Positions 1-64,000 are shown, numbered from the stretch's first letter. The stretch: DNA of 64,000 bases from Bugula neritina (GCA_964035545.1 OZ037766.1:32850773-32914772), one strand, 5' to 3'. Notes: generated by a model from the sequence alone, not told the origin. Numbers and translations: made by a program.

Positions 1-3000
1 AAATCAAATAGAATATACTTCAGCTTTCTCCAGCCATGGGTGTAATCAAATATCATAATATAATAAGTGAGAAGTGCATTTAGCAAAGACTGTAGGCAAT
101 ATACAGTCCGTTGACCCTGGCATTTTGCTATAAAGACCACTATCACAGCAGTTTACCACCAGATTAGCTGTCCACTCTACCCAGCTTGCAATGTATACAC
201 TTACCAGTGAATCACTTCTCATGCACTCAACTGATTCCAGAACTATGATAATTCTGCAGTGAATAAACTAGAAGTGGTTGCCAGAAATAAACAAACATTT
301 TTACAATCCACAAACATTATGCAAACCGCAATTCTTTAAAAGTAACTTTCACAACAATAGTATAAATATCTTCTAGGGTAATAAGTCAAAACCCTGAGGT
401 TATTGTATTTATCTCCTAACTGAACTAACTAAACTAACATATCAAGATTTGATTATCACTTTAGAAATCAGTTAATTGAACTCTTTCTTTGTTTTCTCCC
501 TTTTGATAGGACTGATGTGATCATCTTTAACTGTGTTTTTTGAATGAGTAGTGACAGTGTATAGTGAATAAGCTGCATCAAGATACGATCAGATAAAACA
601 TGACTATCAGTAGAATGCTGCTAAAGGCAGCACTCCACTACCGTACAGAGGCATCAACCCTCACAATGAGACGCACTTCATAGGCTGCACTATAAAAATA
701 CAGCTGCAAGCTAAAATATATGTGACCATAGGTTAATGCCATGCAGGTAATGAATGCAATGGTATTGCCTCATTGCCACAAAGATGTGACTTGGGTTGCA
801 GCTGATATCTGCGACTTTATCTGGTAGATTGTAATAGTTTTGAAACAAAGAGACACAAAGGTAGAGCAATATTATCCCTTCCTTTCTGCTTTATAAAATA
901 TATTATCTTAATCTTACTTTGCAGTTAGGGTAGGTTATGCTTTAACAACTACTACGTAACTACAGAAACAAACAAAATCACACTTTCTGTTCACTAAAGA
1001 GCCGGGCATAAACCAAATACCAATACTAATAGTAACAGGCAATATCAACATGAATAGTTTAAACTCCATTTTCATTTTGTCAAAGTTTTAATGCTCTAAA
1101 ATCGAAATAGAAGCTATAGCAACAAATACAACGCGAAATGCAAGAATTAGAAAGGCCATTGTAATCTTATTTTCTTTTTACAAACTCCTATATCACTTAC
1201 CTATATAAAAAGCTAGAGCATATAATTTGGCCATGTATACAAGAAACTAAAAAGATAATATTATAATTATTATAATTATAGTTTTACTTACGGTTCTATC
1301 TGATACTAAATCGCTTATGCACGTGACTCCTTGCAAGTGTAGAGTAAGTATAACATATATTAATATAGTTGCACATTTCTTCATATTTATTGTACACTTC
1401 TGTTTCATTGTCATTATGACCGTTGTTACTTATGTTCCCAAATGAACAGAACTTAATTTCAGTCTTTAACTTCGCTGTTCAGTCACTCAAACGATGAGTG
1501 ATAATGATATGCCGATGCTCCACTCTTTGATATCTCACTCCTGTGTAAGCCGCGATCCTAGCAGAATGACTGAATGAGTATCAATATGAATACGAGTTAT
1601 CAGTTAAGCAGATCTGAATCTGTCAGTGCAATTGTCACTAACTTCACTACTGTCAGTGGATTGGCTCTAGCACCAAAATAGAAGCCATACTCGCTTTGTA
1701 GGTTACTAATAAATTTCAATACTATAATTCAGCGCAGCAGTTGAATGAATAATGAATTACGTAACTTTGTCTATTCAAAGACGGATATAAAGAGCTACTG
1801 ATTAGTTGTTTACCAGCTGCAATAGTGGTTATACAAATGTCGATGACGGTTTTGTTGACTGGTACTGCAATTATAAGCACGTGTTCATGTTATCTTGAAA
1901 CTGTAATTATTGACCAATCATCAAGCGTTGAATTATAGAGCAGACGACAAGATGCTACTGCAGGAATGTTTCACTACTAACACATTTTATTACTTTCTTC
2001 AATCAAGCGAAACTTTAGCCTACAAATTTAAACTGTTTCCTTGTTAAGATACGGGTACTCACTCGCTTTCACCCACACCTTCAAATAAACCGCCTTTCTT
2101 AAAACAAAGGTGAGTTATTAAAGTCTTTGAACTTTATCTGGTAATGAATCAAGCAGCTATTCCTTTGAATCACATAGTCGCAACTCAACGATGATGATTA
2201 CTTGTATACTTGCGTGCTTTGTTGTACTGTAGCCATTACTTAGCTATAGAGTATAAGCTAAGTTGTGGCAAAGGGACACTAAAATTAGAACTCAAGAAAT
2301 ATGATGGTCAACTAGCACAAAAACAACCACTTCCAGGGTATCAATCTGGTTCTGTGAGAAATTATTATTCAGTCTCCAGTTTCTTAGCAGGCTGTACTAG
2401 AACGTAAGAATAAATGGCTTTACATATATCTATTATAAGCCATTCACCCCTGACTCTCATGGCTCAGTGTGCCTTGAATTTCTTACATGCAGCTCCTATA
2501 AAATTAGTTTTGAATTCACTGTCATAAAAATAACAAACCAAACTACAATAAATAATCAAAACAGGCTGAACAAGGCACTATTGCTTCTATAAAAGAGGCA
2601 ATATTTCCTCTACATGGTGAGTAAGTGACATCTGCAGGTAATTCTGCACATACAGCTCATATTATAGCTCGTGATCTAAATGTTCTCAGGCCACAAGGAT
2701 TTCCAGCACTTTTATTCTCAAGAGAGAACAATTCATTTTAAGGAGGTTTTAAAATTGAAATTTGAGAAGCTTTTTCAACCTGAGAGAGAGTGAACTAGCT
2801 GATTCAAGTCAGCCTAGCTGGTATGTGGAGAATTATTATCTAGATTAGACAATATAATCCCATTAGATGCATTAATTTAATCCCTGCATCCTCTCTTTAT
2901 TGCAGATCAGATAGATTACCCTTAGAACTGTGTAGTATGAATTACTGCACTCCTAATCTCCTTTACCATCAGATTAGCTCACTCTCCATGTAATCAGAGC

Positions 3001-6000
3001 AGCCCGTCGCTCAGCTCTGATAATCTAGTATATTCTTCTCCTGCATTGTTACCAGATTGGCTTCCTCGTACCCTAGCTATAAATAAAGCCTCCTTATAGA
3101 CATGCAAGTATTTGTCCAATCTTTCGCGTAGGCTTTGCGTACCTTCCAAGTGTATATTATTGTTTGCCCTGAATTTACTTGCCTAATTCCCAGTGTATCC
3201 ATCTTTAGTGTCAGCGTTTGGAGTAAAATATAATGTGTGAGGTTTTATTAGGTGGAAATGATTGCAATTAGTTGCAGTCAAACTAGCAGTAACTAATTAA
3301 AATACAAAATGTTTGTAGATTTACTATTCAATAATTAAGCTATATTATACAAAACATAACTATAACCATAACTATTATTATCACTGAAATCAGTATAACT
3401 CTTTTTATCATAAGGTCTTTTTTCTTAACATTTCTTAACATTTGGTCTTTTATGGAATTATCCCCTTTTCCTGACTTGCCGCAAAGTTGCTTTAACATTT
3501 GAATTTAATGAAATCATAAACACTTACAATATTATAAATGCTGGAAACTTTCAGCAAATATAAAGATAATTTACAAGGAGATGACAACTCCTAGAATGGA
3601 ACCACTTCAATAGATACTTGGCTAGAATGGTGGAGCTAAGTTTGGATCTCATATAAATTTTCTGGTAGACCATAGAGCTCTGTTCTTATAAATAGCTGTA
3701 TATTGTATATATGGAAAAAACAATGTTTTTAGGAATTATAAAAAACACTATTGCATGACTAATAAAACCCTAATTTGGGCTTGTACAGTTATAAAATATT
3801 TCTTTTATGTAATTTCAGCCTTTAATCCGTTATGAACTATAAAGCAGTTATAAAGAAACTCAACCCTGTATTAATAAAGATTATCTTAAACACACAGTAA
3901 ACCATTATTAAGGAAAAAGTGCTAATCTGTAGCAATTTATACATAAATCTTACAAATTTGCAGCTTGTCTAGTTTTATAACAGGCTTCTTCCTTGTATGA
4001 GTCACTATAATATAATGCTGACATTAGACCTATCAATATGTCAGCAGCATCTGTCAGACAGTCACAAAGTGTCAAGGTGTCAGTCATAAGTTAGGGTAGT
4101 ATTTCACTCGCTAATATTTGATAATCTTTTGGTTAGATGCCTTCTATTTGAGATTATATTTGTATAAGGGAAAGTATGTCGCAATTACATCATGACTATA
4201 CAATGTTGGCCACTGTGACATCACAAAGAGTATTGTGATGATGCAGGCAGTCACTTTTTATGTCATGGAAGGAGTTTAAACTACATATATATAAATTATA
4301 ATGTTTCGGGAATAGGCTGAATGGAAGCAATATGGAGCATTTCTGGTGGCTTCCAAAAGATATAAAATTTTATAACTCAAATAGAGAATATGGGAAAAGT
4401 TTAGCAGAAGTCTTTCTTCCTATTGATAACACATATTATATATTATCTTTTCCATACTATATGCATTATTAGTAAAATAAGAAATTTCTTATGAATACAA
4501 AGCTCTTTCATAATATATATTTCGATGGTTATTATAGTACCAAAAAAAATGACATATGACATAGCAAATAATAAAGACTGCAAGCTTGTAATAACATTGC
4601 AACATATTTGTTATTATTTTAATTTACAGTTATAATGGGATAAGCTGCATAACTATAATATTATGTCAAAATAGTTTCCAGTATACGCCCTGCCTTATGT
4701 AGATTGAGGTATAAATACAGCTTAATGTGGCTGTAAAGTTGCAGTATTAAACTATCATCATTTTACTAAAATAATTGAGGAATTTACAAAATATTTGCGT
4801 GTATACGGCTACACACAGAGCTTTCTTTGTATTTCAACACCGTCTATGTATATTACACAGGTTTTTAATTTGCTATAATTATAATTTTAAAACTGGAATC
4901 TATGGCATAAAGCTGCTCTAACACAGTTCTAACCCGTATCCATGGTAACACAAGAACCTCACCACTTCAAGTTTTTTGCAAAAAACGCTTCATAAGAACA
5001 CAACTTCTTTTGCTAGAATTTTTTCCCAGAAAAACTGCCTTTTAAAATTGTCCAGAGTGGCTTAAACCTCTTATATAAAGTTTAAAGGAGGACATAAATT
5101 CTATCTCTCGAATTTCAGCCCTGGTAGTTCATTGTGCAATACTTGAGACTTGACTGTTTACACTTTTTAAGCAGTATAATTATCATATATAGTATTATAT
5201 TTAACATATATTATCATCATATTTAATGTCTATATATTACTTTTCATCATATAATATAATAATTATACTAAATTTTGCTCAACATATTTACCAAGTTTAA
5301 CTTTTAAATGTTGTGCAGTATAATTCAATTGAGTGAGAAAAGAATTCTGTATATGTACATGAAACTTATAGTTACATAATTTATAAATATAAATAATAGT
5401 TGTTGTAGTATAAAAAACCTTCATTTGTGAACCTTTACAGATGCAGAGTACTGTAGTAGCACTTTTGAGTAATAAATGCAACGATATTTCTACCTGAGCT
5501 CATGTTTAGTCTAGCTCCACCTACTTTGTATGATTAGCAGAGCAATTTAATTATTGACAATAGTTTTGTAAAAATATTTTAGAATGGATTAAAGCTGTTT
5601 TTACTAAAATAATAATACATATTATAATATTATTACTGCACGAGAAACTAGCTTGTTCACAGCACATGTGCATGTGCATATAGTTATTAATTTAATTCAG
5701 ATCCTTGTTAAGTATATATTCTGATCACATCATTGTGCCATATTATTATTTACAGAAATTTAACATATATAATGATGAAATAGCAGTAGATGTAGACTGC
5801 AAACTCATGGGTGTGGTCATCATGGTGAGTATTTAAAAGTTTTATGGTTCCTTGAAGCAAAAAGACCTTTAAACCTATATAATGGTTATATTATACTTAT
5901 ATTAATTTTAAACCATCTAGCAAGTCATGACTTCAACCATGATGTGTATTATTATAGTTTCTTAAGATAAGAAAAAACTTGCAAATAGCCATGTACAACA

Positions 6001-7064
6001 AAAAAAGGAATTTATGGGGAAACCTGTCTGTAGATGAAAAATATGCAAAAAAATAAATTTGACTCTCACGTCAACTATAAAGACTGTATTAAAATACTTG
6101 AATATTAAAATTCTTCTCTCACTGCATCTTAATACAAACTTCTCTGTAGTCAACAGAGTTATGAGTAATAATATGATGCAAAATGAAACTCCTTGAAATC
6201 AGTGAGCAAGTTACATCAGCTCGTGTAATTATGTTATATGCTGATTTGTTTGTATAGATCATCAAATACAGTAAATCTACACTCAATAGGAGTCTGAGAT
6301 CAATTTAGCTTTGAAATTCTCAGATTTCACAATAATGACGAAACAGGAAACTCCTTTCATTTTACCAGAACAGATTGAGTAATCCTAGGTCTGTAATGTG
6401 CTTAAAGAATCCCGACACACTTCATTTATTGCATTGCTGAAATATCTATATATGTACATCATCTTTAGACTCTGTGACGGTTGTATCCTAAAACAAAAAT
6501 GTTTGAGTGTACAACCCTATGGAGATAATATAGCTAAAATATATGTGAATATTATATAATACCGCATAAATAAATTGTGTCAGGAATTCTTTAAAATACT
6601 AATTATTAAATTAACTCTCTTGTTAGCCTGGAGCCACTATTCCTGGGAGTTCCTAGATTGTATCATTACTTTTATGTAGCTATATGGACCATTCCCTCAA
6701 ATCATGCTGGTGGAACTGTGATTTAAGGGCTTTCTAACAGCCTGGCAGAATTTGTGATCAGGTGCTATCCCTATAAAGTTGCCAATTATGTTCTGGTATG
6801 TCTTTACTTACTAAGTCTAGCATTTTATTCTAGGTCAAAATATTAAAGTTTAGGGCAGACAATTTCCTATGCTATAGTCAATCACGCTGGACTCAGTTTT
6901 GATGTACATGATAAGTATCCAGTGAGCAAGTTAGACCATCAGCTAACAGGCTCTGTATACTAGAGGTAATAGCCTATAACAGTCACATCAGGATGATTGA
7001 TGTACTGTCAGCGTTGCTCTGCAGTTAACTGGTAGTTCAGCTTATGTACACGCTTGTCTACCTT

Positions 7065-7258
7065 CCACTAACAGCAACTAGATCTAGCTAGGATAGTATA
7101 TATTAATATACACAGTCCACTAACAGCAACTAGATCTAGCTAGGATAGTATATATTAATATACACAGTCCACTAACAGCAACTAGATCTAGCTAGGATAG
7201 TATATATTAATACACACAGTCCACTAACAGCAACTAGATCTAGCCACAGATAGTATAT
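7065..7258. repeat. 52-bp tandem repeat, ~3.7 copies
   Basis: Unit CCACTAACAGCAACTAGATCTAGCTAGGATAGTATATATTAATATACACAGT starts at 7065, 7117, 7169 and 7221. Confidence 0.9.
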
Positions 7259-7308
7259 TGTGATATATAGTTAGTAATGAGCCCTAGTCTCTAACACCAA
7301 CTCAGTCA

Positions 7309-7788
7309 TATATACTAATATATCACTCTACTAGTGTATATACTAATATATCACTCTACTAGTGTATATACTAATATATCGCTCTATTAGTGTATATACT
7401 AATATATCGCTCTATTAGTGTATATACTAATATATCACTCTATTAGTGTATATACTAATATATCACTCTATTAGTGTATATACTAATATATCACTCTATT
7501 AGTGTACATACTAATATATCACTCTACTAGTGTATATACTAATATATCGCTCTATTAGTGTATATACTAATATATCGCTCTATTAGTGTATATACTAATA
7601 TATCGCTCTATTAGTGTATATACTAATATATCGCTCTATTAGTGTATATACTAATATATCACTCTATTAGTGTATATACTAATATATCACTCTACTAGTG
7701 TATATACTGATATATCACTCTATTAGTGTATATACTGATATATCACTCTATTAGTGTATATACTAATATGTCACTCTATTAGTGTACA
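7309..7788. repeat. 28-bp minisatellite, ~17 copies
   Basis: Unit TATATACTAATATATC(A/G)CTCTA(T/C)TAGTG repeated head to tail. Confidence 0.95.
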
Positions 7789-10700
7789 TGGGTCAGTTGC
7801 TCATATCCTCTGCCCAGTTCGAAGTACGGACAGGTGTTGCCAGTGCTGGCAAGTGCTGGATGCGCACGTTTCTATTATTAAGCTGAATATTTATGGAACA
7901 TTATATCACACATTTTGGCTAATATCTGGCATAAAAATGGTTTATATTTCATCTTACAAAACCAGTTTATAAATTATGTTGTTGTGACTCATCAACTACT
8001 TGGTATATTGAACTAAGCTCTGTACTGCTTACTTTCGAGTGAAAACTTAGATTTTATTCTGTACATTTTATGTATGAGAGGCTTGTCCATGAATTATTTA
8101 TTTCTTATTTAATGAAAGCATACATGCTATGTTACTGTTATATTATATTAATTTAGAAAAAGGATACATTCATGAATTACTGTTTTATCACCACCGGACT
8201 TAGTTACCATTTGGCTATCTAGCTGTATTACAGGATAATGCTATAAATTATATGCAGCCCAGAATAAAGCAAATGAAGATTGATGTGGTAATAAACACTA
8301 ATATATTACATAATGTATGCATATGCAGATTGAAGCAGACTGGAAGCAGCAATAACGCCAGTTTTCCATCCTCTACTCTGAATCTACCTGCGCGCAGGTC
8401 AACATGTGGAGTACTCTATGCAAGCTCTATAAACATGAAAATATTTTGCTGAATAACTTTGTTGCATAGCTTAGTGATTAGTTGGATGTTTAATCAGGAG
8501 TGAATATATACAATAGCTTATCATGTAGGGAACTGAATGTTTGTGTAGAATGATATGCAGTCAACAAGTGACTGTGTGATAAACAGGGGCCCCAGGAGAC
8601 AAAACAGGGCCTCTCCGTACCAGCTGAAGAGGCCCTCCTGTAAATGTATAAACAACTGAAAGGAGTGGGCAATATTCTTACAAAGCTAATGCCAGTAGTG
8701 GATGCAGGTTTGGGAATTAGGGGTACATAGATTATCCTTGCGATGCTTTTATTTTCAGTATAGAATTAATATGAACTTAAATAGCAGCTAATAGCTAGAT
8801 ATAAACAAACCTTCTGCGGGGAATGAAATTTTGATACAGTTTAATATTTTGGCAGAAGAATGGTTGGTTAAAAATAAGGATTAGGATCGTTGCTTTTTAT
8901 TGCTTGCCGATGGTCTGAAAGAAAATTTATTGCTAGCTGTTGGGGAAAATAGCTGGTCATTACTGAAGAAGCAGCTAAAGGAAATACTGTAGCCTCAACC
9001 CCTCATTTTGTTATCTAGCTACGGTCCTGAGATGACCTGAAGAAAACAACACACAGAGGGTCAAAGATCTTATCTCAGAATGCAATCCTGTGTTTCATCC
9101 TGATTGGTGGTCATAATATTTGTCTTCTGCCACAAGGAGTGTGTTTTGCTCATACAGATCACATTGTCTTAACATTTCGTCACTTTAAACAAAGGCTAAT
9201 GTGTTTCATTAGTGTATAGATAAATAGCCAGCCTGAGAGCCATCACAATAGATAGGAGGGGTGCTGACTCACACCCCCAACACTGGTTGTTTATAAGTTG
9301 GATAAACGCAGCACACAGGTTTCATTAATTACTACTACTTGTTTGGTTAGAGTCCATATATTGTGTATATATAGCAGGACTGACTCATAGCTACTCATTT
9401 TCTATTCAGTGTGAATGAGTGAATGACACAGCAGCAGGAGCATACTTACACTGTAAGTACATAGTAAGTAGTTTGTTAACGTACTATGCTTATTGCTGTA
9501 CCTATAGATTTACTTTTTAAGCATGCAAATTGTGATCATAGACATGCATGGATTAAGTTGATAAACTTAAAGGTTATAAAGCTGTGGCTGCCTTCAACAG
9601 TACTCCAAGCATATTTAGCTTTTAATTTTATATTTTTTTCAAAACGTGGGGAACACTAAAAGTAAGTTTAAAATTCTTGAGGAATGAAGGCAGTTTAAAA
9701 CTGATTGCACCATAGTTTACAGTCCGTATGCAAATAAACAAATATTTGCACCAAATTAGTATCAACTTAATAGATTGACAATCCTCCTAGCTATGCTAAT
9801 GCTATTGTTGGTGGAAATGTTTGGGCGGACATGTTAACTTGTTATTAATGCTAATAGCATAAACAGAGCTTCATTATAATGTTGAACTCTTGCAACTTAA
9901 TGACATCAGGAGAAAAGTCCTGTTTTAATTACTAATTTATTTCACCTACACCTCCAGGCTTTCCTTTATAAGATTATTTTGTTTTGTTTTTTTTCAATTA
10001 GGATCTCAGTTAAAGCTTCTAAAAATTATGGCATTTTGTTTGAACTCAGTTGTTTTAAACATACGAATCTCGTAACTGGAGATAGGATATACATTAAGAA
10101 GCTATTATTTAGCTTATGTAATGTCCAGCTGGGTGTTTAATGCTGACATAAGCCCTACAGCTTGTTCTATTAGAATAAGATCAATTACGTGAAGAGCTAT
10201 ATAATACTGTGGTAGCTGGACAAATACAGGAAAGTTGTTTGTTGGTCGTTGGACTTCTATGACTAATTCAGAAAATTATCTGTAGCTCAGAGCATTTTGT
10301 GAGGATGAATTTACGGAAATGATTTCAACCAGGAAATGGGGTACACGAGCACTTTGTTCAAACTTGTTCTAGTGCTATGCCAGCTCCAGTCACTAATTCA
10401 TTTTAATTTAATAGGATTGTCATTTGTTGGAATAACATTAAATATGTGGGGTTAGAATTCATCAGAGTCAAACCAGCATTGCTTCAACTTAATTTGGCAA
10501 AGAAACACACTTTCTGGAATAATGTTGTGTTCTACACCTGAATATCCACTATATTATATAAACGCAGCTCTTGCATCAACCTCAGCCATCATTTGGATAG
10601 AATGTAAATTTTATTTGGTTGCCATTTTTCTTTTTGAGAAAGTTGGAGTAGTTAGTTATTAAGTAAGGGTGCCTTGTTAGCACGTCTCTGCAATAGACTG

Positions 10701-11525
10701 GCGGTTGTAGAAAGGTAACTGGTTGTAACTGCTTGGAAATTAATAGCTTTTAACCATGCTGTCTGGCAGTTAGGGTGTGAGAGGGGGTGAGGGGAAGAAG
10801 GAAAGATCGTATAGGAGTGTTTGGGGTTGAATTATTATTGCTACTAAATCTTCTCTGTTAGCACAGCCTAGAGAAATGACTAGAACCAAAAGTTGAAATA
10901 AGTTATTCCAATACAATGTAACAAAAGAGTTTAAACTCTCAGGCACTTAAAATCCCATGAACCTAAGTTATTAGAGATAAAACTTGGTCACTCTGATTTG
11001 TATGACATCAGCTGTAGACTGCAAGACTGGGCAGAACTTCAAACTGTGGGTTTTTTTTATTGAGATCCTGAAGCAATCTGTCCAACTTTGATTGATAACC
11101 TTTGATCCTATTGGCGTGACTGCGGCTTGTACAGCCAAAAGCACTAAAAATAGTACCTAGCCAGTGTGGGGAGTTTAGTAACAGCCTACAGCGGGTCACT
11201 CAACCGCGAACTTTAGCTCTGTTTAGTTCATTTCTCTTTATCACTCTGTTGGACGTACTCACCGCCAGTGATTGGCTCATTAACTGACACTAGCAGCTGT
11301 TTAACCTCAATCAGCTAACAGAAAATATAGTTTTAGCAGATTGTTCCAGAGTTTTCGTCAGCAATGAATATACTATAAGGTGAACTTTTCCTAGATGTAA
11401 AAAGTGGATTCATTAACCGACAGTGAAGTATTGTATCTCCATTTTAGAGTTAACCCTAGCTGGATTTATAACTACTCCAAGTAGAGTTGCTATTTCCACT
11501 CTCAAACTGACCAAGCAGTCTTAAC

Positions 11526-14500
11526 ATGGAGCTCAATCTACGGAGGCTGCTGTTTCTACTTTGTCTAGAGATATATATTTCTGGTTCTGCTCATGCTGAC
11601 AATCGGCATTATGTAAGTACAGAAAACACAAACTTCTTACTCTTGCTCTCATAGATATAACAGGAATAATCATAATAATAATGTGGTAGGCAGGTGAAAG
11701 CTGAATATGATTATACTAATATTATTATTGTTGTTATTCTCATATGTTTGACAGTGTAATATTATTCGGCTATTAGAGAGCAACTTCTTCTTCTTTACTA
11801 AAACCTGACAAAACAGCTCTGAAAGCAGCAGAAATATAATAACTATAATAGTTATATAATAAACTCTGTGATCACCCACACTGTGAATTCTCTATTTATT
11901 ATGCTGTCCAGGTTAACGGTGAAGTGTGCCTATCATCCCAGTTCTGTGAGAAACAAAATGCCATTAAAGCGCTACAAGTAGAGTTTGGAATGACAGCTGA
12001 AAATGCTACAGACTTCATCGAGAGTCGGCAAATAGAAAGGAGCTGCAGCTGCCTAGACTCATGCGTTTACGTTGGTCTCTGCTGCCAGGACAAAGCAGCG
12101 GAGATTCCTCCACATCTACAGATTCTGGTAAGCACCACCTCTGAACATTCTCATGTTTCAGGTGTCCTTCTTTGGGAAGTAAAGAAGTAGTGTCAAACAC
12201 CTGGTGAAGCAAATGTTCACACCAAAAGTTAGATTAAGTTGACACTAACTTTGATAAATCAAATAAGCTGAACAAAAAAGGTGAACGTTTTCTGATAAGA
12301 ACTTATACCCCAGCATTTCATGACTTCCAGCTAACAACTGATTTGATTCAACATCTCTGTCACTGTCCACAGAGGTTCTACACACTTTGCTCTGGTGAAA
12401 CATTAATTCCATAAATTGACTGTGATATTTATATATCTGTTTTAGTCTGATCGACTGAAAGCTGACAAGAAATCTTATATTTGTGAGGAACAATTAGGAG
12501 AGGATACGGTAGTTATCAACACGTGCCCTCTCTCGGCACCTGTGGTCATGAGACAGAGATGTGCTGAAGGTCAGTATAGTGAGTTATTGCTAGCAGCAAC
12601 GTTTATCAACAACTCAACTTATTCTGGGTCATGTAGACAGCGTGTCAACTACAGGTGTATTAGTTTCACTGTGACATGTGAACCTTGTATACTGCTGATA
12701 GCCTAAAACTCTATATCCTTAATAAACAATGTTGGTGTACCTTAAAGACATAAGAAATCGTATTGATATACTCATTTTACTGTACACAGTAGTGTATGCA
12801 GTAGTGTATACAGTAGTACACACAGTAGTACACACAGCAGTACACACAGTAGTACACACAGTAGTACACACAGTAATGCACACAGTAGTACACACAGTAG
12901 TACATACAGTAGTACACACAGTAGTACACACAGTAGTACACACAGTAGTACACACAGTAGTACACACAGTAGTACACACAGTAGTACACACAGTAGTACA
13001 CACAGTAGTACACACAGTAGTACACACAGTAGTACACACAGTAGTATACACAGTAGTACACACAGTAGTACACGCAGTAGTACACACAGTAGTGTACACA
13101 GTAGTATACACAGTAGTACACACAGTAGTACACACAAAGGTCAACACTAGTTTCATCTGGAATGCAAAGTGTATGATTACTAACTGCTAATGTTTCCTCT
13201 TACAGTAGCTGAGCTAGAGTTGCTCTTCACTAGCAACACATCAAAACTTACTTACAAAAACATCTACTGTGGCCTCTGTAATGGAGAAAACTTTGATGAC
13301 CTAAAGGGCTGGGCCTGGAACTTTGACTGTATTGACAATATTCCCAGTGAATTTTCCTCATCTCTGTCCACTGTGGTGCCTCTGGCCAATCTTACCAACG
13401 TTGGTGAAGACAGTCTTCTCAGCAAAGCTCTGTAAGTTTGCCAGGCATTTCTTACCACAAGTGTGCTTCTTAATTAATTAATTTGTTCACTAAGCTAATC
13501 TTGTGGTCTCCATATGACAAATTGTAAATGACACAAGTCTACAAGCTAATGTAAATTGTTAGGAACAAGAAAGAGAATGATAAATTAGCGTTTAGAATGT
13601 AAATGGAAATGGCTAGTTAAGATTTTCTGTCACTAGTAAAAGTCTACACACCTGTTAGGTTTTATTAAATGATATTTAAATGTATTATGTTGTAGAGCAA
13701 ATTCTTGTTCCATGAATCAGACTATACCTATTATACCTCCTGAAGGTATTGAGGTACACCATGCAATAGGTAGGTGGGCATACGCCATTAGCTCATTAGC
13801 ATGTGTTACAATCGGTATTTTATAGCCGCCATGTTGGGTAGTTTGAAGTAAGTCAAGTTTGAGTAAGTTGGACATTAGTAATATAGCAGTTGATTTTATT
13901 TCTGCAGTATAGATTAGCAACTTGTTTGTAATATCTTGAAATGTAGACAAGTTTATCTCTTGTTCTCTCTTTTTCTCTTAGGATTTAGTGTTGTATCTTT
14001 GGTATCTTGAGTTGAAGAGATGTTGAGAATTATCACTTGTTGTAGGCGTGTACTTGGACAGCATGAGCCTATGTGCAAATCCTCCCATATCCACCTGTCC
14101 AGCCGACTCAACCAGTGAAATTGAATGTAAAACTGGACCAGTTTCTCTCATCACATTCGAAGGAAAAGTCTATCGGAATAAGCACTGTTTTCAGTGTAAT
14201 GAAGGCCTGGCACAGGTTTGCTCATCTTATTTAGTTGATTTAGTGCACTTGAATTGAAAAGGAAAGAATTAGATTTAATCTGAATAAATTGGCGATTACT
14301 GCCTTTAATATTGTGTATATATATATCTACGACTTTATAAGAAGGTTGATTAGTGGATATTTGTATTTGACTTAGAACCAAAGACGTTGAATTTGCATAC
14401 AAGAGGAAATGGGCGTAGCTCACCAAGTAACCAGATTAGGATCAGCGATAATCCCTATACTTATACAACTTGTGACTTTCTTTTAGGAGGATTTGGCTCT

Positions 14501-16287
14501 CTGTGATGCGTGTGAACACGAGAACTGTACACATCCTGCGCTGAACCTTCACACTCGACCACTGATAGGCAGTTTTGGAATTCTCGTTCAGCCTTATGAT
14601 AAATCCCAGCTGGTCGAATGTAAAAGTAGGTTGTTCATAATGAATAAGCATCTTTACTATTAATTCTCACTAGAACTCTGTAATATTAATAACTAAACTA
14701 ACCATCTAATCTAAAAGGTCATCAGTCTAAATAATTGGTATTGTAATTGCTGTAATGCTCATGGCGACTAAGGACAGGGAAATTTGTTTAGTCTCGTGTT
14801 TAGTTCAAATTGTTGGCAACCAGAAACAACATATTTTACTTCAATTGATAACTTGTTTAAGTTGTGTGTGTACATCTGTTTCAGCAACCAACCAGCAGGA
14901 TTGTGGTGGAATACTGGATGATTTGGCCACCTGTGGGCATGGAGAGTTCCTTCAATACCAGACATCCACTTGTGAAACCATCTGTCCCAGGAGTTACGTA
15001 TTACAGGAAGGGTTTTGTGAGTTTATTGGACTGGATGCTGTGTGCACGAATTATGTGGAAGCAGACGTATACAGTGAGGTCATATTTGCTGACAATTCGA
15101 CCAATCAGCTTCACAGTAAAACATTTATGGCTCTTCGAGACGGCCCAACTGTTTGCTACAACTGTACAAACCTTTTAGCTATAACTGCCACTACAATGGA
15201 TTTTGAAATTACTGGAAATGATGAAATTAGGTATAAAAACAATTTAGTGTCCGCCAACCTTGTGTACAAAGTAGATAGTGTCAACTATTTTGTCTGTATT
15301 GATCAAGTGACCGAAACAGTAACCACCGAGGTTGTGTACCCCGTTGAAGTTTTCATCACCAATTTGTTCCTCTCCATATCTATCGTGAGCCTTCTCCTTT
15401 ACTTTGTGGCTTATCTGATGTTTGATCGCTTGAGAAACGTGCCGGGCAAGATTGTAGCTGGAAATATGATGAGTCTTTTCTTTGCTTACCTCTTTTTCCT
15501 ACTTAGACATGTTCCTGGTCTGGAAGAAACTGCTGGATGTATCGTCATAGGAATACTAATCAACTATTTCTTTCTAGCTTCTTTCGTCTTCAACATCATC
15601 TACGCCTGTTTCATAGTTCATTCACTGGACTTTATCGACTTTGAATCAAACGTGAACAAATGGACAGCAGTAAAGATGTGGGCGGTTGGATTACTCACGC
15701 CATTAGTAGTTATCATCCCTGGAGTTGTAATGGACAATGTCGTTAACGTAGAGTCCAACGCTGCCCTATACCAACCCAACTACGGTGGAAAGCAGTGTTT
15801 CATTGAAGGAGCCTATGGTAGACTGTTATTCTTTATTGCCCCGATTGGAGTCTGCCTCTTTTTAGCTGTCTGTCTCTACCTGGCAATTATACTTAAACTA
15901 ATTCAAGTCGCAAAGCAAACTAGTCAAGTCCGTTCGAATCATTCAGAAAAAATAACTATAGCTATTAAACTGTTGATAGTTCTGGGGTTCAACTGGGTGT
16001 TTGCTTTAGTCGCATCCATTGAGCAACAGCGAATCGCTACTTTCATCTTTATAGTGACTTGTACTTTGCAAGGATTCTTTGGTTTTGTCGTGTTTATATG
16101 TAACAAGGCCACCCTCAATGACATTAAAAGAAAATATACGAAAAAGGGCAGTCTTCAGTTCTCCTGTGACTCATCTGCAAGGATAAGTACGAAGGAAACC
16201 GCAACTGCTCAGCTAAAGAATAATACGTTGAGTAAGATGGAGAGCTCAAAGGCGCTTTTAAAGACAGGTGAAGAGGTCTCGGTATGA
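11526..16287 (+). CDS. Methuselah-like / secretin-family (7tm_2) GPCR with signal peptide, somatomedin-B-like and Cys-rich ectodomain; multi-exon
   Basis: Exons ~11526-11612 (MELNLRRLLFLLCLEIYISGSAHA, signal-like), 11912-12127 (SCSCLDSCVYVGLCCQD, SMB-like), 12446-12569, 13206-13431 (YKNIYCGLCN), 13696-13769, 14046-14215 (YRNKHCFQCN), 14487-14625 and 14885-16287. The last exon has 7 hydrophobic helices with LRNVPGK, NYFFLASF and CTLQGFFGF motifs. Phases are consistent across GT-AG introns. Confidence 0.85.
12782..13137. repeat. 12-bp intronic minisatellite (GTACACACAGTA)n, ~30 copies
   Basis: Direct tandem array; explains the spurious VVHT/CTTV ORFs. Confidence 0.95.
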
Positions 16288-18332
16288 CACGTTACTGTTG
16301 CTGCGGATCTGTCCAATCAGGGATCAGATACTGCGATTACTGTGTGACCCTACTGGTTGAAGTTTTGCTCAATTAAACTGGTTGTGATTGTATTTATTCT
16401 CCACTAGCCATTACTCGATTCATGGATCCCAGTTACTCTTAGACAGTCATTATGGATATTATATGGGGAACTGTGTTGCAGTAGCAGTATTTATGCCAAA
16501 TTAAAGTTATTCCATCCATTTCTACTTATTGTATATATTGTTATTAAGTATTATTGTTATTTGCCTTATCGGTTTCTTGTAATATACAGTTACTTAGCAG
16601 TATTTCTATTTATATACTTTAGTCATAGCTATGATATGACTCTGATTGTACAAATATTTTTGATTCACTTTGATACAAATATAACACACTCTATTTTTGA
16701 TTGACATCAGCTTTAGTATGTGATGAAACACTTGACTCTGCTAATATACTGTCTCATTAACTTTAATATATAGGTCGTTAAGTTGACTTAATTATACACT
16801 ATGTCCCTCCCATAATGCACTATAATTATTGGTAATAGCACCTACCAACCATAGATCTTTGGCAGTTTCATGTAGTACATATTGTATTTACTCTAGAATC
16901 TCTAAGATATGCAAATCACCAATATACAACCTGCTGAACAGGAAATCTAAATCATTCAATGATATCATCACAGAATCAGATATCACACTTAGAGTATCAA
17001 TTGAGTCGTGTGCCCATGACTCATCCAACAGATATAGTGTGTGATTCTATTGTGGTATACGTGTGGGTACAACTCTACAACATGGTGTAAAACTTTGATG
17101 TACCTACTAGTGATCATATGACAAAAAATATCACTACATCTGCACTTATCATCCAATGAAAAATAAGGTTTTAATTATGCTAACAAGGACGGTAAAATTT
17201 GCTGGTCAAGTTTGCAAGGAAATGACATCATACTCCGCATCTGTGTTTACTACTCCGTCACTTGGCAGTTTGTTTTTACCAGCTAAAGAAAATGTTATAT
17301 ACTGAAAAATATCTTCTTTCAAATAACATTGTTGAAAATAACCAAGTATGGGAGCATGTACAAACATCTAGCAATTAGCTTGGACAATAACAAGGGAGAA
17401 CTGACAACTCCCAAATAAAGTGCAAAAATAATGTTAGTAGAAAGGACAATCCCAAAAGATTTTACATCAGCCTGTCCCTACAAATCAAAGCTAGAGAAAT
17501 GCTATATTGTATTATATAGATGCTCTACTTGATGCAATAATTTAAATACAAATACTGCTTTATTTATTAATTGCATAACTGGTCATTATGAGTTTTATAG
17601 ACTATGAATCTACATTAATTATATCCTTCACATATACATATTCGTTATATATTTTAATTTCTATAAATTTGAGCATTTTTATTTCATTTTAATATAATAC
17701 ATATACATATATAAATACTATTATAATGGTAAATGACAGAACATGAAATAGAGAGACTAGGTTCATCTCTGATGCTCATTCAGTTACAGATGTTGAGTTA
17801 TACATTCTATGGAGTGAGATTAAACACATTGCCTATATTGTCATCACATATCAGCCTAATTTGCTCCCCTTTTCCTCAGAGATGGTAGACTTTTAGTAAG
17901 TTGTCATATGATTGGAATACTCAGCTATAGAAAGGGAGGAAAATTCCCGTGACATAAGTTTTGAGAGTACACTGATTGTCTGGTCACGGCACTCAGTTTC
18001 CAGGGTCACAAACTTGTCTCTGGTAAGTGCTGCGCTATATCTGAAGTCAGCTGCTGTCTAGTTGCATCAGCAAGGTTGTTGACACCTTCTGCATGCCTTT
18101 AGTGAGTGGAAAGTATGCAACCAGATATCATTCTGCTGGAACATTCTAATGGCTGTCTTCGTTTACAGTCAAGTGTATTTATTTTCTAATATTTATTCAT
18201 TTTAGATAGATTGATAGATTGATGATAAGAATTGTAGCTGGTATGTGGCCATGTCTTGTCTATGTATACAAGCGTACACACTCGGTGACAAAATGGTCAA
18301 ATCAAAGTACTGCAATAACAAAGATTCTTGAG

Positions 18333-20143
18333 TCAAAGTGAAGATTTACGCGAGACAATTCTAGTCAACCGCAGCCAACAAATCTTTTTAACTTGCGAAA
18401 TTCCAGTGTGTATTTCTTGATCTTGTTCATTATTCAATCTCTGGGCCAATCCTTTCAATATCGCATCTTTTTTATTTTCTCGAGCGCATATCACAAATGG
18501 GAAACCAAACTTATCTTTGTATCTAAAACCAAAGTAGTGGTTTATTTAATAGGAGTTAATTAGACAATGTCATGAGACGATAACTTCATACAGTCATTAC
18601 ACTTTACAGAGTAAACTGTTAGTAACAAGATGAGTGAATGTGTTTGCATCAGAAGATGCTTTAAATTTGATATCTAACTTATTTGTGATTCTCAAAATCA
18701 CATGTTAATAATTTGAACTCAAAGTATATAACAGATGAATGTAACGAAAGTATAAGCAAGATACCTGGATACACTTCATGCATTTCCAAGCCTGCATTAT
18801 TCAGGAATGATTGGCTTTTTATTCCATGTTGGCAAAAATTTGCATTGAATGAAACTGCAACCGTAAATTTATCAATTCGAATAATGCGGAAGCACTGAAT
18901 AGTATACTAGAGACACTTGACTATAGAAAACTAAACAGGATATTAAGAAACCTTTTGTTGAGAGAGTCTATTTGAAACTTTTCACTAGGGGTCAGGTCCT
19001 CAAGACCAGCTGCCTTCTGCTCCAACTTTGACTCATCACTCATCTGACCTGCTGCCGCAAGCCGTCCAGCAAGATCTGGGAGACATCTCAGCATTCCAAC
19101 TTTCCCTGACATGGCAAATCAGTTGGTTATAGAATACTAGCAACTATAAACTATCACATAGAATACTAGTAACTATAAACTATCACAAAGAATACTAGTA
19201 ACTATAAACTATCACATAGAATACTAGTAACTATAAACTATCACATAGAATACTAGTAACTATAAACTATCACATAGAATACTAGTAACTATAAACTATC
19301 ACATAGAATACTAGTAACTATAAACTATCACATAGAATACTAGTAACTATAAACTATCACATAGAATACTAGTAACAGTAACTATAAACTTTCAAATAGA
19401 ATACTAGCGACTATAAACTATCACATAGAATACTAGTAACTATAAACTATCACATAGAATACTAGTAACTATAAACTATCACATAGAATACTAGTAACTA
19501 TAAACTATCACATAGAATACTAGTAACTATAAACTATCACATAGAATACTAGTAACTATAAACTATCACATAGAATACTAGTAACTATATAAACTATCAC
19601 ATAGAATACTAGTAACTATATAAACTATCACATAGAATACTAGTAACTATAAACTATCACATAGAATACTAGTAACTATAAACTATCACATAGAATACTA
19701 GTAACTATAAACTATCACATAGAATACTAGTAACTATAAACTATCACATAGGATACTAGTAACTATAAACTATCACATAGAATACTAGTAACTATAAACT
19801 ATCACATAGAATACTAGTAACTTTAAACAATCACATAGAATACTAGTAATCATAAAGTAGCAATATGAGTATACTAGATTATACATAATATAGTTTATAT
19901 AGTAGTCTAGATATATAATATAATATAATATAAATAATAATATAATACAATGCACAGAAAAACCTTACCTGCTGAAGGAAGCTGATCAACAAATTTTTCT
20001 ATAGATGTTTGTAAACTCTCTAGATTTCTAACTGGAAGATCTGACCATACAGCAGCAGCAGCAAGTGGACAACTCTCAATTACATTCCCAAATAGTTTAA
20101 TGAATTCTTTCAAACTCAGCTTATTTACTTCAGTAATAAGCAT
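18333..20143 (-). CDS. URAD: 2-oxo-4-hydroxy-4-carboxy-5-ureidoimidazoline (OHCU) decarboxylase; 3 coding exons
   Basis: Exons 20143-19969 (EFIKLFGNVIESCP), 19105-18952 (LRCLPDLAGRLAAAGQMSDESKLEQKAAGL) and 18522-18333 (YKDKFGFPFVICARENKKDAIL...VKKICWLRL). These are family hallmarks, and the intron phases match. Confidence 0.93.
19128..19860. repeat. 29-bp intronic minisatellite, ~25 copies
   Basis: Unit AGAATACTAGTAACTATAAACTATCACAT fills URAD intron 1. Confidence 0.95.
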
Positions 20144-21658
20144 ATTTTTACTCTATTTATTTCAAGTAAATACAACCCCCTATGCAGCTAAAATAATTGA
20201 AGTTAGGTTGTTTAGCAGCAATGTAGCATGTAGTAAAATAAACTGCATAAAGATATATTATTGGCTACAATCTAAACACAACTTTAAAGCTGTGTATTTA
20301 GCAAACTGATTTAACAGTGCACTTTGTTCCTGTGTACAATTCAGCTCAGGAAGATTAATTGCACCGGTTTGGTCATGTGGAAACACAAGCCATGCAGTTC
20401 CTCAAGTACAGCCAATGGACCGTGCAAATATCGGCCAATCACAGAAGGGTGTGTACCAACTCTAAAGTGTCATCATTGTAACTTATATAAAATTCTGCAA
20501 GATCAGCTGCTAACTGTGTGGTTCTAAATATGCTTGTGCATATTTTGCCATGTGCATTATTCCATTTTTTATCTTAAGCTTAGAGCAATGAATTTTTTTT
20601 TCAACTCTGGATGTGTGAAAACTGCGGAATAAAAGTATATGTCTGAAAACATACCCTGGACAAGCTCTACCACTGCTCCAGCCATTGCTGAGATAAGGAA
20701 CAATGCATCCAGCTTTGTTACTATAATATAATACAAACAGGTTTGTTTGCTGCTCAACTGACCTATCAAGCTGTGTAATAAGTGTTACATAATCATCCAA
20801 CTACTAAATAATTTAGTCATTCAACTTATAATGTAAGACTAGTAGACTTAGTACACAGTACACTATTCTAATTAGTTGAGCACTTGTTGAGCATTTGTAC
20901 ACGTGATTGTTGTAGTAAGGGCTAGTGAACTATTATTAGGACAGAGTAGTGCAAAATCTAAGTGAACAGATTTAGTGGTAGATTTTATTTCTAACTATAG
21001 AAATTATATAAGCAATATGTAAGAAGGTACATTTGGGATACTCAAGTTAACACAGAACTAAAAGGTGTTATATGTGCTTTTACTTATTCTTTAACATTTC
21101 TGAAAAATAAATTGCAATAAAAAAACAACATGTAGAAAAATTTAAAATGAAAAATATATTTTCCAATTTTTGCCAACAGTTTGGAGAAGAGAAAAACTAA
21201 GTTTAATAACATGGAAGGTGGGAATTTCTTGGTCAAGCTTGCAAGGAAATGACCTCATAGTCCGCACTTTCCAGCTGACTACTCAGACCTCCAGCTCCTG
21301 GCTGTTCTTCACCTGATGTCCTCCTCAGTTGATCTCTGCCTGCTAGGAGAGTAGTTTAACTACGTGCAGATTGGAAACACTCAAGTCATTTGGCTGGTAA
21401 AATATTTGATTTGGTAGAAAAATGAAACTTATGAATCTAACAAAAGTATGGAGAAAAAAAGGAAACGAACAATTACAAAATAATATTCTATTTTTAGTAA
21501 AAAGAAAGGACTGAAAACTCCGAAGTAAAGAGCAAGCAACCTTGAATTGCGAGTACTATCGTATAAAGAAAGACAACTCCAACGTAAATGCAGTTGACTA
21601 GTTAGCGAAAAGTATATATCAAAACTGAGGAAATAGTAAGTTTGCCATTACCAGCTGT

Positions 21659-23733
21659 TCACAGGCTGTTTCGAGCAGCTATAACACTGGCAACCCTTTC
21701 CTCGTCAATTTCATTGTACCACTTTCCTTCCTTCTTGAAGAAAGAGCCAATGATAAGCGCGTCTGCACTGGAGTATAGAGACAGGTTCTTAGCTGTCACA
21801 CCAGATCCAATCAGAACTGGCAGCGAAATTGAGTCTTTTACACCTAAAGACAGCACTGTATATCATGGAACACAGTATTGTATAACATAAAACACAGTAC
21901 TGTATAACAGTATAACATTCCCAACTTAATTACTTGATATGTATGAGACATACGAGACGTTCAAGGTTTACCAAATCTACATAAACATAATACGAATGTG
22001 CACCAAAATAAACTCAGTAATAAGGTCTGTTTTATCAGACTAAATAAAAGCTCTTTGCTACTAGCATACTTCACCAGAGTGCAATAGACTATGTTGGTTA
22101 GAAAGTTTCAAATAATGATGCAATAAAGAGGATACTTTCATAGCTGAATTCTTACATTTCAACTGCTCAACGTCTGCGGATATCCCGGTGGACGTCCCGG
22201 TAAGGATGACACCATCCGATAGAAAGAACTCCGCATCTCTAGCTACTTGTTCAACGGATAAATCTGAGGTTATGGCGTGAGAACTACAACCAAATATAGA
22301 ACTTAGTCTATACTCACCTGTATACTACTCACCTGTGTACTACTCACTGTATACTACTCACCTGTACACTACTCACCTGTACACTACTCACCTGTACACT
22401 ACTCACCTGTATACTACTCACCTGTATACTACTCACCTGTACACTACTCTATACTACTCACCTGTACCTGTACCAACTCACCTGTGTTTCTTCTTGATAT
22501 CGGTGAGAACTGAGATGTGATTGGCTTGTATAAGTGACCTATATCTGAGCAGCTCTCCCGCACAACTGTTCATCAGACCTTCGTCAGCAATGTGGGAGTA
22601 GATAAAACCTTCAGTTCGGATGAAATCAAAATCTGTAATCATTGTAACAAATCCCAATGAATTATATAGAGTTATCTACATAACAACGTGTGACTTTATA
22701 ATGCATTCAGCATAATATTATAACTTTATTAAAATAACACTATATTAATATTTTATATCTGAGACTAATGTCATTTCATAGACAGGAAGGAGGTGTTAGA
22801 ATGTGAATCAGCTGATATTACTTGACATACAGAGAATAGATACACATTGTTATGTAATATAAGTTATACAATGACCTGTTGCTAAGGCTACGGCTAGAGC
22901 TTCTCTGTTACAACCAGATAAAATCTGCACACCCATAGGGGTGGCGGGGAGACGCCCCCGCAACTCATTGCATATCACAGTCATAGCACAGATAGTCTCA
23001 GGCCCCATTCCCTTGTCCAAGACGTAAGGGCGGTCATGCATATTCTCCACAATAATACCATCCTATAGATAGACTAGCAAGCTGTAGATAGCTTAGCAAG
23101 CTGTGGGAAGAGCAGCAAGCTGGAATATATATCTCTATAACACAATATAGAGCTCACGTATGAAGACAATTTTCTTAACGATGGCAGACAATGACATATC
23201 GCAGTAAATTATATCAATTCAGAAAATGCATTGGAATTTACATCATTCTCTAGCAAATAAGATATTCATTTGCCTATTATTAAAATCATAGGCAAACTAT
23301 ATATAGTTTTTAAACTTGCTCTTTTCTGTAGTATAAAATTATAATACAGCAAATCAGATATTAAACTATTCGTTGCCTTCTAAACGCAACTTACAACATG
23401 ATGCTTCTGGTAAATCTCAGCTTCTGTCACAGCAGCAGACACAATTTCTGCCATCTTAGTTTTGTGTAGTGGTGAACCTTAAAAAAACAAATCACTAGCA
23501 AACATATCAAGCAGTAAGTAAACAAAGACACTCTGACCACTACACTGGATGAAACAACTTGCAGAGAAATTCTACAAGTAGAAATAACAGAAAAATGAAA
23601 TTAAGAAAAGTTGACTGAGTGTTGACTTGTGAGAATGATATCTGCTGAGCGTACCTGGTAGAGCTTTCACATGAATCATGCCTAAGATGAGTGGTTTGAC
23701 TTTAGTCTGCAATAATTTGACCAATCTGTTCAT
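21659..23733 (-). CDS. BtpA/SgcQ family TIM-barrel protein (F13E9.13-like); 6 coding exons
   Basis: Exons ~23733-23655 (ILGMIHVKALPG), 23478-23395, 23063-22876 (DGIIVENMHDRPY...GVQILSG), 22632-22482 (FIRTEGFIYSHIADEG...DIKKKH), 22283-22156 (SSHAIT...DGVILTG) and 21843-21659 (PVLIGSGVT...IIGSFFK). Confidence 0.92.
22308..22485. repeat. 15-bp intronic minisatellite carrying CAGGTGAGT on the gene strand
   Basis: (TACTCACCTGTA(T/C)AC)n on the + strand. Confidence 0.9.
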
Positions 23734-23928
23734 TATCAGTATCAATGATTACTGATTGTGCGAGACTAGTAGTAGTTCAAGTTGGAGGAATTACTTTCAG
23801 TTGAGCCTGAGGAATTCTTCCCAACAGCAACAGTCACCCCATTAAAATAAACTGCTATGTTGCATGTTTCAAGTTGACTCATATGCTTGCAAGTGTTCCC
23901 AGTCAGTCCAAATTTCAATGTGAATTAA

Positions 23929-24066
23929 GTCACGTTAACACTTAAAAAGGATTAAAATTAGGTTGACGCTTAAAAAATAAAGTACAATTATTTTAAAAGC
24001 TCCAAACGTGACTCGTAAAAGTCACGTGCAAGTAACGTGATCATATAGTGTAGCCTGCTGCGTCAA
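23929..24066. promoter_or_regulatory. Putative bidirectional promoter with clustered E-box/CLEAR-like sites
   Basis: GTCACGT (23929), ACGTGAC (24006), GTCACGTG (24021) and AACGTGATC (24034) lie in the 515 bp between divergent ATGs at 23733 (-) and 24249 (+). Confidence 0.5.
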
Positions 24067-24248
24067 TAATTCGTAACAACAACAAACTTTTGAGGCTTTC
24101 TACCGAATAGAGAACGTAACCTTTGAGATTGAATATCCGCCTCCGGAGTTGAACTGTTCACTTGCTGTGTTTACGTTCAGGTAGTCGCACTCACTTGGAA
24201 CCTTCGAAAGATTTTGTATTTATATTGTTCTGTTTGAGTTCTCTCGCA

Positions 24249-27200
24249 ATGGGTCCACAAAGTAAAGATCGTGGTAAAACCTCTCCAGCTGTGATGTGCA
24301 TCAAGATACTTCTTCATATATTCAATTTTCTATACACGGTAAGCAGTAAGACTAAGAGTAAGTCAGTAACTGTAACTAAGTGTAACACTAGCAGTAAGAC
24401 TAAGAGTAAGAGTAAGACTAAGTGTAACACTATGATTACGAGTATGACTAACAGTAACTGTTAGTGTCACTGTTATACTTAGACTACGTTTAAGACTCAC
24501 ACTGTGAGCAATTGACTAGTTCTAGGGGTGAGCTGCGTAACTTTTAGTTTTATACTTGATGTTGAATCAAGGCAGTGTTACTGTTAGTAAAACTAAAAGT
24601 GCTAGTAACCTGTAACTGTGTAAGTGTAGCTGTAAACATAATATTACTCATACTCATAGTATTAGTAGTACTAGATGAGTGGACCTAGTAGTAATAGTAA
24701 TACTACTAGTACTAGGTCTAGTAGTAATATTACTGCTACTAGTACTAGTAGTAGTAGTTGGCAGCGGAGCAGTGTCTGTGTGGTTGAAACTTGAACTAAA
24801 CAACGGGAACTGATTTCAAATTGAATAATTATATTTATCGTATCTATAAATCTGAAGCTGTTAAAGTCATATCTCTTTGCTTTATCAAACTATTTCAGTT
24901 AAAGTTTGCTTTAGTATAATAACTTGGAATTGGTTTGAGTTTGCCAGTGTTATTTGGTTATATGATTTTCCTAAATTTCAGTTTGGTTAACATTCAATCA
25001 TGATCATAATAACTTTCGATATCTTAATATTCCGGCAACACTGCTTTAACTCAGTATTACTGATTAGGTTTAACTGTATTTTAGCACCCTAGCAGTAACA
25101 TTAACAGTAACTTTGATTATACTTTTATTAATGGTGCCATTGCTTTAAGTGAAACATTCTAAGTTGGGTGCAGCTACAGTTAATTCCTAGTTACAGGTTA
25201 TATGTAACTAGAGATATAAAGTTGTTTTTGTACTTATTTAATGTTTACCTCATACTTATTTATGATTTACATATTTATACTCTTGAAATTGTATAATCTT
25301 TTGTTCAGATTAGAATCTAAACAGAAACTTTAGCTATAGCCTTTTTATCTATACAGGCAAAGAGTGTTACAGTAATCAGTCTAAATTTTAGTAATTTTGA
25401 TAACCTTCCATCATGCCTCTCAAGTTGAAAGTAATTGCTGGAAAATTAAATCAATATTAATAATCAATAAATACAAAGTGTTCATACAATCATAATTTGA
25501 CTAAATAATGAACGTCATCATTCATCAAGTTATGCTGAATGAAGGTGTTGTATTAAGAATTGCTACCATACAGCATCTTCAAAACTTCTCAGTACTTACT
25601 TGGCCTTTGACTATAAAACCACATCCAGTGTATGTATGTATCCTGGCATTGTTGCCCAGTTTTCCACCCTACACCTGTAAGATATGTAATTTATTAGTAA
25701 TGTAGTGATTATTCCAAAACACTTCCTCAAATAAATATTTCATGACATACCAAATCACTAATCATGCCAGTGGGTGATGAGGCATCTAGTTTTCTTGGGT
25801 CTCCTGTGATATTTCCTTAAGTTACAAAGCATTAGGTACTTGTAACATGTGTTGTAATATATTACAGTGGTACACTGACTGTATAGTGGCACAGTGACTG
25901 TATAGTGGTACAGTGACTGTATACTGGTACAGTGACTGTATACTGGTACAGTGACTGTATACTGGTACACTGACTGTATAGTGGCACACTGACTGTATAG
26001 TGGTACACTGACTGTATAGTGGCATCGCATTACCTTCCTTGTATGCCACTCCCTAAGCTCACCACCCCATATCATTGCTGTGATTAATGGCTCTCGGTAT
26101 TTCAACTCAATTAGGACAATTATTTCCCTGACGTGCAGCTGCATGCTGTGTGGTGTATTGATGTCTCAGGGGACCCCATTATTCCTGTCAACTGTTGAGA
26201 TTTGAGTATATTGCTTCGCTTAAACCAACTCTTCTAACAAATATATGTATAACTAGCATATATAACTAGCATATATAACTAGCATGTATAACTAGCATGT
26301 ATAACTAGCATGTATAACTAGTATATATACTAGTTATATATAACTAGTATATATACTATACTAGTATATGTATAACTAGTATATATAACTAGTATATATA
26401 ACATGTTGTGTACACTAGTTATAAAATATACCTGGTTATATGTACATATAACCAGGTATATTCTACCTACTTACTGGTAGAGTTAGCTAATCACATTATC
26501 ATGAAGGTTGCTCATTGTGTACTAATTGTTATCTAATGGTTGGGATCAAAGTACTTCATTGTTGAAAATGTTACCATAAACAACTACACTGATAAGACCA
26601 CTACAGTGAAGTAGTTGTGAAGTAGTTGTGAAGGTAGCAGTGAGGTAGTGCCACAGGTAACTTGTATGTTGTAGACTGCACTGCTACTTCTCAACACATG
26701 GTGCCTACTGTGTTTGGTTTCATACTTAACACCAAAGTCTCTAACTCCTTGAAATAAATTTGGTTATCCTGAATTCTTTGCTAGAAGTAAGAGCATATTC
26801 ACCAGTTGAGAAGGTTGCATCAGTTTAGAGGGAAGGCAGTAATTAGACAGCATAGCTGTTCCAGAAAGTTTCAGCTGCCAATTTATAGATCTAATTGTTT
26901 CCTTCCACTGTTAGCAGCAGAGAGGTGATTGGTTGATAGACAGGCAGCAGTTGTGTTTTCACTGACTGATGCCTAGAAACAAGCTGGCAGCTTATATCGA
27001 GCTAATAGTCTACTATCGCCAGCTTTCCATGTACCGATCTCGGATCGATCTTAGCGAGATCGATCTCCGTCGATCTGAGCTGGTCGGTCTGTGGAGCTCG
27101 AACTCAGATCGATCTCCTGTCAATAAGACCATGGAAATACGCCAGATCGATCTGAGAAGTAGAAAAAGACTGCGCGCTACAATGTTGTCTGCTAATAAAA

Positions 27201-28402
27201 ATGATAACTTATTGATAATTACTAAGCAAAGTAATAAATAATTATGATAGCCACTTTTTCAGATGCCAAAACTTTGACTTTCAGTACAATGATTAGGAAA
27301 ACTCAATTATATGCAGTAGAAGGTAAAATAATGGGAGAATTTAAATTGATTTTAAATGACTAATAAAACTTAGTTTCATTAGCTATTTTCTTTGTAATTT
27401 TAAGCCTAACAGTCTTGTAAGTTTATTAATAATCTGCTAGACAGCCATTAATTTTATATAAGCTGTCAAGCTAAAAAATTAAAATTAATTATTTTAAATT
27501 GGCCAAATTACTATACACTGAAAGCTTTGCTGCGTATAGTTTATAGCTGGGATTAAACTTTAGACTATGACTATCTTGTTTTCAACAGCAGTAGCTTTAA
27601 TCACTCAAATAGGTAAACAAATTATACTTTTAAAGTATCCTTCACTTAAGAGGAGGCAACTTCGAGAGATCGATCTGACACTCTCATGGAAAAACGATCG
27701 ATCTGAGCACATGTCTCAGATCGATCTCAGCAAGATCGATCTGAGATCGGTACATGGAAAGCCCGTGTATCTGTAACATTAGTTCCGCCTCTCTCCCTTC
27801 TAACCCCTAGAAATGCTGAACCTAGTGAGTGAGAGGGGAGGGGTAGCTGTAAAGTGTAACCAGGTATTGTAGTAGTTGTCTTCATGTAAAGATCTGTCTC
27901 CCATTTAGAATGCCGTGAGAGTTGAAATTAGTAGGCTACTGTTATATTATAGCTAAGCTGCTGGTTTATGGCTTTTGTTTTGTGAAGTTTATGCTAATTA
28001 ATGTTTTCACCCTACAAGATTAACACTTGTCCAGGTGAACACATTTGTAAAAATAGTAGTTGCTGGTGATTGACCTTTTGACCTCACAGACTGACCTTGT
28101 AAGAGTTCACTCACCTCTCAACTCCTCTCATGATTAATCTGAGGCTAGGAAATTAATCAACTTAAAGCTCAGCTGACTGGAAACATATTTTAGTAGAGTT
28201 GATAACTGCATCAGCTATTAGCTGATGAATGTCACAGAATATCCACATTTTCCTAACTAACTATAGTGTTGAACTAATATATAGTATAATCTACGCTCTA
28301 ATGCTGTCCTTGACCTGATAATGACCTTGAAATAAAATTCGGCAACCTTGTTGCTCACTAGAACTTGTGGTACTTCCTAACAGAAGGCAAGTGAAACCCT
28401 TG

Positions 28403-28461
<59 letters not shown>

Positions 28462-30781
28462 GTGGTAAACAGCCCAGTTATCCAGGAAAAATACTTGTTA
28501 GGATTATATCAAGGCAGCTTTCTTGAATGCAATGGCTTTCTCAATAGTTCTGTACATCAGTGTTGACACTCGAGTACATCTGCACTCTTCAAGGATGATT
28601 CTCTACTGTTGAAGGAGGGTGTTCTTCATGTGATTGTTTACCTTGTGGGAAAGGCACTAACTATCAGATTTACACTACAGTATGTCCTTCTAATACAATA
28701 CTGTATACAAGTATACAGGTATACTTCTGTATTCCCTCTGATATAATACTCTGTATACAAAGTATACTATTATATGCCTGTAGTTCCTTCTACTGGGTGG
28801 AGAACAGGAAATACCTGTCACAGTGTTGTGTTAGCCTTTGTGTCAGCTAATCATTGACAGCAGGCTAAGGGGCAGCATGTCTTCCCCTCCACACTCTGCT
28901 GTCAGCCAGCTAACCCTTATTGTCCTTCTGAGTTGAGGAAAAGAAAACCTTCTTTGTTTAGTTTTCTCCATGAAAGAGCTGTAGTCAGGGTGTCATTAGA
29001 TAAAATTGTCAGATTTGTAGTTCTATTTGCCTTTATTTCTAAATTGAAGTTCTAGTTTACTGAAATATGATATACACCCTCTGTTTCACTACCTCTCTTG
29101 TAATCTATGAATATGAGGAGATAGTAGGGAAGGAGTTGAATGTTATGACTTGAGAATTTATCAAATATTGCATCATGAGTTTGTAAGCGGATAATGAAAT
29201 CCTTGTCTATCACTGATTTCACTCTAACCCCCCTCCCTCCCTTCCGCCAGGTAACTAGGTGTTGAACCATAAGGGCACATCTACCTTAATATACTAGAAG
29301 GCTGCTTGCAACTATCAGAATAAGGTGTTGAGTTAATTTAAGTAGTACTTGTTTAGGACAGTATAGTGGTTAGAATCTGATGTCATAATATTCTTACTAT
29401 TTACTTGTTATACACTAGAATATAATATGATATATACTAGTTGACAGTATATTATCATAGTATTGCTGTATTGCAGGTGATAGGAGTGTGTGTGCTGGCC
29501 GTAGGAATAGCCGTTCAAGTACAACTCAAGAACTACTTGGAGCTCACTCAACTCTACTATGAGAACACTGCCTACATTATGATAGCCATTGGTGTGCTGA
29601 TTCTGCTGGTAGCTCTGGCTGGGTTCTACTGTACAGCTAAGGATAAGATTGCCCTGCTCTACATGGTGTGTATCTACACTGTTCGCTTCTACACTGTCCC
29701 CTCTACACTCCCCCCTCTTCTACACTGTCCCCCTCTACACTATCCCCCTCTACACTACCTTCTACACTCCCCCTCTACACTACCCCTCTACACACCCCCT
29801 TCTACACTCTCCCCTCTACACTACCCCTCTACACTACCCCTCTACACTCCCCTCTACACTACTCCCCTCTATGTCGCCCCCCCCCCTTCTATCCCACTTT
29901 ACTAATACTCTACACAGCTACTCTCCTTGTAAGACCCCTTCTGCATTACAGAATTCATTCCACTCCTAGTTTCCACACTACTCAACAATGCTACACTTTG
30001 ATTTACCTCAACAGCCTAACATAGATTTGCTGTTCATTGTTACCTGGGATTAATCCTGTCACTGCACACAATGCACAAGTAGCAACTGTATAGTGTGTTA
30101 TTATTTTCAGTATGGAGTTTTCATCTCTCTCTTGGCTATTGTACAAATAGGAGCTGGCATAGCAGGAGGAGCTAAATCCCAATCTCTTGATGACAAAGTC
30201 ACAGAGGGTATGCTATATATTGTATAGTGTATGTACATGATATCCTGTATGTTATATATTGTATAGTGTGTTATGTTATATACTCTGTAGTGTTTTATAC
30301 TGTGGGTAGGATAAATACTGTATATTATATACTATGTGTTGTACTATATATGTATGGGTTGTAGGCCTATCCAAAACCATTCACGACCCCAGTCTACGTA
30401 AATACTGGGACGACGTGCAGCAAAAGGTAAACATTCAGCCTTTCATGTTGCCTGCTGTGATTAGATATTATGAAGATATATTAGAGTTTTCTTCTCCTAT
30501 TTGACTCAATCTGCACCCTTTTCTTGTAGCTCCATTGCTGTGGAGTGGAAACACCTAAAGATTGGGGGAATTCGTTACCCAGTTCCTGCTACCCTAATAA
30601 TGTTGTACCCCCTTCACCCCCTGCCCCTAGCAACACCACTGCTTCACCCGCCAACACCACTACTACATCTACCACAACAACTGAAGATACTAATACTACT
30701 ACTACTTCCACTACCACAACTACTGCGCCTACTACTAGTAATATTACTAGTAATACTACCACTGCTACCAATGCCACCACC

Positions 30782-30815
<34 letters not shown>

Positions 30816-30887
30816 ACTCTACTACTCCTACTACTACTCCTACTAGTAATAACTCTACTGCTCCTACTAGTAATAACTCTACTGCTC

Positions 30888-30921
<34 letters not shown>

Positions 30922-31654
30922 TACCCCTACTACAACTACTCCAAAAAGTGGAGGAAGAAAGAAAAGGAACGCCAACAATGTTTACGACACTGTAAGTATA
31001 AAAATGCCAATTTTTCAATTTTCTGAAATTATTTGACCCAGTCTTATACTATATACTGTATAGTATACTGTGTATTATTATACTGTATAGTATACTGTGT
31101 ATATTATTATACTGTATAGTATACTGTATATTATTATACTGTATAGTATACCAGTGTATATTATTATACGGTATAGTATACTGTTGTATATTATTATACT
31201 GTATAGTATACTAGTGTATATTATTATACTGTATCGTATACTAGTGTATATTATTATACTGTATAGTATACTGTGTATTATTATACTGTATCGTATACTA
31301 GTGTATATTATTATACTGTATAGTATACTATTGTATATTATTATACTGTATATTATACTGTGTATTAATATACTGTATAGTATACTGTACATCATACAGT
31401 ATAACTAATGTCTCTCTACACTTGCAGGGATGTCATAAGAAAATCAAAAGTGAAATTCAACAATACCTGTCAGTCATAGTGGGAGTGTGTGTGGGCTTTG
31501 TGGTGCTGCAGGTAGGTTGGTGATTGGTCAGTAGTAGTGGTAGTAGTAGTACTAGTGGTAGTAGTAGTACTAGTGGTAGTAGTAGTATTAGTAGTAGTAG
31601 TAGTAGTAGTAGTACTAGTAGTAGTAGCAGTAGTACTAGTGGTAGTAGTAGTAT

Positions 31655-31720
<66 letters not shown>

Positions 31721-32196
31721 TAGTAGTAGTAGTACTAGTAGTAGTAGTGGTAGTAGTAGTAGTACTAGTATTAGTAGTAGTAGTGGTAGTAGTAGTAGTG
31801 GTAGTAGTAGTGGAAGTAGTAGTAGTATTGATAGTATGTAGTCTTACTAGTAACTAATATGTAGTCTACTACTACCTACTAGTCACTGGTATGTAGTACT
31901 ATTGACTAGTAGTCCTAGTACGCACTAGCTACTTTGACACTGTCAACCTCACAATAAACTGTAATTGGTTACTCGAAATGTGTCTTTTTAAGCCCCAAAT
32001 TCTTGGGAATTGTGGGTCAATGTGAACTGACCACTCACAAATAGCATTCAGTGTTGTAAAGACAACTCCTGCCCCTATATTTGAGGAGACAACTTCAACC
32101 CGCACATGTGTGTTGATATTGCAGGTGTTGGGAGCAGTGCTAGCTTGTTGCCTTGCCCGAAGGACTAGTAGAAACAACTACGAGCAAATCTATTAG
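24249..32196 (+). CDS. Tetraspanin (CD63/Tspan7-like) with mucin-like insert in the large extracellular loop; 7 coding exons
   Basis: Exons 24249-24338 (CIKILLHIFNFLY), 29477-29665, 30111-30207, 30365-30427 (WDDVQQK), 30530-30991 (LHCCGV...DW...PSSCY + Thr-rich tract + RKKR), 31428-31511 (GCHKKI + TM4) and 32125-32196 (LACCLARR...YEQIY*). CCG motif, four TM helices, C-terminal YxxPhi. Confidence 0.92.
25862..26022. repeat. 19-bp tandem repeat
   Basis: CA(G/C)TGACTGTATA(G/C)TGG(T/C)A, ~8 copies. Confidence 0.9.
27022..27762. mobile_element. MITE / non-autonomous DNA transposon with ~45-bp terminal inverted repeats
   Basis: Left GCTTTCCATGTACCGATCTCGGATCGATCTT...; right ...AAGATCGATCTGAGATCGGTACATGGAAAGC. 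Subterminal AGATCGATCT repeats and an AT-rich non-coding interior. Confidence 0.85.
28404..28457. repeat. (CTG)n trinucleotide microsatellite, ~18 units
   Basis: Pure GCT/CTG run in tetraspanin intron 1. Confidence 0.95.
29688..29885. repeat. C-rich degenerate minisatellite (CTCTACACT-CCCC)
   Basis: Repeated CCCCTCTACACT variants just after tetraspanin exon 2. Confidence 0.85.
31045..31390. repeat. TATACTG-based minisatellite
   Basis: Repeats of TATTATACTGTATAGTATACT in tetraspanin intron 5. Confidence 0.9.
31530..31840. repeat. (TAG/AGT)n microsatellite
   Basis: Long GTA/TAG run in tetraspanin intron 6; source of the poly-S and poly-V ORFs. Confidence 0.95.
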
Positions 32197-32219
32197 CTTG
32201 GGGAATCTTCTTCAGCAAT

Positions 32220-32595
32220 ACACTTACTTACTGATACTTACACTTACACTTACTCTTACTTACTGATACTTAAACTTACTCTACTGATACTTACACTTAC
32301 TTACTGCTACTTACACTTACTCTACTGATACTTACACCTACTTACTTATTGATACTTACACTTACTTACTGCTACTTACACTTACTCCTACTTACTGATA
32401 CTTACACTTACTCTTACTTACTGATACTTACACTTACTCTTACTTACTGATACTTAAACTTACTTACTGATACTTACACTTACTTACTGCTACTTACACT
32501 TACTCTACTGATACTTACACCTACTTACTTATTGATACTTACACTTACTTACTGCTACTTACACTTACTTAATGCTACTTACACTTACTTAATGC
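32220..32595. repeat. CTTACA/CTTACT low-complexity repeat in the tetraspanin 3' region
   Basis: Repeated TACTTACACTTAC variants. Confidence 0.85.
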
Positions 32596-33986
32596 AATGT
32601 ACAACAAACATTTACCTTTGATATAACAGCAAGCAATATTCCAACTTCTACACACGTGGCTTAGTGCCACCATGCACCAAGTGCTTAACTTACTACTGTT
32701 AGTCATACTTATCTACTTTCAAGTGCTATATTCTCCTATTTATCTTTCTTTGTGTTCATCCTATAATAATTCATTCCAGTCTGTATACATGTGCACTCTG
32801 TTGTACCTGTCTGTACAAGTCACTGACTGTACAGGTCACTGACTAGAGAGCTCATTGCCTAAACAAGTCACGGCTGGCTTTTTTCTTTCTCTTCTCTGAA
32901 GCAATAACTGTACTTCTATTTTTATATATTTTCCTTGTGATTGTGTTGTTACTGTAGTATCTCAATAAAGTGTAACCAAGTTGTGTCAACAGCATCTAGT
33001 CTTGTACTCCTGCTGCAGTCACTTGCACTTGTAGCAGCTTCCATCATGTAGTGGATGCTCTGTAAATCAGCTCTACTTATCCATTGACAAGTTTTACCTG
33101 TTAGTACTTTCCTATGTGGGCATCCAATGATCAGTAGATGATAAATTACTAAATTGTAAATGATTGTTGCATAGCCGAGTGTATTCAAATATAGGACTAA
33201 CGTCTCTGGGGGTGTTTCACTACATCCCTTACTTAGAGTTCACCAAAGCCGCAACAGCATATAATACAATGGAGGAATGCTTGAACTAAATTTTACACTG
33301 CTACATTACAGTTTTGTGAATATGTATTGGTAATTGGAAATGAAAACACATTGGAGTTCCAAAAATGAGATGTGTATATTTTACATTGATCACATAATAC
33401 GTTATTATATTAAGTAATATATTGAAAGCAAGTATTTTTATATTAATAAACTCGGCATACTATTGGCCTCTCAAAAATATAGATATAATATGATTTAAGG
33501 GATGTATAAGTAGAGAGGATTGTCTAACAGATAGAGTATAATAATAATAGAACTTGGTCTAACACAGACTTAACTCTACAGTTCATATCTGACCTATATA
33601 CAGCTATTTAATCACAGCTTGACCTATATACAGCTTAGATAAAATCAAATACATTACAAACTGAGGTGCACACTACACTATAGATTAACTCATTGATTAT
33701 GAAGAGATCATTGTGATGGTGAAACATAAATTGATAAATAAAATATCTGTGGAATGTAGAAAATTTGTGAGCTAAAATTTTGCTCAACTGTAAATTAGTA
33801 AATACAGACATGTCTCTAAAACACACCTCATGCACAAGTCTGGCTTTGCTCAAAAACAGAAAGTATACTGCTTCAGCTGAAACGAATAGCTGTTGATATG
33901 TTTACATCTGAGCAAGCAGGGGGAGGGTGTGAAACATTGCAGTGGTGGATAGTTTGGTAACTTAAGGGGGCACCATAATGCTGGAG

Positions 33987-34377
33987 TGGTGGATAGTTTG
34001 GGGGAGAGATTAGACACAATGCTGAGGTAATACGATAGAATGCCAGTCATCAGGGTAATGTACAAGTGGTGGATAGTTTGGGGGAGAGATTAGACACAAT
34101 GCTGAGGTAATACAATAGAATGCCAGTCATTAGGGTAATGTACAAGTGGTGGATAGTTTGGGAGAGAGATTAGACACAATGCTGAGGTAATACAATAGAA
34201 TGCCAGTCATCAGGGTAATGTACAAGTGGTGGATAGTTTGGGGGAGAAATTAGACACAATGCTGAGGTAATACAATAGAATGCCAGTCATCAGGGTAATG
34301 TACAAGTGGTGGATAGTTTGGGGGAGAGATTAGACACAATGCTGAGGTAATACAATAGAATGCCAGTCATCAGGGTA
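33987..34377. repeat. 80-bp tandem repeat x5 containing the last codons and stop of the LicD gene
   Basis: GCTGAGGTAA recurs at 34021, 34101, 34181, 34261 and 34341. Confidence 0.95.
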
Positions 34378-36317
34378 CACGTGCATCTGCATTTCCACTC
34401 CTTCACGGGGGACAGGAAACAGAACTTCATTCAGTTTATCCGACGGTAAAGGGCGAGTGATGAGTCGGGACGGAAACGACTCAATCTTACAGAATCGGCT
34501 GACGTAAGGCCCAGTCCAGCCTAAAGAGTATATATTATACCATAGTACACTATCTAGTAGTAACCAAAGACTGTATATAGCCTAATACCATGGTACACTG
34601 TCCAGTAGTAACCAAATACTGTATATAATACAGTTATCTAGGTTGTGGTGAAAAATTAAAAAATAAACAACAAAAACATAAATTTTATTCTGAAAATAAT
34701 CTTTTTACTTGAAATTAAGATTGTTAAAAAGTAACGTACTGTTATGTCAAATAATAAACTCTTTTTGTAAATGAAAATGCAAAACAATCAAAATAAAAAA
34801 CTACTTTATACCACTTATCACTCAGACACACTGAAAAGGAAGACAACTCTAATGATAGACTGAGCAGGTAGTAATAGACTAAGCAGGTAGTAATAGACTG
34901 AGCAGGTAGTAATAGACTGAGCAGGTAGTAATAGACTGAGCAGGTAGTAATAGACTGAGCAGGTAGTAATAGACTGAGCAGGTAGTAATAGACTGAGCAG
35001 GTAGTAATAGACTGAGCAGGTAGTAATTCACACCAACCAACCAGAGAGTTGGACCAGAGTATCCACTGTGTTATCATCTGCCAGTTCTGTGAACTCATAC
35101 AGTGTAATCTCTACAATAGCTTCAGCTCTCCACACACGCAGAGAGGTGTAAGTTGGGGTGTATCTGATACCTTCCCCAACAGCGGCTACAACTACAATAT
35201 CCACTGCGGAACTTAATATGTCTATATTTACAGCAGAGTATCCAGGAAGAGTGAAATAATTCAATACTATAAATTAGATTTCAGGTTATATTGAATTTTA
35301 ATGTAAGTAGATTCAAAATCCCAAAGGAATTTTACAGAGCATAGACTAAGTGCCACAGACAATATGAGACAAGTATATAGAGTAGCTGACATAAATAAGG
35401 TCAGGTTCTAAGACTAAATCCCTTACTGAACATCATGAGCAACTATTACACCTTCCAACACTTGATTGAAAAAGATTGCAAAACATTTGAGTGGACTTAC
35501 TATGAGCAAGAGCATTCTGGGATACATTGACTACACACAGATCTCCGTCTATGTCGTAGTCCAGCAGTGAATTTCCTCTCAGTACCCCCCACAACGTGCC
35601 GTAACACAGCCAATGGAGAGTATCAGATTTATTCAGTGCGGAGCTGAGGTCTTTGAGCAAGGCTAATCTCTGCTTCATCTGAGAGGCATCAGCCCGGCAG
35701 CGACTGTCGGCAGCTTGTGTCATGTACCATTTCTCTCTGAAGAGAGACAACAGATCTGTCACCACTCCAGCACTAGCATGTGACATCAGCATATTCAACA
35801 GAGAGTTATCTCCTCTCTATAGGTAGAGCACAGGAGAGCACAACTACCCAGAGCTTATATTGCTGAAACTATCTATTCCATTACTACATTCTATTTAATA
35901 CACAAATAACATGAGCATAATAAAAGTCGAGGAGAATTTTCCCTCAAACTAATAAAGGACTAAACTACACACAGTAACTAATAGTAACTAACAGCAGCTA
36001 ACGGTAACTAAAAGTAACTGACAGTAACTAAAAGTAACTGACAGTAACTAACAGTAACTAACAGTAACTGATAGTAACTAACAGTAGCTAACGGCTAAGA
36101 GTTCCCAGTGGCAGTAGGAAAGCTGGGACTACATGAAGCAACAACTTACTAACCGATGGAGGCACACACTTTCAGCCAACTCTCTCTGCTGATGAACATG
36201 ACTGAATAGAGCTCTGCAAGTCAACGCGGCAGCTGATAGTACAAACACAGTAAACACCACGGCCAGCAGCGTTCTGCATGAAAGTGAAGAATGACCTCTT
36301 GGAGAGGTGAGACTCAT
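34330..36317 (-). CDS. LicD/fukutin-family (nucleotidyltransferase-fold) type II membrane protein; 4 coding exons
   Basis: Exons 36317-36150 (TM anchor LLAVVFTVFVLSAAAL), 35816-35501 (WLCYGTLWGVLRGNSLLDYDIDGDLC = GTLxGxxR...DxDxD), ~35185-35042 and 34520-34330 (FPSRLITRPLP...PVPREGVEMQMHVYPDDW...C). Confidence 0.85.
34855..35025. repeat. 19-bp intronic minisatellite
   Basis: GTAATAGACTGAGCAGGTA, ~9 copies. Confidence 0.9.
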
Positions 36318-37230
36318 GACTCATCAGGTGAAACTCTCAGTTAGATTAGTCATCTTATCCCTTCTGATCTCCAATGACACTACAGCGAATTATATACCAC
36401 AGTACCCATCTTGCTACTTCCGGCTTCTGTAGAAACTTAGACTATTCTGACTGAAAGCTGCAACAAGCCTATCAGTAGCTTACTAGCACATAAACAATCG
36501 AAATCACACTGACAGAAAATAAAAGTATGAGAATTGCAGTTTGACAACTCTACATAGTAGAGTTTATAAGCTTTTCTAGCAATTCATTCAACAAATCAAC
36601 TCATACCATTTTAGCCACATGGTATAACCAAAAAATACTCCACATATTTCATACTCAGTTTCTTAAAACACCCATATATTTGTCTATTTTTTTAAACATT
36701 CAGATAAATTTGCTCTGCTAGTGCTAGAATAATTAAATGGTGTTTTATTAACATATTTAGACATTATGATCAACTATAAAATTCCAACGCTCCTGAAAAG
36801 ATTTATAGCCATTGTAATCAATGAATTTTAATAACTAGTATTCCTGTAGACCTTTTCAATCATTTATAATTATTGATTTATAACTAGAACTATAATTACT
36901 ATTACTATTAGTACAACAAACACATGCATACAGTAATACTAATACTAATACTAATAGTAATAGTATAAGTATTGCTATTAAAATTACTGTATTAATATTA
37001 GTATTACTATTAGACTAATACTCTTAGTATTACTATTAATAATAAAATAAGTATAAGTATTCCTATTAGTATTAATTTATTACACTTACTCTTAGTTACA
37101 CTTTGACTTATGCTTATACTAGTTATACTTATACTTATAGTTTAAGTTATAAGTTATAACATTAACGCATAGACTAAGACTATAGTGATAGTCATTATGA
37201 TTAAAGCTTAAACTGAGTGATTAAAAATCA

Positions 37231-37340
37231 ATCAATTGGTGGCCAATCCGTATGACCACTGAAACATAATAAGTTTTAATTCAGTGGGTACGACTCATTA
37301 GTCATTACAGGTATGAGTATGACCAGCCCCGCCCCACCAA
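37231..37340. promoter_or_regulatory. Candidate shared promoter (CCAAT boxes + GC box) between divergent LicD and YEATS4 genes
   Basis: ATTGG/CCAAT at ~37235-37247 and CCCCGCCCC at 37327 in otherwise very AT-rich DNA. Confidence 0.35.
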
Positions 37341-39198
37341 CTTAATGCGACTTGCTCAGCCTCATGTTGCGACTTTGGTATTTTTACTACTTTTGTTACA
37401 GACTAAAAGCAAAGCAGTCACAAGTAATAAATCTATATTTAGTACATGTAAAATAAATATTCAACTTATAACCGGCAATCGACCGTATAAACTATTGACT
37501 ATAAAATTAAAAAATAATAATTAAAATATAATATTTTATTAGAAAATCATTCAGCGAAACCATTTATAATGCTTTTAAATGTTAAAGACCGAATTTAATT
37601 TCGTTGAACTCGTAGAAAATATAAGAGATATACGATAATACGATAATAGTGTTCAGCTAATGATTGTCCGACTTTATTGTAGAGTGACCGAAAGAGCAGT
37701 TTCCGGTACCAGAAATTGTTAAGGGTAGTTTATAATTTTTTCTTGCCTCTTGAAGCTGGTTTTTGGTCTTATTTGTGGTTTTGACGGTTGCACTCGGTTG
37801 TTTAGTTCTATGATATTTATATTGCAACATTATTAATTCATGGACTTTAATTGAAAAAATAAAGTGTGAACTTATGTATAATATATTATCAATTTATGAT
37901 TATCAGTATCATAATGATAATCAATAATCATAATCATAATCACTTTATCATAATGATAAAGTAACAGTGACAATGACACTAACAGCAACGGTAACACTAA
38001 TAGTAATTACTCTGTAAGTCAAAATATAATGGTAGCCCTTTAGCAGACATAATATTAATAATCATAACCTAAATCATGATGATGATAGAAATAATGAAGA
38101 AATTAAGAATTACCATAATGCCAATGGTAATACTCAGTGAGTGAGTGAGGAATAGTAATAGTAATAGTTATAGTAATGCTTATACTTATAGTTATACTTC
38201 CCTTAAAATATTAGTTGTAGTAATACTATTACTATTACTAATACTAATACTAATAGTAATACTAATGTAATAGTATTACTGATAGTAATACTAATAGTAA
38301 TAATAATCCTATTAAATTTAATTATTAATGACTAAATTATGTTAATTTTTTTATTTTAATATATAATTATATTTGAAAATTATGTTGAGTAAATGTAATG
38401 ACTAATGCATAAGTATAATGAGTAAGTCATTGCTAATGGTATGCTAACTGCAAGTATAATATGACATAATTATTGAATAGCAACAATGAAAGTTATACGA
38501 AATTGAACAATAAGTTTGACTGCAAATCACTAAATGAGTAAATGTAATAGTATACTGTTAAACTATAGGTATTATGATAGTATTGCTTATATTACCAATA
38601 GTAGTATAAGAGTTGGACCAAGACTATATTTGGTTGACAGTGTTTATAACTGTAAGTACATATATATTGGCTGAAATAAATTGTGGAAGAAACCCTCTAT
38701 TCTTCAGTAACTTAAAGTACTCTAGTAGCTTACACAGCAAACTAGTCATAGAGAGTGACGTGTGGGCTCTGAGTATGGTGGTGTTGTCACATTTCTATCA
38801 ATCGGAGAGCTCACTATGGCATCAATTGTAAAACTATGTGATTTGGTAGCTTTAGTATCACTAGTGGTTTTATTACTTTTCCTATTTAGACGTGATTTAT
38901 ATTAGCATTATTAAATTGGGATAAAAAAACTTTTCTTACCCTCTCTCTTTTTGGCTGATTTTAGTGATGCTGTATTTTAAATAATTTCAGAGTTTCTAAA
39001 AAATTCTTGCCATTAAAACCACTAAACCCCCCACAGTTGTCTATAAGTTAGTTGTATCAGAATAAATCCCAGAGATGTAGAATCAGAGGTTTGTAAGAAT
39101 AAACTGTTTGAATAATTCACCACATGGCTGTTATGGTTTCATACCGTGTTATATATGTAAACCAGATGGTGAATGGTTGTAGATTATGATTCCCTGAC

Positions 39199-42100
39199 AT
39201 GTCCAATATGGCCGTAGAGTTTGGACCCGATGGAGGAGGACGAATGAAGGTGGGAATGAAAGACAGTGTGCATTGTAGTGTTGCACTCAATCTGAAATTC
39301 TTTTCAAAGTATTTTTAAGAAATGTTTGTTTTAGTTATTTAGTTGAATGTACTTTTATTTGGCACTGTAGATGATATGTAGTGCTATATATTGGCCAGTA
39401 ATGGTCTAGTTAATAATAGCTGCAGTACTGAATACGTCCAAATTCTACACACATTAATGAATTTTGAAAGTACATTTTTGCACACTTCTCGATTATTTTA
39501 GATACACAACTCTTTGGTAGTGATTAGTTTGTTTTCTGTGAATAGCAGAGTTATGTCTAGTTTTCAATAAAAAATAAATTGAAATATATATTTGGTTTGA
39601 TTTTCTATCAGATAACTTATGTCAACTTACTGAGATTTTGCTAAGCTATGCAATGGCTGATCTATACTCATTAGTGGCCATGTTGATCAGTGTAGTAGTG
39701 GCCATGTTGGTCAGTGTAGTAGTGGCCATGTTGGTCAGTGCAGTAGTGGCCATGTTGATCAGTGCAGTAGTGGCCATGTTGGTCAGTGTAGTAGTGGCCA
39801 TGTTGGTCAGTGTAGTAGTGGCCATGTTGGTCAGTGCAGTAGTGGCCATGTTGATCAGTGTAGTAGTGGCCATGTTGGTCAGTGTAGTAGTGGCCATGTT
39901 GGTCAGTGTAGTAGTGGCCCTGTTGTTCAGTGTAGTAGTGGCCATGTTGTTCAGTGTAGTAGTGGCCATGTTGGTCAGTGTAGTAGTGGCCATGTTGGTC
40001 AGTGTAGTAGTGGCCATGTTGGTCAGTGTAGTAGTAGCCATTTTGATCAGTGTAGTAGTGGCCATGTTGTTCAGTGTAATAGTGGCCATGTTGGTCAGTG
40101 TAGTTGTGGCCATATTGGTCAGTGTAGTAGTGGGCATTGTCTAACTATAAAATGGCGTTAGCTGCTGAATAATATTTAGTTTTATTGCCTGCAGGGTGTG
40201 ACTGTTGTGAAGCCGATAGTGTATGGTAACATAGCTAAGCACTTTGGGAAGAAAAGGGAAGAGGATGGTCACACCCACCAAGTATGTGAGACTAAACAGT
40301 TTTGATTTAACTGGCCGAATATAACTAAACCATCTGGTTCTGGCTTCATCAGTCTATCTATTTTAGTCTGAGATTCAGCATTAGAATTTCTTTATCTAAA
40401 ACAATTATTTCAGTTGCTTTACCAAAAGTTTATTATATATTTCCTTAAATACTGCATTTGTTTCCTTAAATACTACATTTATATCCTTAAATACTACATT
40501 TATTTTAAGGTGGTTGTGTTCTCTTGCAGTGGACAGTCATTGTCAAGCCTTATAACAACGAAGACATGTCATCATTTGTTAAGAAAGTCATCTTTAAACT
40601 CCATGAAAGTTACACCAACCCAAACAGAGGTTCTGTATATTTTAGATGCAGCTAGTTTATGTAAATAATAAAACAATGAAATAGCACAAACAAATTATTA
40701 TGATGGAAAGCATTAAATATCCGTCTATAACTTTGAGTTTTGGTATCAGCCTGCAGAAGTTGCTAACTCCTCATACGTTGGTTCTCTTTTAAAGTTGTCA
40801 CTAAACCTCCATATGAAGTAACAGAAACAGGCTGGGGGGAGTTTGAAGTCGTTATCAAAATACATTTTCAAGATCCTAACGAAAGACCAGTAAGTAGATG
40901 CTTTGCTCCTGTCATCTTTGACACTTCTGACAACTTGCACTCATGTCATCCCTGACACTTCTGACACCTTGCACTCCTGTCATCTTTGACACTTCTGACA
41001 ACTTGTACCCCTGTCACCTCTGACACTTCTGACACCTTGTACCCCTGTCATCTTTGACACTTCTGACAACTTGTACCCCTGTCATCTTTGACACTTCTGA
41101 CAACTTGCACTCCTGTCATCTCTGACACTTCTGACACCTTGTACCCCTGTCATCTCTCACTCACCTGCTGTTACTAGGTAATATTATACTCTCATTCACC
41201 TGCTGTTACTTGTCAATATTATACTCTACTCACCTGCTGTTACTTGTCAATATTATACTCTCACTCACCTGCTGTTACTAGGTAATATTATACTCCTCAG
41301 GTCACCATATACTACCCCCTCAAGCTCTTCCACACCGATTCTACCGCTGTGCTCGGTAAGAAGCACCTAGTCAATGAGGTCTACGATGAACTGGTGTTCC
41401 ATGAGCCTTCAGCTATGATGCATCAATGTCTCACCAACACCAAACATCTCTCCTTAGCCGTTTATAAACACGAGATTGATTGTAAGTGGATACAACTCCG
41501 ATTCCTGTATGTAAACCGGACAAACTAAAATAACTTACATTTTGTTGAAGAGTTTCAAACAGTCGCTTAGGCTTTCACTTTTCCCCATTGCTTAGGTCAG
41601 GTTTTTCTACTGATTTTTAAAGTGAGTTGTGGAAACCTTAAGCTGCTGTTTATTGTGGAGACAATTCTGAACATCTTAAGGGATATGAAATATCCTTCAA
41701 AGTGATCAGTTCTATGACCAACTGCTGTTCAATCACCTGTACTATACTATATACTATACTATACTATATACTATACTATACTATATACTCTCTATACTAT
41801 ACTATATACTATACTATACTATACTATACTATATACTATACTATATACTATACTATATACTATACTATACTATATACTCTCTATACTATACTATATACTA
41901 TACTATATACTATACTATACTATATACTATACTATACTATATACTCTCTATACTATACTATATACTATACTATACTATATACTATACTATATACTATACT
42001 ATACTATATACTGTACTGTACTATATACTATACTATACTATATACTCTCTATACTATACTATATACTATACTATATACTATACTATATACTATACTATAT

Positions 42101-42891
42101 ACTACACTATACTATATACTATACTATACTATACTATACTATACTATACTATACTATACTATATACTCTCTATACTATACTATATACTATACTATATACT
42201 ATACTATACTATATACTATACTATACTATATACTATACTATATACTATACTATATACTATACTATACTATATACTATACTATACTATATACTATACTATA
42301 TACTATACTATACTATATACTATACTATATACTATACTATACTATATACTATACTATATACTATACTATACTATATACTCTCTATACTATACTATATACT
42401 ATACTATATACTATACTATACTATATACTGTACTGTACTATACTATACTAGCAGCTTGTTCAACTGTGCATTCTATTCATTTGGTAAACAAATTTCATCA
42501 TTTGGTAAACTGTATTATGTGCTATATTAAAAATCTGGCGAGAAAGTGGACAGATTATAGACTGAATGTAAACTGAATGCAGACTGATAGTAGACTGATT
42601 ATAGACTATAGACTGATTGTAGACTGATAGTAGACTGATTGTAGACTGATTGTAGACTGATTGTATAGACTGATTGTATAGACTGATAGTAGACTGATTG
42701 TAGAGTATTTCTTTGCAGTTGAAGAGAAAAAGAAAGCCACGCTGGTGAAGATTAACACGGCCAAGACTAAAGTCAGGTCAGAAATCACCGACTTGAGTAA
42801 CCGACTGAAAGAGTCGAGGGAGATGATTCAGAAAATGCAACAGGAAGTGAGGGTGCTCGAGTCGACCAGCAACCAATCAGCTGGCTCCTAA
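39199..42891 (+). CDS. YEATS4: YEATS domain-containing protein 4 (GAS41/Yaf9); 6 coding exons
   Basis: [17 protein letters not shown] / [29 protein letters not shown] / [28 protein letters not shown] / [32 protein letters not shown] / [10 protein letters not shown]...EVYDELVF / C-terminal coiled coil. Very close to GAS41. Confidence 0.96.
39672..40137. repeat. 24-bp intronic minisatellite, ~19 copies
   Basis: GTAGTGGCCATGTTGGTCAGTGTA. Confidence 0.95.
40905..41295. repeat. Two adjacent intronic minisatellites (~34 bp and ~35 bp)
   Basis: A CCTGTCATCTTTGACACTTCTGACAACTTGTAC array followed by a CTCACCTGCTGTTACTTGTCAATATTATACT array. Confidence 0.88.
41740..42450. repeat. (TATAC)n microsatellite, ~700 bp
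   Basis: Long TATAC/TATATAC array in YEATS4 intron 5. Confidence 0.95.
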
Positions 42892-43219
42892 CAAACTCTA
42901 ACCAATCAGAAACATTTTTGCATACATTTTGTAGTACAAACTTTGTCGACTGTTAGCTATTACTAGCATCGCATTTCATGTCCATTTGGGTTTCTGTGTA
43001 AATAGATAGAAATGGTGTATATTATAGGGTTGATGCGTCAAATGAGTCTTTATTCATGCGTGATGATTACTTTGTATTGGATCCTGCTTTCTTTTTTGAA
43101 TGATTTTGTACAATAATTGTAAAAATTATCCTGTAAAGTATTTGTATTTACAAATTTAGTGATAAGACATACTGGACTTGTTTAATTCCTTTTTTATTGT
43201 TGTAAAGTTGGTTTATGTG

Positions 43220-46200
43220 TTATATAATAGATAATACAATGTCAAGTGCTTTAGACAAGGCTAATGCATTCTCTGTCTTCACATGTTTAACGTTTACGGG
43301 TCGGTTGCAGTTCGTCCCCGCCTCTTCAATCTAATAAATAAATAATTTACGGTTATGTGCTATTAGAACACGGTCTATAGTTATTAGACCACAGTCTATA
43401 ATTATTAGACCACAGTCTATAATTATTAGATCACAGTTTATAGTTATTAGACCACAGTCTGTAGTTATTACACCACAGTCTATAGTTATTAGACCACAGT
43501 CTATAATTATTAGACCACAGTCTATAATTATTAGATCACAGTTTATAGTTATTAGACCACAGTCTGTAGTTATTAGACCACAGTCTATAGTTATTAGACC
43601 ACAGTCTATAGTTATTAGACCACAGTGTAAGTATCAAACTCATACTCACTAGAATAGGGCAGTCGGGACTGAATATGATGACATCACTAAATTCTTCCTC
43701 TTCTATGCTAGTCTGCGTGAGTCCCTGATCCCAGCCGGCTAGACTCACTCGTACATCATGTTTACCACCTGCAAACATACTGACCAATCAGCTTCAGGTA
43801 GACTAATCAATGAGCTTCGAGTAGACTAACCAATGAGCTTCGAGTAGACTAACCAATGAACTTTGAGTAGACTAACCAATGAGCTTGCAAGGGAAATATT
43901 TGGATACAGAAAAGCCAAATATAAACTAGTGAAATGCTATACCAACACTTGAAGCTCTTTAGTGCCATATGTATTGACCACATTTTTTGACTTACTCAAA
44001 GTAAATACTAATTCAGATTTCTTAAAGTGGTTTCCCAGTGCCTTAGAGAATCCTAGTCTGATATTCGCCCTTTTATCAATCTGCCTGAACACTTCTTGAT
44101 CTTTAGCGTTTGCTCCTTTGCCCATAAGATTTATGTTCAGGTGGGTGTCAAACACCTCCACAAATTTCCCTCTGAAACAAAAGTTTTATTATATTTTAGT
44201 GACATGAAAAAAGACCATGTCTTTGAAGTGTTCAATATTCGGGATAATACAGTTAGCCTGCTGCCTCACCTTTGAACTGGCAGCTTTAGCCAACTAACAT
44301 AGCACAGGGTAAAGTTCGTCAGCTGCTGAATCGTTGAGTCACCAACGTGTTGTCTAAAACTCTGCAACAGTTGGAAAGATACAGTATACAAGTATTAGAT
44401 AGATAACCTACCTGGATACAGTTTACAAGTATTACATAGATAACCTACCTGGATACAGTTTACAAGTATTACATAGATAACCTACCTGGATACAGTGTAC
44501 AAGTATTACATAGATAACCTACCTGGATACAGTGTACAAGTATTACATAGATAACCTACCTGGATACAGTATACAAGTATTACATAGATAACCTACCTGG
44601 ATACAGTATACAAGTATTACATAGATAACCTACCTGGATACAGTATACAAGTATTACATAGATAACCTACCTGGATACAGTATACAAGTATTACATAGAT
44701 AACCTACCTGGATACAGTATACAAGTATCACATAGATAACCTACCTGGATACAGTATACAAGTATTACATAGATAGACTACCTGGATACAGTATACAAGT
44801 ATTAGATAGATAAACTACCTGGATACAGTATACAAGTATCACATAGATAACCTAGATACAGACACAGAATACTTAAATCTACAGTACTAAGTCTCACCTC
44901 AGTAACCCCAGAACCCCGCCCTTTCCTGTACAAATGCTTGCCGCATCTCGTTATCACGTAGTTTACGTTTAATCCAAGGATTCTCTTCTGCATTGCATTG
45001 CTACAGGATGAAATAACTCCAACCAAACCTCTAAAATGTGTGTGGAATTACAGCATCATTTGAGTCATCTACTTGAAGCCATGATTGTTTTCTTTTAATT
45101 TTTATATGCAAAATGCATTGATGCTTTTTTCCTTTTAAGTTTTGAACATAAAAATAAAATTAAGTATATATTGTTATATAGTTATAGAATTCACCAGTAG
45201 ATTTGCCATCTGTCTTAATACTTACCTTTCTCTGGCCTTGTCAACTATGTTTCTGATGCTTTCCCAGTTGACCTGAAACATTGTTACATTCTCTACAAAT
45301 GATAGGAAAACGTGGAAAAGCCAGCAGCTTCTTATTTATAAAATGCCAAAGCAAGCATATTTGTAAACCATCCATATATGATAATTCAATATATTTTTCA
45401 TGCACTGCGTACAATTTGGACACTAAAAATGTTTTTAGATTCATGGTGTGAATATGATAGAAATGCACAAATAAACTTTAAGCATTACTATAGTTAGAGT
45501 AGAGCATAACACACAAACTCAGTAGATATTAAATAAACTTGTTGTGTAAAGCAGTGAACGTGTTTTATTGGTTTGAGGTGTGAATATAGAATATAAAGAG
45601 TGCTACTTTCTTACTAATACACTTTGCAGAAAATATGTAGCATTCTACATATGAAATTGTTTTTATCCCAGCAATACGCATGCTAAGCCTTTGCTAAACT
45701 AGCACCTGCCACATCACCTGACATCACCTGCCACATCACCTGCGAACACCTGCCAGCCACTCGTCCTGACATCACCTGCCACATCATCTGACATCACCTG
45801 TCACATCACCCGATACCACCTGCCATGTTATTACCTGCTAACACCTGCCACATCACCTAACAACACCTGCCATGCTGTTTATTACCTGCTTAGTTTTGCT
45901 GACTCTGGTCTGTAGCACGTCAAATATAAACAGGTTGTTTGGAGATTGCTGCGAAATCCTCTGATTGGTTATCTGTACTGCAGACGTCCGGCTGAGAGAT
46001 TTACTGCTGGATCTCAAACTCACACTTCGTCTGGATCGGAAGTCAAAAGCAGACTTCCTGTTTTTGTGTTCATTGTAGTAGCTGGATACGTCTTTCTGAA
46101 AAAATACTTCTTGTTGTTTATTATTGCTATTTATATCTTTGGCACTTTCAACTGTGATCTTATTATATATGAACTGTAACAGAAAATATGATTGGTTGAT

Positions 46201-49200
46201 TATGAACTTTGACATCAAACAGTTCGACTCATGCTCACTATTGGTTAGTTCTAATTACTGGGTATAGATGAATTGACTGAAAGCTGATTGGCTATGTACT
46301 GGAAGCTGATTGGCTATGTACTGGAAGCTGACTGAATACTGAAAGCTGATTAGCTACGTACTTGTATTTGAACAGAGGTGATTGTTTGGCTGCTGACGTG
46401 TCTACAGGCGGCTGGCATGGAATTCAATCTCTGTTTTTCTCTTGAGTTCGACTTTTGAGAAAGAGAAGGCAACTTAGAAATCTAAAAATATATAGTTATT
46501 ATCAGCACAGCAGGTCACGAGACTTCACCTTTAACCTTTAACCTTTGCCACAAAAGCTAATAGTTAACAGACACAATTTAAATAAATTAAGATATGTTGA
46601 AATACTTTTTTTAGTTGAAAATTTTGTTACAGTTGAAATTTAGCATAATTTGCAGGAAATTTCTTTTAGATATTTCTTAAGTCATAGAAAAGTATAATTA
46701 AAACCTGAAGTTGTTTAGACAGAAGATATTGCTTGTAAAGTAGATAATATTATGTACAGCTGCTGTCTAAAGAAAGAACTTTCACTGATGATTATTATCA
46801 GAAGTCTACCTTCTGCTTTGTTGCTGTTCTTCTTAAAGTGCGAGAGTTACTAGATGCGGGAATAAGAGATGGAGAGGAAGCTCTGTCAGGCAGTACAGAT
46901 CTTTTGATTGGTGGTAATAGAGAGTAGTGATTCAAATCTACCTTAAACATACGAGAGTATTACTAGAGAGTAGTGATTCAAGTCTACCTTAAACATACGA
47001 GAGTATTACTAGAGAGTAGGGATTCAAATCTACCTTAAACATACGAGAGTATTACTAGAGAGTAGGGATTCAAATCTACCTTAAACATACGAGAGTATTA
47101 CTAGAGAGTAGTGATTCAAATCTACCTAAACCTTCGAGAGCATCAATAGTATAGTTATAGTAAAAGCTATGAAATAGCTTTTGTTTAATTCTGAATGTAA
47201 ATGTGTTGCTCCAACTGGAATTCAAACCCAGACCTCCGGTTTGCAATCAGCCGAGCTAACCCTTACACCACAGGGCCTACAGAATTCCCAACAACACTAA
47301 ACACAACAATTTATTAGAAGCAAACCTGATACTTTCAACTCATCAATCCTGCTTTCACTGGCATTTTCTTTTTCTTTAGCGACATTTGACTCTTCCCTAG
47401 CGTAGATTAAACTCTGTTTCTCTTCATTGGGTGTGAGTGGAGGGTTGATGTACCAGGCGTAGTCAACTTTAGCTGACTCTACAACCTCCACCTCACTAAA
47501 TGCAGCACAAACCAATCTATAGTAAGACATTCTGTACCAGTCACAAATATCTCCTAATATTGCCTAATATGCCTGCACATTAAATAGCTATTAAACTCTG
47601 CAAGTGCATGGCCACAGTAACTAAAAAATTTAAACTAAATAATTGCTATAGCAGTAAAAATGGAGTTCTAACAGAAAAAATCTTTAGGAGTATTTTGTTA
47701 ATTTTTTGTAAGCAATTGGTATGAAGATGGGATCAGCTGACAATATATAGGTCACAGTATATACTTGCTTTCGGTTATTTAACGCAGATGTAAATAGACG
47801 GCAGGAGTTGATTGGCACACTTGTTGATAAATGCTGCCCTTTAAAATATCCTTGAAATGAAGGTTCTTCAGCTGTAGAAAGTCTATAGTCGGTAACCTGC
47901 AACGGTTTACACGAGTATCACAAGATTTACTTCTATTAATCAAGATTTTTGCACATTGTTAGTATCAAGCAAATATGCATACATTTTTTAAAATGATTAG
48001 AGAAAGTCAATGCATAAAAAAAGCGAGTTTTGGAATGAAACAAGGTGGTGCTAAAACCGCCTTACTTTACTGCCGTAGAGAAAATCTGAAAAGCGATTAG
48101 ATTCCTCCAGTAAAGTTTTGCTGTTGTGATTTTCTTCCGCCATTTTAGAATAACTCATCCTGCACGACTCCATGGTTGAGATGCCATGTGGGTCAAATGT
48201 CATCACCAACTTGACTGGTTCCTGTAAAACACTGATGTCTAGAGAATGAATTCATTAATTATGCTATAGGTTATATCCTATTCGGTATTTTACTCATATA
48301 CCACTAAGAATGGTAGCTGTTGTCAACATTTACCTGCCGAAGATTCAAATCTTCAAAATTCTCTTTTTGGGAACTTTGTTGGGACTCCACTATAGTTAAT
48401 GACGAGTGTGGAAATTCCGCAGCTGCACTATGCGCTGCTCCCTGAATCACTCGACTTACAAAGTTGGATGCTATTTGATCTTCGAATGAGTTTTGGGAAT
48501 TTTCTCTGTTCTCTGAGTTGTCAGCAGTTGCTTGGTCAGCAGTCTCTGGTGATGAATCTTGTAGTTGTTCTTCTGGCAGCGCAACTCTCTCTAAAAGATC
48601 CTCTTTAGTCTCAACAGCTGCCGCATCCCTTGGTATTTCTTCATTCATTAGTCTTATACCTGTGTTTATGAAGCCAGGGTTCTTCGTCGCCATTTCGACT
48701 GCTATATTTGATGCTGCGAAACTTATCAGCATGTCTATGAAGCTTGGTATTACTCGCTCGTTGAACTGAACCTTAGTGTGATCATGCCTTGATTTATCTG
48801 TTTTCTTCTGCTGCTGACTCAACACATCCATAGCCTCAGGACCAACTGGTTGTTGCGTCGGTATAAACCTTTGGGAGACATTAGAGCTAAGCCCCTCAAC
48901 TAAAGCTGAAGTAGCGTCACTACCTCCGCTGCTACTTGTACTTTCTGCAGGAGATTTTATGGTTGCAGACACAAGAGTTTTTGGTGAAACAGATTCTAAC
49001 AAAATATTTTCTGCTGTATAAGAATTATCAGATGGCTTATCTGCAGAGAGAGAGTTGATGTTACTACCGGCATCTTCCATTGAATCTTCATCAAGTTCTG
49101 TGGTAGATTTGAGGCCGTAATCAGGTTGTATTAAGTTGGTATTGGATAAAACTTCTCGCTCTAAATCGTGTTGCTGGTGCTCAAGGATCTGTTGTATATA

Positions 49201-51605
49201 GTCTTGTACATTAGTGCTAAGAGTCTTAGCATCCTTGTCTTGTGTCCTCGGTGACTCTATCTGGTGCACAGAACTCGGCACAGAAAGACTAATGCTTCCG
49301 GAAGATTCCTTGGCCAACACTTCTGATGAAACTCTGTCAGATTCCTCAACTGCCTCTGTGACAATTATGTTGGAAACGACTGCACTATTTGCCCGAGCCT
49401 CGTGGTGCGAGTGAACATCCGTTTTGACATCTGAGCGAGTTTTCCTAGCTTTAGTTTTAGGAGTTTCCAGCCACTGCTTGTAAGAAGTCGGCTCAGCTTC
49501 TGGTGTGAATCCTCTAGAGTCAGTTTTAGCTGCTAGAGTTTGAGACTGGGATCTGTAACTGCTAGCCTGAGAGGTAGATCTATGTGTTCTGATAGATTGA
49601 GGGGAGGTGAGACGACTCCGAGGTGATCTCACTCTGGTAGAGCTGCTATGGCTAACTGGAGAGGGTGTCTTTACCATCTGCGTTACTCTCCAGTTGGCGT
49701 GTCCTTCTTGTAAACTCTACAACACATCATGGCTCATCTCTTCAGCACAATGTCTCAAACTGTTAACATTATTTTCTGTAAAAATTTTGTTAGTTTGTGA
49801 TCTCATGATTTCTCATTTCAGTAATTTGTATGCCCTTAGAAGTTAAAAGCAGACGGCTGTGATGTTGAAAAAAGTGCAGTTTCATCTGCAAGCTTGTTTC
49901 GTTTCTTCCTGTTATTAGGTAGTTATATTGTTACACGTTTCTTCCTGTTATTAGGTAGTTATATTGTTACAAACCTTCGCATGTTTCGCATGACTATCAG
50001 AAGACCCGAGTGTGTCAGAGAGAGAGACAGATGGTAGAGTGACCGCATTAGTGCTGTGTAGTAGAAGACTGTGGTCACCTATAAGCTCGTTGGGGCTGGC
50101 AAAATGTGGCTCCCTCAACAGCTACAAGTAACAAGCATGCAATCACAGTCTAAACTTGTGAAAATGTCTTATGTAGCTTTATAACACACTGGTATATAAA
50201 TGCAATGTGTATATATCATATACATAAAGCAGAGTAATATATTATATATCATATGTATAAAGCTGAATAATATATTATATGACATATGTATTACAAATGA
50301 GTAATATATATTATATGTCATATCTATTACAAATGAGTAATATATATGACATATACATACAGCTGAGTAATATATTGATACACAGCTACCTGTGGAGAAG
50401 GGGTGAGAGACAACAATTTGAGTTCCACTTCACTACCGGAAGACAGGGGAGTACAACTCCTTGTACACAGGTTATTGGGGAGATGACTCACATCTTTATG
50501 TATTTTGTTTACCTTGAAAACATGTAAGTGTTCTAATGATAACAATCATTATATGTATTGAATCATTATACTGGATATAAAACCAGCAATGTGGTTGCAG
50601 AAGATGTAACACAAAAAGCTGACATGGAAAAAATTGGCAAGGTCTATTAGATATCCTATTAGATATCGGTTAAAGTTTTCTTGTTAGATTGCATGAAGGT
50701 ACTGCATATGAATTATATGAAATAGTAAAGGAAGCGTAAAACTAAATGATTTGTTTGAAAGTTTGAATTAAGTTGAAGGAAAATGAAGCTCAAAGAGCAT
50801 TCCGTTTCACTCTGATGAATATTTCTGGCCAATAAACTCTATCAACTTAGTTGCTGCTGCGCTATTAAACAAAATGGTGGCTATAACTTTTCCTCTATTT
50901 CAGTTTTCTTATAATACGCATTTATTTAATCAAATTGAATAGTTTATTCAAAGAATTCAAAAAATTTATAACCTTGAGTTTTAATTTGAGTAAAAGTTTT
51001 TGTTCAAGTTGCAAATTATTTTCATTTTTTTAAAAAAAAACAACATTTAAATGAGTGAATAGCAGTACTTTATGGCTAACAAGTAAATCATGAATGGAAT
51101 GAAATATTAAAAAAATTAATATATAAAGCTCTCTATGCTCTACGGATGACACAATATTGTTACATAAGATATGTTGAAAACAAAACTATAGTATATATCA
51201 GGCAACATGCTTTCTACAGCATCCAAATAATACCTCTGCAGTTGGCTTAGCATTTCAATACAATTGGAGCAGAAATTTTAACAATTGATATTTTTTCTCA
51301 AGTTTACTATTTTTAATTCGAGTTGTAAAACTTCATTATCAACTTATTTTACATATAAGTAGATAATTAAGTATATATACACAATTGACAATACATTAGT
51401 CATAGTAGATAAGTAAGTATATATATACACTATATTAGTCACATTAGACAAGTAAGTACATAATGTTTATAGTAGATATAGGTAAGTAAAGGTAAGTATA
51501 ATACATTCATATACCAACGTTTCGAAAGTCTTTTGAAATTTCTCCTTTTTCATTATTTTCTTCCGCAAAGTTTGGGGAAGACGAACGAAAGGGAATTGTA
51601 GTCAT
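43220..51605 (-). CDS. Large uncharacterised protein (Ser-rich disordered N-terminal half, globular C-terminal region); ~14 exons
   Basis: First exon 51605-51515 (MTTIPFRSSSPNFAEENNEKG) is phase-compatible with 50533-50388. Further open exons at ~50122-49975, 49776-48333 (contains the 457-aa ORF), 48222-48066, 47897-47763, ~47555-47332, 46942-46810, ~46480-46362, 46175-45886, 45030-44875, 44363-44270, 44171-43950 and 43768-43648, then 43330-43220 (ALSKALDIVLSII*). Internal boundaries are approximate. Confidence 0.7.
43360..43626. repeat. 21-bp intronic minisatellite
   Basis: TTATTAGACCACAGTCTATA(G/A), ~12 copies. Confidence 0.9.
44378..44860. repeat. 37-bp intronic minisatellite, ~13 copies
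   Basis: GATACAGTATACAAGTATTACATAGATAACCTACCTG. Confidence 0.95.
46918..47127. repeat. 46-bp tandem repeat spanning an intron/exon acceptor
   Basis: AGAGAGTAGTGATTCAAATCTACCTTAAACATACGAGAGTATTACT, ~4.5 copies. Confidence 0.92.
47205..47277 (-). pseudogene. tRNA-like sequence (Cys GCA anticodon-like): tRNA pseudogene or tRNA-derived SINE head
   Basis: Minus strand reads GGCCCTGTGGTGTAAGGGTTAGCTCGGCTGATTGCAAACCGGAGGTCTGGGTTTGAATTCCAGTTGGAGC: A box TGGTGTAAGGG, B box GGTTTGAATTCC, imperfect acceptor stem. Confidence 0.6.
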
Positions 51606-52530
51606 TTTTGTTCAGCTACACTACCAACAAAACAAGCTAATAAATATAAACACATTAATACTGACTGTCAAAAAGAATGACATCTTCCAGCACAAAAACA
51701 AAACTTGCTTATTTTTGAAATCGCTCACACTTTTTGAACACATGCACCACTTTTCTTTTAAAAAATAACAAAACATAACAATAGTAAAACTAACCAGTGG
51801 TAATTCTGGCAGCTGGGTGGGTACATAATAGAAATTATATTTATATTAGTACTCATATTGATAGAAGTGCTAGTAATTCAAAAGTAGGATGGACTTCTAT
51901 AAGTAAAATATTTTATTTATAACAAATTATTTGGTTGACTTACTAACCAATTTGTCACAAATTATTTAACAATTGCTTTATAATTATATATTATGATCTA
52001 TGAAGTACAGCATCTCATTTGAAAGAGGTTATCTTTAGGTTTACCAATGCATGATTACAAGCATTTTAAGTATATAAATTTCACAAATTTATTACAACTT
52101 CAAATGGTATATCTTATGATTAGCTAATTCTTACCTACAACATACTAGCCATGGGTTTTAGTAAATTTTATTTCATCAAATATTTTTACTAAACTTTGAA
52201 CTCAAAATTCTAAAAAATAATATTGAATAAAACTGAAACCATTTAGTTGATGATGTCATCATTTGAGGCTTGAATCAAAATGAGAAATAATTAGGGATCA
52301 TTTTTACTTATTTTTGCTGAAAGTTCAAGTAATGTAGCTCTTAATATTAATGTTAAAAAGTTGCACAAGTTTTATATACTTGGCTAAATAGAATTGAAGA
52401 GTAGTCTACAATATATATCTAATATAACTTTATTGTTTCACAATGAATAATTTTACATACAGTACATGCCATCAACTAACAACCACAAGGTATAAGCAAT
52501 AACATCAACTGTTAAGAACAGTGATAATTG

Positions 52531-52746
52531 CGATTTTAGGTAATAGTGGGACAGGTAAAAATGGCACACTGATGTTAAATTTGTCCCAACCCAAACGACC
52601 CCAGCTGAAACCTAAATCCCAAACCTAAACGCCCATTCCAAACTCCCAACTCCCACCCTAAACCAGCTAAAATTGAACATGTGCCATTATTACCTGTACC
52701 TTAATTACTTGTGTCATTTTTACCGTGCCATTTTTACCCGTCATCG
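52531..52746. mobile_element. Short non-autonomous element with inverted GGTAAAAATGGCAC subterminal repeats and CCTAAA core
   Basis: GGTAAAAATGGCAC at ~52554 is inverted to GTGCCATTTTTACC at ~52726 (a further copy at ~52682). Central CCTAAA(C/T)CC repeats; CGAT...ATCG ends. Confidence 0.6.
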
Positions 52747-53621
52747 ATAACTACATTTATGGTGTTTGAATAGCACTGATAACTATAATATTATTAGTAA
52801 ACAGCAATAATAATATATTATGATTATATAAAATATCTTTACACAAATAATGAGTATTTTAGTTGCACCAATGAGAGTAGTAACAAGTCAATGTGACACA
52901 CTTTCATATAACAGTACAGCATTATATCAGCAGATAGACTAACTTCCACAGCTGCACATGTTAGTAGAGTAAGGCTGGACAAAATCAGCTCTCTCACTGC
53001 AGTTGAAAAGTTGCATGTTGGTTGCTCAGTTTAACTCTTACAAGTGTTTCACAGAAATCAGAAAGCTTAGAACACTCCGCCATTGTTTGTAGCTGTTCAT
53101 CCTTAGTGATGGTACAACAAATATATTGTATCATTTTCTATGAGAACAAAACTCCTTCCTTCTGATTTGTGGCAGATTAAAACCAGGGAGCAGCAGGAGT
53201 TGTCTTTCTTTAGCTGATATATATACATTTCTTTGTTTGCGTGGAATTAACCTGAGCTAGAAGTTATATAGCTAGTTGATGAAATAGCAAATTTTCTTTG
53301 CTAGTGAAAGAAAGAAGGAATTCCTTTATATTCCTATTATATTGCTACGTACTAGCTATAGAAAATATTGTTTGAATCAATGCTTGTTTAAATAAAAAGA
53401 ATGAACATAATGTAATTGGCCTACATGTGAGGCTATTATGTATCTCGTACTTATGGGAAAATAAATTTTCCAAATGGTTCATGTAAACATGAAATAAAAA
53501 GAACATTACCTCATAGCTATTTATAGGTATAACAATGTACGTTGATGTGATTGGTTAATTACGTTGAATTACACTGTTGTGGTATATATAGTAATGGTAT
53601 AGTAATTCACTTTCAAATATC

Positions 53622-54386
53622 ATGGAAGCAGCAATGTCAAAGCAGCAAATTAGTGAATTTAACTTATCAGATAACCACAACATTTTCGGCATGTTACAGA
53701 AATTAAAGGACTTTGGTATTCAACAAAGAAGACAAGATGTGAAGCAAGTCATGGTGGTTGGAGAATGTATAGTCTGTAGCAATGATCAACTATTTTTATG
53801 TCCCAATTGGGAACTTTTCTTTAACAAAAAGTTCTCTGAATGTGACAACTCTGTACAACAATTCACTAGAAGATTATTTCCTGGTGTACAAGACCAACAT
53901 ACGGTTCACACAGAGCTGATCTGGTTATCAAAAGGTCGTCAACTGAGATCAGACCGTCTGTACATCATATACTCGTACTACATTCCATGTGCTGGTAATC
54001 ATCACAGCATCATTTCCTGTGCGGAGTGGTTGACAAAGTTTGCAGGTCTACGCAACGTCAATGATAGTAATAATACTAACATTACTAACAATTATGATAA
54101 TAAAAGCTTTGATGCAATCAATGATGTTAGTACTGATAATAATAATTTTTATTATTATAATAGCATCAATATAATCATTGGTTACGATAAGGTGTTTAAA
54201 CATAGCTGTGAGGCTAAATGTTTTTCAATATTTGATGAAAGAAAAGTACCCTTATATGATGTAACCAAACGCTTTATACGTGGAAAAGAGAATGTACATG
54301 TTCAGCTTGAAAAAGCGAAATTAGCACGACAACTTCTAGAATTACAAATGTTAAACAATGGCAAACAACGATTTCTCTCCGTCTAA
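53622..54386 (+). CDS. AID/APOBEC-like zinc-dependent deaminase, paralog 1 (uninterrupted ORF, 254 aa)
   Basis: VHTE (53907-53915), then x23, then IYSYYIPCAGNHHSIISCAE; downstream IIIGY strand; TATATA at 53583. Clear paralog at 58513. Confidence 0.78.
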   Translation: MEAAMSKQQISEFNLSDNHNIFGMLQKLKDFGIQQRRQDVKQVMVVGECIVCSNDQLFLCPNWELFFNKKFSECDNSVQQFTRRLFPGVQDQHTVHTELIWLSKGRQLRSDRLYIIYSYYIPCAGNHHSIISCAEWLTKFAGLRNVNDSNNTNITNNYDNKSFDAINDVSTDNNNFYYYNSINIIIGYDKVFKHSCEAKCFSIFDERKVPLYDVTKRFIRGKENVHVQLEKAKLARQLLELQMLNNGKQRFLSV

Positions 54387-54560
54387 CGTCTTCAACGACC
54401 ACCCATTGCCTTGTGGGTTAAGCTGTAAATATAGCTAAAGGCTAAGAGAGAAAACCCTAACAGAAAACACGGGTGGCCCTTGGGCAAGACCTAGTACCCG
54501 GTAGCCTCCCTAGCTGGGGTCACAGCTAACCCTTCTGACATTGCGGAGCTCAACTACTAT
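54360..54560 (+). mobile_element. Probable retroelement (LINE/SINE) 5'-UTR fragment with structured RNA
   Basis: GC-richer island with a second partial copy at 56365-56420 (GTCTTCAA.GAC..CCATTGCCTTGTGGGTTAAGCT) and internal complementarities. Confidence 0.45.
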
Positions 54561-54861
54561 TAGTATCATCCTGATAAGACGCTACTTAGAGTTTAGCTAT
54601 ACGTAGCTATTTCAACACCAAGTGGACATCAAGGAGTAGCAGTCACTATATAACCATCAGCCACTAACCAGTCAGGAACCTATATGAAAGAGATGAACAG
54701 ACTTTGAAAACATACGGATACCATTCTGACAATTAAACGCTATACGTGTCTATTTTGACACGAAAACAGTTATATGTGACTCGATTGTATCTCTGGATAG
54801 GAAATATAACACAAATACTAATTTATAGTGTCAGTTTATATTATAGTTCTTCAATATAAAC

Positions 54862-55070
54862 AGTATTTATATGTATATGTGTTTTTGTCTACAATATTAT
54901 ACAATATTTATATGTATATGTGTTTTTGTCTACAATATTATACAATATTTATATGTATATGTGTTTTTGTCTACAATATTATACAATATTTATATGTATA
55001 TGTGTTTTTGTCTACAATATTATACAATATTTATATGTATATGTGTTTTTGTCTACAATATTATACAATT
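54862..55070. repeat. 41-bp tandem repeat x5
   Basis: ATTTATATGTATATGTGTTTTTGTCTACAATATTATACAAT. Confidence 0.92.
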
Positions 55071-57293
55071 TTTAAACAATTGACATTTGTCGAACTACAC
55101 CGACTTGTCTTAACTCAATAAGTATTTTTTCTAAGCAACTTTTTGTTGATGTATTTAACAAAAATGCTAATTTTTAATATACTATATACTTTTAATATAC
55201 TTTTAAATTATAATATTATATAAAATGAATCTTATTTCCTTGACTTTTTGTGTGAAGCATTTACTCAATAAATTTTTAGAGTGTAATTTGAATTCATGTG
55301 CTTTTCACATCGAGTTTATAGTTATAAAACATCTCAAGAAAGATCTAGAATCATGAGTCAACTTTTGGAAATTGGAAATTCCAAAACGTAGTTTTGACAC
55401 AGACTAATAATACAGCAGGAATAGTTAAAACGATAAAGCTTGTATGTTGCAATAGATTATTTCTTTTTACAAAAGAATGGCTTATAAAAATCAATAGGTG
55501 ATAATGTTTCACAATATATCAGTAGTTAGTAAAGACAGCTGATAGTAAACATTTAAAGTAAATTAAGTTAATACTGATGATGGTCAGGTAAAGTATAACT
55601 GAAAGTTTCTGTGGGGAATATTGTATAACAAATAATATATAGAGCATAACTCTAAATAGTATAAAACATAACTACAAATAGCATTTTATAGAACATAACC
55701 CAAAGCAAACAAAAGTATGGCTGAATGATAATTTATAATTATCACAGTGAAGAATCATCTATTAGTTTATGACATTAAATAATGTGCTGCTGTGAATATT
55801 TACATTGTTAGACTGTTGATATTTAATTTGAACCAAGATAAGGAGTGAAATGATAATATGCAACACATCTTTTTCATATGAGTTTAATACTTTAGGCAAC
55901 TTTTATTGTATGTTATGGAAAATCTTTTTACTGCTGTGCTCTGTGGCAACATGGCTTTGTTTACTTAAGGAGTTCACTTCAATCAATTCATTTGAATGCC
56001 TACTATACTACATGTATATAAATGCATCATAGATAATACATAGCTATCAGTAACGCCACTTCTTCATCTGAACACAGCAGACCCTTTCTCTAAACTCTAA
56101 AGTTATTCATGCATATATAAATTATATACAAAGTTATTGTAGAAACCTTATTCTTCTATAAAAATATTTTACTGGAAAATGCGAAATTAGCAACAAAGCA
56201 TTTTGAATTACAAATTTTAAATAATAACTTACAATATTTCTATGGTATAACATCATAATAATATATTATAATAATAGAATACAATTTAACAAATTTATGA
56301 ATATGACTATAATAATATAGTGTAATATAAATATAAATGTTGGAGTTGATAATAGAGAGTACTGGTTAGCCGTCTTCAAGGACACTCCATTGCCTTGTGG
56401 GTTAAGCTATAAGTATGGCAGCATATCTGTTTCTAGTTAAGTTAAATCAGTGATACTAAAATGTTATTTTTATGCTTTAATTTATAGAACTTCAAATATT
56501 GTATAGTTTTTCAGTATAAACAGTGTTTATTTGTGTTTTTGTCTACAATAATATTATTATACAGTTTTTGAACAGTTGAAGATAATTTCTATTTACAAAA
56601 GAATGGCTTATAAAAATCAATAGGTGATTATAATGTTTCACAAAATATCAGTAGTTAGTAAAGACAGCTGATAGTAAACGTTTAAAGGTAAATTATGTTA
56701 AAACTGATGATGGTCAGCCAAAGCATAACTGAAAGTTTCCATGGGGAATATTGTATAACAAATAATATATAGAACATAACTCTAAATGGCAAATAGAACA
56801 TAACTCCGAATAACATTTTATAGAGCATAACTCCAAATAGCATGTTATAGAAAATAACTCCAAAAGCATGTCATAGAGCATAACTCCAAACAACATTTTA
56901 TAGAGCATAACTGAAAGGAAATAAAAATATCGCAGATTGATAATGTATAAATATTAGTTCAATGCCAACCTCAAGAGAGATGTAATACCTATTTAAAGAT
57001 GTGCTCCTGTGAAAACTTTCATCTGCAGACTGTTGGTATATTATTATAGTCATATGTTTGTTGTTATTTCAACTTATTACCACTAAATGCACTTTCTTGA
57101 AACAAGATGAGTGATAAAAAACCAGTTTGAAATAATGTTGTGCAACCCTTCACATGGGTTCAATATTTCAAATAAATTATATTGCGTGTTATAACTGAGC
57201 GCTTTCGTAACATAACAATCTCACTTTCAATAGGGAAGATATAAAACTGCACAAGGATATAATGATATGATAAAAGAGTAAAATATATGCAAT

Positions 57294-57890
57294 GTAAGTA
57301 CTCCTGTACTCTGTATGTAAGTACTCCTGTACTCTGTATGTAAGTACTCCTGTACTCTGTATGTAAGTACTCCTGTACTCTGTATGTAAGTACTCCTGTA
57401 CTCTGTATGTAAGTACTCCTGTACTCTGTGTGTAAGTACTCCTGTACTCTGTATGTAAGTACTCCTGTACTCTGTGTGTAAGTACTCTTGTACTCTGTGT
57501 GTAAGTACTCCTGTACTCTGTATGTAAGTACTCCTGTACTCTGTGTGTAAGTACTCCTGTACTCTGTATGTAAGTACTCCTGTACTCTGTATGTAAGTAC
57601 TCCTGTACTCTGTGTGTAAGTACTCCTGTACTCTGTATGTAAGTACTCCTGTACTCTGTGTGTAAGTACTCTTGTACTCTGTGTGTAAGTACTCCTGTAC
57701 TCTGTATGTAAGTACTCCTGTACTCTGTATGTATAAGTACTCCTGTACTCTGTATGTAAGTACTCTTGTACTCTGTATGTAAGTACTCCTGTACTCTGTA
57801 TGTAAGTACTCCTGTACTCTGTGTGTAAGTACTCCTGTACTCTGTATGTAAGTACTCCTGTACTCTGTGTGTAAGTACTCTTGTACTATG
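57294..57890. repeat. 23-bp minisatellite, ~26 copies, each beginning with GTAAGT
   Basis: GTAAGTACTCCTGTACTCTGT(A/G)T; explains the spurious 234-aa minus-strand ORF. Confidence 0.95.
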
Positions 57891-58512
57891 TTAAGTTTTG
57901 TTTTAAGCAATATACTGACTTTGTTAGACAATTAGATAGAGGAGTTTGTTTCTCTTGTTGCTAAGATACAGTCATGCAACTATATTCCGTGTTAATGATG
58001 GGACAACTCTTTAAGAAGTTGTTATGAACATATTGAGTCATACTTCATATCATATTATTATAATATAATATAATATATTCATATAATATCTTTCAAGTAT
58101 AACTTTTATTTCTTATCAAATTAAAAAGTTGCAGAAACTTTTAACATGCGAATATTGCAACAATTAGGACACCCACACTATCAAATAATACAATACAGTA
58201 CAATATAGTGCAGATCATATCACAGTCGTACCATGTCACAACATGCCTTATCAGAGACATCATATCATGTTTGAGCATCATTCACTGAGACACCCATTAG
58301 TCAATACACGAACCAACTGGGTGTAGCAAGTTATAAGTTGTCAGTAAATGGAGCACCCACAGCCTCTCATCTTTTGAATCACACAGCTATAGCATGCTAT
58401 AAGACTATTGGTTTAATAAAATAAGATAGGCGGAGCTTACATTAGGCAGCCAATAGTTAATGAGTGTAGAAGTTAGATATTTAAGGAGCTACCTACCAGG
58501 CCCTCTTTACAG

Positions 58513-59070
58513 ATGGAAATCCAAAACAGAGAACAAACATCCTTTCAGTTAGTTCGCACTCTTGCTACTATACTTTTAAAAACAGCAGACCTCGAAGCTG
58601 CAGATTCTTCCAACAGGGGGCAAGTTATGATTGTATATCAGTTTAAAATAAAGAGTGAAAGAGGCAGTGCCTTCTATACCTTAGATTTAGATTCATTTAA
58701 AAAGAGTACATTTAAAAATATACTAATTAGAGATGAATTTTCTGAATCATTGAAATCTAAAATAAAACAACGCTTTCCTAATTTAAAAAATAAAGAAAAA
58801 GTTCATACTGAAATCCAATTGGTGTGGGACGATAACATCAGTGTTCCCAGCAACAGTGTGCTTGTAATATACTCTTATTATATTCCCTGTGCTGGGAATA
58901 GGTGCAGTTTTGTATCATGCGCCGAGGAATTGGTTAAGTATGCAAAAAAAATAAATTTAAAAATAATAATTGGTTACCATAAATTTCATCGTAATACAGA
59001 TAACTACAAATCCCTAGAAATATTAAAAAATGGAAATATAGAAGTATTTCATTTAGCTGATTTAAATTAG
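58513..59070 (+). CDS. AID/APOBEC-like zinc-dependent deaminase, paralog 2 (185 aa)
   Basis: VHTE (58804-58812), then x24, then IYSYYIPCAGNRCSFVSCAE...IIIGY. The ATG follows a strong acceptor CCCTCTTTACAG, and AATAAA signals lie just downstream. Confidence 0.8.
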   Translation: MEIQNREQTSFQLVRTLATILLKTADLEAADSSNRGQVMIVYQFKIKSERGSAFYTLDLDSFKKSTFKNILIRDEFSESLKSKIKQRFPNLKNKEKVHTEIQLVWDDNISVPSNSVLVIYSYYIPCAGNRCSFVSCAEELVKYAKKINLKIIIGYHKFHRNTDNYKSLEILKNGNIEVFHLADLN

Positions 59071-59294
59071 ATTAAATCTATAATAAAATAAATAAATGTA
59101 ATAAAAATACAGTAAATAATTAATTTAAATTGAACAATAGTTCCTCATCACTTGCTCCTCATTTTTTTTCTCAATTATTTAAACAAAATATGTTTAAATA
59201 ATTGACTGCTGCTTTGAAGTCAGAAAGGTTGTTTGTTTGCTGACTTGGATTTAAAAGGACTTTTACAGTACACTGCTATTGTAAGAGTCTCCAT

Positions 59295-59612
59295 CTGTCG
59301 TGGAACATAGGCCTAGTGGGGAACCGCCATTTAAAAGGAGGTTTACATTACATATGTGCAGTATGTATTGTGAAATTATCTATCTATAGTGGAACATAGG
59401 CCTACTGGGGAACGTCACCACTTAGAAGGGAGCTTACCATGCATATGTACAGTATGTATTGTGAAAGTCACTATCTAAAGTGGAGTATAGCCCTAGTGGG
59501 AAACGTTGCCACTTAGAAGAAAGTTTATAGTACATATGTACAGTGTGTATTATGAAATTTACTATCTAAAGTGGAGCATATACCTACTGGGGAACCGCCA
59601 CTAAAAAGGGTA
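59295..59612. repeat. ~90-bp diverged tandem repeat, ~4 copies
   Basis: GTGGAACATAGGCCTA(G/C)TGGGGAAC..CCAC/TTTA(G/A)AAGG recurs at ~59300, 59389, 59480 and 59571. Confidence 0.8.
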
Positions 59613-59689
59613 GTGCGCCAATGTACCAACCTCAGAGGTGGTGTGGAATCGGTACACAGGTCATATAGCCTGATGAATAGCAATGATAC

Positions 59690-60298
59690 TTTAGTTGTGA
59701 CACCTTAGTTATGACACCTTAGTTGTGAGACCTTAGTTGTGACACCTTAGTTGTGACACCTCAGCTATGACACCTTAGTTATGACACTTAGTTGCGATAC
59801 CTTAGCTGTGACACCTTAGTTATGACATCTTAGTTGTGATACCTTAGCTGTGACACCTTAGTTGTGACACCTTAGTTGTGACACCTCAGCTATGACACCT
59901 TAGTTATGACACATAGTTGTGACACCTTAGTGTGACACCTTAGTTGTGACACCTTAGTTATGACATCTTAGTTGTGATACCTTAGCTGTGACACCTTAGT
60001 TATGACATCTTAGTTGTGATACCTTAGCTGTGACACCTTAGCTGTGACACCTTAGTTGTGACACTTTAGTGGTGACACCTCAGGTGTGACACCTCAGTTA
60101 TGACACCTTAGTTGTGACACCTCAGCTATGACACCTTAGTTATGACACCTTAGTGGTGACACCTTAGTTGTGACACCTTAGTTGTGACAACACCTTAGTT
60201 GTGACACCTTAGTTTTGACACCTTAGTTGTGACACCCTAATTGTGACACCTTAGTGTGACACCTTAGTGTGACACCTCAGTTGTGACACCTTAGTTGG
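59690..60298. repeat. 14-bp minisatellite, ~43 copies
   Basis: GACACCTTAGTTGT. Confidence 0.95.
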
Positions 60299-60679
60299 AC
60301 GGCAGATACTGGGGAAATGCTCTTACAACACATCTATGCTGGCCGACAGCTTTGCTCTCTCAAATTCCAATGTAAAGTGGTAGAATTCTGTCTCATATTA
60401 TTATGTCTTAAGTTTTTGTTTTGGTATTTAGCTTTTGAAATATTCAACAACAAACAAATAATATTATGCTGTAAATATCCGCATGCTGAAAGAAAACCTT
60501 AAATGTCCATACTTTCCTTACCAACCTTTGCCTGAGTACTTTCTATGAAAAGTAGTTAACTTTTATTGTGTTTGATGAGTGGCTACCTCTAGACAAATGT
60601 CAAATCAAATAGCACACTATATTCTTTTGCTGAGTAGATATTGCCGACATAGTTTATTTACAGTAAAGTATATAATATA

Positions 60680-61697
60680 GGGGAGAGTGTGGGGCTAGTT
60701 GGACCACATGCTCTAAATTTCCTTCTTTAAATCGTTACACTATTTTACCTCCTTTACTTAAGAGGGTGTTAGGTGAGCTACCTGCGCAGATGTCTTGAAA
60801 TATATGGAATCAAAACAGAAGTTTTCAGGTGAGTATTTTTCACATTTTTTGCATAAAAATTGAGCAAATTAAGAGTTCATTTGTTCATAAAAAGTTGCAT
60901 AGATTCCCAAATGTCATTAGCCCAGTCAAGTAATTTCAGGCATGTGTATTGTCAACATGATTTCAAAGTTGAGCAATTCAAATATTCTACAAATGTTTTT
61001 AGAATGATGAAAAACTGCATATGAAAAGCAAACAGGGAACCAAATAAGGAGAGCCTAACTACAGCAATGAATATGGTAAAGCAAGGCAGTGGGGTAAATC
61101 AACCACCATTAAGTTGAGATCCCTCAAACAGCCCTCTTATATGAAAGTAGATTATGGTCAGCCATGCTATGTATTTTCTGATGTCATATGAGAGGACCCA
61201 CTTCATTATATTTGTATAAACTTGTTGAAGAATAAATTATGAAAAGACAACTTTTAAAAGTTTTCCTATACCTGCTGCTGTTTGGGTTTTGAAGCATCTT
61301 CTGTATTGCCTATCTTTGAGGTGTTAAATGGTTACAATGACATCACATCCAGAGCTTCTGTTATTTGTTTATGCCCATTTAATTTTATTTTTCATGTTTT
61401 TTTTAATAAATCACTTTTCAGTTTGCTAAATGGTAAAAACAATTTAGTTATGAGATGATGACACTGATTCAGCTTTCCCACAGTGCGATTCAAATTGCCT
61501 CCTACCGGGCTGGTTGTGCCAAAAAATGGGCTCTATCTTGTTGAATAAGTGTTTATGCATTTGATTTCAAAGGACAAAGACAGCAACACATGACTGACTT
61601 TCATGGTGTTGGTCTTTAGATTAGCAATACATTTCTTCAAAACCTATAATGCTTAAAAACGAAATCTTTGGTTTAATTAACTAGCCCCATCCTCCTC
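60680..61697 (+). mobile_element. Decayed pogo/Tigger-like (Tc1/mariner superfamily) DNA transposon
   Basis: Imperfect TIRs GGGGAGAGTGTGGGGCTAGTT / AACTAGCCCCATCCTCCTC, both flanked by TA. Internal relic NKESLTTAMNMVKQGSGVNQ...EIPQTAL (~61040-61137) resembles a pipsqueak HTH. Confidence 0.65.
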
Positions 61698-61758
61698 TAC
61701 ACTACAGCTGTTATGATAATCATAATGTGATTAATATAAATTATATAAGTGTAACTTA

Positions 61759-64000
61759 TAAGGTCACGGTAAAACTGATAATAACAAAATATTTGAAAAA
61801 TCAATAAAGTAATATAAAATAAGTCATAACTTTCCACAGTAATAATCTACCAGTCATATTTAACAGCACTCAACAATAATATTCTGGAAATAAAGTAAAT
61901 TGTGTTTCCATATAACAACTCTATACTAAAAAAATATATATGGTATACAAATTTGATAAAGAAATTGTCATAGCTGTTTAACTTGTATATATCTTTGGTT
62001 TGAATTCAAGATATAAAAGCAGTAAATTTAGAGATGAACCTTATAGCTTCTAATACCTCAACAAATAAGACACATGTATTATTTATATTACACCACTGCA
62101 GTGTTGGAGTGTCACTATCAGTAGAGATACAATATTGTGTTCAAGTTGGTCTGTATTATGCTGATATATGCCCCTTATATATTTCAACCATACCCACAGT
62201 AACTTGATGAGCTTGTCCACATGAAATGGGCTAAACTCTAATGCTTTACTGTCTATGATAGAGTATAACTGAAAGTGAATAAAGGCCTCTCTGAGTGATG
62301 ATGTGTGACTATTCAGTGAAGAAGCATGTATTAGTTCAGTGACATTCAATAGTGTGCTGCTGTGAATATTTACATTGTTAGACTGTTGATATTTAATTAG
62401 TCATATGTTTGTCTTTACTTCAACATGTGATTTCTAAATGCACTTTTTTGAGACAAGATGAGGAGTGAAATAAAAATTTTTTGCAACATGAATTTTTTTG
62501 TGCAATCAATTTCTCTTTCATATGGATTCAATATTTTAGGCAACTTATATTGTATGTTACAAAAAACATTTTTACTGCTCTATTCTGTGGGAACATGTTC
62601 ACTTAATCAGTTCACTTCAAACAATTCATTTGAATGCTGACTATGTAAATGCATCATAAATAATACATAATGCCACTTTTCTATGTCAACACAGCAGACC
62701 CTTTCTCTAAACCCACAAGTTATCCATGCATATAGACTATACAAGTTTAATATAGAAACCTGATTCTTCTATAGAAAATCTATTAGTTTAGCAGCTGTCT
62801 CTGTGGCAACATGGCGTTGTTTACTTACTGTGTCAATAGAGTCACTTTAATCAATCTATTTGAATGCTAACTTATAGGTTATGTAAAGTCATTGTATAGA
62901 TTATTGATTCTATCTTTTGCTTTATTACTGTACTTAGTGTAGCCACACTATTGATGTAAAGCATTTTCATCCACTTGAATTACAAAAAAAACTTTTGAAT
63001 GCCTTCCTACCAGTCTGCTGCTGCTGCTTGAGTTTTAAAGCGTCTTCTGCATCTCCCTATCTTTGAAATGTTAAATAGTTACAATGACATATCACATTTA
63101 GAGTTTCTGTTACTTGTTTATGCCCATTTAATTTTATTTTTCATGCTTTCTTTGCTAATCTTTAATAAATCATTTTTTAATTTGTAAGGTCACGGTAAAA
63201 CTAATAATAACAAAAGATTTAAAAGATCAATAAAGTTATAAAAAATAACTCATAACTTTCCACAGTAATAATCTACATGCAGTCATATTTAAAAGCACTC
63301 AACAATGATATTCCAGAAATAAAGTAAATTGTTTTTGCGTAACAACTCGTCACCACAGTTAATATCTGTAGCATGGAAACTTGATAAAGAAATTGTCATA
63401 TAGCTATTAAACTTGCATATATCATTGGTGTGAATTCAGGATAAAAGCAGTAAATTTAGAGATGAACCTTATAGCTTCTAATACCTCAACAAATAAGTCA
63501 CATGTATTATTTATATTACACCACTGCAGTGTTGGGGTGTCACTGTCAGTAGAGATACAATATTGTGTCAAGTTGATCTGTATTATGCTAATATATGCCC
63601 CTTATATTTCAACCATACCCACAGTAACTTGATGAGCTTGTCCACATGAAATGGGCTAAACTCTAATGTTTTACTGTCTATTATAGAGCATAACTGAAAT
63701 TGAATAAAGGTCTCTCTGTGTGATGATGTGTGACTATTCAGTGAAGAAGCATGTATTAGTTCAGTGACATTCAATAGTGTGCTGCTGTGAATATTTACAT
63801 TGTTAGACTGTTGATATTTAATTAGTCATATGTTTGTCTTTACTTCAACATGTGATTTCTAAATGCACTTTTTTGAGACAAGATGAGGAGTGAAATAAAA
63901 ATTTTTTGCAACATGAATTTTTTTGTGCAATCAATTTCTCTTTCATATGGATTCAATATTTTAGGCAACTTATATTGTATGTTACAAAAAAAAAACATTT
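61759..64000. repeat. Direct segmental duplication, ~1.43-kb offset (61759-62575 vs 63185-64000, runs off the window)
   Basis: TAAGGTCACGGTAAAACT at 61759 and 63185; matching spurious ORFs start at 62349 and 63774. Confidence 0.92.

Follow-up and report, generated by a model that had tools for sequence, protein, structure and literature searches.

Deaminases of the AID/APOBEC family are mutators of viral and mobile DNA and RNA in vertebrates. Within the wider AID/APOBEC-like (AAD) superfamily, lineage-specific expansions with variable substrate loops have been described (PMC5889660), in a study whose main text makes no mention of bryozoans. According to the same study, the first position of loop 3 in AADs is taken by Asn or some other small polar residue in contact with the target base (N57 of APOBEC3A), and loop 7 opens with an aromatic residue (Y130 of APOBEC3A) through which the pocket admits only a pyrimidine; the study calls this aromatic unique to AADs. 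For invertebrate AADs, mutator activity and pathogen-induced expression are reported in a further account (PMC5956068).

We analysed a window of 64,000 nucleotides from Bugula neritina and identified two ORFs that are probably paralogous single-exon host genes of this bugulid bryozoan, coding for compact zinc-dependent deaminases of the AAD superfamily that are predicted to be intracellular. They form part of a branch that is fast-evolving, unannotated to date and related to secreted deaminases. The two genes and their predicted catalytic cores are:

53622 to 54386, + strand: ORF1 (A-type, "A1"), intronless AID/APOBEC-like deaminase gene of 254 aa, from the ORF list (end includes the stop codon)
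58513 to 59070, + strand: ORF2 (B-type, "B1"), intronless AID/APOBEC-like deaminase gene of 185 aa (end includes the stop codon)
53907 to 54020, + strand: ORF1 catalytic core, with H96-T-E98 (53907-53915), P122-C123 (53985-53990) and C133 (54018-54020)
58804 to 58920, + strand: ORF2 catalytic core, with H98-T-E100 (58804-58812), P125-C126 (58885-58890) and C136 (58918-58920)

The preliminary description of this DNA had reported two ORFs on one strand, 4.1 kb apart and intact in AT-rich DNA; its coordinates are exact, the gap is 4126 bp, and both reading frames are intact at a local GC of 0.30-0.34. All the motifs it quoted (QVM(V/I)V, FSE, FP, VHTE, IYSYYIPCAGN..S..SCAE.L.K(F/Y)A and IIIGY.K) occur in both translations, which matched each other by BLASTP with an E-value of 2e-16 and 42% identity across a 71-residue core. 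The lengths of the ORFs are beyond chance, since 200 block-shuffles of the window gave on average 0.005 ATG-ORFs of 185 aa or more, and none reached 254 aa. The ATG at 53622 that starts ORF1 is kept in 4/4 A-type copies.

Both ORFs retain H-x-E ... P-C-x9-C, in line with the zinc-binding signature H-x-E-x23-28-P-C...C recognised earlier: between E and P there are 23 residues in ORF1 (E98-x23-P122) and 24 in ORF2 (E100-x24-P125), and the second zinc cysteine lies 9 residues past the PC. These five residues (H, E, P, C, C) showed no variation among 52 family members, and all the catalytic and pocket residues are retained among copies that are just 28-47% identical. The core also has the lowest positional entropy of the ORF2 protein (helix 2, 0.84; strand 3, 0.58; loop 5, 0.76; overall 1.31), and variability is greatest in the loops on the substrate side. 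N69 of ORF2 directly follows strand 2 (residues 55-68) and was found in 16/16 sequences and in at least 90% of the 52 members and of the 90 relatives recovered by profile search. Y155 of ORF2, part of the motif I-I-(G/V)-Y at the close of strand 4, is invariant (16/16 sequences) and, by sequence and secondary-structure position, a candidate counterpart of Y130 of APOBEC3A. Position 76 is F in ORF2 and Cys in at least 90% of relatives. Zinc binding and specificity for cytosine in a polynucleotide are predicted for both proteins. In ORF2 numbering, H98, C126 and C136 would hold the catalytic Zn2+ and E100 would shuttle the proton; the flipped-out cytosine of a single-stranded polynucleotide would enter a pocket lined by N69, with which loop 3 begins, and by Y155, at the passage from strand 4 into loop 7; which sequence context is recognised would depend on helix 1, loop 3 and loop 7, all of them variable.

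The AlphaFold models of both ORFs were confident (pLDDT 83-84; for ORF1, pLDDT 83.2 and pTM 0.81). The Foldseek comparison that had been suggested bore out the deaminase fold: the top 35 PDB matches of the ORF1 model were all APOBEC3 or AID chains. Deaminase-fold chains made up 24 of the first 25 VIA-align rows, and TM-scores to APOBECs were only 0.45-0.49. The cytidine-deaminase fold is alpha/beta, with five sheet strands and three helices; its zinc ligands lie in an H(C)-x-E that opens helix 2 and in a P-C-x(n)-C that runs from loop 5 into helix 3. In the ORF1 model the H and E open a helix (97-102), the PC follows a strand (113-120) and C133 opens a helix (133-142); in the ORF2 model H98 and E100 open a helix (99-105), the PC follows a strand (115-123) and C136 opens a helix (136-146). 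The helix-4 topology of AADs, in which strand 4 leads to strand 5 by way of helix 4, was predicted in both (ORF2, E150-157, H164-173 and E177-180; ORF1, E183-190, H197-206 and E211-213). The N-terminal helix of ORF2 is confidently placed within the fold, an extra helix lies within its loop 3 (residues 78-87), and the model ends 5 residues past strand 5; the ORF1 model ends as one long helix. In shape, the ORF2 model came closest to a molluscan cluster of 427-aa proteins (TM 0.65).

Pfam searches with the ORF1/ORF2 family gave recurrent weak matches to AAD-clan models (APOBEC3, APOBEC_N, SNAD4, APOBEC2, Inv-AAD, NAD1 and APOBEC4), and the matches outside this clan were isolated, restricted to single members and at chance level. 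The members scanned did not reach the gathering score of any AAD model: the best score was to APOBEC3 (PF18771; 21.8-22.6 bits, cut-off 27), and SNAD4 (20.1 bits, cut-off 27), APOBEC_N (20.1, cut-off 25) and Inv-AAD (13.3, cut-off 26.5) also fell below theirs. ORF1 itself gave nothing against the Pfam AAD models at E <=10, and a sequence search of the PDB returned no significant match, the best being APOBEC3H/3G at E 0.4. The language-model neighbours were AID/APOBEC-type clusters throughout. Foldseek ranks on the two models, sub-threshold Pfam matches, language-model neighbours and the AAD hallmarks of a conserved loop-3 Asn, an aromatic residue closing strand 4 and helix-4 topology together support a cytidine-deaminase fold of AID/APOBEC-like character. 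A profile search of 1.84 billion proteins recovered only 90 representatives, a separate family most of which match no Pfam AAD model.

The clade of A and B forms was aligned to a secreted clade by hhalign with a probability of 99.4% (E 1e-21). One secreted protein (P0087) exceeds the Pfam SNAD1 cut-off (29.2 bits versus 25), and its nearest clusters are the molluscan 427-aa proteins, followed by vertebrate SNAD1/2; ORF1 and ORF2 themselves score nothing with the SNAD1 model. This transitive evidence, drawn from sequence comparison, supports a SNAD1-like clade as the closest named one for the A/B clade, and ORF1 and ORF2 are apparently nested in a SNAD-related, lophotrochozoan family. We read them as short forms without a signal peptide inside that family, since most relatives are about 430 aa long with a signal peptide and one of them passes the SNAD1 cut-off. 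Of the APOBEC4/SNAD/NAD-type clades named at the outset, the nearest on this evidence is SNAD, in SNAD1-like form, rather than APOBEC4 or NAD. The defining trait of APOBEC4 is a long insert, in its loops 1 and 3, that chelates metal; its model (PF18775) was matched at E 0.012-0.087 only, and loop 1 of the A/B alignment has no conserved Cys/His cluster. NAD1 was matched at E 0.011-0.018, by the long C5 paralogs only.

In its usual form, of about 430 aa, the family has a signal peptide, a deaminase domain and then a C-terminal domain that contains Cys. ORF1 and ORF2 begin with hydrophilic sequence, and the longest uncharged hydrophobic N-terminal run was 0 in 11/11 A/B-clade proteins versus 8-17 residues in the majority of relatives 400-460 aa long, which agrees with the earlier statement that no signal peptide is apparent. 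This is informative because most relatives carry one. A tblastn search of the window found no remnant of the relatives' signal-peptide or C-terminal domains. The A and B forms would have lost both parts; from that loss we propose action inside the cell, and the proteins are predicted to be intracellular. ORF1 has in addition an insertion of its own:

54057 to 54164, + strand: in-frame Asn-rich low-complexity insertion of 108 nt (V146-S181, 36 aa), specific to ORF1

It is missing from A2, A3 and an A-type contig of a related taxon (L016), and in the model it forms a loop of low confidence (pLDDT about 47-60) from helix 3 to strand 4, on the far side from the active site. No in-frame GT..AG reading of it as an intron fits the ORF1 sequence.

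Putative regulatory features were found on either side of the two genes:

53583 to 53590, + strand: TATA-like element (TATATATA), about 32 bp before the ATG of ORF1
54398 to 54618, + strand: GC-rich 3' flank of ORF1, candidate 3' UTR, with a single further genomic copy
58380 to 58512, + strand: putative B-type promoter region, with a CCAAT box (58450-58454) and TATTTAAG (58478-58485)
59082 to 59087, + strand: AATAAA hexamer resembling a polyadenylation signal, 12 nt past the ORF2 stop

The TATA-like element and the hexamer were read from the sequence, and their roles are putative. An element of the CATATATAC type occupies the equivalent position in A2, A3 and the related taxon. The other copy of the ORF1 3' flank in the 216-Mb genome lies right downstream of the A3 paralog on C5 (87% identity), and the flank had no match to Rfam or tRNA. 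The CCAAT and TATA-like elements stand 60 and 30 bp upstream of the ORF2 ATG, and the B promoter region is 81-88% identical to B2 and to a B gene of the related taxon, versus about 66-75% for the coding sequence. ORF2 was found on only one outside contig. Both ORFs are presumably transcribed.

The tandem pair of the preliminary description holds as two homologous neighbours, but the pair is not isolated: it is one half of a duplicated four-gene cluster.

53300 to 62200, + strand: A-B module, from collinear BLASTN matches and a MAFFT alignment

The second A-B module lies in tandem about 19.5 kb downstream (C2:32923362-32931772), 9 kb beyond the window, and adjoins an ankyrin-caspase gene. Between the copies, the flanks are 88-98% and the A coding sequence 86-88% identical; the block 57900-59300, which holds ORF2, is just 54-80% identical. 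The genome census gave 15 family loci, including only 5 A/B copies, and these low numbers argue against a transposon origin. A related bryozoan has orthologous copies in the same gene order, and related samples contain at least 5 B genes versus 2 here. The A-type genes are under purifying selection, with an omega of 0.41 for ORF1 against its paralogs (bootstrap CI 0.25-0.71, P(omega>=1)=0). For the B-type, whole-gene omega was 0.69-0.71 with a bootstrap CI touching or passing 1; it was 0.3-0.6 in the catalytic core and about 1 (near neutral) elsewhere. The copy census and dN/dS, both proposed at the outset as checks, together with the tree back the initial view of a lineage-specific, fast-evolving cluster.

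If APOBEC3 and the AADs of sea urchins and brachiopods are a guide, ORF1 and ORF2 would most likely serve in mutagenic restriction of viruses or retroelements, and the published invertebrate AADs (PMC5956068) are the model for this proposed function. Conflict-driven evolution fits, since variation peaks in the substrate-side loops and copy number differs between close taxa. The same loops and the B copy number (at least 5 in related samples versus 2) speak against active deaminases aimed at nucleic acids of the animal itself, whether through programmed editing of its mRNA or through somatic diversification of one of its loci, given that the AID, APOBEC2 and APOBEC4 clades, which edit self targets, show low sequence entropy and stable copy number (PMC5889660). 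We consider this quite improbable, although AID and APOBEC1 are precedents of AADs recruited to self targets, PMC5889660 proposes similar recruitment elsewhere in metazoa as possible, and conservation of the B promoter suggests that expression is regulated. It is also unlikely that the two genes are decaying or functionless duplicates, that is, intact-looking remnants of a birth-and-death family that are neither expressed nor active. Decay is under way in this cluster, because the sister copy A2 has a premature stop (in-frame TAA at codon 37), and one member of the C5 array is broken; the whole-gene omega of the B-type and its near-neutral value outside the catalytic core, the 36-aa insertion in ORF1 and the loss of the near-invariant Cys76 in ORF2 point the same way. 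Set against this are two intact frames in AT-rich DNA, where an ORF of such length is expected about 0.005 times per window, the full retention of catalytic and pocket residues at 28-47% identity, the constraint on A-type genes and on the B-type core, and a B promoter that is better conserved than the coding sequence.

Secretion, as in most relatives, by way of an unnoticed upstream exon with a signal peptide is very unlikely. In the C5 array the signal peptide is apparently on a separate upstream exon, and a pyrimidine-rich stretch (...CTTTACAG) that could be a 3' splice site abuts the ORF2 ATG and is kept in B2 and the related taxon. However, the ATG is the first codon in every B-type and A-type copy, the promoter elements upstream of ORF2 are at core-promoter distance from it, none of the 11 A/B-clade proteins has a hydrophobic N-terminus, the N-terminal helix is confidently part of the fold, and tblastn found no remnant of the signal-peptide or C-terminal domains in the window. 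Housekeeping deamination of free nucleotides or tRNA (dCMP/CMP deaminase, RibD or TadA/ADAT type) is scarcely credible: the Pfam dCMP_cyt_deam_1 (PF00383) and MafB19/TadA-type models were unmatched at E <=1 (16 + 10 members scanned), the residue at the putative loop-7 position is an invariant aromatic where TadA has a small one, and multi-copy, lineage-restricted, fast-evolving genes with 90 representatives in 1.84 billion proteins are atypical of housekeeping enzymes. We retain intracellular AAD-type deaminases as the probable identity of ORF1 and ORF2.

Unlike the bacterial polymorphic-toxin deaminases (XOO_2897-like, PF14440; DddA), ORF1 and ORF2 lie on an animal chromosome and have promoter elements of eukaryotic type, and neither toxin-delivery domains nor an immunity gene accompany them. 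Identity to APOBEC3 and AID is 10-18%, at a TM of about 0.45-0.49; loop 5 is long in ORF1/ORF2 (PC-x9-C, versus PC-x2-4-C), S-x-Y-I-P-C stands in place of S-W-S-P-C, and ORF2 is without helices 5 and 6 and has the extra helix in loop 3. The classical invertebrate AADs (sea-urchin SpAIDL and Lingula AADs; Inv-AAD, PF18785) are likewise invertebrate, multi-copy AAD-like genes, but the similarity to their model is at chance level (13.3 bits versus the 26.5 cut-off, E 0.077). Descriptions of SNAD1-3 are limited to vertebrates and those of SNAD4 to sponges, whereas the ORF1/ORF2 family is bryozoan and apparently molluscan; ORF1 and ORF2 also lack the SNAD signal peptide and the C-terminal extension of SNAD1/2, which four cysteines stabilise and which stands in for helices 5 and 6. 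Finally, with SNAD1 (PF18744; Krishnan et al. 2018, PMC5889660) they share a deaminase core that includes H-x-E and (Y/F)S.YIPC...C-A-E-E-L, and lineage-specific expansions are found in the SNAD1 group and the ORF1/ORF2 family alike.

The ORF listing of the window and the translations bore out the pair of reading frames reported in the preliminary description, as both were found on the same strand and contained all the motifs quoted there.

ORF1 (A-type gene, A1): window 53622–54386, plus strand, 254 aa
ORF2 (B-type gene, B1): window 58513–59070, plus strand, 185 aa

Each frame is a single exon, and the two are separated by 4126 bp. They were aligned by BLASTP with an E value of 2e-16 and 42% identity across a 71-residue core, from just before H-T-E through the helix after the second cysteine. 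The GC content was 29–42% across the window and about 31–34% near the two genes. In 200 block-shuffles of the window, ATG-initiated ORFs of at least 185 aa occurred at 0.005 per shuffle and those of at least 254 aa did not occur; thus, both open frames are far beyond chance expectation.

Neither protein reached the cut-off of any Pfam model. The best matches of ORF2 were APOBEC3 (PF18771; 21.8 bits vs a cut-off of 27), Inv-AAD and XOO_2897-deam. The weak matches that recurred in sets of 16 and then 10 family members (APOBEC3, APOBEC_N, SNAD4, APOBEC2, Inv-AAD, NAD1 and APOBEC4) all belong to the AID/APOBEC clan. Sequence searches against PDB, with ORF2 alone and with the profiles A1, A5 (A/B clade) and A6 (secreted clade), returned nothing significant, and the sole rows at E about 0.4 were APOBEC3H and APOBEC3G.

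The AlphaFold models had a pLDDT of 84.3 and a pTM of 0.83 for ORF2, and 83.2 and 0.81, respectively, for ORF1. The ORF2 model comprises helix 1 (residues 2–30), strand 1 (38–48), strand 2 (55–68), an extra helix (78–87) and helix 2, which starts from H98-T-E100, followed by strand 3 (115–123), P125-C126, a 9-residue loop and C136 at the opening of helix 3, and finally strand 4 (150–157), helix 4 (164–173) and strand 5 (177–180). The active-site residues are all retained. In the Foldseek search against PDB, the top 50 matches of ORF2 were all APOBEC3, APOBEC2 or APOBEC1 chains (best E 2.4e-6, TM 0.45–0.49), and the top 35 of ORF1 were APOBEC3 or AID chains. Given these models and Foldseek ranks, we regard the predicted deaminase fold of both proteins as secure. 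The assignment to the AID/APOBEC-like deaminase (AAD) subclass rests on convergent evidence that is weaker than for the fold: the language-model neighbours were AID/APOBEC-type clusters, and of three features described as AAD hallmarks (PMC5889660), the loop-3 Asn (N69 in ORF2 numbering, invariant) and the helix-4 topology are present, while the invariant Y155 is the probable counterpart of the third, the aromatic residue at the strand-4/loop-7 junction, as judged by sequence and secondary-structure position.

We searched the 216-Mb assembly with a family profile and recovered 15 loci on two contigs, C2 and C5.

A1 (ORF1) and B1 (ORF2): C2, in the window (C2:32850773–32914772)
A2 and B2, a second A-B pair: C2, 19.5 kb downstream
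A3, a dispersed copy: C5
Tandem array of eight long paralogs, one of them broken (L006–L013): C5:14063838–14110792, open frames of about 430–480 aa
Two more family genes (L019 and L020): C5:12739318–12741027 and C5:12759258–12760433, open frames of 601 and 428 aa, with PC-x15-C

The interpretation offered in the preliminary description was essentially right but too narrow in scope: ORF1 and ORF2 make up one half of a four-gene cluster that arose by duplication, itself part of a family of 15 loci. The long forms combine a hydrophobic, signal-peptide-like N-terminal segment with a domain of about 200 aa at the C-terminus that has conserved cysteines. In the array members the deaminase domain has PC-x13-C, and their cysteine-containing C-terminal domain had no Pfam match. 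In one copy, L013, HTK replaces HTE and there are two TAA stops.

Exact-sequence look-ups of ORF1 and ORF2 gave no match. Among 30 clusters of relatives looked up, the sole named entry was KAF6021720.1, a "hypothetical protein" of Bugula neritina with 83% and 68% identity to its closest loci, L019 and L020. The one outside contig with ORF2, from SRR32906201, is 99.4% identical and collinear with the genome for 450 bp beyond the stop codon. Close homologues were also found in contigs of JGI samples, 71–88% identical to the locus along long collinear stretches. These relatives place the source among the bugulid bryozoans, in the Bugula neritina complex or close to it. The deaminase-domain profile had only 90 matches among 1.84 billion representative proteins. 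Nearly all of them share the motif H-(T/G)-E ... (Y/F)S.(Y/F)IPC ... C, many have 400–460 aa with a hydrophobic N-terminal segment, and very few match a Pfam AAD model. One of these relatives, P0087 (439 aa, with a signal peptide), scored above the SNAD1 cut-off (29.2 vs 25 bits); its nearest ESM clusters were a molluscan cluster of a 427-aa "hypothetical protein" and then vertebrate SNAD1/SNAD2. By shape, too, the ORF2 model came closest to this molluscan cluster (TM 0.65).

The alignments of the A/B clade and of the secreted clade matched each other by hhalign with 99.4% probability (E 1e-21). In a maximum-likelihood tree of 59 domains, rooted at the midpoint only, the 11 short proteins without signal peptide (A and B types, from the genome and the related samples) formed one group (SH-aLRT 90), nested in a 22-row clade (SH-aLRT 98) that otherwise consists mostly of secreted-type proteins. 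We read ORF1 and ORF2 as short intracellular derivatives of a SNAD-related (secreted novel AAD), mostly secreted lophotrochozoan family. The AAD-type assignment made from the sequence alone held; among the clades named with it, the nearest is, on transitive evidence through the secreted clade, the SNAD type rather than APOBEC4 or NAD.

The stretch 53300–62200 is collinear with the second module beyond the window, with flanks 88–98% and A coding sequences 86–88% identical. A 1.4-kb block (57900–59300) that contains ORF2 is only 54–80% identical to the B2 module, and it thus forms an island of divergence. Synonymous divergence between the B1 and B2 coding sequences (0.57) far exceeded that of the flanks. 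Gene conversion has homogenised the flanks, or else a B cassette was swapped in. Four large tandem-repeat arrays flank the deaminase genes: 54848–55074 (41 bp x 5.6), 57292–57891 (23 bp x 26 copies), 59300–59609 (91 bp x 3.5) and 59691–60297 (14 bp x 43.5). The 23-bp array gives rise to a spurious 234-aa minus-strand ORF (57227–57931).

The B-type upstream region is a conserved, predicted promoter of 133 bp with a CCAAT box and TATTTAAG; its identity among B1, B2 and the related-taxon gene (81–88%) was higher than that of the coding sequence (about 66–75%). An AATAAA lies 12 nt past the ORF2 stop codon (59082). ORF1 carries a 108-nt in-frame Asn-rich insertion (54057–54164) that is missing from A2, A3 and the related taxon, and for which AlphaFold predicted a disordered loop connecting helix 3 with strand 4, remote from the active site. 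We rejected an intron at this position, as no GT..AG pair preserves the frame and the close relatives simply lack the 108 nt. A transposon or repeat origin was also rejected, as no more than 5 A/B copies and just 2 of the GC-rich 3' flank of ORF1 occur in the genome, and neither Rfam nor tRNA matches were found. The other copy of that flank (54398–54618), 87% identical, lies directly downstream of A3. A2 lacks this flank, which is perhaps a conserved element of the 3' UTR.

On balance, we consider it probable that ORF1 and ORF2 code for zinc-dependent deaminases that act inside the cell on cytosines of polynucleotides and serve in genetic conflict; by analogy with the family (PMC5889660; PMC5956068), the proteins would bind zinc, have this substrate and location, be transcribed from active genes and play an immune role. 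Omega (NG86) was 0.41 for whole A-type genes (bootstrap CI 0.25–0.71) and 0.69–0.71 for whole B-type genes, with a CI that reaches 1. The catalytic core of the B type (helix 2, strand 3, loop 5, helix 3 and strand 4) is constrained, with omega of 0.3–0.6, and the remainder had omega of about 1 in pairs with unsaturated dS. Positional entropy was at its minimum in the catalytic core and at its maximum in helix 1, strand 2, loop 3 and loop 7, as in conflict-driven AAD clades (PMC5889660). We judged it unlikely, in the light of the A-type and B-type core values, that the two genes are decaying duplicates. Turnover is apparent in the family: in A2 (L017:9141–9773) the start is conserved but codon 37 reads TAA in frame, where ORF1 has CAA, and, reduced to an N-terminally truncated ORF of 167–171 aa without helix 1, A2 is probably a pseudogene. 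The related bryozoan (JGI samples 3300003318 and 3300002729) has no fewer than five distinct B-type genes (P0002, P0003, P0004, P0009 and P0013, on L014, L021, L022, L024 and L025) vs two in this genome, so copy number varies between close taxa; P0013, the closest to ORF2, has only about 56% identity to it.

Editing directed at the animal's own nucleic acids we hold to be an unlikely role for the pair. A hidden signal-peptide exon appears less plausible still: in most C5 array copies a separate exon upstream seems to hold the start Met, but the ORF1 ATG is kept in 4/4 A-type copies and follows a TATA-like element by about 32 bp, and a search near ORF1 and ORF2 for traces of the signal peptide or the C-terminal domain of the relatives found none. 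A housekeeping nucleotide or tRNA deaminase is very improbable, and dCMP_cyt_deam_1 had no match in Pfam searches of the 16, then 10 family members.

Beyond the window, an ankyrin-repeat caspase gene was identified on the minus strand (L017:3555–7575, equivalent to C2:32918327–32922347, 3.5–7.6 kb past the window end), in which caspase-like exons come after an ankyrin exon of 711 aa. The gene is arranged head-to-head with A2, about 1.7 kb apart, and a contig of the related taxon (L016) has a Peptidase_C14 fragment in the corresponding place, upstream of its A-type gene. No caspase or ankyrin partner or remnant was detected by tblastn inside the window. Two further ORFs of the window are a 510-aa single-exon ORF (14755–16287, plus strand) matching the secretin-family GPCR model 7tm_2 (E 4e-16) and a 457-aa Ser/Thr/Glu-rich, apparently disordered ORF (48304–49677, minus strand) with no Pfam match.

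A broader reading can be put forward tentatively, though we think it rather doubtful as a whole: ORF1 and ORF2 would be intracellular offshoots of a secreted family that is the missing lophotrochozoan SNAD counterpart, the B type a hyper-divergent cassette and the locus, where the module adjoins an ankyrin-caspase gene in two taxa, an animal "defence island". The B cassette would then keep a conserved promoter and a constrained catalytic core under near-neutral or positively selected surfaces, within an otherwise homogenised duplicated module. If true, the locus would couple nucleic-acid mutagenesis with a cell-death effector, and the 185-aa ORF2 enzyme would be among the most compact natural AAD scaffolds for base editing. 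In any case, this single-exon deaminase, in which loop 5 (PC-x9-C) is unusual and the substrate loops vary, could be put through mutator assays and screened as a base-editor domain at low cost.

AID/APOBEC-like mutators are central to vertebrate immunity. To our knowledge, only a few from non-vertebrates (sea urchin, brachiopod) have been tested. The present family is missed by current Pfam models, appears in public records as "hypothetical protein" at most, and joins short, presumably cytosolic proteins to long secreted ones, which reach the SNAD1 model; it bears on whether the split of secreted from classical AADs goes back to the base of animals, and on the occurrence of secreted forms in protostomes. 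In the reference survey (PMC5889660), SNAD1–3 are reported from vertebrates alone and SNAD4 from sponges alone, and the locus adds Bryozoa, a phylum absent from its main text. With activity and expression predicted from sequence, the locus is an incremental extension of a known pattern, the lineage-specific AAD expansions of lophotrochozoans.
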